Source of the DNA: Bugula neritina
Taxonomy: Eukaryota > Animalia > Bryozoa
Direction of reading: 5' to 3'
NCBI GenBank assembly: GCA_964035545.1
Contig: OZ037766.1
Coordinates: 10,592,722 to 10,656,721 of the forward strand
DNA: 64,000 nucleotides
This document shows, piece after piece, positions 1 through 64,000 of this stretch. The notes beneath the pieces are model-generated. The model was not told the DNA's origin. It made no database searches and saw nothing but the letters and a program-made list of their open reading frames with translations. The translations under genes and the position numbers were made by a program. Position 1 is the first letter of the stretch; each line of letters begins with the position of its first letter.

Positions 1-88
1 AATGCGTAATATGATATGCTGTCTCATGTAGTAAGAGTATATAGCAGTTTCAACACACATTGTATAATGCACTCTGTTTATTTTACAG

Positions 89-3000
89 GTTATACTACAT
101 CTTCTACCATGCTTATGTAGCATTCGCCACTGGCTTCACATATCTAGCTGTCAAAGTTGGACTCAATAGCAAATCTGAAAATGAAAATGACTTCAATTCT
201 TTTACACAAAATGTTGAACAATTTACTGTTGGTTTGAAAGAAAATATAAAACTACCTGAAACAAGTGAGTAGTGGTTTATACGTTACTTTCTACTGCATG
301 CACTAAGTGATATATAGATTAAGTATATTGTTCCTTCCACTATGGTATTTCTATGACATTGTCTAAGGTTAGAGTGACATGATATATCAGGTGTTATCCC
401 TTCTCTAAACTAGTAAAACCTGTGGCTGTGATTACCACCATAAATAAACAAACATTTAGATGAGTCTGACAATAACTAGTCGAGGAACTAGCTGCTGGTG
501 GCCTTATTTACCATCTGGTAAATTCTTTTGTAATGGTGATATTCATATTTCCTTATGTTTTATCAAATAGATTTTTATTAGTTGGGTAATCTGTAAAGAT
601 AATATTATATAGTTTCTCATCAAAAAAGATTGCATACTTTCACGACAGGGGTTTTTCCCAACCTTAGTTGTAAGCTCGTAGGCTATCAAAGACAACTTTG
701 TGCATACATGCAAGTAAGTAGAACAGCTGCTCCTTTACCAAGTAAAAGTTTGGTGAACTCAACTGTTTGAACTGACTGCAGGTGAAGAAGCCATGAGGCG
801 CCTGCTCACTTGTCAGGGTAAAGATGCTTATAGTATACTGGGACTCCGCTTTGATGCTTCGGAAGAGGAAATAAAACGCTACTATAGGCGCCAAGCTGTG
901 CTCGTTCACCCAGATAAGGTAGGTCCAGGCTTTGCACTTGTTGCAAGGAGTGGGGACAGTTATGCTAGGCAAGCATCTGTATTAATTGTTGTAAGTTGTC
1001 GTTTGCATTAGCCAAAAATCGTACTTGGCTGATTTCTCCCAATATTTTTGTACTGATATTTGTTTATACATGCTTAATTCACAGTTTTATATTGTTACAA
1101 AGGCCACCGAAATGTAACTCTGGTTATATAGTTATAGCTTTCCGCATGATATATTACGTAGGTGACCAGTATTTTGCATATAATGTCTCCATGGAATTTG
1201 GCTGCAAGCCTAGTTTGTAAAGCTGCTTGCAGGGTATTGCTTGTTTTTTTCAGCTACTCTAGTTTAGGATTTCATTTTGTCGCAACTTCTTGCCGTGGCT
1301 TAGCCTAGTGTTCACATGATGTTCACTGTTAAAATTAAGCTCAGGTTTTTTAATGAGAAGACAACTTTTATTAGCAGTTATAGACATATAACCCACAGTG
1401 CAAACTTCAGTGTTGCAGTTTCCTAAATAAACTCTCTATATATATGTATGTATGTATGCATACTACTCTGTGTTTACAGAATCAGCAGGCTGGTGCTGAG
1501 GAGGCTTTTAAGATCCTCGGGCAGGCCGTGGAGTATATAGGAACCCAGGTAAGGGTTACAAGTTACAGTTGTAGTAGTAGAATGTCTGGTGATATATTAA
1601 AATGCTTAGCTAGCATGAGTGAAACCAACTAGTGAGCTTGTACAACTCTAACTGCCCGTAGACAAAAGGCTACACAACTGCAGCTTTGTCATTATTGCTA
1701 GCAATTAATGATTGAATGTTTCTTAGAAACAAAGGACTAGCTAATAAAAGGAATAATCCATAATGTTATTTATATGATATCTAACTAGACTAATATAAGT
1801 ACATTAGTCGTAGCTAGGGTGTAATTAATGCTAGTACTAGTAGGTTAGTAACTGATCAGCCAAGCGTAGCAGATGCAGGAGTTGTTCAACCTTTACTGTT
1901 GATCACATCATTCTTGAGAGATGTGAAAGTTATAAAGGGCTTCATCAGTACTACTTAGTATTTGTGATGTACGCTTGTTAAGTATGTATTGACAAGATAT
2001 GAGTGATAAAACCAGTAAACTCTATCCAAGCACAACTTAGCATATTGTATCTCCAAATAAAACAATTGTTATGTAATGTTGTAGGAAAAAAGGACACTAT
2101 ATGACGAAAAAATAAAAGAACAACAATTTGAAGAAGCCAAAGTAAGGTTTTTACTCGCCTCCAAGTGAGCATTAAATATATTTTCTCACTGGAGCTGACT
2201 CTATGATCTTCGTGTAACTTGTTTGTTCAATTAAAGTCCTAGGTAGGTCTAAAATTTAGTTGCTGTTCTTTTTATTTGCCAATTACTAAAAGCAAGAATA
2301 TTTTGTGCTTGTAGAAGGACATTAGCAACTTGCTGGCACAGTTTCAAGAAAAAATGGCCGAGGTTAGTTTATGTAGATTTTATTTTATAAACTGAAGCAG
2401 CATCCGCATCTACCCAGATAATTCTAAAAAAGATGTTTTGATAGCAATATTTTTGTCATTTAGTATACAAATGATGCTTTTTGTTTGTTTGTAATGGTCA
2501 AGTGCTGGTGTAGTTATAAAGATATTGAACAAAACTACAATGTTTTAGGACTTTTAATGAAATTCATCATGTAGAAACTGATAGTATTATGTGGTAGTTG
2601 TATTGACAGAGTAAGCAAAGCTGTAAAGTACTCTAGAGTTGTAATATTATGTACTGAGTAACTCCATCATATATGTGTAATTTGCTATTTTTAACTGATA
2701 AATTTGTTTTTGCAAGTTTGCACAGAGTAATCGGCTTTGTAATAGAATGATGATGGTAAAGTTTCATAAGTGTTATCATTTATGCACAAGATTTGCTATC
2801 AAAGCATGCCATGCATGTTGGTAGTCATGAACATTTGAGGGTGGTATGCTGGGCTATGTAAATTATAGTGATAACAGATATATGTGTACATGACTGTGAC
2901 CTAATAACTTGAGGATTTATGGAATTTTGCGCCTACCATCTGTTTATAAGATGAACTTTATGTCTGTAAGAATAAGCTAGCGATGTTGTTATCAAGAGTA

Positions 3001-4016
3001 TTGGTTGAAGTAAAATCCAACCCATACAATTATAGGTGGAGGTTTCTGAGCTTTGAAAAATATTAGAATATAACTTATTGTTTGTTTGTATGACTAGAAA
3101 GTGGTGGTGTGTTTTGATAGGCTGCGAACTGGATACAATGTACCCACTGTGGTGACAAGCATAGGCGATATCTTACTGAAAAACCTGTATACAGTGCAAG
3201 GAAATGTAACAGATGTCAGTGTTATCATGCTGCTAAAGAGGTAATAGGCTTAGTGAAAATGATTTGTTTGTGCAATTTGATTATATTTAGCTGAATCTTT
3301 CATATAGATTATACCTAACGTTGCCTGTTGTAATGTCTTTAGGGGGAAATATGGGCCGAGACTACATTTATGGGTTTTAAATGGCATTTCTACGCTTGTA
3401 TGGAAAATCAAATATATGATGTTACTGCTTGGGTATCCTGCAAGGTGGGTGTGTGAAATTCACTTACATTTTGTTTTCCTTTATTATTTTTATGGCTAGT
3501 GCAGTTAATAAAAGTGGAGCGTTATGCGTGCTACCATTTTCTGTCTGTAGTCAACATTTTAACTCTGCACACATATTCTGTATATTCCTATTACCTCTAC
3601 ACACATATTATGCATGCTCTCATTCTTGTTGTAATGTTTTGCCACAGCCGGAGATGGCGAACAAGTTCCACCCAAACTCTCATGCTGTCAACGTTAAACT
3701 TACCACTAGTGGCGGGAACAACCGATCAAATTCTAACAGTTTTGGGTTAGTAGTTACTTTGGGTAATAATGTTATTTAGTAAGTGCCTATTTTTTCCATT
3801 ACCTATGTATGGAATTTTCTTATTATGTGTAAAAATGTAACTGTGTCACCATGTATGTAAAATATGTTTTTTAGAGAAAGTCTGCTCAAAAACCTTTACC
3901 CTCATACGCCTGGTGGGTCAGAAGCTGCTGGGCGGCAGTCCTCTCCTGATAGTCACGCAAAGGCAAATGGAACTTTCTCTAGCAAAAAAGGCAAACGTAG
4001 AGCTCGTCGACGTTAA
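89..4016 (+). CDS. DNAJC14: DnaJ homolog subfamily C member 14 (J-domain + Jiv90 Zn-binding domain), 5' end outside window; exons 89-264, 782-918, 1480-1548, 2085-2141, 2315-2362, 3121-3240, 3343-3444, 3648-3745, 3875-4016
   Basis: GT-AG exons splice in frame: [21 protein letters not shown]...[26 protein letters not shown] (J domain with HPD), then [12 protein letters not shown]...[22 protein letters not shown]...[17 protein letters not shown] (Jiv90-like) and a basic tail [10 protein letters not shown]. Confidence 0.92.
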
Positions 4017-5679
4017 ATAACTTCCACTTTCTATTGGACATCTCTACACCACTTCTGGTTGTTCTCAAGTTTTATTCTGAACCAAATAGCTGAAAGAGAA
4101 ATCTGCATTTGATTTCAAAATTCAGTTTTCACAGATGATGGTTTCTAGCAGAGCTGAACAAAGCCTCGATTGGGGATATATTGTGACTGAAATGGCAAAT
4201 ACTTAAATGTAGTATATAAATTCAACTAAAGTGTCATTCTGTACAATCAATTGCATATTTTCTGTGTGCAGCTCTCCACTCAAGCCAAAAATACAAAACT
4301 TAAAATTAATTATATTTTTGTCAATTTTTGCTTTTTCTAGCAGATTTTTGTTGTTTATTTTTGAAAACACTGTAAGTTGCAAGCTTCTTAGTTTTATTAG
4401 TTACAAATTTTTTTAGGTATAAATGTGATGTCTGTTTTTGCAGTCAGTCTATAGTCTCAACTCACCTTATTTGACCGCTCAACGCCTTTCAGCATTTGAA
4501 TATCCCAGATTGATTCTGGTTAGGATGTCTCTTAAACAGATAAATAAAACGGTGGTTTTTAGAAAGCAAAACCTTTTTTCTGTGATTAATGTCTTATGCT
4601 AAAACATAAAGAATGTCTTTTATTTTGCAGAATCTAAAAGGATAACACACATAGATACTTTATCTGTACTTCCGGTGATAGTAGATTGGGTTAAATTGTA
4701 AATCTGGTTTGTAGGGAATAATTTTACAAGAAAGAGAAACACTGACAAGTCTACACTCAGTCTTCATGGTGTTACACGCCTGAGAGTGCTGCTGTTGTGT
4801 TGCATAAGTGGGACATGCACCTTTAGTCATATATTAGTCAATTGCTGTAATCGCATACATGCTTGATAGCAATAACAACTTTTTATTTGAGACTGGCCAA
4901 CTCTTGGCTAAACATTATTTTAGCTAAATAACTATACACATATTTTTTAAATAATTGAAATTGGTGAAGAGCTCACCTGTTGACATTAGAGCTACAAGTC
5001 TGGAAAGGTTCACTCTGCCTTGCTTTTGAAGCATGAATAAATGCTTTAATAGTGGTATTTGGAAAAAGGATACCCGTCAAAGGATTTATAAACAGCTTTT
5101 TGACCTATAATGCAGTGCCAATGGTATGTAGTTAGTAGTTACTTGGTAAATTCAAGTAACTACTGATACTTTATCAACTATAATAATGGTATAAATAGAA
5201 AGTTGCAATGGAGTGGGTACATTTTTTTTATAGGTTGCATTCCTAAATGTTGCAAAATAAGCCATAGAAGTTGGAACATAGTAATGAGAAAAAGATGTAG
5301 CATTGATCATTTAATAGAAGTAGCGGTCTCGGCGCTTAGGTTCTACAATTTGTTAGGCAAAATTATCTTCCTCTTGGCAAATGCAATTGAGAAGACAATT
5401 GCTATAAAAATAAATATGCTTGACTCTCTTTGAGGTTTCTGCCTAGGCTAGGATTGTAGGAAGGCTCTAGGCCAAGGTTAAGGTCAAGGTAATGTTATGA
5501 AAGTTGCTGAACTAAAGTCTACATTAACATTGCCATTGCTCAATAAAATTAAATTGTGTGAGGTGTTTACTAGATGGTTGATTTATTGGTATTAGTCATC
5601 TAGATTTGATGTAGCCTGAATAGTATTTCCAACCATTTTATTTTGTATTAAACTATAAATGACAAACTTTCAGCCCCTT

Positions 5680-6070
5680 TTACTTACTCTTAGTCTTACA
5701 CTTAGTGACTTACTCTTAATCTTAGTGACTTACAGTTAGTGTTACTGTTACTGTTAGGGAGTTACACTTACAGTTTCAGTTTGAGTTACTCTCACTCAAA
5801 GTGAAGCTGGAAGTGGAAGCCACTTTTAAATTTAACTTTTAAGAGTCAGAGTAAAACTGCAAACCTCAACAGAAAAGGTACAAAGGGAAAAGTCATTTTA
5901 AAAGTCAAACAAAAATAATCATAATGATAATGAGTATAACTATAATAATAATATTAAATATTAATAGTTTATTAATTAAAAATTAAATATAATATTAATA
6001 TTATTTGTAATCATACTGTTACTCATTATGATTGCCAATTTGAATTATCATGATTATACTTGAATTCGTA
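5680..6070. repeat. Degenerate hexamer-periodic low-complexity tract (HSCB 5' region)
   Basis: TTACTC TTAGTC TTACAC TTAGTG... and ATAATC ATAATG ATAATG AGTATA ACTATA runs. Confidence 0.7.
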
Positions 6071-6747
6071 TTAATTGTAACAATATTTATGTTAAATTAA
6101 GCAATTGTTTGACTCAAAAAAGTTATAATTAGATGTCTTCCTAGCGTTTCTAATAGCTCTTATGAGATCAGTGTTAGATGAGCTAGGCAAGAGCCCCTAA
6201 CTATTTGATTACAAGTGCTTTCTTTTAAACTAAGCTAAAAATAATGATAAATTATAAACATTATTTTTAGAAAGATAAAATTGTTATTGTTGTAAACTGT
6301 TTTAAAAATAGGAAAGTAAGTGAATTAAATTTACTTGGTTAGTGCAGAGCATAAATTTCAAAGGGTAAGGAGGAGGGAGGGGTGAGCAAGTTTAGTCTTG
6401 CATTCAGTACTGTAGCCTCTGCTTTATAACTATTACTACTGACTTTTATAGGTATAGCATAAGGTACATTAGGAGGATGTTGATATATTTGTTTTAATTT
6501 TTGTAGGCTGCCTGCAATATTTTGTCCCACTGAGTATTTGTGGAGCGATATGGCAAATTTATTGTGCTGCTGTGGCTATACAAATAGACTAGTTGATAGT
6601 ATGGCCAGAAATATGAAATTGCTTAAAGGAATAACAAGCAAAAGAGCTCACATTAAAAGTGTCACACAAAGTAGCCAAATTGAAAGAAATATGTGCTACA
6701 GTAGCTTTCTATTATCGAATTCATATAGCAATCCGATACAAATTGAC

Positions 6748-8264
6748 ATGAGAAAAGTGCTGGTATTTAGATTGTCCACATCTTCAGTTCGCCTAGTGAC
6801 AAGCTTCTCTAATAACAATAAATTTTGTTGGAAATGTGGAGGAAAGTTATGTTCTGACAATTCATTTGATGACAGCATTCATCCAGCAGAAAAATTTTAC
6901 TGTCCACATACTGAATGCAAAGCTTTGCAACCTCCTTCAAATGAAGATTATTTTAAACAATTTAGTTTGCCATTGCATTACAACATAGAAGTGTCTGAAT
7001 TGACAAGAAGATATAAGAAAATTCAACAGCGGCTCCACCCTGATAAATTTATTCATGCTTGTGAGGTTAGTACAGTTACAAAGTTGAGTACAAATTATTA
7101 TCATTAACTTTAATAAATATTCAATACTTTCTGCATGTCTGTCTAAGCCACAAGAAAGAATTATACATTTTGTTTTGAGAATTAAAACTATAATAATGAT
7201 TAGACTCTACAGTATTTATTTAAATTGCTGAATTCCAATATTTATTTTTAACATCTGTTGCAGGTCATGGAAGAGAAATGCACTAGTATCACAATTGAGA
7301 ATAGTTATCGTAGTGATTTGAGAGATTGATTTGCCAATAAATGTTGTGGTCTAGCTCACTTGTTATAATATTCCACCCTGTGTAGATAATACAGAGTTTC
7401 TAAACTTCAGAATATTTGGAAATAAAGTTGTAGTCTATTCTACTTTGTGCATGTAATTTTTTGGACAAGAACATTGTGAAAAGGCTTTTGTATACAAATA
7501 ATCTTAGTGAACTTATAGTTGAATGTTTTTGAAAAACGTTTAGTAGTACTGCTAAATGTTTCAGCGTTCAGAAATTTTTTCAATATTCCATAACAAGCAA
7601 CCTAAAATTCATGTTAAATTTATGACTAAACAATTCTACTATATTGCATACATGCGAATTTGTTATAATTTTGCAGAGAAAGTCAAGAAATACTGACATC
7701 TAACAGATGAATATTTTGCCTTCTACTTTTCTAGGAACAAAAGAGACATGCTGCTGAGCAATCTTCATTAATCAACAAAGCTTATGACACCTTGCTGAAA
7801 CCTGTTGCTAGAGCACTTTACATGCTAGAGTTGAATGGACTGTCTTTAGAAGAAGGCGAAGTGACTGTCGATTCTTCACTACTTTTAGAAATTTTAGAAT
7901 TAAATGAAGAAATTGAAGGTGAGAATTGATAATGCAGAACTCTATTTGGGTGCTATGTTTGTCCCTTTTCAGTTTAATCACTGTAAACAATGTCGAAGTG
8001 TTATTTTGCTGTCCTGAATGGATGTATTAATGTAATATAATATAATATGGTTGTTTAATTTATTTTGTACTTTTAGAGTTACAAGAAGAAACTCAACTGA
8101 AAACCATCTTTGAAGAGAATCGTGACAAAATCAGTCATCTTATCGCTAAAATAGAATTAGCATTTCAAGAACAAGACTATTCACGTGCCAAGCAGTTTAT
8201 AGCAGAGATCAAATATTTAGTCAACATTGAGGATAAAATTAAAGAGAAGACCTACTTCCATTGA
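6748..8264 (+). CDS. HSCB: Mitochondrial iron-sulfur cluster co-chaperone HscB; exons 6748-7065, 7735-7918, 8077-8264 (start ATG inferred)
   Basis: Arg/Ser-rich presequence-like N-terminus MRKVLVFRLSTSSVRL, CWKC...CPHTECKALQPP metal-binding motif, DYF...QQRLHPDKF J domain, SSLINKAYDTLLKPVARALYML and FLLEILELNEEIE C-terminal domain. Upstream in-frame ATGs exist, so the start is uncertain. Confidence 0.92.
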
Positions 8265-8460
8265 CGTCTCATTAAGGGAAACAACTCTGAATAAACCACT
8301 AATTTTTTTACACTATAGACTCAGTTATTTACAAAATATTATATGGTGATGATAGAATGTTCTTCATAACAACTTGTCTTCAGATACATTTAAATTAATT
8401 TAGCGGGTATAATTGGGAAAATGTTTTTGTTGTGGAGAATTTCCTAAAAGTTCAGAGAGA

Positions 8461-9625
8461 TTACAACTCCGATTTTTGGGCAGCTGCCCGGGCAGCAGCC
8501 GCCTCTGGTGCATAGGTAGGCAATAGTTTTTCTACTCTAGCTATAAATTCACTCTTCTCTGTGCACCCTTTGCAATCTTCATTCCAAATAGCCAAAATCT
8601 TCTTCAGTTCTTTAACTTTCATCTTTTTGAAATTGGCATTAACTAAGTCCATCTGCTTTTCTAATAACCAAAAATACATATTTGAATGCAATAAATTGCT
8701 TAGTTTACTAATACGAAATATCAACAGTTGTTTCAATAATTGTACCACTCACCATATTTAAGCTCACAAATTTGACTGTCTTTAGCTTTAAGCTTGTCAC
8801 AAATCTTTTCTGGAGGCATGTAAAATGACAATGGCTTGCTCACATCACCGATAGTGCTAGTTGCAGAGTCTTCCCTGGCTCCAATGTAAAAACACTACAA
8901 TAATTCTACCGTTTAAAACATTATATAATATATACAAAGTTGGGGAGTACGATCAAATTTGATTAAAATATTTTATTACTATTAGATTTATGTGTGTAAG
9001 CCACAATCATCAATTTTTCATGAAACGGTAAGAATGTAAAATATTCCCTATTACACACATTGAAGCTATTATTTTAGTAATGGTGATGGTGCAATGCTGT
9101 AGAAATGTGTCATGGCAATTCAAAAAGCAACAAATTAGCCTAAACTTCTATTGTATGGCTACACTATTGGTTAGTCTCTTTGCTATTAGATGGAGGAGTA
9201 ACGTAAATAAATGCATGAATTTGATGTCTATCAGTGGTTTGCAAAAGTCAAAATATACAGAAAAAAAATCCATACTCGCAATATAAAACACAAATGAAAC
9301 ATAAATAACTTACAAATCGCTCATCTTTTCCCTTGACCTTTTTGCAGAATTTTCGCAGAAGAGTCTCAACTTTGTCTTTGCTTTTTCTATCTTCGTCAGA
9401 TAACGTCTCGGAAAACTTTGTCAACATGTTGACGCAAACTGCTCATTAAAATACAAGTAAACATTATTTTGTGCGTGGATTACGGAGTAGACACACGAAG
9501 CAAAGTAAAACGAAGGCTAAATAAATAAATAAATTTATCTTACCTTCACATTCTTGAGCCTGACTATCATGAACTATTACTGCAATTAGAGTGATGAACA
9601 AACATGCTACTGTAGCTTTGAACAT
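8461..9625 (-). CDS. MANF: Mesencephalic astrocyte-derived neurotrophic factor (MANF/ARMET); exons 9625-9544, 9438-9314, 8894-8753, 8660-8461
   Basis: Signal peptide, then ECEVC...[24 protein letters not shown]...[21 protein letters not shown] (saposin-like), [25 protein letters not shown] (SAP-like with CKGC) and a KDEL-like C-terminus KSEL*. Confidence 0.96.
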
Positions 9626-10289
9626 CCTTGAGGTTGGCTATGTCTTCTTATTCCAATACTATGCCAAATCAAGTATATTGATCTACAAAAACGAGAATAA
9701 CTAAATATAAATATACTTTTAAGCAATTAAAAACTTAAGATACTATGGAATAAATATAGGGTATATAGCAAATTACAAAATTAATAAGAAAAACATATCT
9801 ATAAACTCTATGAAGCGCAACATAAAGTATCCCAACTGTCCACAGAAGTCCTACTTGTATATTATGAAATACATATCTTGGTGATTATATAGTTGGCTCA
9901 AATTTGCATAAAAACTATCTTTCATGAAAATTAGATACTTGTTATACAATAAATAAATGTACTCGAGTTCAAAATATAACGGAGGCTATGCCATTGACTT
10001 AATAAATAATTCAGTTAAAGTACATATAATAAATTACATATTGTTAAGTAGCTTCATACAACATAAAATCGGCATATATGATTCAATATTACCACAGCTG
10101 CTACAATACCCATAAGTTATAGTCAGAACAACAGTAATAGTTACTAGCATTGTGCAAATGGTTAAACAACCTTATATAATTGTTGATGTACTTCATTTAT
10201 AATAAAATAATAATCATCAGCATTAAGCATTAGTGATCTTATTTTCAAGCATATATGAATAAATTTCATTGTATGTTTATTAGCATTTC

Positions 10290-10780
10290 TATAAGAGTAT
10301 AATTATAACTATTGGTATTAAATTTACTTAAAGTATAAGTATTAGTATAACCATAAGATTAACTACTAATACTAATACTAATAGTTATTTACTTTTACAG
10401 TAACACTTTTAGTTTTAGTAACCAATTCTAGGTAACTGAATAACTCATTAAATAAGGCAAAGTGAAAGTGTAACACTAAGTCTAACACCAACAGACACAG
10501 TAGAGTCAGAGTGTAGACGTAGTGAGTAACACTAACAGTAACAGTAACACTAACTGTAATGACTAAATCACTAAATCAAAATGTAACAGTAGAACTACAA
10601 CTAGAAGTAGATGTAATACTAATATTAAGTCCAATAGTAATAATAATATTAATAGTAATACTTATACTAGTACCAATAGGAATAGTAATACTAATAGTAC
10701 TACTCATGCTGTACTACTAGTACTGTACTACTACTACTACTAGTACTAGAAGTAGAGTGCTACTTGAGTAGCACTAGTAG
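10290..10780. repeat. Degenerate hexamer-periodic tract (MANF 5' region)
   Basis: TAACAG TAGAAC TACAAC TAGAAG TAGATG TAATAC TAATAT...; TA recurs every 6 bp. Confidence 0.8.
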
Positions 10781-10859
10781 TTGAAAGCCGCTTTCGGCCT
10801 CTTTAATACTGAAATTCAAATTGACTATCAGTTTGAGATTTGAAATTGAATGATACAAT

Positions 10860-11561
10860 CTGGGGAAACTTACACGTCAACCAAGTATGTCTGTGAACAA
10901 CTCTATTGTATTTTATTTCGTGGCAGTCTGATTGTGAACGTTATGTGCCAATGAATGGTACTATTTGTCAATTCATATTTTATTACATTCATACAAAAAG
11001 AAAATTCCCGTGTCTGGCTTAACGTCTATAAACTAAAATAATATCGCCGTTCTGCTAAATATATATATTCATATAATAAAACTTGGATGAAAAATGTCTA
11101 ATACCTATAATCATAGGCTACTAAATATTTTTGGACACGTACTTGTCGATTTACGATTGGCCAAGTGTTGCTCAAAGAAAGCGCCGTGCCGAACTTTGGA
11201 GACAACTCCGAAACCAAAATTATAGCTTCAGCTCAGTGCTCGAGACCAATGCACTCAATAATATTGGTTTATTCCAGCTCAGTGCTCGAGACTCTCAAAC
11301 TACTGCACTCATTCACCACCAACTAGGAGCTGCTTATAGAACCATACCAATGTAAAACGATGTAAAGCTTTTTTTGAAAAGATAATAATTATTGTAAAAG
11401 GAATAATTATTGAATAGACAAGTTTCCAAAGACATACGGGAAAATTGTGCGGTACGACGAGAAAAACGGAAAAACAACATCAAGAACAAGGCTATGAATT
11501 ATAATATAATATTTTTATGGAACAATGTCTTGAAAGAACCAGCGCTATTTATAAAACAAGC
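10860..11561. promoter_or_regulatory. Divergent MANF / HSPA14 promoter region
   Basis: Head-to-head genes, local CpG enrichment, CCAAT/ATTGG boxes (~11156, 11247, 11263), ACACGT cores (10872, 11135) and a 17-bp direct repeat AGCTCAGTGCTCGAGAC. Confidence 0.6.
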
Positions 11562-14500
11562 ATGGCCGCGTTCGGTATACATATTGGAACAACAAATTCA
11601 TGCCTGTCAGTTTACAAGGTAAAAATATATAGTGTCAAGTACAAGGTTTATTTGGAAATCAATAAGATATTTACTCATTATTGTAATATTTACGCTATAA
11701 GCTATATTGTGGTATCATTATGTTTCACTTTTTTAGTTTTTAGTAAATTTCATTTTAATTTTCTTTTTCATTTTCTTTTTTAAATTCTCAACTAAAAATC
11801 AAAATTCTTAGAGTAACTCAGCAAGTTCAGTCATCAGATTCAATCACAATGTTAATTGGCACATCTTCATCATGAAGTTAGTAAATTTTTATAGTTAAAT
11901 ACCTTTGAATACCTTTAAGCTTTGAAGATATTGAACATTATGATTATGATTAACTTTCAGGAATATTTATCTTAGACTTGAAGTTATTCTAAATCTTATT
12001 ATTTTTTATGCCTATGAACTTGGAGTTAATCACTAATAGTAATACTAATATTGATGTTCTAATATTAGTTCAGTAGTACTAATACTAATAGTGGTACGAC
12101 TGCCTCATTTACTATTCTAATTATTTACTTATACTTTTAGTTTTAGCCATTTGGCTTTGCCTTTTATTTAACTTTAAGTTTAGCTTTACAGTTTACAGTA
12201 ACACTAGCATTAGCAGTGTGAAATTTGTTCAACTTAAATCAATAAATGAGCTAAACTACCATTATCAGTCGTACTGATATTGAATTTGATAATAATACTA
12301 TTAAGTATTAATATTATGATAATCGTCTTAAACTGATTATGATATGCCCACGTACATCTACCTGAATGCGTCATTATGATAATTTACAGTACAATTATAT
12401 TTTGAATGTTTTATATGGAGTTGTGTGGAACTGTGCAGTGTTAGTAGTTTGTAGCAATAGTGATACAAATACTTAATCTTTTAATTATAATAATACTTAT
12501 GATATAAATATAATTTTGGCAATCACTTAATCATATTGCCATGAAGATTAATCACAAATTTAAAGTGATATTGATTATCATGATGATAATGATTATCATT
12601 GGGATAAATGTAATTTCAGTTATAATAATATTTATTTATAATAAATATTTACCATTACGATTGTGATGGGCGTAGTTTACAGTTATACTTATTGGTTATA
12701 AGTTATGGAATTATAATTATAGTACAATAATTATAAGGTCAATACTAATCTTGAAATCTGTCCAATCACTAATGTAAAACCTATATTGTAGTTTTACTTA
12801 ATTTTATTCTTAATCTTATGTTAATAGTCGATGTTATAGTCATGGAAAATGTAACCCTTGCTTTTTGTTTTACTCAACCTCTGTAACTCTAGCTGTATGA
12901 CTTTGTTAGATTTACTAAAAGTAAGAGTAGTTGTTGTAATCACTAACAGCTTGATTCGTTTACTAGCTTAAGGATTGTCTGATAGTTGTTTGTACTTGTG
13001 AAAGTGTGCTTTCTGAGCCTTTTACAACTCAGTTCTTTCTTACTGACTAGCATTGATATTTGCAATAAAATAGAGTGAATGCTGGTTTCAATTTACAACT
13101 CTGTCTATGGCAGTGAAATTAGGACACCAATTGACAGAATGGTTTTTTTCATTTTGGCTTTTCTTTTCAGTTTAAAAGTTACTGTGTACATAGAAGCAGC
13201 TAATTATAAGTAATATACTTGCTGTTATAATTGATGGCTACTGAAGTATGCATTATAGTTCCATTACAAGGACATAGCTGAAATCTCATCTTGTATTCTT
13301 GTTTCTCTTTTAGGATGGGAACACTGAGGTAGTTGCAAATGCAGCTGGTGACAGAACCACGCCAACGCTTGTGGCATTCTCTACTCATGATAAAGTACAT
13401 TCCACTATATAAGCTATTTACACTTTTACACTAAAACTTTCAGTACTTATCTTCATTTTAAAAATTAATTTTGTTATCAATAGCCTAAATGTGACATTTT
13501 CTATCAGAAAGATCTTGCACTTCTTGTTTACAATTCTAACCAGCTTGTAATCCGATCTGGTTGTTGGCTTGTGTTTCTGTAGTAATGTATATTATTGTTG
13601 GCAGGTTGTAGGTCTCCCTGCTAAGCAAGGGCTAATTAGAAATGCTAAGAACACAGTCTGTAGAGCCAAGAGGTTACTCGGCAGACAGTTTGCTGATCCT
13701 GAAGTACAAAAAGAAATAAATAACTCACAATGCTCAGTATGTTCAAACATTGCTAACAAGATTGTTGCATACTCGAATTTTCAACTATTGCCCATTTCTT
13801 TGCTAAAATTTGGTCAAAAGTGTTTCAGTATTTCTGACCCAAAAGGCTCTCTATTTTATAAGCAAATATTGAAGCTTTAATTAAATTAAAAGACATTACT
13901 TTAAAGTTATTCATAATTCAAAGTTGTTTTTTAAATTTTCTTTTCAAGATTATAGAGAAAGATGGAAAGCCTGTATACCAAGTACAATATCTGGAGTCAC
14001 AGAAGTTATTTTCTCCTGAACAATGTATTTCGTTTTTATTTGAAACATTAAAAGGTTAGTTGTAGATACAATTTCTAAATACTTTAAAATACTGGCAATA
14101 AATTAATATGCTAGGTTTTCATAATTATCAACTTTAGCTTCTTGTATATTCTATAGTCTATAGCATAATTTGTGTTTGCGTCTAATGTGTTTCTACATGT
14201 ATTATTTTGTTAATCTATCTACGGGATGTACATTTACAAATTTTGCAGAAAGCAATGGTGCAATTTGTGATTTTATAATTTTGTTACCTGGGATATGTGT
14301 TATTGCTAGATATTACAGGTTTCTCACTGTTTAGTCCTTTCAGGTAGCGGGGCTAGATATTTCAACTTGTGAAGTTTCAATATTGTTTTAGTCCTTTAGT
14401 CCTTTTAGTTTCAATGCTGTTTGTAGATTTGGCAAAACACCACAGTGATGGAAACATCTTTGATGCTGTAATATCTGTTCCATGCGAGTTTGCAGAATCA

Positions 14501-17500
14501 CAGCTCAACGTTGTAAAGTAAATTTGTTTTTAAATTACTGAATTCAGTTGTAGTGCTTTACCTACACTTATTCACCTACAGTTATAGCATAAAATTATGC
14601 TATAAATTTATAGTGTTTGGGAGATTACTCAAATTTCACTACAAATTGATTATATAAACAAGTCAGTTTAAGTCCAGACTATTGTAAAATTTACCTTTGG
14701 GTGCTACATTGAAGTGAGTCTCCATCAATACATCACATTACTTGAACACATCCATGGCTGCGTTTATCTAACAGTAATAGTTTGCATAACTTTTGAACTG
14801 AACATAAACATATTGTCTATAGAGCTATTAAAGAGCCTTCTTTATTTCATGCCATGTAGCTTGTTTTGTACATTAAAATATTACATATAAATATATACAT
14901 TTGTCCTGTTTTAGATCAGCAGCTGCACGAGGAGGCTTCAATGTTTTGCGGTTTATTTACGAGCCGACTGCTACGTTATTGGCGTATGACGTCGGACTCA
15001 AACACCATCATGAATATTTGTATGTATAAGTTGTATGCCTGCCATCTTTCTTATATCTGCTGTAATTCTTGTTAGCTCTGTTTAATCTAACTCACTGAAA
15101 AATTTTCATCATATCATTTGTTTTCTTTGAGTTACTCTTTATGTTGTTTATCATCACTCTATTCATATCATAATGCTTCAACTTATTAGTGCTTGCCTTT
15201 AATAAGCAGTTTCATGTTGCACCATTCCACTCTCTTCCATCATTACGGTATTTATAATAGTTAGATTAATGTTAGAGATGCTGTATTATGATGATGCATT
15301 TTATTTTTACTGTTGTGACAAAAAACATAAATGGGCAACCATAGCCAGACTTTTTGGTTAGTTGTGCCTTCATGCTCTAAGCTTTTGCTTCAATTTTATA
15401 GAGTTAATTCAATGATATTTGCTAAATTGTAAAAAAATACTCCCCATTCTAGGAGTTATTCGCTGAAACCATTTATGTCAGTGTACTTGATAACGATGTT
15501 GAAAGTAACAGCCGGTTGTACCATACTGTAGCAAAGTAGACTTAGACAAGATACTGCCCAGTAACTTTCAATGTCTTGTAGCGCTACTTAGCAATAACAT
15601 GGTGGATAGGTTTTGAGCTATGTATATATATTACAGCTACTGCATGGTGGTGAGACTGGGGGGTAGCAGCTGTACAGTCACCTGCTATTCAGTGATTGGT
15701 GGCATGTATAAGATTCTCTCAAATATACACAGTGATGAGGTGGGGGGAGATCTCTTCACACAGCTCATAGCTCTTCACTTCTCTAAAGATTTTCTAAGGT
15801 ACATTCTCTTTCTGTGTATACAGATAGGTTGTAGCTTAAATTCCATAAACGTTTGCATAAACAAGATAACTTTAATGATTTTACAATTGTTAGGATTTTA
15901 CTTTGGTCAATTTTAGTTGTTTCTTATATTATTTTTGGCCATGAGTTTCTTGCTTGATATAATTGACATTAAAATTTTAAAAAGTAGACGAGAAAGTTAG
16001 ATGCAACACTCGTGGGCGTTGTTTTCTATCAAATTTTCGGCTTTCTTATATGTTTTTTTAGTCAGTCATGTAAGCATGGTTTTGCTTTAAACATCGTAGG
16101 CATCCAGGTTATTTTGATAAAATCAATTACTGTTAATTAAAAGATCATACTTTTTTAGTTGCATTCACAAAATATATACAAAAAATCTCAACTCAATATA
16201 CCAGAAAAAATGAATTAAAATATATGTGTTAATAGCACTGAGATTGACGTGACCGTGGCGCATGAAAAATCTGAAAGAAGAGTTGTCTTCTATTTTTCTA
16301 TATTAATATATAGAGCTTGTCGTGAAAATGAAGATTTTTTAAAAAAAATATTGTGATCCTCTGGTAACTTCCTGAATTTAGAAAATTAACTCATATATTT
16401 CTTTTCATGTGGACAACAGCTCACTTTTTTTTAAATTTATTTTGAAGCTCTTTTCGTAAAAAATAATCAAAAGTAAAAAATCCAAAATTTTTACAAATTG
16501 GTTCGGGGCTTGACGTGAAAGGCATTTGGACGAAGATGTCAAGGTCACCATTAATAAATTTATTTTATCACAATTCACAATACTGCACAGAAAGTTAATG
16601 AAGTGGGCTGAAAATTAGGTTGCTAGCATATTCATATTGATATGCATTATATTGATTGTTACAGTATTATTTTTTAAATGTGTTTTGTTATCAGTTATGT
16701 TTAACTTCTTTATAGAGCTGCTGTTAGACTAAGACTAAGAGTAAGACATAATATTAGCAACAATGAATGATTCAATGATAATATTAATAATTAATATCAC
16801 TTTAATATTAAATTAAAATTATTATTAAATTGAAATTCACGGTGACGTATCACTATCACTATGAGTATGAGTATCGTACAAATTAATTATGAGTATGAGT
16901 ATTACTATGACATTAACTCAATCAGTGATTGACTATTAGTATTACTATGAATATGACTGTGCATAACTCAATCACAATGAGAATATCAATATGAATATGG
17001 CTTCTAATTCTTGTAACTTTTGACTATCACTATGATGATGCTGATAGTGATAATCACTGCCAGCCCAAGTCTCATACTCATAGTGATACTATTACTATTG
17101 TCTATTAGTATTAATAACTAGTATTACTATTAGTACAACTACTAGTACTGTACTAGTATTACTCATAGTTCTGATAATGATGGAGATAATAGTTTTAAAA
17201 GTTCTACTTCTACTTTTATAGTAACTGTGAGCTAGATTGTATATGTTGAACTCTACTCATTTTTTACTACTAATGCTAATACTAATAGTAATAGTAATAC
17301 TAATAATAATTATAGTTGTTATAATGATAGTAATACTAATAGTAATAATAACTATTTCAATTTGATAATTTATGTTTTACAACAGCATTATCGCTTATCA
17401 ATTACATTGGTTCATAATATGATTATTTTAATTTTGCTTTGTGTGTTTTTTCATGTTGTAAATTTAAGTTCGTATGGTTATTTAATGAACTAGAGAACTA

Positions 17501-20500
17501 GCCAAATGTTATGTACCGATTGCAATAATTTACTATAAACTCAGTGAAATTTAAAACCTAATTGATATTACTATGACATTGATTGTACAGAGGTAGCTAA
17601 AATATACATTAAATTACCAATAATTTTAACTCGCCAATACACTATGAGTAGAACAGTCAAATGCAATGATAGAAAATTAATTAGTCATAGCAGCCCGTTG
17701 CTTGAGGAACATTGAGCTACAGGTCTAAAATGATTTAGTTTTGTGATCCCTTATATAACAAAATAATTTTTTTTAAACTGGTTTAATACTTTTATTATAA
17801 ACACGCTTATCAAAGTAACATGTTTTTGATGTATATTCTATTAAAAAAGCAATCACATCAGGTTTTCAATTTGTATGTTGTACAAAGTTTATTATGGTGA
17901 CAAGTTACTAAATTATATGGTTCAGCTTTGTAAAGTAAAGCTGATAAAATAAATACAATTATGTGATTGTTTTACTGCTATATATTAAATTTAAATGAGT
18001 TGAATAATATCCTAGTGCATTGAATTAGATATTTTTTTTAGCTTTGGTACACCTGTTTGTTATAGGCTAACATTCCACCAATAGAAGAATGGTGCAAGTA
18101 GAAGAAATTTCAGGTGCAGAAAGCTAAGGAGCAGTCAGAATGCTGCCAGAGTTGTGAAGAGGCACTTGAAAAAGCTGAATTTCAATAATGACATGAAATT
18201 CGTAACAGATCACCCTGGTGTAATTGAACTGACATGGCCAGCAGAGTTCTCGAAGTCACATACAACAGCTATTTACATCATCATGGTTAGCTTAAATGTA
18301 ATTCCTATATCAGTCTCTAATATATAGTTTGATATCTGCTGTAAATTCGCTTAAGGAGCATACACATAACCAAAACTGAGTTACACTATAGTATTTGTTC
18401 TTGAATATATTTACCAAGATAAGTAGATTTGCTAATTCATTAACAGTAAAATTATAATGATACAACAATTTTTCTTTTAGATGATTCAATCAATAACACA
18501 AGACACTACAACATGGTTTTGCAGTTATAGAGTATTAATTTTCTGGCTCTTTCCAAATCTTCATAGAAGGCAAAGAAAACCACCGTCAGCTTGCCTTTAT
18601 AACTGAGTGCACGCGTCTTCCACCTACAGATGATGGTTAACAATTTGCTGGTGTGGAACTTTCTAATTTTGTTTACAATGAAGATAGATTATAGGACATT
18701 ATTCTTTATGTAAAGATTGTCAAGTTTTGTTATAATTAAGAACAGTTTTAGTTTCAATAAATCAGTTCAACATTATGGACATCATTGCACAAACATTTTA
18801 ATCTTTACTATCTACAAAGGTATCTGATGGACTACTTAAAAATACAAAACTATGCTCCAGATACACAATGCACTGACCAGCAAAGTTAAAATGAGTTGGA
18901 GATGTAAAACATAATATCTTGTTCAAGGCTTTTCCCTGCTGTTGGAACCTTCTACTTCAGAACACTGAATTGAACAAACATATGTAGATATATGAAACTT
19001 TGCAAAAAATAATAATGTGAAATTAGTTGCTAAGTATCACATTGCTAATAAATACAGCATTGTGTAATGTTTTATTTAATTTTTTTTTGAGCCATTGGAT
19101 CTATAGGCCCGCATAGTATTTACTATATTATAACTAATAAATTGCAGACACATTATGTCAGACCAGTTTCCATTTAAATAGAATAGTGTAGGCTATCAAA
19201 TTTGTAGAAGTAAAAAACCGCATTCATATTTAGTAAAATACTTGCCTTTTTTTTCATGATGCCTCTACTGCTAAAAAGAGAAGTTTTTATCAATACAGCT
19301 CCATCAATCTGTATCCTGATGAAGCTAGTAGTTTAGGAACATTTGTGGGGGGGGGGAGTGTAGGCTGAGCTGCAGTATAGGAAAAACCCCAACATATGTA
19401 ATCTATTCAGCACATTATATGTATATTTATTCAAAAAAGGATTTAGAAAATGCTTTATGAAGAGATGAACAAAGTAAAAATTAATGCTGGTGAAAGTAAT
19501 ATTATTACACCCATTAGAATTACTAGCAGCTATAGCATTAACATTATGTATTTTCATAAAAATGTGTCTAATTTATGCTACAAAGTTATTACTGCCAAAG
19601 GTTACAAAATTTACCAGTCACATTCATGCAGCTGGCGGAGAATAACTAACTTTCACTTGCAATAAATATTATATAATATATTGATAATTATTGGAATCAT
19701 AATTATATTTATTGTTATGATCATTATGATTATAATTATTTAATATTATCTTTATGTTTGTATTTAAAGTTGTTCCTTAAATTAAAAGTTGTTTAAGTTT
19801 TATAAATTTATTATAATTATATTTCTGTATAAGTATTAGTATAATTAAATTATTATAATTTATATTTTATTATTTATATTTATTTCACTTTTTATTTCAA
19901 GACCAGCAGTTCAAATTGAAATTAATACTTGTGTCGTTTGCTTTATATTATAACTTACAAGTATAACTATTAACATAATAATATTACATTTGCTATTAGT
20001 ATTACTATGAATATAAATATTTATATTAATATAGCTATCGGTATAACTTATAGTTATAGTTATACTTATAGTTATAACTAATATAACTATAAGTATAAGT
20101 ATTAGTTTCGAAACTGATCCTGCTCCGTAACATTAACATACTGATACTGTCATATGATTATCATTATGACTAATAATAGTATTAATAAATATAACCATTG
20201 AATATTATTAATAATAGTTCACCAATAGGCGATAGTCATAGACTTAGAGTGAGAGTCAATGTCATAGAAATAGAGTTAGACTAGTGACACTCATACTGAT
20301 ACTGATACTCATACTGTGATTCACTTTCAGTTACAAATTTCAAAACTTGGTTTTACGTAGACAACTACTAACCTATAATTCATCACAAAACGGTTGAAAA
20401 TCATCATTTACTGCATATTTAAGAGTAATTTTCTGGTAGTGTGGTCGACATGATAATTGAAATTAAAATAGGGAAAATAATTATTTTGTGATTTACAGCA

Positions 20501-23500
20501 AGTTACAAACTAGCGAAATGAAATAGTCCATTTGAAAACAGTTAAATTAGTTACCTTTCTTGATGTTGCGTAGCTAACGTTAGTTATTAGTAGCCGCCCG
20601 AAGAGTAACATTCATGTGATTTGAGCTACGAATAACGAGAATCTGCGACAAACCCGCTTCTTAATAACTTTACGCGATATAAACTCACGCTACAATTGGG
20701 CTATTTTGCCATCCCCACGTCACGGAGGGCACGCTCGCGGGCAAGTCTGGGCAAGTCTAAGACACCTAATATGACCACTTTTACTTACATTTTTGTAGTG
20801 TTTTCGTATAAGAAATTGGGTAAAATGCTGATAAAACAGTTGAAAAGCATGCAAACTTTTGCTCAAATGTAATAAATAACCTGGAAGCTTACCGCCTTTA
20901 AGCAGGCGTATATGTACCTCAAGTGCAACAGTATGAAAGTATTTCCAGTCTATTTAATGTGTAAACGTGTCTTTAGCTACACAGTGGAATTGGTCTTAGC
21001 AGCCTATGCAACTTTTCTCTGGCAGAGGAGGTATAAAGCTGCTTTACAAGCAAGTTTTTGTAAAAAAGTTTGTCCCTACAAGGAATCAAACTGCAGAGCT
21101 AACCATTACATTATAGGGACTATAGAGTAATCTCTAGTTTTGTGTTTCTAGACAATACAAGGAAGACCCGCAGTCAAATCAGCGTTCCTGGAGCAAGCTA
21201 ATGAGTGCCGCAGAGACTTGCAAACACACTCTGACTAACCTTCCCAATGCACACTGCTCTGTTGATTCTTTACATGACGGTATAGACTTCTCTAGCAACA
21301 TTGCAAGGTAAACTCATCGCTTTAACATTCCGCTCAACGTCCAAGTTTTTCTTTACTTGAAAAATTGATATCAATAGACTAGTTTTCTCAGCCATATCCT
21401 TTTAAATATTTCATTTTTAGAAAATGTTTTGAATATTTTTTTAATTTGTTCATGTTTATTTTTAAGTTATATTTTAAATATTGTAAATGCACAATGCATA
21501 GCTGTTTATAGCACTACGCATGTCCTCTACTATGTCAATGGAAGTATTTTCATTTTTGTATACTATGTTGTAATGGTTTAATACTGGTTACTGTCTTACA
21601 GTGATTGTATATATTGTTATATTTGTGTGTACATGTGTTAGCGTAGGGTATAGCATTGGCTGGAATATTAAGTAAGCTTCCAGCTTGTCCAAATAAAATT
21701 CCTTCCATTTTTTTTTGTTTTCTGTTTCACAGAGCTCGAGTAGATCTACTCAATCAGAGTTTACTCACACAACTAAAGAATCTACTAGATGAGGCGTTGA
21801 CTGCCAGTTCTCTCTCTAAAGACCAGATACAGAAGGTTACTTGTTACTCTATATCACTGCAAAGTAGTTCTCGTTGTACCTAGACATACTAGTGAGTCTA
21901 ATGTGTAGTCAGGCTACCAGTACTACTTCTGTATTACTCTAATGTGTTGTTAGGTTGTACTGTCTGGAGGAGGTAGTAAAATGCCGTGTGTGTCCAAGAA
22001 GGTGCAGGACTATTTGAGCAATGCCGAGGTGCATTTTACTCTCCCATCTGATGAAGTTATAGCAATTGGCTGTGCTAAACAGGTTTGGTCTATAATATAT
22101 GTACTTCTGGTGTATATAGTTACGTTATATTTACTGGGGTTTGCTTTTAGTTTGTTTTAGGTCAAGGTCAAATAATTAATATGCTGGAAATAAGACCAGT
22201 GAAACTGAGAAAGAGTTATTTACATAATTTTGTTTTCAGCTGTTTTTCCTAAACCGGTGCTCGAAATTAGTCTCTTTTTTGATTGAGTATCAAATGATTC
22301 TTCCATAAAGAAGTTTATTTAAGTTGGTTCACCGACTTTTCCATGTTATCTACAACAGATAATGTATCTAGTACAATAAAATAATATAAAGCAATGTTTT
22401 ATTAATTTGTACATAATAAGTATGTATTTGCTACAAATCTGGGTAACTGATCTAACCTGCACTTATCACCGAATTAGCAATTTGAATGCTACATTTTGTG
22501 TTAAACTATCGAGATTACAACGTGCATTGATTTGTTTCAGGCTAGCATAATCCTATCCAACTCTTGTAACAATGATGTCTCTGCAACAGCTAGCATTCCC
22601 TGTATACAGAAACCTATTAGTGCTATAGTGGAGGTAAATTACATATCTAGTATTTATGTTTAGCAATGCTAATAATATTTTATAATTTATGCTTACATAT
22701 GGGTTCTACTTGATAAAAAGTAAAGTAAAAAGTTGTCAGGGTACAAAAAACTAGATGACAAGGTTTCTGGGTCGTCGCAGGGCATGTGATTATTAATTCT
22801 TTACACTGAGCTTTAGAGCAATACTGTATTATGGTATAGAAAAGTAGGAGACTTCAATTGTGTGTCTACAGAATTGTGAGCCTGAAGTAATATTCGCTGC
22901 CAATTTGCCAATACCAACGAGAATAAAGAAGACGTTTTCCTCAAGTCAGTCAGTATTCAGAATGGTGGTGACTCAGGGAGAAGACCATAGTGAACTCTTA
23001 GCAAAGGTAACCACTCTACTCACTATTAGTTAAACCTCGCTCACATTCTGCTGTGGTTCAGCTTACTAGACAGTTCTTTTACTTCGTAAAGTCTTCTATC
23101 TAACTCCCTTAGCTAAGCCATACAAGGTAGCCAATCAGAACGCTTGTGAGGCTGCCCTTGTCTTTATCCAATCACATCATACTATATTATATACTGATAC
23201 TATAAACAACATTATATTACATTCCCTCTTCTCTCTATGAAAAAGAACCACGTTATGTTCCAACTATAGCAATAATTATGTCAGCTTCTTACTGGAGTTG
23301 TCTACTCTATTACAGTTGTCTACTAGCTGTTGTAGTTATCTACTCTCCACATTAGTTATGTGCACTGCTATTGTCGTACTGTGAAACTGTAATTTATGCA
23401 TTTGTAGGTTATACTTAAAGATATCAGTGAAGAGTCAGTAGTCAATGCCCAGTTTAATCTAAATAGGTAAGTTGTCTCCAAAATGTTACTGAATACATGT

Positions 23501-24218
23501 TCAAGGACCTTTCTTAGGCATCAGTTACTTTTAGTGCACAAACTGTGTTGTATGTGCTCAGCTAGGTAGTGGGACATTTATGTGAGATTGCGCAAGTTAA
23601 GTTCTCACTCATAGTAGGATGGGTGGTGCCTTTAATACAGAGAAAGGGTATCATTCTACCGGGATTATTATTTTATAATGCAAAAATCATATTTATATAA
23701 AGTAGCTATAACTTTTCTGTGTTGGAGTTGTACTCTCCTATGTGTGACCAATGGTTTACCTGTGACTAAACTAAAATGCTTTACATTCTCTGCAATTGTG
23801 TATATGAAATAACATGTGTGTATCTGTAAGTGTGTGTGAATATGCAAAAGTATGTTTATGTATATGTAAATACATAATGAATGTGCAAATCACTTACTCT
23901 GCAAAGCTGCTTGTAGGTATTTTTTTTCTAAATTTTCATTTGGACGGAGCTTGTAACTTGGCATTAATTCTCTTCCATTTAGCCTTTTGCAATATCAATT
24001 TATTTGTTAGCACTATCTTAAAATAATGGTGTAAAATTGCCACCAAATTAAAAATATGTGTATAGTGAATCTAATTACCAACTTAAGATTCACCTTTAAG
24101 GTGTATATTTTGTTTTAGCGATGGCTCTCTACATATCAATTGTATGGATGAAATTAGCAAATCAACATCAGAGTTGTCTGTCCCAGTTAGTAGCACCTGT
24201 TCTGCCAGGTCATGCTAG
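11562..24218 (+). CDS. HSPA14: Heat shock 70 kDa protein 14 (ribosome-associated complex Hsp70); exons 11562-11618, 13314-13394, 13605-13736, 13949-14054, 14427-14517, 14915-15019, 15637-15798, 21152-21307, 21733-21835, 21954-22082, 22541-22633, 22872-23006, 23408-23466, 24119-24218
   Basis: MAAFGIHIGTTNSCLSVYK/DGNTEVVANAAGDRTTP, VGLPAKQGLIRNAKNTV, AAARGGFNVLRFIYEP, AAETCKHTLT...CSVDSLHDGIDF, VVLSGGGSKMP, PSDEVIAIGCAKQA; short C-terminus without lid/EEVD as in HSPA14/Ssz1. All exons join in frame. Confidence 0.93.
12030..12850. repeat. Degenerate hexamer-periodic tract (HSPA14 intron 1)
   Basis: ACTAAT AGTAAT ACTAAT ATTGAT..., AGTTAT ACTTAT..., ATTATC ATGATG ATAATG patches. Confidence 0.7.
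16730..17360. repeat. Degenerate hexamer-periodic tract (left arm of Kolobok)
   Basis: ACTATC ACTATG AGTATG AGTATC...ATTATG AGTATG AGTATT ACTATG...; ACTAAT AGTAAT AGTAAT ACTAAT. Confidence 0.8.
18066..18670 (+). pseudogene. KolX-like (P2X7 C-terminal-domain-like) accessory gene remnant; exons ~18066-18285 and 18481-~18670
   Basis: Translates across stops and frameshifts as EEWCK*KKFQVQKAKEQSECCQS...VTDHPG...RVLEVTYNSY / N.RHY...SYRVLIFWLFPNLHRRQRKPPSACLYN*V...FPP...FAG, matching the recalled KolX pattern WCxCxxC..ExxCC...T.HPG...YR....W....L....R...P.C.....FP....GF. Flanked by AG/GT splice sites. Confidence 0.78.
18925..19660 (-). pseudogene. Possible highly degraded Kolobok DDE transposase remnant
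   Basis: Minus-strand IQCSEVEGSNSREK (~18970-18929) resembles the Q.SEV..S..MEK segment of Kolobok transposases. Weaker fragments lie upstream (FGSNNF; GF..YCS.AYT). Orientation is convergent to KolX, as expected. Confidence 0.4.
19680..20340. repeat. Degenerate hexamer-periodic tract (right arm of Kolobok)
   Basis: ACTTAT AGTTAT AGTTAT ACTTAT AGTTAT...ACTATA AGTATA AGTATT; ACTCAT ACTGAT ACTGAT ACTCAT. Confidence 0.8.
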
Positions 24219-25449
24219 TAGACTGTGCTAGCTGTTCACACTAACTACCTTCATATTAGACTGCTTCAGACAAGTTTATGTCTTTCAATACTGGTTTTTA
24301 CAGACTCCTTTTTTATATGTGCTTGGTTTATATCTTATGCATATCATAGGAGAAAAAGTACTCAAGTTACAAAGTGTATATTTTATCTTAATGCAGTTTT
24401 GCTTTTGTTTCTGAATGTAGCCATTATTTAACCATTTATTTGATTTGAAATTTTTTCAAACTGATTTCAATAAAATTGCTGCACCTAGAGATATACTTTT
24501 GTTTTCAAAATTTGCTTAAAATTTATTAGTTTGTACATGGCATCATATGTATAGAACGTAAAATGCTTGAATCTTTACAATATTTCTCCAATATCAAATA
24601 AGAAAATACTTTTTTCAAAACTTGAGGCTAATAAAATGTACTTATTTCAACATTCAGTCCATCATAATGGAGATATTGAATGTTTTATTTCCTTGAAAAT
24701 GTTAAGTTGTGTTGAATAACTTGGCTTGTAAAAATATGCATTAAAAACCTGCATTCGGTGAATGTTGACTCTTTTCAAGGATTGACTCAACCTTTGACTT
24801 TGAGGGCAACTATGTGTAAAAACCTGATACAATACAGTGCGAAAATAGCAGTAGTTTGTGTTAGAACGTAGGTATGTTCGACCTCATTCAGTGATTATGT
24901 AATTTTGGAGTTACCTCATCAATGTAGCTTCAAGTGGTTGTAAGCTTACCTTCTAATAACCAACTGCCACTAGAAAGTATTGATTCCTCTATCTTAATAT
25001 CAAAGGCTTATGTTTTCCTTGCCCAATAAGACTATTCACCCTTAGTTGAAATTTGTTAACTATTGATTTCTGATTCTTGTTGTCTCAACATTGCACAGAC
25101 TAGGAACAAGTTGATGAAGAGCCACTAAGTAGCACACTATAGTTGCAGGGGTGAGTAGTTTGTGTTAAGTATTTCATACTACAAGGTTTGGCTAATAGCG
25201 CTATATTTCTAAAATTGGAAAGAAAATAGATTTTTAATCCCACAGAGCGCGCATTTTACCAGCTGACACAAGTTTGCTTGGAGTAATTTGAAGAATTGTT
25301 TATCATTTTACTATTTTACACACATGTACTAATTCATGAGCATATTCTTAGATTAGAAAGAATTTAAAAGTTGATGAAAATAATTCAATTGAGCAACTTT
25401 TCATATCTGTCAAATTTTCCTTCCTATTTTCAGGTTCAAAGTAGCAGCA

Positions 25450-28400
25450 ATGTGCACCAGGAGTGTAGTTTTAGAAGTAATAGTACTGCTCTACCATATA
25501 TGCTATGCCATGGTAGAGCCTAGTATAAAAGTGCATATATATTCTACACTGTGCAGTTCGGAAAATATCAGCAGTGACTGCAGATCTTTAACATATTCCA
25601 ATGCCACAAGTGTTACATTAGAGGATGCCGTGCAGAAATATGCTGCAAAATCATTGGTTACCATGAAACTGATGCGCTCCATACCAGCTCTACTTATAAT
25701 CCTGTTTTGTGGAGCATGGAGTGACAACATCGGGAGAAAAGTAAGTTATATATTATTATGCGTTTGTTATGTTCCTTTGATTTGTAAAAAAAACTCTTTA
25801 ACCTTTAATTTTTCATTGACAAATTTCTGCTTTGATAATGTGTGCATATAGCTTGATAATTGGGCAACTTTAAAAAACACCTTGTTCCATAGTCTATATC
25901 CAAGTGCATCAACTTTTATTGGGATCTCATACCCATAGTTTTCATCTAGCTCCATTTATATCTTACGAATATGTAGTAAAATAAATTTTCAAATATTATA
26001 CTTGATTATAGCTTATTTTTATAAATCCTACATGAATTAGGACACTTTTGAAGCAACTCTTCAGGCTATTGTATTTGTAAAATATGATGAAACGCATAGC
26101 AATGCATGTGTGTTGGTCAGCAATCTTTTCTGCTGTATTTTGTAGCTGCCGCTGCTCTTTCCTTTCATTGGAATGCTGCTGTCCATATTGCTGTATCTCA
26201 TAAGCTATGCTCCAGTCAAAAGTGTGTTCTCGGTGATACTGGCAGGCAGCTTCCTGTCCGGGCTGTTTGGAGAAGTGGGACTGATACTAATGGCTAGTTA
26301 CAGTTATATAACAGATGTCACAGGTATTGCCACCTAGATTGTTGTATTACCTTGACAATTAACATGACTATTATTTTGTGTTTATACTTTAGTGTTGAAA
26401 CCTGGTCTCGCACCTCCATAACATTATTGACCAGTAAAAGTGACTTCTCTTCATAGTAAAAAGCTATTACACTGATATATGAAGTCTTAACAAGATGGTA
26501 TTGATTTGATTCATTAATATCAAGCATACATGCATGTAGTAATTGACTTTTGTACAGTAACGATTGATTACCGTCAAGATACGCTGTGAACAAGTACGTG
26601 ACTGCCTGCTCAGTCTTCTACCTACATGATTACAATTAGCAAATATTTCCCTAAGTTAATTTCTATGTGCCATATGTAACAACTAGCTAGCAGGTCTGCT
26701 AATTGTATATGGCACCTTCACTTGTTAGGTATTACAATAGTTTGACAAGGAAAACATAACTTTTAAATATATCTCAACTTACATAGCCTAGTTTAACGAT
26801 AAATTATCACCAAACTGACGATTCAAGTAAATTACTTGCACCTTCACTAATTAAAACTGAATGAAATTTGAAAGCTAAACTTTCTTTGTAAATATAAACT
26901 ACTTGTTAGCCCAATGCTGCCTGGTTACTGGATTATATGAGTATTACGTAGTAACATCATTCACAGGTATATTATTCAATCAGTATATTCCTGGCACTAC
27001 TTTTAAACTACTATAATTACCAAGTGCTGAAATATTTTAACCATGTAACTATGAGTATTGTTCGAGTTGTATCGGTGGCAAGCTGTAGTATTTTCAAAGA
27101 TCTGCAGCTGCGTTTCTTAATTACATTTTCTATCTTACACATTTTATCTTCAAATTATTAGATGCTACGTTTTCAAATGGTCAACAAATACAAACTGAGC
27201 AGTTACATACTTTTCAAATGTTGTAACACTCTAAAAGATCTGTTGCGCATTTTTCTGATACAAAATTTCTTCACTGCATGTATAAAAGTTAAAAATATAA
27301 ATGTTTGATCTAATGAAGCTACTAAATACCATATATATATTGGTTTAAGTCAGATTTCTTGAGTGCTTATTGATTTGTATGTATGTAATATTTATGTATA
27401 CATTTATATTCTGTACTTGAAACAGCTGTTATATAATCATTGTAGAGCATACAAACCGGACTAACAGACTTGGAAGATTAATGGCAATGACTTTCTTTGG
27501 ACAGTTCCTTGGTTCTCTCATTGTGGGGATTATGATCAAGATCACTTTAGTTAGGAACATATTTATATTTGCCATGGTCATGAATGCACTATCCATAGTT
27601 GTGATTATCACCTTTCTACAAGACAGTCTTGAGGATAAAACTAAATCAGTTGTAGTGTGTGAGTATACATTAAAGAAATTGTAATATCCTAAGCTCTTTG
27701 ATATTACTAATAACTTTTGGTTTGGGGCATGGGTTGAAATTCTCATGAGAACATGACTTCTTTTTTCTACATTTCTAATCTAGAACACAGGTTTTTCTAA
27801 ATTTCTCCATTACTGCACCTACCTCCCATGTGCTGAATACAGGTATTGATTAAATTATTATATAATTAATGAAAGTTATAAATAATTAAAATTAGCTACT
27901 GAACAAAAAATACAGAATTCCCAATAAATGTGATAGATAAAAATTTCGATGTAGTAGAAGTCGTTATTATATCCAGTCAAAATTTAAATATTTTAGCCAA
28001 TTGTTTTCTCTTGTAAAAAATTGCATTTAATTTGGGAGTTCAGACAATTGAATGTTGGTGATTTTTATGAAAATGTGTTAATTTTAAACCAGTACAAGTT
28101 TCTGCTAAGCGATTTATTTGTTAAGACATGGACTACTATGAAAATTATCTTGTTTCTACTGATCTTGCAAACTGCTATTTTTGTGGTAATCAATATTACC
28201 TGGTATTTTCACAGTCAAGCCAACCTACTTGGTGGAAACTTGGCAGGTGATTGTGAAGCCAAGAGAGCACAAGATGAGGACGTACATCATTTTGATATTG
28301 CTCTGTATAGCTCTGCACCAAGCTTGTCTGTGGGGAGAATATGATATTACTATGCTGTATGTTCGACATAAACCTCTCTGGTGGAATCCCTCCAAATATG

Positions 28401-29243
28401 GATATTATCTAGCTGGCGGATATTTTACATCTGGTAAAATTTTTGCTTTTGGCGTCTGAATTTGTGATATTTTTTTCAAAGTTATACTTAGTTTTTATAC
28501 TATGATTTTTCAGTTATAGATATCTAACTCTACCTTAATTTTGCCTTTTGACAGGTATAGGTACAATCCTACTACTTCCAATTTTATCAGGACATTTTAA
28601 GGTGAATGACCTTTCACTATCTATGGTTGCCATTGCATTCAAAGTAATCCAGCTGACGTGGGCGTCTTTCTCAGTGGAGGACTGGATGGTGTTTCTGGGG
28701 CTGCCTATGATGACCGTGTCTTCTATGTTTGTTCCCGCCATGAAATCGGTTCTTAGCAAACTCATTGCTGAAGATGAGGTAGGCAAGATCTTTGGTTTGG
28801 CTGCATTTGGAGAAACCATCTCTGGTTTACTCGGCGCCGGAATGTTTACTGCGGTCTATGGAGCTTCAGTCCATCTCTGGAAAGGAGTTGCTTTTATCCT
28901 AGAAGCAGTTGTAAGTGTTAGTGTGTTTATTGTACTTCTTTGGATGTCTGGTAACTTTGCTAAACACTATAAAACTCTGCTGACAAACGACATTGGTGAA
29001 ATGAAACCTCCAATAACTGTTCAAGTTGATAACAGCGAAGATATTCAATACAATGAGTCCAATGAAATACCTGATCAATCAAACATCAGTCATGATGAAT
29101 CAGTATCAGGTGATCAACATGGAATACAACCAGGAGAAGTTGTACCTGCACTCAATAGCTCTTCACAAAGTTATAACCAGCTTGAAGATGGTGCGTGCGA
29201 TGCTGAAGATAGACCACAGTTTCAAGGAGCTTATGCTTATTGA
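25450..29243 (+). CDS. SLC46 (proton-coupled folate transporter-like) MFS transporter; exons 25450-25740, 26146-26323, 27446-27658, 28215-28433, 28555-29243
   Basis: GAWSDNIGRK/LPLL (MFS motif A), MASYSYITDVT..RTNRLG, LYVRHKPLWWNPSKYGYY, MKSVLSKLIAEDEVGKIFG; multiple hydrophobic helices and an acidic C-terminal tail. Confidence 0.88.
27674..27826 (+). repeat. Interspersed repeat copy 1 (SINE/MITE-like fragment) in SLC46 intron 3
   Basis: Shares AGAAATTG..CCTAAG.TCTT...TTTTGGTTTGGG...GTTGAAATT...GAGAACAT.ACTT...CTACATTT.TA.TCTAGAACACAGG...TCTCCATTACTGCACCTACCTC with 50595-50737. Confidence 0.85.
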
Positions 29244-29788
29244 GATATTAGAAGATATTGGCAAAGGCAACGCTGTGAACAATGTTATGCATGACTTAGG
29301 ATATGTTACTTAATGTTTATCTCATACGAGAATAAGTCTCACTTCCTTTAGAAATAGAACTGGTATTAAAATTATAGCACCAAATATTTTGGCCCTCACT
29401 GGTGGCAATAAGTGCTTCCAGTGCCTTTATTGTATGTATGTTTATTGTTAGAACACACTTTTATTCTTATGTAGTTTTTCTGTTTTAGTGTGCAAGATTT
29501 ATCTTGTAAATTTTTCATTAAGTATCGTTGTACTCTGGATATTAGCAGGTATTAGTGGCCAGAAGACTGAGCCTGTAATAAATTAATTAAAAACATTTCA
29601 ACAAAAGTGTAATTTGTTTTTATTGCTCCGATAAAAATATTGTTGAAAAAAAACAGCAAAAATAAGTTGTAACAAAATTCAAAAAAGCAAATTCTAATCA
29701 GAAAAATTTGAAGGCGAAAAGTTGTTCAAACAAATTTGGTCAGGAAATTTGGCAAATCTAGCATAACTGCTTGTTTAGTTTATAAACT

Positions 29789-32700
29789 TTAATCCCTTTT
29801 TAAGCTGGGCTTTTTAAATGGTTGACCAGTTAGCCTCTTCCAAAGTAGAATCATCAGTTCAGCAGTGATCACAATCACAAACTCTGGTCTGAGTAGATGA
29901 ATCTTTGGTACTCGCCCTACAAAAGAATGAGTTGTATATTTTAGGCCAACTGCTAACTTGCTTACTTATTTACTGTTATTGCTTTCAAACAAAACATTGC
30001 CAAAAAAACTCCAGCATTTGTACAAAAATGGGCAGCATACATATATTTAACATATAGCAGACAAGTTCAAATATAACTAACTACCTGTCATGATATCAGC
30101 CCACTTCGCCAGAAAAGCATCCCCTTTGCGAGCTACTGCTGCTGTGGCAGCATCAAGAAGTATTGGGAAGTGGTAGAGCAGTTTGCAAATGGCCCATGAC
30201 CTACAAAAATGCAGATATACTGCAGCAACTTTACAAAGCCAATGATAAAAAGCGGGTGTGGAAATCACTAGATTGAACTACACATCTAAAATGCCAAAAG
30301 CCACATTTATCTAAGTATGAAGTATATGCAGTATACTCCTTTATTATTATCATTACCAGTTTAGAGTAAAAAATTCTTCGGTGTTAACTGTAGTAATTTA
30401 AATCTATTCAAAGCTTATTAAATAATGGAAAGGGCAAATTATATAAATTTTCAGTGACACAGTTTCCAGCTGACTTCTGCATTTATAAAACCAAAAACAT
30501 AAATTCAATCAATTTTAAAGATAATCTAACCAGGTGAAGTCATTGCCAAACTTTGCAAGCCATTTGTCCCTGAAGTGCGCCATTACATGTTCCCCATAGT
30601 TTCCTGCTTCAATGGCGTCTTGTAGGAATTTAGAAGCCATTTTCCCAGATTCCATAGCATGATGGATACCTTCTCCTAAACACAGGTACATTAATTGTAT
30701 GATAAAGTTAAAGTTTGAAAAATACAGCAAACGACTTCATGCTACTTTTTACATATCATCACTGGTCTAAAAATTGCCCCAAGACTATCTCTTTAATTTT
30801 AGAACATCTGCAGTTAAATTAAAGCTAAACCTAAATAGTTCCCATGAGTTTGAATTATAATCTGAGTTTCATCGGTTTTTAGGAGCAACCTTAAAGTAAA
30901 TTGATCGAAAAAAAGAAAAGAATATACTAGATAATTAGTGCCTTGGCTTGACTTCTACTCGCTATATAATATTTTCAGTAATTTTCCGGAACTTTTATAT
31001 ATTATAATGCACAAGCTTATGAATAACTAGAGAAGGAAAAACCTACAACCAATAGTATTATTACAAAGCAGTGTAAACCGGTCTAGACTAAACTCTAAAG
31101 TGTAAGCAGCTTACACTGCAAGCAACTTACGCCTCGAGCAGCAATATACCTGTCATAGGGTCAATCATACCGGCAGCATCTCCTATCACAATCACATGAT
31201 CTCCATAGGTATACCTCTCTCCACCGAGTCTCAAACTGGCTGCAACACAACGTGAGTTAGAATGTTGTAACTATAAAGTATACACAGCAGATCAGCATTC
31301 TCAACTCTTCACAAAATTATGAACAAGGATATGTTTCTTTATGCAATAACAATATTATTAACCAAAGTGTAAAAATTGTAAAAGTGTGGTTTCATACAAG
31401 ACCAGTCAAATTCATTACAATTTGAAACAGCTTGTGAAGTTTTATTTTTGAAACTTTAGCTCGATGTTCTTTCTGATTGTATTTTTTCTATTGTAAACTG
31501 TAAATTTAGTAAAAAAGAACTGGTGCTAAGCTTTGTTTATGGGTGAAGAAGTCTAAAACAATTATTTCTTATTCCAAAAGCAAAATATTACCAGCTTTCA
31601 TCCTCTCAATCTTGTCAGTATTTACAAAAGCCTTAGAGATGTTTTCATCTTCCTTCATGAGATAGTTGTGCCAGTAGCTCAGGTCCTTATCCATGTTAAT
31701 CTTAGGGTTCCCCGGAATTAGATACACGCAGTAGTTCAAATCCCCATCAGCATGGCGGAACAAAGCAGAATAACCTACAACAAAGCAAATTTTCCTCTAC
31801 AAGACGTTTACAATTGCACATTCGGTAGGTAACTGAAATAAGCAGCGTTATCTCTGTATATAGTATATGGAGTCAGCTGTGCATTTCAATGTTACTTCAT
31901 GTGTCTACTAAGGCACCTGGGAGAAGATCCCTGTTGTAAAATATCACTCCGTCAGCATCAAACTTGTGGCAGTCTGGAGGAATGTAAGCCCTGGAGCAAG
32001 TGCCATCTGGTGGTCGGGTGACCATGCCCAGCTTAGTGGCCAACCTAGAAGGTGCTCCATCAGCACATACCAGTATCTTGGCAAAACAACACAAAACATC
32101 TAGCTAATTCCATTAGTACAACTGCAGTGATATCAAGCTTAACAAATGACCAACAATTTATTAATCGTTTGTTTCTGCCTTGTTAGGATTATTTTTAATA
32201 TTTATACATACTAATTTATACTATTTAATAAGAAATATTTGGCGTGAAGCTAGAAAATAAATATAACCAAGTAACAAAATATTTTCTTGTTGACTAATGA
32301 GCAATAACATTCACAATAGCTGGTCCCAACTTGCAAATATTTTCATCATTTCTATATTTTATAGTTTATCTTTTTGATTCTAATGACTTAATTTAACATA
32401 AAGAGAAGACTAGAATAATTTCTGTAAGAGAGTAAAAACATCTTTGCACAGATGACAAGCTTATAAAAATATTTTCCTGGTTACAAATGAAGTCAAGCAA
32501 TGACAAAAGAGGCCTCACCTGTAACATATTTAAGTAACCTAAACAATTTTTAAACTCAGAAATGTCACTCAAATAGCCTCTAAAATTGATTGCAGTATTG
32601 GAATAATATTCAATAATTCTTGTAAAAAGAAAGTAACAACATATTAATAAGCATTGCACAAATGGCTAGCTATTTTAAAAACTAATTTATATATGATGCC

Positions 32701-34832
32701 AAACACAGTCAATTGTTGCCTATTAGGTAACAACATAAAAATCAATTCAAAAGACAAAGTAGAGTTGCATACCCTTGCTTTATATGTCTTATCAGACCCT
32801 TCAATTCTAATCGTCCACAGGCCTGTTCCATCATCAAACACGGCATCTTCCACAGAGCTATTTTCTTGAAGATTAGCTCCAGCTCTAAAGGAGAAAATAC
32901 ATTTCTCTTCCAGTAACGTGCAAACATTGCTATCTTTAACAAAAGCATAGCTAATTTTAATCTCAAAAATCATACATCATTTATTGCAAAAAGTTTATAT
33001 TATATACCAAAAATACCACTATTCACAGATAATACATGCATTACTTTAATTCAAATAATTCTGCATTATTATCAATTCTAGTGATTGTTATTTTACTGCC
33101 CAGTGTAGCATATATGCCAAATTTTAGAAAATGAAAGGTTCAACATAAAAAATATTTTTCACTAATGCCCTTTTTGGCCTGACCCTAGCAAGGTGAAAAA
33201 AAGGGGACACATGATTGTCATTAAATGCATATTCTACTTTAGTTTATATATCAACCTTTTTGCTGCCATAGCTATAGCATTATCAAGGTGAATTCGTTTA
33301 CATGCAATTGCTGCTGGTATTTCGCCAAGGTGCTGCTTACTTCTACCAATGTAACTCAAGCCAGAAGGACTGCACATGCCACCACTGTCAGCCTAAGTAC
33401 CAAATTAGCAAGTAAAGAGGAAGATAGTCAGTTAGAACTTATCACACACAAAGCAACTTCTCATATTAACATTGTCAGCAAAAAATTGACAGTTTTACAC
33501 ATCCAATTCGTATAAAGTTACATATTTTAGAAAAAATATTATTAGGTATAAAATTACTGGCTACCCATTATCACAATATGACGGATACTTAAATATTTTT
33601 TATTCCGTACTTAATGCCTAAATGTTCCAAATCTGATGCACTGATTATTAAAAAAAATTCTGCAAAACTATTACTTTTATTGTGAAGCAGCGCAATTAGT
33701 GAGAACAAATTGAAGTTAGCAGAAGAATACTAGAAATAATTTTTTTATTTATAAGTATTATGGCAACTTACAACGCGGGCCTTATTCTGGCTAATTAAAT
33801 CGTCATAAATGCCCATATCCTTGAGAATTTCAATGCCAGTTTTACAGACCGCATCGCCACAATACTTGTCACGCGGAAACTTTTTCTTCTCCAGAAGCAA
33901 ACAGTTTACCCCATCTTTACCTGAGCATTGACATAATTACTTAAGCAAAACACACAACAGGTATGTACATGTATGCAATACATTGAGACTGTTTTGTTAC
34001 AGAAACTCATCACTATTGTTCATTTGAGTCAGTTATGCAGCTAAATTCTAGAAGAAATGATCCCACATAAAATATAATGTCATTGCCTTTGACCAACTCT
34101 TTCAGTTAATGCCAATGTGATACTATCTATATGACTAAGCTTAGGGTTCTAGATGTGCTGAAAGCTCAACATTTACAATAGCCTGCTGTGTATTAAATCC
34201 CAGACTTACCAAGATAATAGCCACAAGTCGCACCAGCAGGCCCTGCTCCAACTATTGCTACATGGTAAAAATCAACTGGCTTCGACTACAAAAGAACAAT
34301 TTTGGTAACGTTTTGACATGGTTTCATTAGTTCTTAAAACAAGTCTGAATATCAAAGCTCAAATAAGATGTTATAACTTAAATCATCATAAAATATTTTG
34401 TCTTCATAAAAAGCTGAAACGACAATAAGCCTAAAAAAACATCGATCCTATTGATAAAGCAATGTTACAATAGGTATAACTACTTGCAACTATCAAAACT
34501 AGAAAAGTTAGGCTAAATTAGTAACTAGTCAACTTAATCCAGCATTTTAGTCTACTCAAGTTTTAATTTAGTAGTTTAAATAAACATTTTAAATGTAACA
34601 CATACTCCTATTGCAATTGATAAAGGATTGTGTACTGCTATAACAACTTTTCACTCACCTTATCTTTATCGCTAGGATACCGGCAGGCATAAGATTTTAA
34701 ATTTCTTTCTGAATTGGTGAGGACAAAAAATCGCAAGTAAATTGCAACTGCGACAGCTATAACTGCTAGTGCAGCTAATATAAACCGTACATGTGGTTGG
34801 GCAACAAAATCAATCAACTCGTGCAAATCCAT
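29789..34832 (-). CDS. Geranylgeranyl-reductase-family FAD-dependent oxidoreductase with N-terminal membrane anchor; exons 34832-34659, 34285-34210, 33920-33772, 33392-33256, 32884-32773, 32076-31917, 31774-31592, 31239-31150, 30675-30531, 30200-30085, 29916-29789
   Basis: VAIVGAGPAG (FAD-binding), LLEKKKFPRDKYCGDAV (GGR-type cysteine motif), LVCADGAPS, IGDAAGMIDPMTGEGIHHAMESG; 11 GT-AG exons join in frame. Confidence 0.9.
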
Positions 34833-36548
34833 GTATAAATGCAATATAAAAAACACAATTCAATTAAAATTATATTATAACTTGTAAGTTATAAGCCCAC
34901 GCTGGGAAAGGTGAAACTGAAACTCCAACTGAGTCAAAATTAAATTGATGAAATCAGGATATCCATGGCTACAAATGAAGTTCTATAAAATTAAATAGAA
35001 TGAAATAACCATAAAAATCCAATTGCTAGAAATCGCTATCGTTTTTATTGTCTAATTTTTGGCAAATTTAGAGTTACTGGTAACAATTTGCCTTTAATTT
35101 AGTTCTACTTCTCACCAAGTTCAAACTTGGGAAACTTGTACATGCTAGCAATAAAGAAGATACTGCAGGCAATTTAGCTTTAGCAAGTAGTAATGCTATT
35201 CAACTAGCAACCTGCTATATATTATTTACCTATTTGCATATAGCTAAACATTGAAGAGGGCGTGTTGAGAAAATTTATTTTTATGCTCGTTTGTTTAAGT
35301 AGATAACTCCAACTACTATTAATGTTTAGCTCGTCTAGCGGATTCTCCAGTTTGAATGCTATATAATTATTATAGTTTATAAAGCAAGGCAAGGCTTCGT
35401 ACAACGTTGAAATCACGTCATTTGCAGTCATAATACATAGTTTTTTACAAATAGTTCTGTTATAGTAATAAAAAGATAATTATAATAAGTTTTAATGATA
35501 GGCAAAAGTGCATCATATTGACTTGCGTTTTATATAACCTGGTTGTACAAAGATTTACCTTCCATTTAAAATCATACTATTATGCACATTGATCTAATAA
35601 TGCCAAGCCATAATATTATTATGTCTATGGGGTTTATTCATGGCATTATTCTAAAATCTTAACCATTGTTGGACAACTCTTTGTAGCGTAAGGCCACATT
35701 TAGATGGTAATTTTATAAAAAGTCAACATCACCTGTAATTTTAAATGCTTAGCATAGATTAACAAATGCCTCCTCACTGAATTTTCAGAAAGTTAGTACT
35801 CGCAGCATGATTTTATGTTCTGCTCACATATAAGAATTTTATTGAGTATATACGAAAAACTGAAGCTTATCTTTGCTCTTTAATCACCCTCATAAAATAG
35901 TAGTTTCTAAGTAACTTTTTGACACAGGTGAATTACTTCAATAGTGTACGCAACCATTTTTTCAGTGCATCTTTTACAGCTGAAAAATTGTAGAATGCTA
36001 CTTTCTCATGTAAATAATATCTAGTTGATTTATTGATACAGTAAAGGCAACAGGCTACTTTACGAATGCGGTTCATTCTACCAGCATATTTCATAAAATT
36101 ATGCTGGGTTAGCTACATTGCTTGATAGGATGGTTAACAAGAATATTGTCAAAGCACTTGTTTTTAGTAATAGTTTGTACAATGTAATATCCTAATGTTA
36201 TGAACAAATAAAAAGATTTTGGTGTTTTAGGATATTAAAGTTTTAATCTAATAAACCCATAACCTACACATAATGAATTATACACAGTAGGTCAACACGG
36301 AATGCTATCTAATAGTATTGATGAGCAACTATCTAGCTTTGATACTTGCTACATGTTTCAACTTATGCTAACAAAACATTTTAGTGTAGCTTCCAAAAGT
36401 TAGTATGCTACTTAATAAATACAAAGCAATTTAAAACATTGTACAATAAATGTAAATTACTAGTTAAAAACAAGGTTGAAAAACATAATGAACGAGATAA
36501 ATATGATTGTGACTAGAACAGAAATAGAGATATTGAAATGAGACCACT

Positions 36549-37985
36549 TTAGCTCAGGTCTAGAAGATCATCAACAGAGGGAGTCTTGGCAGGCTTCTCC
36601 AATAAAGGCTCAGAATTAGATGTGGTCTGAAGGTGAGGATTAGACAAATTAGCCAAATTTGCTGAGCTGAACAAATCTTTCGAGTCCTCAAAAAAGCCTG
36701 AAGCTCCGAGTAGAGGCACATCATCCAAAGCGTACACACTAATAGGTTGTTGTCCATTTCTAGATCCATCGGCATTTGTTTCGACAACATCTTTGAAACC
36801 GACGTTTGCAGTTCTGGCTTCTTCACCATCCAAACCATCATTGATTCGGCCACTTGGATTGTAGTTAAAAGTCTTCTCAAATAGATCCACTTCAATAGGA
36901 AATACTGTGGCAGATTGCATGGCTTCGTAACAATGAGTGTGAAACATGGCTATAGCAGAAACAAACTTTTGCAACTGAATAACAGTATCTTGGACATGCT
37001 TATTGTCCAAAAGCTCTATTTTTACCAAAACATCAGCACGAAGCTTCGCAAATTTTTTTCTCGCTTCTTGACGGCATCTTAGCACGAGTCGATACTCATA
37101 ATTACCCGTTTCCAAACGATAAAGAGGCTCTCTCACTGCCGCATAACTGTATTCTTCATCATCCATTTCTTTGACTTTTAAGCAATAACTCAAATATTCA
37201 AACTTTGCATTCAAATATTTCTTTATAGTGAGTTTTGTGTCTGGCACAGCTTTAGTTAGGTAAGTGTTTAAATCATTGATCATCGGTTTCAGCTTCTTTA
37301 ACGCAACAATAGCATACTTTTCCATGTTTCTATGGGCATTGCCAAACTTGCTAAAAGCGTCACTAGCCCTGGGCAGAGGCTCTCTAACTCCAATACAGCT
37401 AAAGACATCACCAAACTCTTTGTGAACCTGAGACAGGCTGAAGAACGCCTTTAAAACCTCCTTGGAATGGTTTACCAAACCAGTGTACATAGAAGCAATC
37501 CTTTCCAGCTCATTGTGCCGCTTCACTAGCGAATCATTTGTTAGTATAGCTCTGCTCAGCCCAAGAGCATCAGCGGCAGAAGAACTTATGTTCTCTACAA
37601 CTTTGTGCTTTACTTTTTTGAGAATTATATCTAAGGTTTTACCTTGCTTAGGATCAGCATGCAGCTTGTTATAGTTGATAGTAACCGGACCATTCGAAGA
37701 TTGAATTAGCCTTGCAACTTCTGCTTTTGCAAACCCTTTTACTGACTTCCCGTTAACTCCAACTAGCTCATCCCCTGATGCCAGGGAGCCTTCTTTAGCA
37801 GCAGGGGTGTTATCAAACACTTGAACCACATAGAGACAAGGACAGTAGGATGTGCTTCCTCCTCCTATTGAGATGCCGATCATATTCTTATCATTTTTGT
37901 CAAAAGTTGCAGAGCCAGATGTCACTTTCATACCTAAAGTGTCCTCTTCAAAATACTCCTCTTCATCGTATACGTTACGCATCAT
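36549..37985 (-). CDS. PICK1: PRKCA-binding protein PICK1 (PDZ + BAR/arfaptin homology), single coding exon
   Basis: 478-aa ORF: KNMIGISIGGG..YCPCLYVVQVFDNTPA (PDZ with CPC motif), GKTLDIILKKVKH, SADALGLSRAIL-like segment, KFEYLSYCLKVKEMDDEE, GNYEYRLVLRCRQEAR. A 3' splice site at ~38004 implies a 5'UTR intron. Confidence 0.97.
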   Translation of the reverse strand: MMRNVYDEEEYFEEDTLGMKVTSGSATFDKNDKNMIGISIGGGSTSYCPCLYVVQVFDNTPAAKEGSLASGDELVGVNGKSVKGFAKAEVARLIQSSNGPVTINYNKLHADPKQGKTLDIILKKVKHKVVENISSSAADALGLSRAILTNDSLVKRHNELERIASMYTGLVNHSKEVLKAFFSLSQVHKEFGDVFSCIGVREPLPRASDAFSKFGNAHRNMEKYAIVALKKLKPMINDLNTYLTKAVPDTKLTIKKYLNAKFEYLSYCLKVKEMDDEEYSYAAVREPLYRLETGNYEYRLVLRCRQEARKKFAKLRADVLVKIELLDNKHVQDTVIQLQKFVSAIAMFHTHCYEAMQSATVFPIEVDLFEKTFNYNPSGRINDGLDGEEARTANVGFKDVVETNADGSRNGQQPISVYALDDVPLLGASGFFEDSKDLFSSANLANLSNPHLQTTSNSEPLLEKPAKTPSVDDLLDLS

Positions 37986-38679
37986 CTTGTTGTCTTTATA
38001 TGCCTAGAATAAAAGAAAATCATCTCTTGAGAATGGTGAAGACATATTAAAGCATTGTGATTTTCAACAAATCAAAAGAATTTGCACAAATAAATACTAG
38101 CATAAATAGACTTATATCATAAAAATTCTACATTTAATAAATTACATAATTGAAATTATTGATCAGTGGTGTAAATATTTAATCTGAAGTCACCTTTTTA
38201 AGAATTGACCCAGTTTCAAAAAGTTGATCAACTATGTTATAGGTAAATGACATCCAGTTTAAGTATCACTTTAGGTCTACACTTCATGCAGTCTTACAAT
38301 TACACTATGTAAAAAATTCTCCAAATTATGAAATCAGTTGTTTGTCTAGAGCTTTCAGAACTCTGCCTGTAAATGAGAAATACCCATATGTTAGAAAACT
38401 CACACTTAAACTGACTAATTCAGAGGTCGCAGTACAGTCAATTTTCATTGTGTCTTACAACACAAAACAAATATTGCTATAAAAATGCTATATTATTAAC
38501 TTTAAACTTAATATAACTATATAGTAAAACAGTAGCTGTAAACCTGAATACAATATGAATATTTGTGATTCAGATTGTTGCTAGACTAAGACTTGGTTGC
38601 AGAAATAGAGCAGCCAATCACAACGACATTGCTTGCTTGAATAACTGCAGGCATACTGATACATTTTTATTCTAGTTCT

Positions 38680-39260
38680 ACGACTACTATTAATAATTAT
38701 AATTATTTGCACGTATGTCATTGAGAGATTGAATGTGATTGATTCAGATTGTGATCTGATTGAATAAGTAAATATTTATTGATACTATTAAATTTAATAT
38801 TGTAATAATTATAATTATTACTTATACTAATCATTATGATTACCATTATCAGCATCACTTTATCATAAAGTGATTATCATTACGGCTTAGAGTTAGCCGT
38901 TTAGGTTATCGCTATGCCTATGGCTATTGCTTTTAGTACTACAATTACTATTAGCATTACTATAACTATAAGTATAACTATTACTATAAGTATAACTATA
39001 ACTATAAGTACAAGTATTAGTATAACCATCGCCATGACTAAGTTTCAATTACTATTAGCTGCAACTTGAAGTACTTGAACTATTACTATTAGTATTAGTA
39101 TTAATACTATTAGTATTACTATTAGTATTAGTATTACTATAACTATAAGATTAAATAATAAGTATTAGTATAGTCTATAATACTTTAACAGTTATACTAT
39201 AAGTATAAGTTAAGTATAACTATAAGTATAACTTATTAACTATAAGTATAAGTATACCAT
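38680..39260. repeat. Degenerate hexamer-periodic tract (PICK1 5'UTR intron region)
   Basis: ACTATT AGCATT ACTATA ACTATA AGTATA ACTATT ACTATA AGTATA ACTATA ACTATA AGTACA AGTATT AGTATA; consensus A[CG]TAT[AT]. Confidence 0.85.
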
Positions 39261-39269
39261 TTTTCTAAT

Positions 39270-39722
39270 CTTGTAGTACTCGAATCATATAGTAACTTTT
39301 ACACAATCCGTACAGCCAATCTTAATGTACCGTCCGCAAACTATCACAAACAGAGAAACAATTACATGAGCATAGATGTGCAACTGCTGGAATATTAAAT
39401 AATTAATGTGATAGAAGTTGCTCACTAGTTATGGCAAAGTAATTGTATTACTACTAATAATTTTGTAATAGGTTAATGTGGGCAGAGGCTATCCACATCC
39501 TGTTTAAGAAGCAGTACAACCAATCACGGTAGTTAGTATCATTGGTACGATTGAAGTCGCAAAAGATATGTTGCCGAAACGCAGCTTTTAGGACGCTAAA
39601 CTCGACAAAAGATAAAATCTATAGAAATAAATCTGTCTGTTAGTCGTTTCCCCACATTTGCCACATAACTTTTCCCATTCATTATAATTCACACCAGTTT
39701 TAATTTAAAGTTATTGCTAATT
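39270..39722. promoter_or_regulatory. Divergent PICK1 / EIF3D promoter region
   Basis: Head-to-head genes; CpG-containing segment with CCAATC (~39317, ~39520) and ATTGG (39541), flanked on both sides by hexamer tracts. Confidence 0.6.
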
Positions 39723-42700
39723 ATGGCTAAATTTATTCCACCTGAAATTCAAGACAACGCTAATGGATGGGGACCATGTCAACTTCCTAATCAGTTCAAA
39801 GATATGCCTTATCAACCGTTCTCCAAAGCCGATCGACTGGGCAAGGCAAGTTTAAGTTGCATCTGACTTAGAGTTAGAGTTGGAGTAACTGTTAGTCTTA
39901 TAGTTATTCTCGAACTCACTGTAAGATTTTAACAAAGCTGAATTCAGTCTATATTTGTTTTTGAATGCTTGAAATTTCTTACTTCTCGACTTACTAAAAG
40001 TGTAAAACCATCGACCGAGATTGAGTCATTGACTTTGAGTGATTGACCAATTCTTTCAATTATTGAATTAACTTTAAGTTGAATAATTTGGTAGCAACTA
40101 ACGGTAGGTATCAAATAAATATGATTATATCATAATTATAATCGATATGAATATCAATATGAATCATTGAATGCCTAAATTTATAAGTATAATGCGTAGT
40201 AAATAATAATATTAGTCTTACGAATAAAATAATAACTAATATAAATATTTAGTAATAAGTTATACTTATAGGGTTAGTTTTAGTTTAAGTTATAGCCTTA
40301 TAGTACTTATGGCCTTTATCTTCTAACTATAGACATAGTTATGCTGTTGTAGTTTTGCGTATGCTAATACTAATAGTTCTAGTATTAGTTATGCTAATAG
40401 TTATACTTGTACACCAATACTTATAGTAATAGCCTACTGATTATGTCGAATAGTAATAGTGTCAGTTATACTATCAACTATAATTATTAGACTAAAAACA
40501 TCACCTACCGCCAATTTTCCTCAATGCCCAAAAGTTTTGTCATTAGATAGAGCTCAACTGTTATTGCTTATCAGCCTAGAGGTAGTTTATCATTCAATGT
40601 TAATAATAATTGATAAATATCCACTTCAATACTAAAATTAGCTGAAATTGAAGTTTATTAGTATTATTATTTTGCAGATATCTGATTGGTTTGGCACCAC
40701 CTACCAAGGGCGATATTATAGTAAGTCTAGATGAAAAACTTTAATAGAACTTGGAAATGTGTTTGTAAATGTTTTTTCTCTGCGTTACATTTCTATTTGT
40801 TTCATGTTGTTGGTGGTGCTTTTATCTATTATGACTTGTCATCTGTTATTCTATAACATTACCAACAGCTATTTAAAAATAATCTCATTTGATATACACT
40901 CCTAGTTAAAGTACTATATTTATGATTTCGTAGACAAGTACTCATCAGCTTTTGGTAGTGGTCAGCAATACTCTTACATCCATGAAGAGGATGAAAGTAG
41001 TTTCCAGCTTGTTGACACCTCACGGAACACAAAGCCTGTCTACCAGAGAAGCAAATATAAGTACAACCTGGTAATTACTTTTATATGATTGAAAATACTG
41101 CTCATTTTAACCAATAATGGTATTTGTATGTTAGTCATAAAGTGATTACAATCACTATAGCAATTACTCTGTAAGTCCACATGTTTTACAGCAAAGGCAG
41201 CATAGAGAAAAGAAGGCTGCACAGACAGCTGAGCAGAAGGTGCTATCTAAAACCCAGAAGAATCGTGAGAGGTTAGTGAACGTTCTGTTATATATTTACG
41301 TATTATCTATGTACCCATAGTATCGCTCTTTTCACATAATCTATAGATTTGTGTGTGCAAATTTGACAACACTTTAAACTTACTTGTCTAAACTCTACTG
41401 ATGATTTCCAAATAGTAAAGATTTCCCAGTGAGGGAACTCTCTAATTTTATTGTTGCCTTAAACTTTTTAAACGGTTTTGAAAGTGCTGTAGCAACTAGA
41501 TTTTGCAGTAATTGTTGAACATGAGAGTGAGTCTCACAAGTAAAAGCTGTTTTTTTGCTGGCCATTTTCGTGGTTGCTGGCAACACAGTAGTTTGCTAAT
41601 TGGAAGATCTAATTAATTCAGAGATCGATTGAGACAACAGCGTATATGGCAGAAGAATTATGGAAAAGCAATGCAAGATAATAGGAATAGACAAAATGGT
41701 CCACAGAAAAATAGAGATGCTTCTGTCAAGGTGCTAGAAAGTTGGCAGGTGCTTGAAGATATGGACTACACCAGACTGCAAAAGCTAAATTTGCCAACAG
41801 CAATAGAAGGAGAAGATCTGTAAGTATTTTATGGTTATATTTTTAATATGCATATGAAGGTTAACAAAACTAACAATATTGTTGGTTGTACTAACCCTGG
41901 TACACCCCTGTGTATCCCCCCCTCTCTCTCTCAGTAGCCATTTCCATATCTTTTGTTTAGGTACGTAGCAGGTTCCCTGGAAATGTATGATAAGAGATTT
42001 GACAGAGTAAATACCAGAACTGAGAAGAAGTTGTTGAGAATGAATAAAACCGTTCACACTGTGACTACAACTGATGATCCTATTATCAGGAAGGTACGTT
42101 GAAAATAGCTCTGACCACACTCCTTACTGCTGTAAATTTATGCCAATCTTGCTGTATATTGCTGTGTTGCTGTTTTATTAAGAATTTTTGTTGGGTTACA
42201 TATCAGAATTTTTATTTAATATTTTTCGTTGGTGATTAGGTCAAGATCAATTGCCTTCTGTTTTTAAATGATCAGCAAAAACATCTCTAACATATAATCA
42301 GTTGATCGGTGAATGTGAGAATTCTTACAATGCTGCTCAACTTGTAGTTGGCTCGTCAAGGCAATGTGTTTGTCACTGACGTTATACTGACGACACTGAT
42401 GTGCTGCACAAGGTCAGTCAATCCCTGGGATATTGTTGTCCAGAAGGTCAAGGATAAAATTTTCTTGGACAAACGAGAAGACTCAGCGTTTAGTAAGAGC
42501 TCATCAATCCTACACATTTGCCTTAGCTTGTACTTGTACCCTTTTAGCTGTCATCACTACTAGAATTGCGCCATGGTATATATTGCATACTTACATTTAG
42601 TTGCCCAGTACTTACACTCTCTACTTGCATTAACCTATTTATGCACACTTACAGATCTACTTACTGTTAGCGAAACTGCCATACACCCTCCAGATGACGA

Positions 42701-45487
42701 AGGATCTTCCAACTCTATCAACTCTCCCAAGAACCTCTCTATGGAGGCTACATACATCAACCACAACTTTGCACAGCAGGTATGCTGCTCTACTGTCACT
42801 GCCAATGATTTAATGACCTTATCATGCAATCTTGTTGGGGAATTGTATGCCAAGTCATTTTTTGGTTTATAATTTATAATATTTTTGTGAAATATTAGCT
42901 TTCCAAAATAAACGATAATTCTTATGTGATTTGAACTTAGTGTAATTAAGTAACATTTAAGGGGATATTTTATGCGATAGTTTAATATTTCTGTTTAGCT
43001 ATATATTGTTTGTTATAATTAAGTAGCTCAGTATTTCTGCCTAAAAATGTTTTGATGAGCTTAAACGACCTGCCGACAATACAGCTTCCCACCATCTGCA
43101 ATCTATCTTCACCCAATGATTTTAGGTTTTGCATCACGAAGATAGATTTAATTTTGACAACGCGAATCCATTTCTGACGGAGGATGAAGACCCTAAGAAC
43201 ATAGCTTCAGTTGCTTACAGGTATTTATGTTGCCTTTCCTCTGTATTCACCTGATTCTTACATTAGAAATCTGAACAGCATTGATAACCCAACTACACCA
43301 GTGACTACACGTTTGATCTCTTGTCTGTAGGTATCGTAGATTTGACATTGGTAACGGTCTGCAGGTAGTGGTGAGGTGTGAGCACGACGGATACGTTCAA
43401 GGGGCTAATGGAGAGAAACAGTTCCTGACTATTAAAGCTCTCAATGAGTGGGACCCACGGGTGTGTATATGCAATGAATTTAGGATATATTGAACATGAC
43501 ATTTGTGATTTGCTACTAGTGTACATTTTTCACAGTCGAGTGGAAAGCTTGAAATTTATAACAAAACTCTATTTTACTATTTAGTAACTGTATCAAATAT
43601 TTGTAAACTAGTGTCTTATTGAATATCAAGTTTTTCTTGTGTCTTCGTGGGTATAATTCTGTTCTGTTGCATTTACATTGAGAAAAGGTAGCAAAGATGC
43701 TTTGCATAGTTAATGGCAATTGAGTACACCCTATCACTCTACAGCAAATACTACCAGTTGCATAGATGAACGTTGCCTATGGCTGTGCATACTATATCAT
43801 GTTAACATAGTTTTTCTCTCATGTGACTTTCTTTTCATGTGTTGAGCATGCTGGTAGATTGAGTATCTCTATCATAGTGGTAGTAACATCTGTTGAGTCT
43901 ACACTAGTACACAATGTGGCATGTGATAGCAGGTGCTACCTTCTTAGCCTTGCGGCTGTTTAATGCAAGCTTACGGTATACTTATGTGTAACTCATGTCA
44001 ATATTATATGTTACATGCTACCTTGTAGGCCAGTGGCGGTGTGGATTACAGAACTAAACTGGACATACAGAGAGGTGCTGTTGTGGCCACTGAGTTGAAA
44101 AACAACAGCTTCAAGTTGGCTAAATGGACTGCTGGTGCTATCCTCGCTGGTTCTGACCAGCTGAAGTTCGGGTAGGTTCACCACTGCCAATGCTGCCGTA
44201 TGTGTAAACACAATAACACCTCCCCACACACACCCCTCCACATATACCACACACACATATATAGACAAGTTGATGTAAAGTGTACTATATATGCTCTCTT
44301 TTGGTCTTCACCAGGTTTGTATCTCGTCAGAGTCCAAAGGATTCCAGGAATCACACTGTGCTCGGAGTGATGCAGTTTAAGCCTGCCGAGTTTGCCCAAC
44401 AGATGAACTTGAATATGGAAAATGCCTGGGGTATTCTCCGGTGCATTCTAGACTTCATCAAGAAATTGGATGATGGCAAATACCTTATTATGAAGGATCC
44501 TAACAAGGTAAAGCGCTAGTCAATTCTGAAGCTGATCAGTGTTAATATACATCACAGTGTTGGTATACAACCACAGCGTTGAGTACAAAGAACTGTTACT
44601 ATTATACCCATACAGTAACAAAATCATATGCTAGATAAGTTGTACTGTATGTTGTACTCTGTGTAGCCTATGTACCATCTTATAACATTGTACTCTGTGT
44701 AGCCTATGTACCATCTTATAACATTATACTCTGTGTAGCCTATGTACCATCTTATAGCATTGTACTCTGTGTAGCCTATGTACCATCTTATAACATTGTA
44801 CTCTGTGTAGCCTATGTACCATCTTATAACATTGTACTCTGTGTAGCCTATATACCATCTTATAACATTGTACTCTGTGTAGCCTATGTACCATCTTATA
44901 ACATTATACTCTGTGTAGCCTATGTACCATCTTATAGCATTGTACTCTGTGTAGCCTATGTACCATCTTATAGCATTATACTCTGTGTAGCCTATGTACC
45001 ATCTTATAACATTGTACTCTGTGTAGCCTATGTACCATCTTATAACATTATACTCTGTGTAGCCTATGTACCATCTTATAACATTGTACTCTGTGTAGCC
45101 TATGTACCATCTTATAACATTATACTCTGTGTAGCCTATGTACCATCTTATAACATTGTACTCTGTGTAGCCTATGTACCATCTTATAGCATTATACTCT
45201 GTGTAGCCTATGGTGAGAATCTACAATGTACCCGACAACACATTTGAGAGTGATGAAGATGAAAGTTCTGAAGAGGATGAAGAAAGTGAGAGTAGTGATG
45301 AGGGAGATAATGGTAAGTAAAATACATATCTTGTGTATTCTATTTAATGTGTGATGGTGACTTTATACAATGCCAAATTGTGCTGGTGCTTGATGAAATC
45401 CATCTATATTTAAGTTAGAGCATTATAAATTATGTGTATAAAACCAGATTATTTGTAAAGCCAATTTTGTTTTGTTTAGTTGAATGA
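39723..45487 (+). CDS. EIF3D: Eukaryotic translation initiation factor 3 subunit D; exons 39723-39845, 40678-40720, 40934-41070, 41192-41271, 41622-41819, 41961-42093, 42348-42492, 42655-42779, 43126-43220, 43331-43460, 44029-44171, 44315-44507, 45207-45312, and a tiny last exon 45480-45487 (alternative candidate at 45801)
   Basis: [18 protein letters not shown]...[93 protein letters not shown] and an acidic tail. Confidence 0.97.
39866..40500. repeat. Degenerate hexamer-periodic tract (EIF3D intron 1)
   Basis: TTAGAG TTAGAG TTGGAG...; AGTTAT ACTTAT...; GCTAAT ACTAAT AGTTCT AGTATT AGTTAT GCTAAT AGTTAT ACTTGT. Confidence 0.8.
44655..45212 (+). repeat. 36-bp minisatellite, ~15.5 copies, overlapping the eIF3d intron 12 acceptor
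   Basis: Unit TACTCTGTGTAGCCTATGTACCATCTTATA(A/G)CATT(G/A); GTGTAG recurs every 36 bp from 44661 to 45201. Confidence 0.97.
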
Positions 45488-46925
45488 CAATTGAATTCAT
45501 TGGACAAATAAGGCTGAATAACTGAAGTCATTGTGAATAGTAGATAGTGTTACAGAAAAAGAGTATATAATTATGTGTAATGCACATGTATATAAATATC
45601 TATGCATATGTGTAACAAATATGTAGATGTGTAATATATTGTCAACTTATCATCCATACTTTTGCTCTGTCAGATTCATATTTTTCATGGTGTTACTTTT
45701 GAAATTTGTACACATAGCAATATTTTAGCAGGTTGAATTTTCAGTGTTCCTGCTATCATTTATATCTACATTCTGCATATTATGTTTATTATTTTTTTAG
45801 AATAAAGTTAGATCTTCTACCTCAACACAGAGATATTGTGGAACTAGCTAGTCTCCACTGTTGTGTGTTACTTCATAGCTTCTATGAATCAATATTGTTG
45901 AATGACTTTATAAAATATAATATTTTATGTTATATGCTATAGAGATAATTTGCAATTACGTTTTGACAGTTTTCTACTACATTCAAATTATAGTAAATAC
46001 ACATTAATCTTCAATTATCATCCCTTGCTTTATAGATAGTAGTCTCACTTCTTAAAGAGTTATAATTGCTAATAATAAAGTTCTTGCAAGGTTTGATAGA
46101 TAGTTGGCTTATGTGTGCATTATGCACTCATGCCTAGTGGTGTGATGCAGCTAAATTCAAACATGTCACGAATTGTCAAAAACTTCTTATTCACTAATAG
46201 ACTCTCATAAGGTTATTAAATAAAGCTGTGTGTGCTTTGCTGTCAACCAGGTCTAACATTGAAACTTCAAATATGATGTTGGGAATGTGAATCATTGGGT
46301 CATTATCTCTGAGTTATTGAAAGTTTATCAACATAGGGCACTAAAACTACATATAATATCTACATATATTCTTATCCTAAATAACTCATTCACAAAGCTT
46401 ATTGTTAAAATACGCAAATTTATAAGTGCCACATTGCAACAAAGGTACAATGGTAATGTCCCGACTTGAAGAATTATTGCTGCCCAATTATAGAGTTGTT
46501 TTTGCAATGAGGACTTGGTTAAAGACATGACAACTCTGGTAATTCTAGGCTTAATAATGAATGATATATACAGTAACCCAAACAGGGCAGATTGGAGGTA
46601 GGTGAAGATAAACAGCAATGGTAGACTTAGCTTGTAACACAAGATAAGTTAAACCGGTGAACATAGACAGTTTATTGGTCTATGGAAACAAATTAGAAGA
46701 AGGCAACTCCTATTAAAAATTTCACCACTACTGTATTCATTACTGCTATTTATATCCATCAAAAAGACATGTTGATGGCTTAAGTAAATGTGCAATTTGA
46801 AGCAGAACTTTTTAAGATCAGTAACTATATTCAACATTTTATTCAAATTTAAAAGTATAAAGCTCGTGGGGCTATCAATGACCCCCGGGTCAGTTTTAAC
46901 TTGCATTGTAACACAATTAGAAAGC

Positions 46926-48420
46926 TCAACGTTTTAGTCCAAAAAAGTTTTTAAATCTCTCAAAATAAGTTGGGACTGCAAGTATGTTGCTATTTAGTGC
47001 AAATATTTTGGACATAGTGCTATGGACAACTGGGATTTGTCTTCTTTCCATTCTTCTGCTGACCTCTCTAAATATCTCCATTATATCACTCGGATGGTTT
47101 GGTTGGTCTGCTGTGCTGAATAGGGCTTGAGTGAAGAACCCCCTGAGAGATACCTGACCTTGCAGCGTAGAGCTGATGATAGCAGTTGAAGAATCACCAG
47201 CTGGTATTTCAAAGGAATCAGGAGAAGGGGGTGATTTTGTCGACAATAATGGCCTTGTAGTTTTAGCATCTATAGTAAAAATGTAAATTGTTTAAACTGT
47301 TGTATTATGGCTTTGTTGTCATACAGGCTTTAAGAGAAAAAACTATGTAAAGCTTTCAGATAAAAAGCTAATGCTTTATGTAGTATATGTACATACTGTT
47401 AGTCAATCCCTCTCTTTACGACTCAACCTAGTTCTATGCACAATAAAACTTATTTACACAATACTACACAAACTAGCTTAAAATCCACTACACAGCAATA
47501 TAAAATTACTCAATGACTCAACCAAAATCAGTGTGTTGCATGCTTTTTACTTTTGCTGTAAACTCATATTGAGAATTTAGGAAACAAGCTGTTGCATTAT
47601 TAAAAAGCTGATTTTCAACATGAACGATACTAAGCTCAGCAGTTTTGTAGTTTATTTAGTCACTGTTGAAAACTTGAGCATCTATGAGGCCTGAGATTGA
47701 TAGTATCCCAGCAGCTGGGCTCTGAATTATCTCATAGGTACCTGTTTGGGGATGTAGACTTTCACTTCCTGCATCTGAGCATTCTCCAGTACTCTGGCAA
47801 CACTGCAGTATCAAAACCTAAAGAAGCCACTCAATATGCTAGGTTCGAGTTTCATTAATTCTGGAACACCTATTTATTTACAGTCCTCAAATATAAGGTA
47901 CACAATTGTTGACATTCTACATTTAATCTATGCTCTGCTGAAAACAATCTTCCATAAGTATATGAGATGAGCAACAGTAAAAATTAAATTCATAATTATA
48001 ATGTTATAATAGCAGAATAAATACTTACTACTTTCTTATATGTGAAAGGATTAAACTCTTTTTTAGAATAGATTCAACTATGATTTACAGGGCAAGAATT
48101 CGCCTATTTGTGCAACAGTTGGAAACTAAAAAAATATTTTTTGCATCTTTACACCTAGTAAGTTTTGTAGGAGCTTAGAGCTAAAATTCCAAAGATTATT
48201 TAAGAAACCTCAAACAATCTAAAATATATATAAACGTGTGGTCACATTAGATGAATTTGTCTTGTCTGGACCCAAATGCGTAAAAATCTATTTTGGGAAC
48301 AACCTTTTACACACGGTGCGTTGGGTATGTATACACACACATACAACACGCACACACACAACACGCACACACACAACACGCACACACACAACACGCACAC
48401 ACACACCACACACCACACAC

Positions 48421-48485
<65 letters not shown>

Positions 48486-49923
48486 CAGTACGAATGCAAT
48501 CTACAACTGTTTTATTGAAATGAGCCAACATTCTTACCTTGGGTACATTCTCCAGCATCGCATTGTAGCAGATAGCATTGATGATACTCTGTACGGGAAC
48601 TTGCCTCAAATTTCTATCATATATGTAGCCCTTCTCTCCATGGGACATAATTACTAATATCAAACCAGAAATATGGCCATCATGTTTAATACCCTGCTCT
48701 AATTTAGCTAGCATAGTGCGCTCGCTGAAGTCAACATGGATATGGGAGCTGATATTGTACTGTTCCAATGCTTTAACCACGTTACACTTTTCAGCTTCAG
48801 CTCCGTCCCGTTTCCATTTCTTGTAATCAAGAAATCGATTGTAAAAGATGAAGGCTTTGGGTCGCTTGTAAAATACACGCCAGTAATGGGTTTCCACCAT
48901 AGGCAATAGCTTTGTAAGTTGGCGACGTTTAGCATATTTTATAGCTTTTAATTGTTCATTGTCCTCTATTCTAGTCAGCGCCACATCTTGTTCTTGAGAA
49001 AATTCAAGAAGTGTCCTGGCAATCTCTACAGAGTTCACCATACAAGCATAGTGTAATGCTGTTTTCCCTGTTATACATTTAAATGATAGCAACTTCCAAT
49101 GATGGAGCTTATTTTCAACAGCTAAGAGTAGCTTCTCAACAATATCATGGCGGTTTCCTTGAGCAGCTAAATGAAGTAGTGTCTTACCATCACAGGTCTT
49201 GAGGTGGAAAACCTCTTCATAATCCTGAGTGCTTTTTACAATATCAATTAGATGCTCATATTGAGACATCATGTTATCGGGAGTCAAGCGATTTGTGTAA
49301 CAGCGACCTTGTTGCTTTCTTGATGACCTTGAACTCCTGATTGAGGTATTGTCATAAGAAGAGGGTATTACTTCTTCTTTTGATTTGGAAACCCTTTTGG
49401 TTTGTCTTAAAACACTCTTTTTCTTAGTCAATTCTTCAGCATCGCTTTTGCTAATGTAAGAATTTATCAGCTTTTTTATATCTCCAGAAACAGTCAACTC
49501 TAATACATTAAGTTGATGATTGTCTTTGACTGAGATGAGCTCAAGCCGTTCAATTACTGACAATTCACTCAAGTAAAATTCAATAACGTCTTTTTCACCA
49601 CTAATTGCAGCAGTATGCAAGGCAGTACGGCCCTGAGAGTCTCGTAACTGCAGGTATTTTAACTTATCTGTTTGATCAATCTGATGCAAGATGGCTTGAG
49701 CAACTGGTAGTCTAGTATTTGATTCGTTGGTGGTGTGGTTTAGATACGAACTCATGTCTCGGAGTGTATAGTGTAAGGGATACTGTCCACTACGACTCTG
49801 CTTAGCTAATAGTTTAGAACAATCTTCTGAGTTTAGTATAGAAGCAAGTACCTTTTCCACTGCTCTAATGTTGCAGTTTCGTATTGCTTGTATTAATCTT
49901 GAATGCTCCGATCTATAGTCCAT
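46926..49923 (-). CDS. Ankyrin-repeat-containing caspase (ANK clusters + p20 + p10); exons 49923-48538, 47817-47742, 47269-46926 (start ATG 49923 or 50001)
   Basis: ANK motifs GRTALHTAAISG, GKTLLHLAAQG, GKTALHYACMVN; caspase p20 PKAFIFYN..F....KRDGAEAE...LVIMSHG...LENVPK/VLILQCCQS; p10 EIP..D....SSTLQGQVSLRGFFTQAL...DIMEIFREV...QIPVVHSTMSK. Exons join in frame (phase 0, then phase 1). Confidence 0.88.
48334..48486 (+). repeat. Compound (CA)n microsatellite with CAACACGCACACACA-type interrupted units, in caspase intron 1
   Basis: Direct observation of ~150 bp of CA/CAC repeats followed by a short (TA)n. Confidence 0.97.
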
Positions 49924-50420
49924 ATTGTGGGTAAGTATATTTTGTTGTATGCAGATTGTATAATGAGAAGTTACTGCTAGTTTCGGTAGCAGCCAATGCA
50001 TGAGTGAAACTTCAAGTATGTTTGATTATTCTTGATACCCTGGCCAATCAAATTCAGAATACAATTTTTATTTCGTCCTGTTGTCAATGTAATTAATGTG
50101 TGACGTTAGTAACAAGCAATAATCTGATCAAAGGTACAAAGTTATTTCCTTGTTACTACATGATTAATAATAAACTATTTCAAAGGCTACCAGTGATGGA
50201 GAGTGAAAACTTATCTTATCCGATAAGCGAGTTGCGTAACAATGCCTTTTTTACAGCCAATAGTTTTAAACTTTGACTTTAGTCTTGCTGCATGTAGGAA
50301 CCATCAAAGACTATAGCACGCTGTTTTAATATACCAGATCAATAAACATAATATTTTTGATTTTTGTCAGCTCATAGAATTGATTCACTATTCTGCCTGT
50401 TTAAACTATATATAAGCAGG

Positions 50421-50473
50421 TGCAGACACGTTCAGACACGCGCAGACACGCACAGACACTCACAGACACACAC
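50421..50473 (+). repeat. Short 10-bp tandem repeat (CAGACACGNN, ~5 copies)
   Basis: gcagacacgttcagacacgcgcagacacgcacagacactcacagacaca. Confidence 0.8.
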
Positions 50474-50594
50474 GATTTTTATTTGCAGCATTTTGTTTGA
50501 AAGTAGCCAAACAGTAATTAAAATTAGTTGCTGCTGATTAGTATTTACTGGAAATTTACTAATAAGTTGCTAACATTAAGGTACTGCGTAGTGG

Positions 50595-50737
50595 AGAAAT
50601 TGAGGTAGCCTAAGTTCTTCAATTTTGTTATTAAATTTTGGTTTGGGATGCGAGTTGAAATTTTTGCGAGAACATAACTTTTTTTGCTACATTTTTAGTC
50701 TAGAACACAGGCTTTTCTCCATTACTGCACCTACCTC
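50595..50737 (+). repeat. Interspersed repeat copy 2 (same family as 27674-27826)
   Basis: Alignment by eye to 27674-27826, including the identical TCTAGAACACAGG and TCTCCATTACTGCACCTACCTC segments. Confidence 0.85.
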
Positions 50738-51655
50738 GTTGTTAAACTCATTTTTAGTAACAGCAGCTCAAACCCTACAGACTGTTAACTTAGAATTAAG
50801 AGTGACATGCATGTTGCAAAAGATATAGGAAGCAGTTCTGGCCCAAAAGCACTTGTCTAGCATCACACATATACTATGCTAGACTGAGAGCTCAAATCTC
50901 ATACGAGTCGTTGGTGACATCATGGGAGGAAGGTCCAACCAAAATTTCTCTTGTTTTACTTGAACTACCTTAAATATTTTTGTCTATAGTCTATAAAAAA
51001 AGTCCTAAAAACGCTGTAAAGTCATGTTTTTACAGATATTTTGATTATAGGACATAATATTCCAAATGCACTATGTCATAAGTATATATTGTATATGACA
51101 CAGCCTGTTTCCAGTTATTGCTTATTGGTAGGAATAACTTGTTATTATAATAAAGTAGCAAGTTATAAAAAAATCCCCTGCAGCTTGCAATGTTAGAATA
51201 AAAGTGTGCAGACCCAACAGTTTTGTATATTCATGTAGATTGTAGACTGTCACTAAAGGTGGCACAACTCCTATATATTAGACATGTACAGTTACTATCT
51301 TTATAAAATGTCAGTGTAGATCATTGATTAGGAATTTATTTTAGCAATATATTATATAAGATGTTCACTATTCAGTTCAGAATATCAATATCTCATTGCT
51401 TATTAGTATCTTAGATGTTTATTGTGTTTAGTCACATTAGTACAACCAATAATTATATATTCCCAGCAACTGTAGACTGTAACAAATACTGATTAGTATG
51501 CAAGCTACAACAGACTAATACTATGGAATATATTATATTTGTAAAATTAAATAAAAAATTAAAAATAAATGTTTACAAAACTATTAGTTGTTAGCAATAT
51601 AGTTTTCAGCACATTAACAGTATTACTTTTTAAGTTAGTGTGTGATTTGATACAG

Positions 51656-54600
51656 TTACTCAGCATTGTCTTCTTTAGCAGGTGCTTCCTCTTTTTCTGG
51701 TGCAGCTGGTTCTGCTGGTGCAGCTGGTTCTGCTGGTGGAGCAGCGTCAGCTGGTGCTGCAGTTTCTGTTGATTCAGAAGTGTCATTAGCAGTAGCAGGG
51801 CCTCCGTCCGCAACTTCAGTTTCGGCAGCAGCTGCCTCTGCAGCTGGTACTTCCGTTGTGTCTTTCGCATCTTCAGCTGACGGTAATGTTTTATCAGCAC
51901 CAGCACTTCCTGCATCATCAGCAGCAGTGGTAGTTTCTGTAGATTCTGGTTGTTCTGTTGAAATGGCTGCAGGCGGCTCCGTCACCTCATCTACTGCAGC
52001 TTTAGCAGATTCTGTCACCTCTTCACTAGCAGGAGCTTCTTCTGATGTGCTTGCAAGCGCTTCTTGTGTGTCTGCAGGCACTTCGGATGTGTCTGCAGGT
52101 GCTTCTTGTGTGTCTGCAGGTGCTTCTGCTGCTGTGGCAGGTGCTTCTGCTGCTGTGGCAGGTGCTTCTGCTGCTGTGGCAGGTGCTTCTGCTGCTGTGG
52201 CAGGTGCTTCTGCTGTGCTAGCAGGTGCTTCTTGCGTGTCTGCAGGAGCTTCTGATGTGTTAACACGTGCTTCTGCTGCTGTGACAGGTGCATCTGATGT
52301 GCTTGCAGCTTGCTCTTCTGGTACTGATACTTCTTCGGAATCTGACTTTTGCCCTGCTGATTTTCGAGCTGCCATGTCTTGTCGTGTTTTAAATCCCTTA
52401 AACCCTGCTTGTATTTTAATGGCTGCAGCTTCGACATCGGGATCTGCCAAGTCAATGTCTACTTCCTCACTTTTAGGAGTTGCTGGTTTTTCATCTGCTG
52501 CTGTCTCTGTGGTTGCTGATGGATCTGTTGATGTTGTGTCAGTTATTTCTTGTTTTGTAGCCTCTGAGCCTGCTATTGAAGATTTTGCTGAGCCCTGTAA
52601 AAAAGTGTGCAAATAAACATATATTTCAAAAAATTAGTTAGGTTTTTAGGTCTAATAACCCATCAAAATAGTAGTGGCAGGTTAAATATTGTCACACTCT
52701 GTACATTTATACTGATACACCAATCAAGCTGTTAAGTGTTATCCATACTGTTAGTATTGACTAGCAAATAATTCTGTCAACAAAGTTAAAGCACAACAAA
52801 TCATTCAAGTTGGTGAAGAGGTATTGTATACACCTGTAAAACAGAAAAAGAACATTTCCAAATACAATACTGTGCTAGTAATATAATGTAGACATATATT
52901 ACAAGGATTTGCAATTTACTTTTACTATACAACAAGCTGGAAATAGTTTTCAGGTGTAATAAGCGATCAATCAATTCTTACTACATTGTAGATTATATAC
53001 ATGACAAATTTAGCAAATCAAATTTGTTGGGCTATTTTGAAATGGTAACATTAAAAAGCTGAGCACAAAAACAATTTGCAGGAAATGAAATTTTTATAGA
53101 AATAAAAATAAATTTTCACGAGCAATGCCAAGCATTGCCAAATACAAGACTTGACAATGTTACTGCCACATGTGGACAACAATTATATATATACTTGTTA
53201 CTTTCTTTAGTGATCCCCCTGAAATACAATATACCAGCATATAACCTGACATAATTGGTTCATAACTCAAGCTTTTTTAGGGCTTGCCTCCCTCATCAGC
53301 ATAGCAAAAAGGGCCATGGCCAACACCTTTGCTAAGATATATCTGAAGGTGTGCTAATTCAATACAGAATGTTAAAGACACTTCAGTAAAGATACAGTCC
53401 TAGGTCTGTTTGAAAGCGTTTGATGGTAAAAGAATACATAAAATAATATACTAAGACAGCTGAGCCACTAATAAAAAATGCAGACATGTAAAATTGATAG
53501 AGCGTGACATTTTATAAAAGAATATTGCTGAAATCTTACATAGCATATTCTATACATTTTATTTGCCTACATTAATATTATTATATTGTGTTGATATATA
53601 CATGTTAATAGAAACCGAAATTCTGTGAAACAATCAGAAAATATAAAGTGCATAAATTGTTCTAGTTGCTAGTTAGAGGCAGCATGCATGTATGCTTTTA
53701 TTTTTACTCTAATTAAAATGCTGTCAGAGTGGAAATTTATATGGATTTGTAGCTGTACATTTAAGGTAACCGCAGAGCTAATTTCAAAGTTAGTTCTTAA
53801 ATGAAGTTTAGAAATAAATAAAATGTAAATTACCAGTTATAAATATTAACATTAACATCTAGTACTTTTTTATTTAGTTTCAATATGGGAGAAAACTGCT
53901 GAAACTAATTTTGATAAAAATGATAGGAGCCAACTTTATTTTTATGGTCTTATAAAAGCAAACATGGCAGAAAAGTATAGGGTGCGAGACAGCATTCACA
54001 GCTACAAAACCTTTTTTGTTTTTAGCTCTCGTCGAGTTTTCATTCCTTTAAACCCAGCTTGTATTTTTAAGGCTGCAGTTTCAACCTCAGGGTCATTGAG
54101 ATCTATATCAACTTCTTCTACTGAAGGTGCAACTGCTTTTGAAGCAATTACTGCTCCTTCATCTTTTACAGATTGTTCCTTAGGTAAAAGAATATTTATT
54201 CTATTGCTCATAATATGTTATGGGAAATTCAAAATAATAAAATTAAACAAAATGTCTACTCATCAATAATTTATTTTCTTATAAGTTATAACATATAGGG
54301 ATATCTTATCTAACCTCTCGCTTTTCTTCTGCCACCGCTGGGTTTGCTTCTGTTTCAACTTCGTTTACTTCATGTAGATCTATCTCTTTTTCTTCACTCA
54401 TCATTTCTTGGAACATTTCTACTTGTTTTGTACTTGAGTCTAGTTCTACTGGTTTTAGTACAACAAATGACTGTGCTTTCATGGTAGATTTCTCTTCTGG
54501 TATGTCTACTATCTCTCGTTGATTTTCTTCCTGTAAATCAAAATCTGCACTGGCTATAGAGAGGGCTATAACAGAAGCTTTTTACAGAATATGCACTGTG

Positions 54601-57600
54601 CCAAAAAAATATTATTGCATCCAATAAAGAATAGAAATTAAAAGAAAAGGCAGAAACTCAAAGCAAACGAAGATTTGCATACTCAAAGAAGTTAGAGAGA
54701 TGCATATTATAAAAATTAAGTTAAAAAATAAGATAATTGAAAAACGTGAATAAAAAATCTGTTTTTGCATTTTCTATCAGACCTTCATTTTTCGAACACG
54801 CTGTCTAGCTTGCATCCCTTTAAACCCAGCTTGTATCTTTGTCGCCGCTTTTTCCGATTCTATTTCACTAACGCTTGTATAAAATCCTACTCTAGAATGT
54901 TCCTCTGCTCTAGATAGAGATTCTTTTGTGTCATTCAAAAGAGGGTCTTGTTTTGACGTCTGATTTTAGAATTTTAGAAAAGCAAACAAAACAGAAGCAG
55001 TTGATATGTTAGTGCTCAGCTAGCTCAGTGAGGGTCACAAAACCATTCTAATCAGAAATGGCTCAATGTATTTTTATTGGCATAAAAGTGACTGTGATTT
55101 TAAGTATATTCAAATTCTAATGTTTTATGGCCATCTGTAGTATAAAATCAGCTCATGCATGTGGGGGCAAATTTCAATTTTTTATTATGTCAGTATATTT
55201 GGTATAGATACATAATGCAATCAATGCAAATTTGGAAACAATTATGAAGTAATGTGGAAAAATACACTGCGCCATTGCATTATTGAGGGGACTAAGCTAT
55301 TGAACAAATATTTGATGTGCAGCACTAGCATGAACAGTAGGTGCTCTCACACTCACACTACTATAACACAAGGGGGTAAAGCCACGCCTTCAAAGTTATC
55401 AATTAGAGCTTAATTAAGTACAATACTGTTAATTTGGCATTGTGCTAAATGCCTTACAAAAATAACTAATACAGTTTTACATCTTTTTCTTAAACAAGAA
55501 GCATGTAGTTTAGAATTAGTTGATGAAAAAACATAGTGTTTTGTTTGTGGCAACCAAAGATCAAATACAAATTTTGAAACACCTTGACTATGCATAAAAA
55601 TAAATTTGAATAATAGCACTACACAGCGTCTTTAGATTTCATTAGATTAGAATTAAAAGAAGTTGAAAACAATAAAACACAATAAATATATCTCACAAAT
55701 AATGTATTGTGTTTTATGATTTTTATAGTTTTTTGGTTCAAATTGTTGCATATTCTAAAGTAAGACCAGTGCTTTAACTTTTAAATAAAGTGTTTAAATA
55801 ATTGAATAAGGTGTTTAAATAAACATAAGCTTATTGCTTTCATTTCAGCTTATTGGGAAATCTTACCAATTGCTTTCGAGTTTGATAACCCTTAAAACTA
55901 GCTTGGATTTTTAGTGCTGCTGCTTCTACATCGGCATCATTCAAATCAATGTCAATCTCCTCTTTTTCTGCTCCTGACTGTTGATTGGCTGGAAGCTCTG
56001 AGCTACACAAGAGAAATATTAGTCATAGAGTTTACATTCAGCTGCCGTATTGTCTAGCTCTGCAGCTGTTTTACTTGCCTTGCTGTGGGTTTATAGTCAC
56101 CATCTCTGTGAGAACCCCTAAGGCCTAAAGGGTTTTTTTAAGCAAGCTAAGGACTTTTTCACAAACATTGAAAGGAGGCAATTGTGACTGAATGTCCTTT
56201 CTAGCATCTTTGTTGAGACTCGAATCGCATGACCTCGTGTTTACTAAGCCAACGCTCTAACTCTTAGACCACAGCTACATGCTTACTGTATTACATATTA
56301 TGGATGATAAATTCTAGTACATGGCTATTGCAAATCCCAACAACTATCATTTATCAACTTTATACAGTTGCAGAAAATTTAAATGCTTATCTTTGTTTAT
56401 AACTTGCTAAGGTAAGTAAATTATATTTCCCTGCAGGTTACTCTGCTGTATAATACTTTTTTTCTATATATGAGTATTTTTCCAAGATTTGACTTTTAAA
56501 AATCTATAATATCAACTTCTAAACTCACCTGTCTTCAGCAGAAGGGCTTTCCTTTCGACCTTCGTGACCTCTGAAACCTGCTTGTATTTTTGTGGCTGCT
56601 TTTTCTTCTCTTATGACTTCGACCTCCTGTTTGGCAGCATGCTGACGGAATTTTGTCTGTATTGCCAGAGCAGCATCTTGTTGTGTTGGATCACTGGGGT
56701 CAATCTCTGGTTGCTGACCGATATTATAACATAATATAAACATATGTTGACAGATGTTATATCATAATATAAGCAGATGTTGACAGATATTATAACATAA
56801 TATAAGCAGATGTTGACAGATATTATAACATAATATAAGCAGATGTTGACAAATATTATAACATAACATAAGCACATGTTGACAGATATTATAACATAAC
56901 ATAAGCACATGTTGACAGATATTATAACATAATATAAGCAGATGTTGACAGATATTATAACATAATATAAGCAGATGTTGACAGATATTATAACATAATA
57001 TAAGCATATATTGACAGATATTATAACATAATATAAGCATATGTTGACAGATGTTATAACATAATATAAGCACATGTTGACAGATATTATAACATAACAT
57101 AAGCATATGTTGACAGATATTATAACATAATATAAGCAGATGTTGACAGATATTATAACATAATATAAGCATATGTTGACAGATGTTATAACATAATATA
57201 AGCATATGTTGACAGATATTATAACATAATATAAGCATATATTGACAGATATTATAACATAATATAAGCATATATTGACAGATATTATAACATAATATAA
57301 GATAGTGTCTTGAACATATTTTACAAGATAAGCTAAAAAGTCTTTACTCCAAACTTCAACACTTACGGAGAATGCTTTATTGTTGTAAAATCGATCTTCC
57401 ATTTTGGCGCCATGCTCTGCTGGATCTATCCCAGATTCTAATAATTGATAGGATAGATATAATGTGTGCTGTCTTTGATAATATAATACTTTATATGCTT
57501 GATGTGAGGCTAACTATGACAATTCCTACTTAGTTTAAACTAAAATTCACAAGTATGTATAAATTGTTGTGTCAAACTATTTAGAAATTATTTTATACAA

Positions 57601-57875
57601 GACTTAGCTAAATGTACGTGGTAAGTGAAAACATTACCTATGTATTATCACTGCTTTTGAATATGATAAGTTCATAGCCTATAAGTTATGTGCAATTGAA
57701 AAATTAATAATCAACACATACCTTCTCTCTGTTTAATAAGGTTTTCAAAGTACTCAGCACCAAAAGCATACAATTCTTCTGGTTGGCTTCGCAGTACTTC
57801 TCTAGCCAGACCTTCTAGCAAGTTCTGGAAACCTCGTGGCACACGCAACTTTGTGTTGGAGAAGGGGACTGCCAT
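51656..57875 (-). CDS. SPA17: Sperm surface protein Sp17-like protein: RIIa dimerisation/docking domain, ~6 IQ motifs and an Ala/Glu/Pro/Thr-rich tail; exons 57875-57722, 57437-57367, 56713-56529, 56002-55867, 54959-54783, 54530-54315, 54178-54011, 52594-51656
   Basis: MAVPFSNTKLRVPRGFQNLLEGLAREVLRSQPEELYAFGAEYFENL and DPAEHGAKMEDRFYNNKAF closely resemble the SPA17 N-terminus; repeated (EE)IDIDL.DPDVE.AA.KIQAGFKG...R IQ modules follow. Inclusion of every internal exon is inferred. Confidence 0.88.
52060..52260 (-). repeat. Coding 21-bp tandem repeat (AEAPATA / QEAPADT heptads)
   Basis: GCAGGTGCTTCTGCTGCTGTG and variants repeated ~9 times within the last exon. Confidence 0.9.
56100..56278 (-). 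mobile_element. tRNA-Thr(AGT)-derived SINE-like element or tRNA pseudogene in an SPA17 intron
   Basis: Minus strand GTAGCTGTGGTCTAAGAGTTAGAGCGTTGGCTTAGTAAACACGAGGTCATGCGATTCGAGTCTC has A-box-like, TAGTAAAC anticodon-loop-like and degenerate B-box segments, but the stems are broken; an unrelated body follows. Confidence 0.6.
56716..57301 (+). repeat. 33-bp minisatellite, ~17.7 copies, filling ~90% of SPA17 intron 2
   Basis: Unit ACAGATATTATAACATAATATAAGCA(G/C/T)ATGTTG repeated directly. Confidence 0.97.
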
Positions 57876-58727
57876 GTTGATTGTCACAAGTACTGTTACT
57901 ATTAATGGCTGCGACTGGGTGTAGTTTATTAAGCAAGTGCTCTCTCAATCAACAGTATTTGCTTTAGCTGTTGTATTTAGTTGTAGCCCAGTTGCTAAGC
58001 AACAATCACTCCTGTACAAGCCTAGCGTGACTAATCAATAGCAAAGCTAGTTAAACTATATATTATTAGGTTGACAACTCTCCCTGCAGCTATGCATTGA
58101 TGATTAAGAAATTATATTATGTTAGTAAGTATAAACTTCTAGTCTGTCCCATAAAGATAGTTATAATAAGCTGGGATATGGTTTGTAATGACTTACTTTG
58201 TAGCCTCCATATATCGGAAATAGTAGGCTATTTTTCTCTTTTTCTTTCTTTGTTGCTAATTTCAAACAGTCGTTAATTCTTGGCATAGTACCTATACAGT
58301 ATATTGATCTATTATTCTACTATTAAAGATATATATGATATATTGCAAATTTTTAATATAGTGTGTTGAGCACAATATAGCTCCAAATAAACAACAACTG
58401 TCAACCAATATTCAATTACCTCTTGCAACTGAATAAACCACGAAAATACTTTTTACCAAAACGTTATCATAACATGTGCTATATGCAAGAATAATAAAGC
58501 TAGTTTAAAGATATTAAACTGATGGTCACTTATCTATATTATTCAATACATCAGTTTTTATAGTTATAATTGATTATTGATGAGTGGCGGGTTTCAAGAG
58601 GTGCAGCATCTTGTATCAGCAGTTCTTAATCATCCCACAATTTAATGTCATTATTGCAGCAAAAATCAAGTATCAACCTAAATTATATTTTATCTTTATG
58701 TTTGTAGTTGATTAGCTAATATGTTGT

Positions 58728-58840
58728 AGCTTATAATACTGTATATGTAGTATACAATATTGTACATGTAGTATATAATACTGTATGTTATGTAATTTAT
58801 AATACTATATATGTAGTTAATAAAACTGTAAATGTAGTTT
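58728..58840 (+). repeat. Degenerate ~21-bp tandem repeat, ~5 copies
   Basis: TATAATACTGTATATGTAGTA-like units. Confidence 0.65.
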
Positions 58841-59661
58841 TGCTGGTAGACAAGTATAATTCATATGTATTATCAGTTGACATGTTTGTCATCCTTGCAA
58901 AGAAACACTTTATTGAGCATCAGTCAAGATTTGAAGCAAGTTAATTATTTGCATCATAATTTGCTATAAAATATACAAGTCATCTATATATGAAATGCTA
59001 CTAGCCTACAGTGTTGTCATGTACGCATCATAGTACCACATAATTATACAGTTATAAAATTGTATTATTTAAATATGCTTTATATGGATGCTTAATGCAT
59101 CTCAGTTTAATTAGTTTCATAGAGTCACAGCTATAAACTATCAAACTTATTGTCGTTTTGCTTACATGTTTTGATTGATATGAGAATAATATTTTATAGT
59201 CAAGCTTTGCCTCATAATACAATAAGTTAGTTTGTATTTAAAACAATCCTTTGACAACAAAGTAGATGTCTGAAGTTATTGAAAAGCAGTTGCAAGCAAC
59301 TACACCAGACTTTTCTATTAAACTCTATGCTACTTCAAGGCATCTATTGATTTTAGATTCATATTTGCATGCAACTTCACTGTTATCATGCAAAATAATA
59401 GATAACAGGTTTGACTGATTGCAATCTTCTACCAGTCTAGTTTCTATTTTATTATTTAGATAATTGGTTACTATGTCAAAACTTATTGTATAATTAAGTT
59501 GATCGCTTAAAGCAATAAACATGTAGAGATGGTGATAATCGGAGACATTAAATGTTCAAGAAAGCACAAATGTATAAAATTAAAAAATCTTTCATCAATG
59601 TCATGTCATTGCAGAAAATAAAATAAATTATTATGTTGTAAACATATCTATGTAAATGATA

Positions 59662-61737
59662 CTATGTATGCAACAAAATATTAGGTAAGGCACCTCGTCT
59701 CATTTGTTTTCTACCTCCTAGTACCAAAGAGTAATATTTAAGATTTAGGTACCATGTTTCACTAGAGCTAGCAGGTCTGAGAATGACTGGTTCTTTACAG
59801 CCTTCTTGCACTTCAAACACATCATAGAATTCTGTGTTTCGAGATACAAGACAGTTGGAGAGATAGCACGGCTCTCCTAGAATCTGCAGCCTAGAACTAC
59901 CCTTTTTAATCAGAAGTAGCACTGCACTAGTGACATTAGTAGGTTTAGGAAAGAGGAGGCGCCACTTAGTTAAAGGTTGTGGGTGATTGTCTCTGCCTTT
60001 AGTCACAACAACTGCATAAGCAGTGTTATAGCGAGACGTTTTTAGCTTTTCGGCCCACTGACTTTCTCCTGGCTGTAGGTACCCAATTTTACCAGATTTA
60101 ATGAAATGTATCTCATCATGTCTCCAATTCAAAGTGTCTAAAACGAGTTTGGTTAGCGCAATTTCGAAAGACGTACGATTCTTTGATTTGCTATCTTTGG
60201 TGTTGGAGGACATCGATGTCAGAACCTTGGACTGAGAGTTTATGTGATGTAGAATGTTTGTGATTTTGTCATTGGCTTTAGCGATGTCATTACGGTCAGC
60301 GTGTGAATGGTGTGTGGATTTATGAAGCCTTTTTAAGAGTAAAGGATATTTCATTATTCTCTGAACTGGAATCATTAAAAAGGTTTTTAGGTCAATACGT
60401 CGCAGAGCTGCATTGTCTTTGAGCGAAGCTTGTAAAAATAAATTGAAAAGTAAATTCTCTTTTCTCAGCTGCTCTATCAAAGTGATGGCGTTGTTGTAGT
60501 GTAGGCAATACGTTTCAAATGCTAAAAACATGGCTGATGATTCGCAGATCAATCTGCCAATTTTAACTTCATTGTAATGTTGATCACCATCTTCACTTAC
60601 TAGCTTTATGTGGTTTTCAAGCTGACTGATGAACTTTTTGCTTACATCTATTAGCTTGCCAACATTTCCAAAAATTGTGTGAACTTCTTGTACACTCAGC
60701 AAGCCATTGCTTAGCAGAGCATCATTAAAATGGTGCTTAATTAGTTTCAAATCATGACAATAGCTGAGTTCACTATCTAGTATCTCTTTTATAGTTGCCT
60801 GGCGTTCTGTTCGATTTGATAGGCATTTCGCACACAGGTTAGCTGCTGAATCATTGGAAGAACAAGATCGAGCACTTGTGGGATGGCATACATTGCAGCT
60901 TCTACCATCAACTTCGTCAAAGCCAGCTATACTTTCTCCATCTTTTTGACTATCTGAGTCAATCAAAAACTGAGAGAATAACTTTTGACTGTCTGAGTCA
61001 CTTTGTTTGGATGAGTTGAGATCAATTTCCAAATCAAAGTCAAAGTCTTCATCAGATAAATATACGATGTCTCCTTTGAAGGACCTGTTACTTTTTGTGC
61101 TAGCAGTTGATTCCAAACTCCGACTTGAAATGCTACTATCTCTGCGTGATAGTCCGGCTAAACATAAATCTGATTCACCTCGAGCAGTGCCATCTGCAAG
61201 ATGGAAATCAAATTCTTCAGATGTAGCAGAGGCTGTTCTAGAAAGGTACCGCCTGCCTTTAGACGTTCGTACACTACCCAAGTCATGTGGGTTTGAATGT
61301 CTTCGAAAACTTCGATCAGTTTTCTTGTCACTTGAATTCTTTTTTAAAACTTCATCAACTGTGATTCGAAGTTTATTGTTAAGTGTTGTTGTTGGTAAAA
61401 GCAAAGCATTGTTTAAATCGTCATCATCAAAAATATCATCTTCTGAATTGCTGGTTTCTGTCAGCTTTTTCAACTTATTCTCAAAGTCCTTTGCTAGTGG
61501 CAGGTCGACATCTTTTCTTTCTTTTTGAATATGAGCATCACTATGAAGAGGAACATACTCATCTCCTAGATATCTCTGAAGCAAAGTTGGTATATCAGTT
61601 TCACAGGAAGAGGGTTGTAGCAGCTCTCTAGGTGAACTTATTGGTTGGTATTTCCTTCTGTATTCTTCCAGGTAGCTGTTTGCTGGCATGGCTTGTTTAT
61701 GTGTCACATTTAAACTTCTTTCAATATCTCTCAGCAT
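59662..61737 (-). CDS. Dbl-family Rho guanine nucleotide exchange factor (DH + divergent PH-like domain), single coding exon
   Basis: 691-aa ORF: ERQATIKEILDSELSYCHDL (DH CR1), IFGNV..L, FETYCLHY, LKTFLMIPVQRIMKYPLLLKRL (CR3), ILHHIN; preceded by CNVC-x18-CAKC and a long Ser/Asp-rich N-terminus. Confidence 0.9.
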   Translation of the reverse strand: MLRDIERSLNVTHKQAMPANSYLEEYRRKYQPISSPRELLQPSSCETDIPTLLQRYLGDEYVPLHSDAHIQKERKDVDLPLAKDFENKLKKLTETSNSEDDIFDDDDLNNALLLPTTTLNNKLRITVDEVLKKNSSDKKTDRSFRRHSNPHDLGSVRTSKGRRYLSRTASATSEEFDFHLADGTARGESDLCLAGLSRRDSSISSRSLESTASTKSNRSFKGDIVYLSDEDFDFDLEIDLNSSKQSDSDSQKLFSQFLIDSDSQKDGESIAGFDEVDGRSCNVCHPTSARSCSSNDSAANLCAKCLSNRTERQATIKEILDSELSYCHDLKLIKHHFNDALLSNGLLSVQEVHTIFGNVGKLIDVSKKFISQLENHIKLVSEDGDQHYNEVKIGRLICESSAMFLAFETYCLHYNNAITLIEQLRKENLLFNLFLQASLKDNAALRRIDLKTFLMIPVQRIMKYPLLLKRLHKSTHHSHADRNDIAKANDKITNILHHINSQSKVLTSMSSNTKDSKSKNRTSFEIALTKLVLDTLNWRHDEIHFIKSGKIGYLQPGESQWAEKLKTSRYNTAYAVVVTKGRDNHPQPLTKWRLLFPKPTNVTSAVLLLIKKGSSRLQILGEPCYLSNCLVSRNTEFYDVFEVQEGCKEPVILRPASSSETWYLNLKYYSLVLGGRKQMRRGALPNILLHT

Positions 61738-64000
61738 CTGACATCAACTCTTACTGAGGTTGCTAATGAAAACAAGTAACAAATAATTAGTTATCAGCAC
61801 TGACACGACTGGCAGCAACACTTTGCATAATGAAACTGCTCTTTAGACTGAATATGCAAATCTATTGAAAGTTTTACTATAATCCCATGGTACTTTAAGT
61901 GATCGGTTGAATAGAGTAAGAAGTTAGCATCAGCAAATTCTCAAGGCTTGATAATTAAGTTGTCTGCCAATTTTGAAAGTTACCAACAAGCAAAGAATTA
62001 ATATAAACATGTAGACACAATAACCTGGTTATTATTATATATAATTTCAACACTCACCTTATCACAAGTAACTTGTTACAATATAATATTATACATGACT
62101 TAGGTACACATTTCTCAATGTGCTGTCTGTGCCAATTATACAGGTGGAGTAGCTCATGTGAGAGTTAAGTAGCTATTGCACTGCACAGTCCCCTTAACAA
62201 AAGATTCAATTATGACAAAGCATTGGCTAAGGTTAACAGTAACATATTGTCTATATGCACAACAACAATCAATGTTTTCTGCTATATCCTTTGAGTTCTG
62301 TAATTGGGTGATGATTTGTGAAAGACTTGTGATATTTAATTGTTGTTTTAAATAACAGTAAAAACAAAAGTCATAATTTAAATAGCTTCCTGCTAAGCAT
62401 TTTGCACCTGAAATAATCTAACTTATAAATTTTTTGCTTCAAAGGCGTTAGGAATTTGAAATGAAGCAGCCAGTGTAAATTCCTGCTGCTTACTGGTTAT
62501 TGATTCATTCCGGCCAATAAGCAAAAGCTAGACAATGACTGCCTGAAAGAACAATTCCAACAGTGATATTCCGAATATGAGGCTGTCATGATGACACATT
62601 ATCCTTTATTGTGTATTTTCTCTATTAATTATGCAAGCCAGGGTGTAACCATATAGTATTAAACTATTTACCCAATGATTATTGTATATTATTATGCAAT
62701 AGTTCTATAGCACATATTATAAGCTAAAATGAGAATTTTTGTTAGCTATTGCATTCAATTGAATAGAAATTGAATTAAATTTTATAGAAAAGCATAAATT
62801 TTTATTTGAGAGCAGCTAGCTCAACATTTTCTAAATGAATTTGAACTGTTAAAACTAAAAGTTCATTTTGTATGAAATGATAAGGCTCTTTTTAATAATG
62901 TGAATGAATTTGTAAAAGACATGATCTTATAACTTATATAAAAGCTGTATTTTAATATTATGTGCCATTTTCAAAAGGTCATTAACATTTGCAGCAATAT
63001 TTGAAATATTTTATATCAATCAGGTAACAGTCTTTCCGAATCTGTATTGGGTAGATTAAATGTTTATGTTGGCCTCAGTTTACTTTGTTAAACAGGTATC
63101 CAAGTGGATAGATATAGTTTCATTATAATATGAAACACCACAAAGTAAAAGTATTTTGCCCATCGTAATAATATTATAGGCCTACTCGAGACTTAGTTTG
63201 TGATGTCGAATGAGAGATGAGACAACTCCATGGTTTATGCTCAGTATTTGCCCATAACTCCAAATCCATCATCCAAATATGATCTGCTTTTAACCTTCAA
63301 TCATTCTGGTTTAACTACTCCCTTCCGAGAACTGTCAGGCTACAATTTATTGTCAATATTTGCTGAAAATTAGATTTTCTACAACTTTAAGTCATTGCCC
63401 AGCTTGAAAATCGTGCTGAAAATACCTGCCTGAATTTACTTGACTGGGCCATTAAAACTGGAGACGCTATGTAACTTTTTATGAAAAAATGAGTTTTTAG
63501 TTTGCTCACTTTTTATACAAAGATGTGAAAAATACTAGCTCACTTGAAAACTTCTGCTTTGTGTTCATATATTTCAAGGCGTATAAGTATAGACGTATAG
63601 TGATACCATGAATTGGAAGATACTAATGGAAGCATCCTTTAACCTTTTATATAATCATGTCACATTATTACAAAAATATTGCACATTTTGCTTTCCCATA
63701 TTACGGAATACATTGTCTCATGCTTGTGCTAGACTATTTCTGTGAATCTCAAGCTTTACCTAATAGCTTTAAAGCTTTGATGCAATATTTTTTTTGTAAA
63801 TCACCAGTTGAAATACTTACATTTTTGAGATGCAATACACAACTGAGGAAAGACAACTCTAACCACACTTGCTTGTTATTATACAACTGTATCCCACCAC
63901 ACAGCATTCAACACGGTGTATTATATTACTCCATTTATTGCCAAGGTATTGATAAAACACTTTAAAAAGTATAATAGTAAATTTATTTCTCAATGCTTGC

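Follow-up and report, generated by a model that had tools for sequence, protein, structure and literature searches.

An ankyrin-repeat prodomain joined to a caspase domain in a single gene of the bryozoan Bugula neritina

A minus-strand locus on contig OZ037766.1 of Bugula neritina (assembly tzBugNeri2.1) very likely represents one intact gene, in which an ankyrin prodomain is fused to a caspase domain in a real and not an apparent architecture. The locus lies in a stretch of 64,000 nucleotides (positions 10,592,722 to 10,656,721 of the contig), referred to here as the window, with the gene at ~10,639,647-10,642,644 of chromosome 2, and all coordinates below are those of the window. Taken as a whole, the observations are probably best explained by an ANK caspase of a bryozoan clade, an Asp-specific protease of the initiator type that uses its ankyrin prodomain as a recruitment handle. 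Caspases, which are proteases of cell death, are usually activated via death-fold prodomains (CARD and DED).

Gene organization

The gene consists of three coding exons (49923-48538, 47817-47742, and 47269-46929) and encodes a predicted product of ~601 residues, composed of two ankyrin modules with a flexible linker, followed by the caspase protease domain (Table 1). Exon 1 contains the ankyrin prodomain and the N-terminal two thirds of the caspase large subunit, and ends with ...NVPK in phase 0, next to the donor GTAAGA; a compound (GT/CA)n microsatellite located in intron 1 (~48340-48480) artificially lengthens its open reading frame (ORF). Exon 2 begins with VLILQCCQS (translation, VLILQCCQSTGECSDAGSESLHPQT). 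The first-pass annotation had proposed an ankyrin-caspase spread over three exons, which is borne out by the Pfam matches, the AG/GT boundaries, and an exon order that follows the sequence of the Watersipora RefSeq protein. The start that it had placed at 50001 is corrected to the conserved Met at 49923, as MDYR also begins the orthologues of the sibling species and of a metagenome. The spliced product of the B. neritina gene itself had no match in the protein collections searched; the exons were analysed separately, with the full-length Watersipora subatra protein XP_067937378.1 serving as the proxy for the whole chain.

Table 1. Features of the ankyrin-caspase gene in window coordinates
Feature	Position	Strand	Basis and remarks
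Exon 1, coding part	48538..49923	-	462 codons; one ORF; Pfam matches; start Met kept in orthologues
Ankyrin module 1 (residues ~1-165, ~3 repeats)	49429..49923	-	Pfam Ank_4/Ank_2; AlphaFold2; conserved across clade
Disordered basic Ser-rich linker (residues ~168-211; contains KKKSVLRQTKRVSKSK)	49291..49422	-	pLDDT <50
Ankyrin module 2 (residues ~215-338)	48910..49281	-	2 repeats and capping helix pair; Pfam Ank_2, AlphaFold2
Large-subunit (p20) part in exon 1	48538..48909	-	Pfam Peptidase_C14; PDB profile match; invariant columns
Intron 1	47818..48537	-	Sequence
Exon 2, 76 bp	47742..47817	-	AG acceptor, GT donor; phase 0 in, phase 1 out
Intron 2	47270..47741	-	GT...AG
Exon 3 and stop codon	46926..47269	-	Inter-subunit linker and small subunit (p10); Pfam Peptidase_C14

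Ankyrin prodomain

Exon 1 matched the Pfam families Ank/Ank_2 in two stretches (E 2.6e-18), and the AlphaFold2 model of residues 1-338 showed two confident helical-repeat blocks, ~1-165 (module 1; pLDDT 75-94) and 215-338 (module 2; pLDDT 83-95), with disorder at 168-211 between them. The model and Pfam thus agree with the first-pass description of two ankyrin clusters parted by a basic, Ser-rich linker. The Pfam Ank_2 match of module 2 lies at 247-334 of the 564-aa ORF, and the repeat number of this module varies, being 3 to 6 in relatives versus 2 in B. neritina. The linker had further been called NLS-like; it is indeed basic in Bugula, but this character is not conserved, every more distant relative having an acidic segment there, so that an NLS is ruled out as a family feature. 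As had been stated earlier, neither CARD nor DED is present, the sole death-fold match being to Dark_CARD (13.9 bits versus a cut-off of 25), which falls inside ankyrin module 1.

Caspase domain and active site

Against Peptidase_C14 (PF00656), exon 1 matched profile positions 11-121 (E 1.7e-5; 25.0 bits, with a cut-off of 21.4), and exon 3 matched positions 155-231 (E 3.9e-8; 33.7 bits). A profile of the p20 part matched caspase-3/6/7 and DrICE chains in the PDB with E-values down to 2e-15, with the R and SHG residues aligned, and exon 3 alone matched no PDB chain in a phmmer search. The catalytic His of MSHG (48642-48640) and the catalytic Cys, the third residue of the pentapeptide QCCQS (47805-47791; Cys codon, 47799-47797), are both kept as first proposed, with the two motifs occupying those columns of caspase alignments in which H, G, and C do not vary. 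The S1 pocket is likewise complete; the Arg of KRDG (48810-48808), the Gln of QCCQS, and the Arg of VSLRG (47144-47142) align with the canonical S1 residues. In addition to VSLRG, exon 3 carries an RQIP motif, a C-terminal end of FKNFFGLKR, and the candidate cleavage site SPD↓S (Asp codon, 47219-47217), whose Asp recurs in PPD↓S of the sibling species and SCD↓S of Watersipora.

The pentapeptide in the 76-bp exon is QCCQS, as first read, instead of the canonical QACxG. Judging from the aligned sequences, this departure is not alarming, because relatives (QCCQG, QCCQD, QCCRG, and QSCLT) and dipteran caspase-8, with its non-Gly fifth residue (QACQR), also vary the pentapeptide. In known caspases, the Trp of the 'GSW' segment in loop L3 shapes the S2/S4 pockets. 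With QCCQS in place of QACxG and the L3 'GSW' lost, a reduced or altered activity is possible.

Conservation in a sibling Bugula species

In the sibling Bugula species the gene is syntenic, and its splice sites and reading frames are conserved along with QCCQS. Exon 2 is identical at 72/76 bases with its pentapeptide unchanged, and exons 2-3 align with 0 gap columns; intron 2 has 11 gap columns, and intron 1 is identical in 65.9% of alignment columns, with gaps in 188/771 columns. The dN/dS values of the individual parts are 0.25 for module 1, 0.24 for module 2, 0.17 for p20, 0.20 for exons 2+3 (codon counts pooled, split codon excluded), and 0.39 for the linker, the highest. The dN/dS check proposed at first pass for the ankyrin modules therefore indicates purifying selection (~0.25).

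Bryozoan clade and wider relatives

The B. neritina exons map in order onto XP_067937378.1, which combines Ank with a full C14 domain (Pfam positions 15-230, 64 bits), with QSCLT as its pentapeptide; W. subatra has a second copy, 89% identical to this protein. Exon 2 aligns to its PK-VLVLQSC and exon 3 to its residues 552-628 (41% identity), and the ankyrin modules are 30-35% identical between the bryozoan genera, with many invariant positions. The model of the Watersipora caspase domain (pLDDT 76.8, pTM 0.76) gave CED-3, caspase-8, caspase-3, and caspase-11 as the best PDB matches with a probability of 1.00, and Foldseek on this model gave no separation of initiators from effectors. In the B. 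neritina genome, two paralogues (L008 and L043; pentapeptides QACQM and QACQV) have the same three-exon layout, intron positions, and phases. The paralogue count that had been suggested as a check found the gene to be single-copy in a clade of only three genes in the genome, all matched by a clade p20 profile at E 1e-40 or better, with the next match at E 9e-7.

A search with the p20 part only (word index) matched just two near-orthologues. When 1.84 billion representatives were searched with a profile and a tree was built that included 60 canonical caspases, the gene fell in a 12-row clade (SH-aLRT 97) within an 87-row clade (99), apart from all the canonical caspases; the named clade members are only bryozoans (Bugula and Watersipora). 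Four derived features are shared within this clade: one exon for both the ankyrin repeats and the His-bearing p20 part, an intron of phase 0 immediately following the conserved PK, a pentapeptide Q-x-C-x-x fixed only at Q and C (QCCQS, QSCLT, QRCRS, QACQM, QACQV, QSCQG, QCCQG, and QCCQD), and a short loop L4 together with the loss of the 'GSW' that otherwise follows the S1 arginine. The repeats and the His-bearing p20 part were found in one uninterrupted ORF in B. neritina and five relatives. The residues His, Gly, PK, Q, and C do not vary across the clade and the canonical caspases, and the two S1 Arg residues are conserved as well.

Among 50 longer, lower-ranked profile hits that were scanned, 15 were insect caspase-8/Dredd and 2 had a DED, making caspase-8/Dredd the nearest named p20-profile relatives outside the clade within this set. 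No flatworm protein was present among the best 150 profile hits looked up. No ANK caspase of flatworms or Alitta appeared in word-index searches, and a search for the flatworm proteins with the full-length Watersipora protein returned only bryozoan or metagenome relatives and generic ankyrin proteins. In the ESM Atlas, bacterial clusters combining Ank and Peptidase_C14 were found near the B. neritina protein.

Proposed function and alternative interpretations

In the reading that we favour, the ankyrin prodomain would replace DED/CARD as the handle for a partner or platform, and induced proximity would then activate the caspase. Self-cleavage may follow at conserved Asp residues of the ~38-residue inter-subunit linker, yielding a protease of predicted Asp specificity, whose trimmed L3 and L4 loops may confer P2-P4 preferences unlike those of caspase-3 or caspase-8. 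What points to an initiator is the long prodomain, together with the length of the linker and a weak phylogenetic proximity; the best PDB matches of the p20 profile are effector caspases.

It is unlikely, in our estimate, that the protein is instead a catalytically weak or dead regulator like cFLIP, pairing with or scaffolding other caspases and itself cleaving no substrate. Such a role would be in keeping with the non-canonical pentapeptide, drifting at positions 2, 4, and 5 across the clade, and with the absence of the L3 'GSW' segment and the shortness of L4 in the entire clade. However, all members examined retain, under purifying selection, the two S1 Arg residues together with Q, C, His, and the oxyanion Gly. 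Catalytic and S1 residues of this kind are usually lost from dead caspase homologues.

Repeat-bearing caspase-like proteases serve as sensors in bacteria and fungi. By analogy with these, the protein might be a one-chain sensor-protease, in which the ankyrin modules, as recognition modules, bind a pathogen-derived, damage-derived, or non-self ligand and thereby free or dimerise the caspase; we consider this improbable. The variable repeat number of module 2 among relatives would fit such a design, as would the ankyrin-array and LRR-Roc-COR ORFs that precede caspase exons in large families of the same genome. On the other hand, the gene is single-copy, syntenic, and conserved as far as Watersipora, its ~5-6 repeats offer only a small surface, and neither ankyrin module shows an arms-race excess of dN/dS over p20, unlike a diversifying receptor. 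The single copy and the purifying selection on the ankyrin modules thus argue weakly against direct ligand sensing.

It is highly improbable that the locus is an annotation artefact, in which an ankyrin gene lies next to a gene for a short fragment of a caspase, or a decaying pseudogene. The sibling annotation GCA_010799875.2 does divide it into two genes, ANK (440 aa) and C14 (146 aa), and an older sibling-species assembly has a 1-nt frameshift near HGE(K/R)G in exon 1. However, the uninterrupted ORF holds both the ankyrin repeats and the His-bearing p20 part, and dividing it would deprive the caspase of its His. The frameshift is absent from an independent metagenome contig of the sibling lineage, which is intact there; every exon is open (dN/dS, 0.2), and RefSeq joins the parts in Watersipora.

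An ANK caspase with a recruiting prodomain, the interpretation preferred here, belongs to a recently named exception to death-fold activation that is known bioinformatically. A conserved, single-copy member in free-living bryozoans implies that the layout is not tied to parasitism. At ~600 residues with ~5-6 repeats, the protein offers a compact case in which the role of an ankyrin prodomain (recruitment, auto-inhibition, or sensing) can be addressed, and the active-site surroundings of the clade, with only Q-x-C fixed and with L3 and L4 trimmed, offer a test of the features needed for Asp-specific cleavage. If the ankyrin modules did sense ligands directly, a colonial animal would possess a sense-and-kill switch within one protein, triggered by a foreign, damaged-self, or allogeneic molecule.

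Comparison with known systems

The combination of ankyrin repeats with a caspase is already known from the ANK caspases, which were first noted in Schistosoma; the name dates from 2024 and covers, on bioinformatic grounds only, proteins of parasitic flatworms and a single one of the annelid Alitta virens (PMC11463336, Genome Biol Evol). [quoted passage not shown] As in these proteins, an ankyrin pro-domain precedes p20/p10 in one polypeptide of the bryozoan gene, in place of CARD/DED, as judged from the ORF, the AlphaFold2 model, and the RefSeq homologue, and the hosts in both cases are lophotrochozoans. Pentapeptide and loop features are absent from the text of PMC11463336. The bryozoan clade and the flatworm ANK caspases may be of common ancestry; if so, ANK caspases would be an old spiralian initiator type and not a parasite innovation.

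Caspase-8/Dredd shares the pattern PK-[VIL]L[IL][LM]-Q-x-C-Q with the B. neritina gene (PKVLILQSCQG in beetle caspase-8 versus PKVLILQCCQS), and both have a long prodomain and tolerate a non-Gly fifth residue (QACQR in Teleopsis). In contrast, the B. neritina gene has neither a DED nor a Dredd_N domain, and it lacks the DED/CARD prodomain of death-fold initiators in general (caspase-8/10, Dredd, caspase-9, and caspase-2). Dredd-type proteins also retain GSWFIQ after the S1 Arg, whereas the bryozoan clade does not, and a well-supported branch parts the two.

Within the same genome, ankyrin-array caspases (for example, the tandem array at C2:30.51-30.55 Mb) resemble the gene in that ankyrin repeats precede a same-strand caspase. 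They differ in having ankyrin ORFs of 700-1000 aa and an intron within p20 but none following PK; their S1 Arg precedes a canonical G[ST]W, and their pentapeptide is QSCAG. The p20 profile of the clade fails to recover them, and their usable exon spans only ~60 alignment columns. By gene structure and profile E-values, they are a lineage separate from the three-gene clade.

Caiap of vertebrates is reportedly a separate adaptor protein without a protease domain. It is an inflammasome adaptor with CARD and ankyrin repeats (PMC5662874), tying such repeats to caspase regulation. Another parallel in layout, a clan-CD protease and repeats in one chain, is found in bacterial and fungal caspase-like (C14/CHAT) proteases with ANK, TPR, WD40, or LRR. 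These are not true caspases (C14A), and their repeats are usually C-terminal, often accompanied by an NTPase. The likeness to them is one of design, not of descent.

Structure and conservation of the gene

In this AT-rich animal genome, the gene lies on the minus strand and was read as three exons with a total coding length of 1803 nt (601 codons); its nearest protein matches belong to Bugula neritina. The 564-codon ORF at the locus comprises the ankyrin repeats and the first caspase half and extends beyond them into a (GT/CA)n microsatellite; its length is inflated because this compound (GT)n/(GTGTGCGTGTT)n microsatellite within intron 1 leaves the exon-1 frame open for 76 further codons. Pfam matches were obtained to Ank_2 (E, 2.6e-18) and Peptidase_C14 (positions 11–121; E, 1.7e-5) in exon 1 and to Peptidase_C14 (positions 155–231; E, 3.9e-8) in exon 3. 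Throughout the searches and alignments, the exons were treated separately by reference, and the whole protein was represented by the full-length homologue from the bryozoan Watersipora subatra (XP_067937378.1; RefSeq; 648 residues), which carries ankyrin repeats as well as an entire caspase domain; its residues 20–512, 513–519, and 552–628 match exons 1, 2, and 3 in this order. Watersipora has a second gene copy, 89% identical.

The older assembly deposited as B. neritina (GCA_010799875.2) shows only ~89% identity to the window locus and is treated here as a sibling species, because B. neritina is described as a complex of cryptic species (PMC11480708). The locus is syntenic in this sibling species, with a RhoGEF gene on one side and eIF3d on the other, and the splice sites of both introns are retained. 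Exons 2 and 3 aligned with 0 gap columns, the introns with 188 and 11. The dN/dS value rose from 0.17 in the large subunit (p20) through 0.20 in exons 2 and 3 pooled, 0.24 in ankyrin module 2, and 0.25 in ankyrin module 1 to 0.39 in the linker. Intron 2 is more conserved than the flanking synonymous sites (JC distance, 0.084; dS, ~0.23). Two further minus-strand ORFs of the window consist, in one case, of tandem YYVIISVNICL units and, in the other, of an Ala/Glu/Pro-rich sequence with an IQ-like motif (AAIKIQAGFKGFKTRQ).

Features of the window gene, its orthologue and paralogues, and other caspase loci of the same genome (window coordinates unless a locus or chromosome, C, is named)
Feature	Position	Strand	Remarks
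564-codon ORF	50001..48307	minus	
Exon 1 end	48538	minus	last residues ...NVPK; donor GTAAGA next
Microsatellite	48340-48480		within intron 1
Exon 2, 76 bp	47817..47742	minus	bounded by AG...GT; reads VLILQCCQSTGECSDAGSESLHPQT; one base left over
Intron 2	47270-47741		
Exon 3	47269..46929, stop 46928-46926	minus	Asp codon completed, then inter-subunit linker and small subunit
Other ORFs	56611-57402; 51656-52612	minus	
Sibling-species orthologue	L036:10001-12910		
Paralogue L008	C3:22.65 Mb		
tRNA-like copies	L008:1080-1400		paralogue intron 1
Paralogue L043	C9:8.255 Mb		
Ankyrin array	C2:30505500-30552900 (L038-L041)		tandem, four ankyrin ORFs of 700-1000 aa each, followed by canonical multi-exon caspase exons
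Further ankyrin-array loci	C2:32915000-32924900 (L042); C7:5536000-5545900 (L044)		
LRR + Roc (+ COR) ORFs near caspase exons	C7:7657000-7664900 (L046); C6:4986000-4993900 (L049); C1:3542000-3549900 (L051); C3:4506000-4515900 (L045)		

Ankyrin prodomain

An AlphaFold2 model of residues 1–338, built with 11 homologues, contains two confident helical-repeat blocks (residues 1–165 and 215–338) separated by a disordered segment (residues 168–211), in agreement with the two ankyrin clusters and intervening linker of the first-pass annotation; the pTM of 0.48 fits two modules whose placements are independent of each other. Module 1 and the beginning of module 2 are conserved clade-wide, and the repeat number of module 2 varies (two in Bugula, three in Watersipora as well as in several relatives from metagenomes, and six in another relative). 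The basic, NLS-like character ascribed to the linker is not a family feature, since it is confined to Bugula and the linker is acidic in other relatives.

The protein is predicted to be an Asp-specific initiator-type caspase, in which the ankyrin prodomain would serve as a recruitment handle in place of DED or CARD, with activation through induced proximity. It is also possible that the ankyrin modules act directly as ligand sensors triggering the caspase, as was originally suggested, but this is not favoured because the gene is single copy, the locus is syntenic, and the ankyrin modules are under purifying selection. The original observation is confirmed, and its interpretation is partly supported.

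Catalytic domain

In an alignment of the clade with canonical caspases, into which the window exons were entered as separate fragments, no variation is seen in the catalytic His, the next Gly, the PK, or the pentapeptide Q and C, and the two S1 arginine columns are occupied by the Arg residues of KRDG and VSLRG. All catalytic and S1 residues are therefore in the expected columns, as had been proposed, and their retention under constraint makes a regulatory pseudo-enzyme, for which the atypical QCCQS pentapeptide might be thought to speak, less likely than an active protease. QCCQS in place of QACxG is indeed unusual, yet not isolated: it is identical in the sibling species, other members of the clade have QSCLT, QRCRS, QACQM, QACQV, QSCQG, QCCQG, and QCCQD, and outside the clade QCCRG occurs in other caspases among the matches and QACQR in dipteran caspase-8. 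As judged from the alignment, the clade is more distinctively marked by two shared changes: the GSW segment found after the S1 Arg of ordinary caspases has been lost, and the L4 loop is short; the trimmed loops may alter the subsite preferences.

The Asp of the SPD|S motif, marked earlier as a candidate linker cleavage site, is located six residues ahead of IP(A)GD, where the small subunit (p10) begins, and is retained in both the sibling species and Watersipora. The predicted enzyme would process itself at conserved Asp in the long inter-subunit linker (~38 residues). The model of the Watersipora caspase domain is confident except for the linker (mean pLDDT, 76.8; pTM, 0.76), and matches CED-3, caspase-8, caspase-3, and caspase-11 with probability 1.00.

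Three-exon join and paralogues

The paralogues L008 and L043 have the same layout as the window gene: a single exon holds the last ankyrin repeat and p20 up to the PK, followed by a short phase 0/1 exon (61 and 64 bp, respectively), and the third exon of L008, where the junction was read, opens by finishing the Asp codon. Two tRNA-like, SINE-looking copies are found in intron 1 of L008. The orthologue in the sibling assembly carries a 1-nt frameshift just past the catalytic His, which is probably an assembly error, since an independent JGI metagenome contig of the same lineage (L037) is intact at this site. The sibling-species annotation divides the locus into two genes (440-aa ankyrin and 146-aa Peptidase_C14), but one and the same exon encodes both the ankyrin repeats and the catalytic His, which makes a spurious fusion of two genes unlikely. 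Altogether, the join through the 76-bp exon proposed at first pass is supported: the splice sites were read, each piece is supported by Pfam, and the arrangement is kept in the sibling species and ordered on XP_067937378.1, so that the three-exon model is backed by consistent, if indirect, sequence evidence.

Relatives and other caspases of the genome

A profile of the p20 part gave 1935 matches at E ≤ 0.001 among 1.84 billion representatives, and a tree was built from the best 147, most of them ORFs called on short contigs and ending within the intron downstream of the PK. The window gene groups with the Watersipora protein and unnamed metagenome/Logan ORFs in a clade of 12 rows (SH-aLRT, 97), which is nested in an 87-row group (SH-aLRT, 99) apart from 60 ordinary caspases. 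All clade members with a name come from bryozoans. P0089, a wider-clade relative (386 aa, QCCQD), is intronless on ~10 kb contigs (L058–L060) from several environmental metagenomes, so that the clade may reach further than the named bryozoans. Fifty longer, lower-ranked matches included Dredd_N/Dredd_2nd (insect caspase-8) in 15, DED in two, CARD in one, and ankyrin repeats in three. Ank and Peptidase_C14 also occur together in a Sanderia jellyfish model and in a cluster of the ESM Atlas whose labels are mainly Arthropoda.

Within the same genome (G000), a search with the clade profile found three genes only, and at least 179 exons matched Peptidase_C14; the repertoire is probably far larger than the 45 caspases reported for amphioxus (PMC3196919). 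Many of these caspases follow closely after very large ankyrin ORFs or LRR-Roc-COR ORFs of the same strand. In the one ankyrin-array caspase read fully (L040), p20 is split by an intron, no intron follows the PK, the pentapeptide is QSCAG, and G-T-W is intact after the S1 Arg. Because its gene structure and L3 differ, and the p20 exons of its sister loci are near-identical, the window gene is, on these sequence features, assigned to a lineage distinct from the ankyrin-array family. At several loci, caspase exons are preceded at a distance of 1–3 kb by same-strand ORFs with LRR + Roc (+ COR) GTPase domains, which suggests putative ROCO-prodomain caspases in B. neritina; a single ROC-prodomain caspase is described from an annelid (PMC11463336). 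One of these loci, L051, reads KPKLIIFHACSG, with His in the usual place of the pentapeptide Gln.

Comparison with known ANK caspases

The combination of ankyrin repeats and a caspase domain is already known: "ANK caspases" were named in all parasitic flatworms examined and one annelid (PMC11463336; Genome Biol Evol 2024), where they are placed as sister to DED caspases, suggested to be initiators with an unknown activator, and called parasitic-flatworm-specific. Bryozoans were unsampled in that study, and no account of caspases from bryozoans came up in our searches of the literature; the architecture is therefore known and its bryozoan member new. Assigned to this class by architecture, the window gene is an ANK caspase from an unsampled phylum, with derived features of its own.
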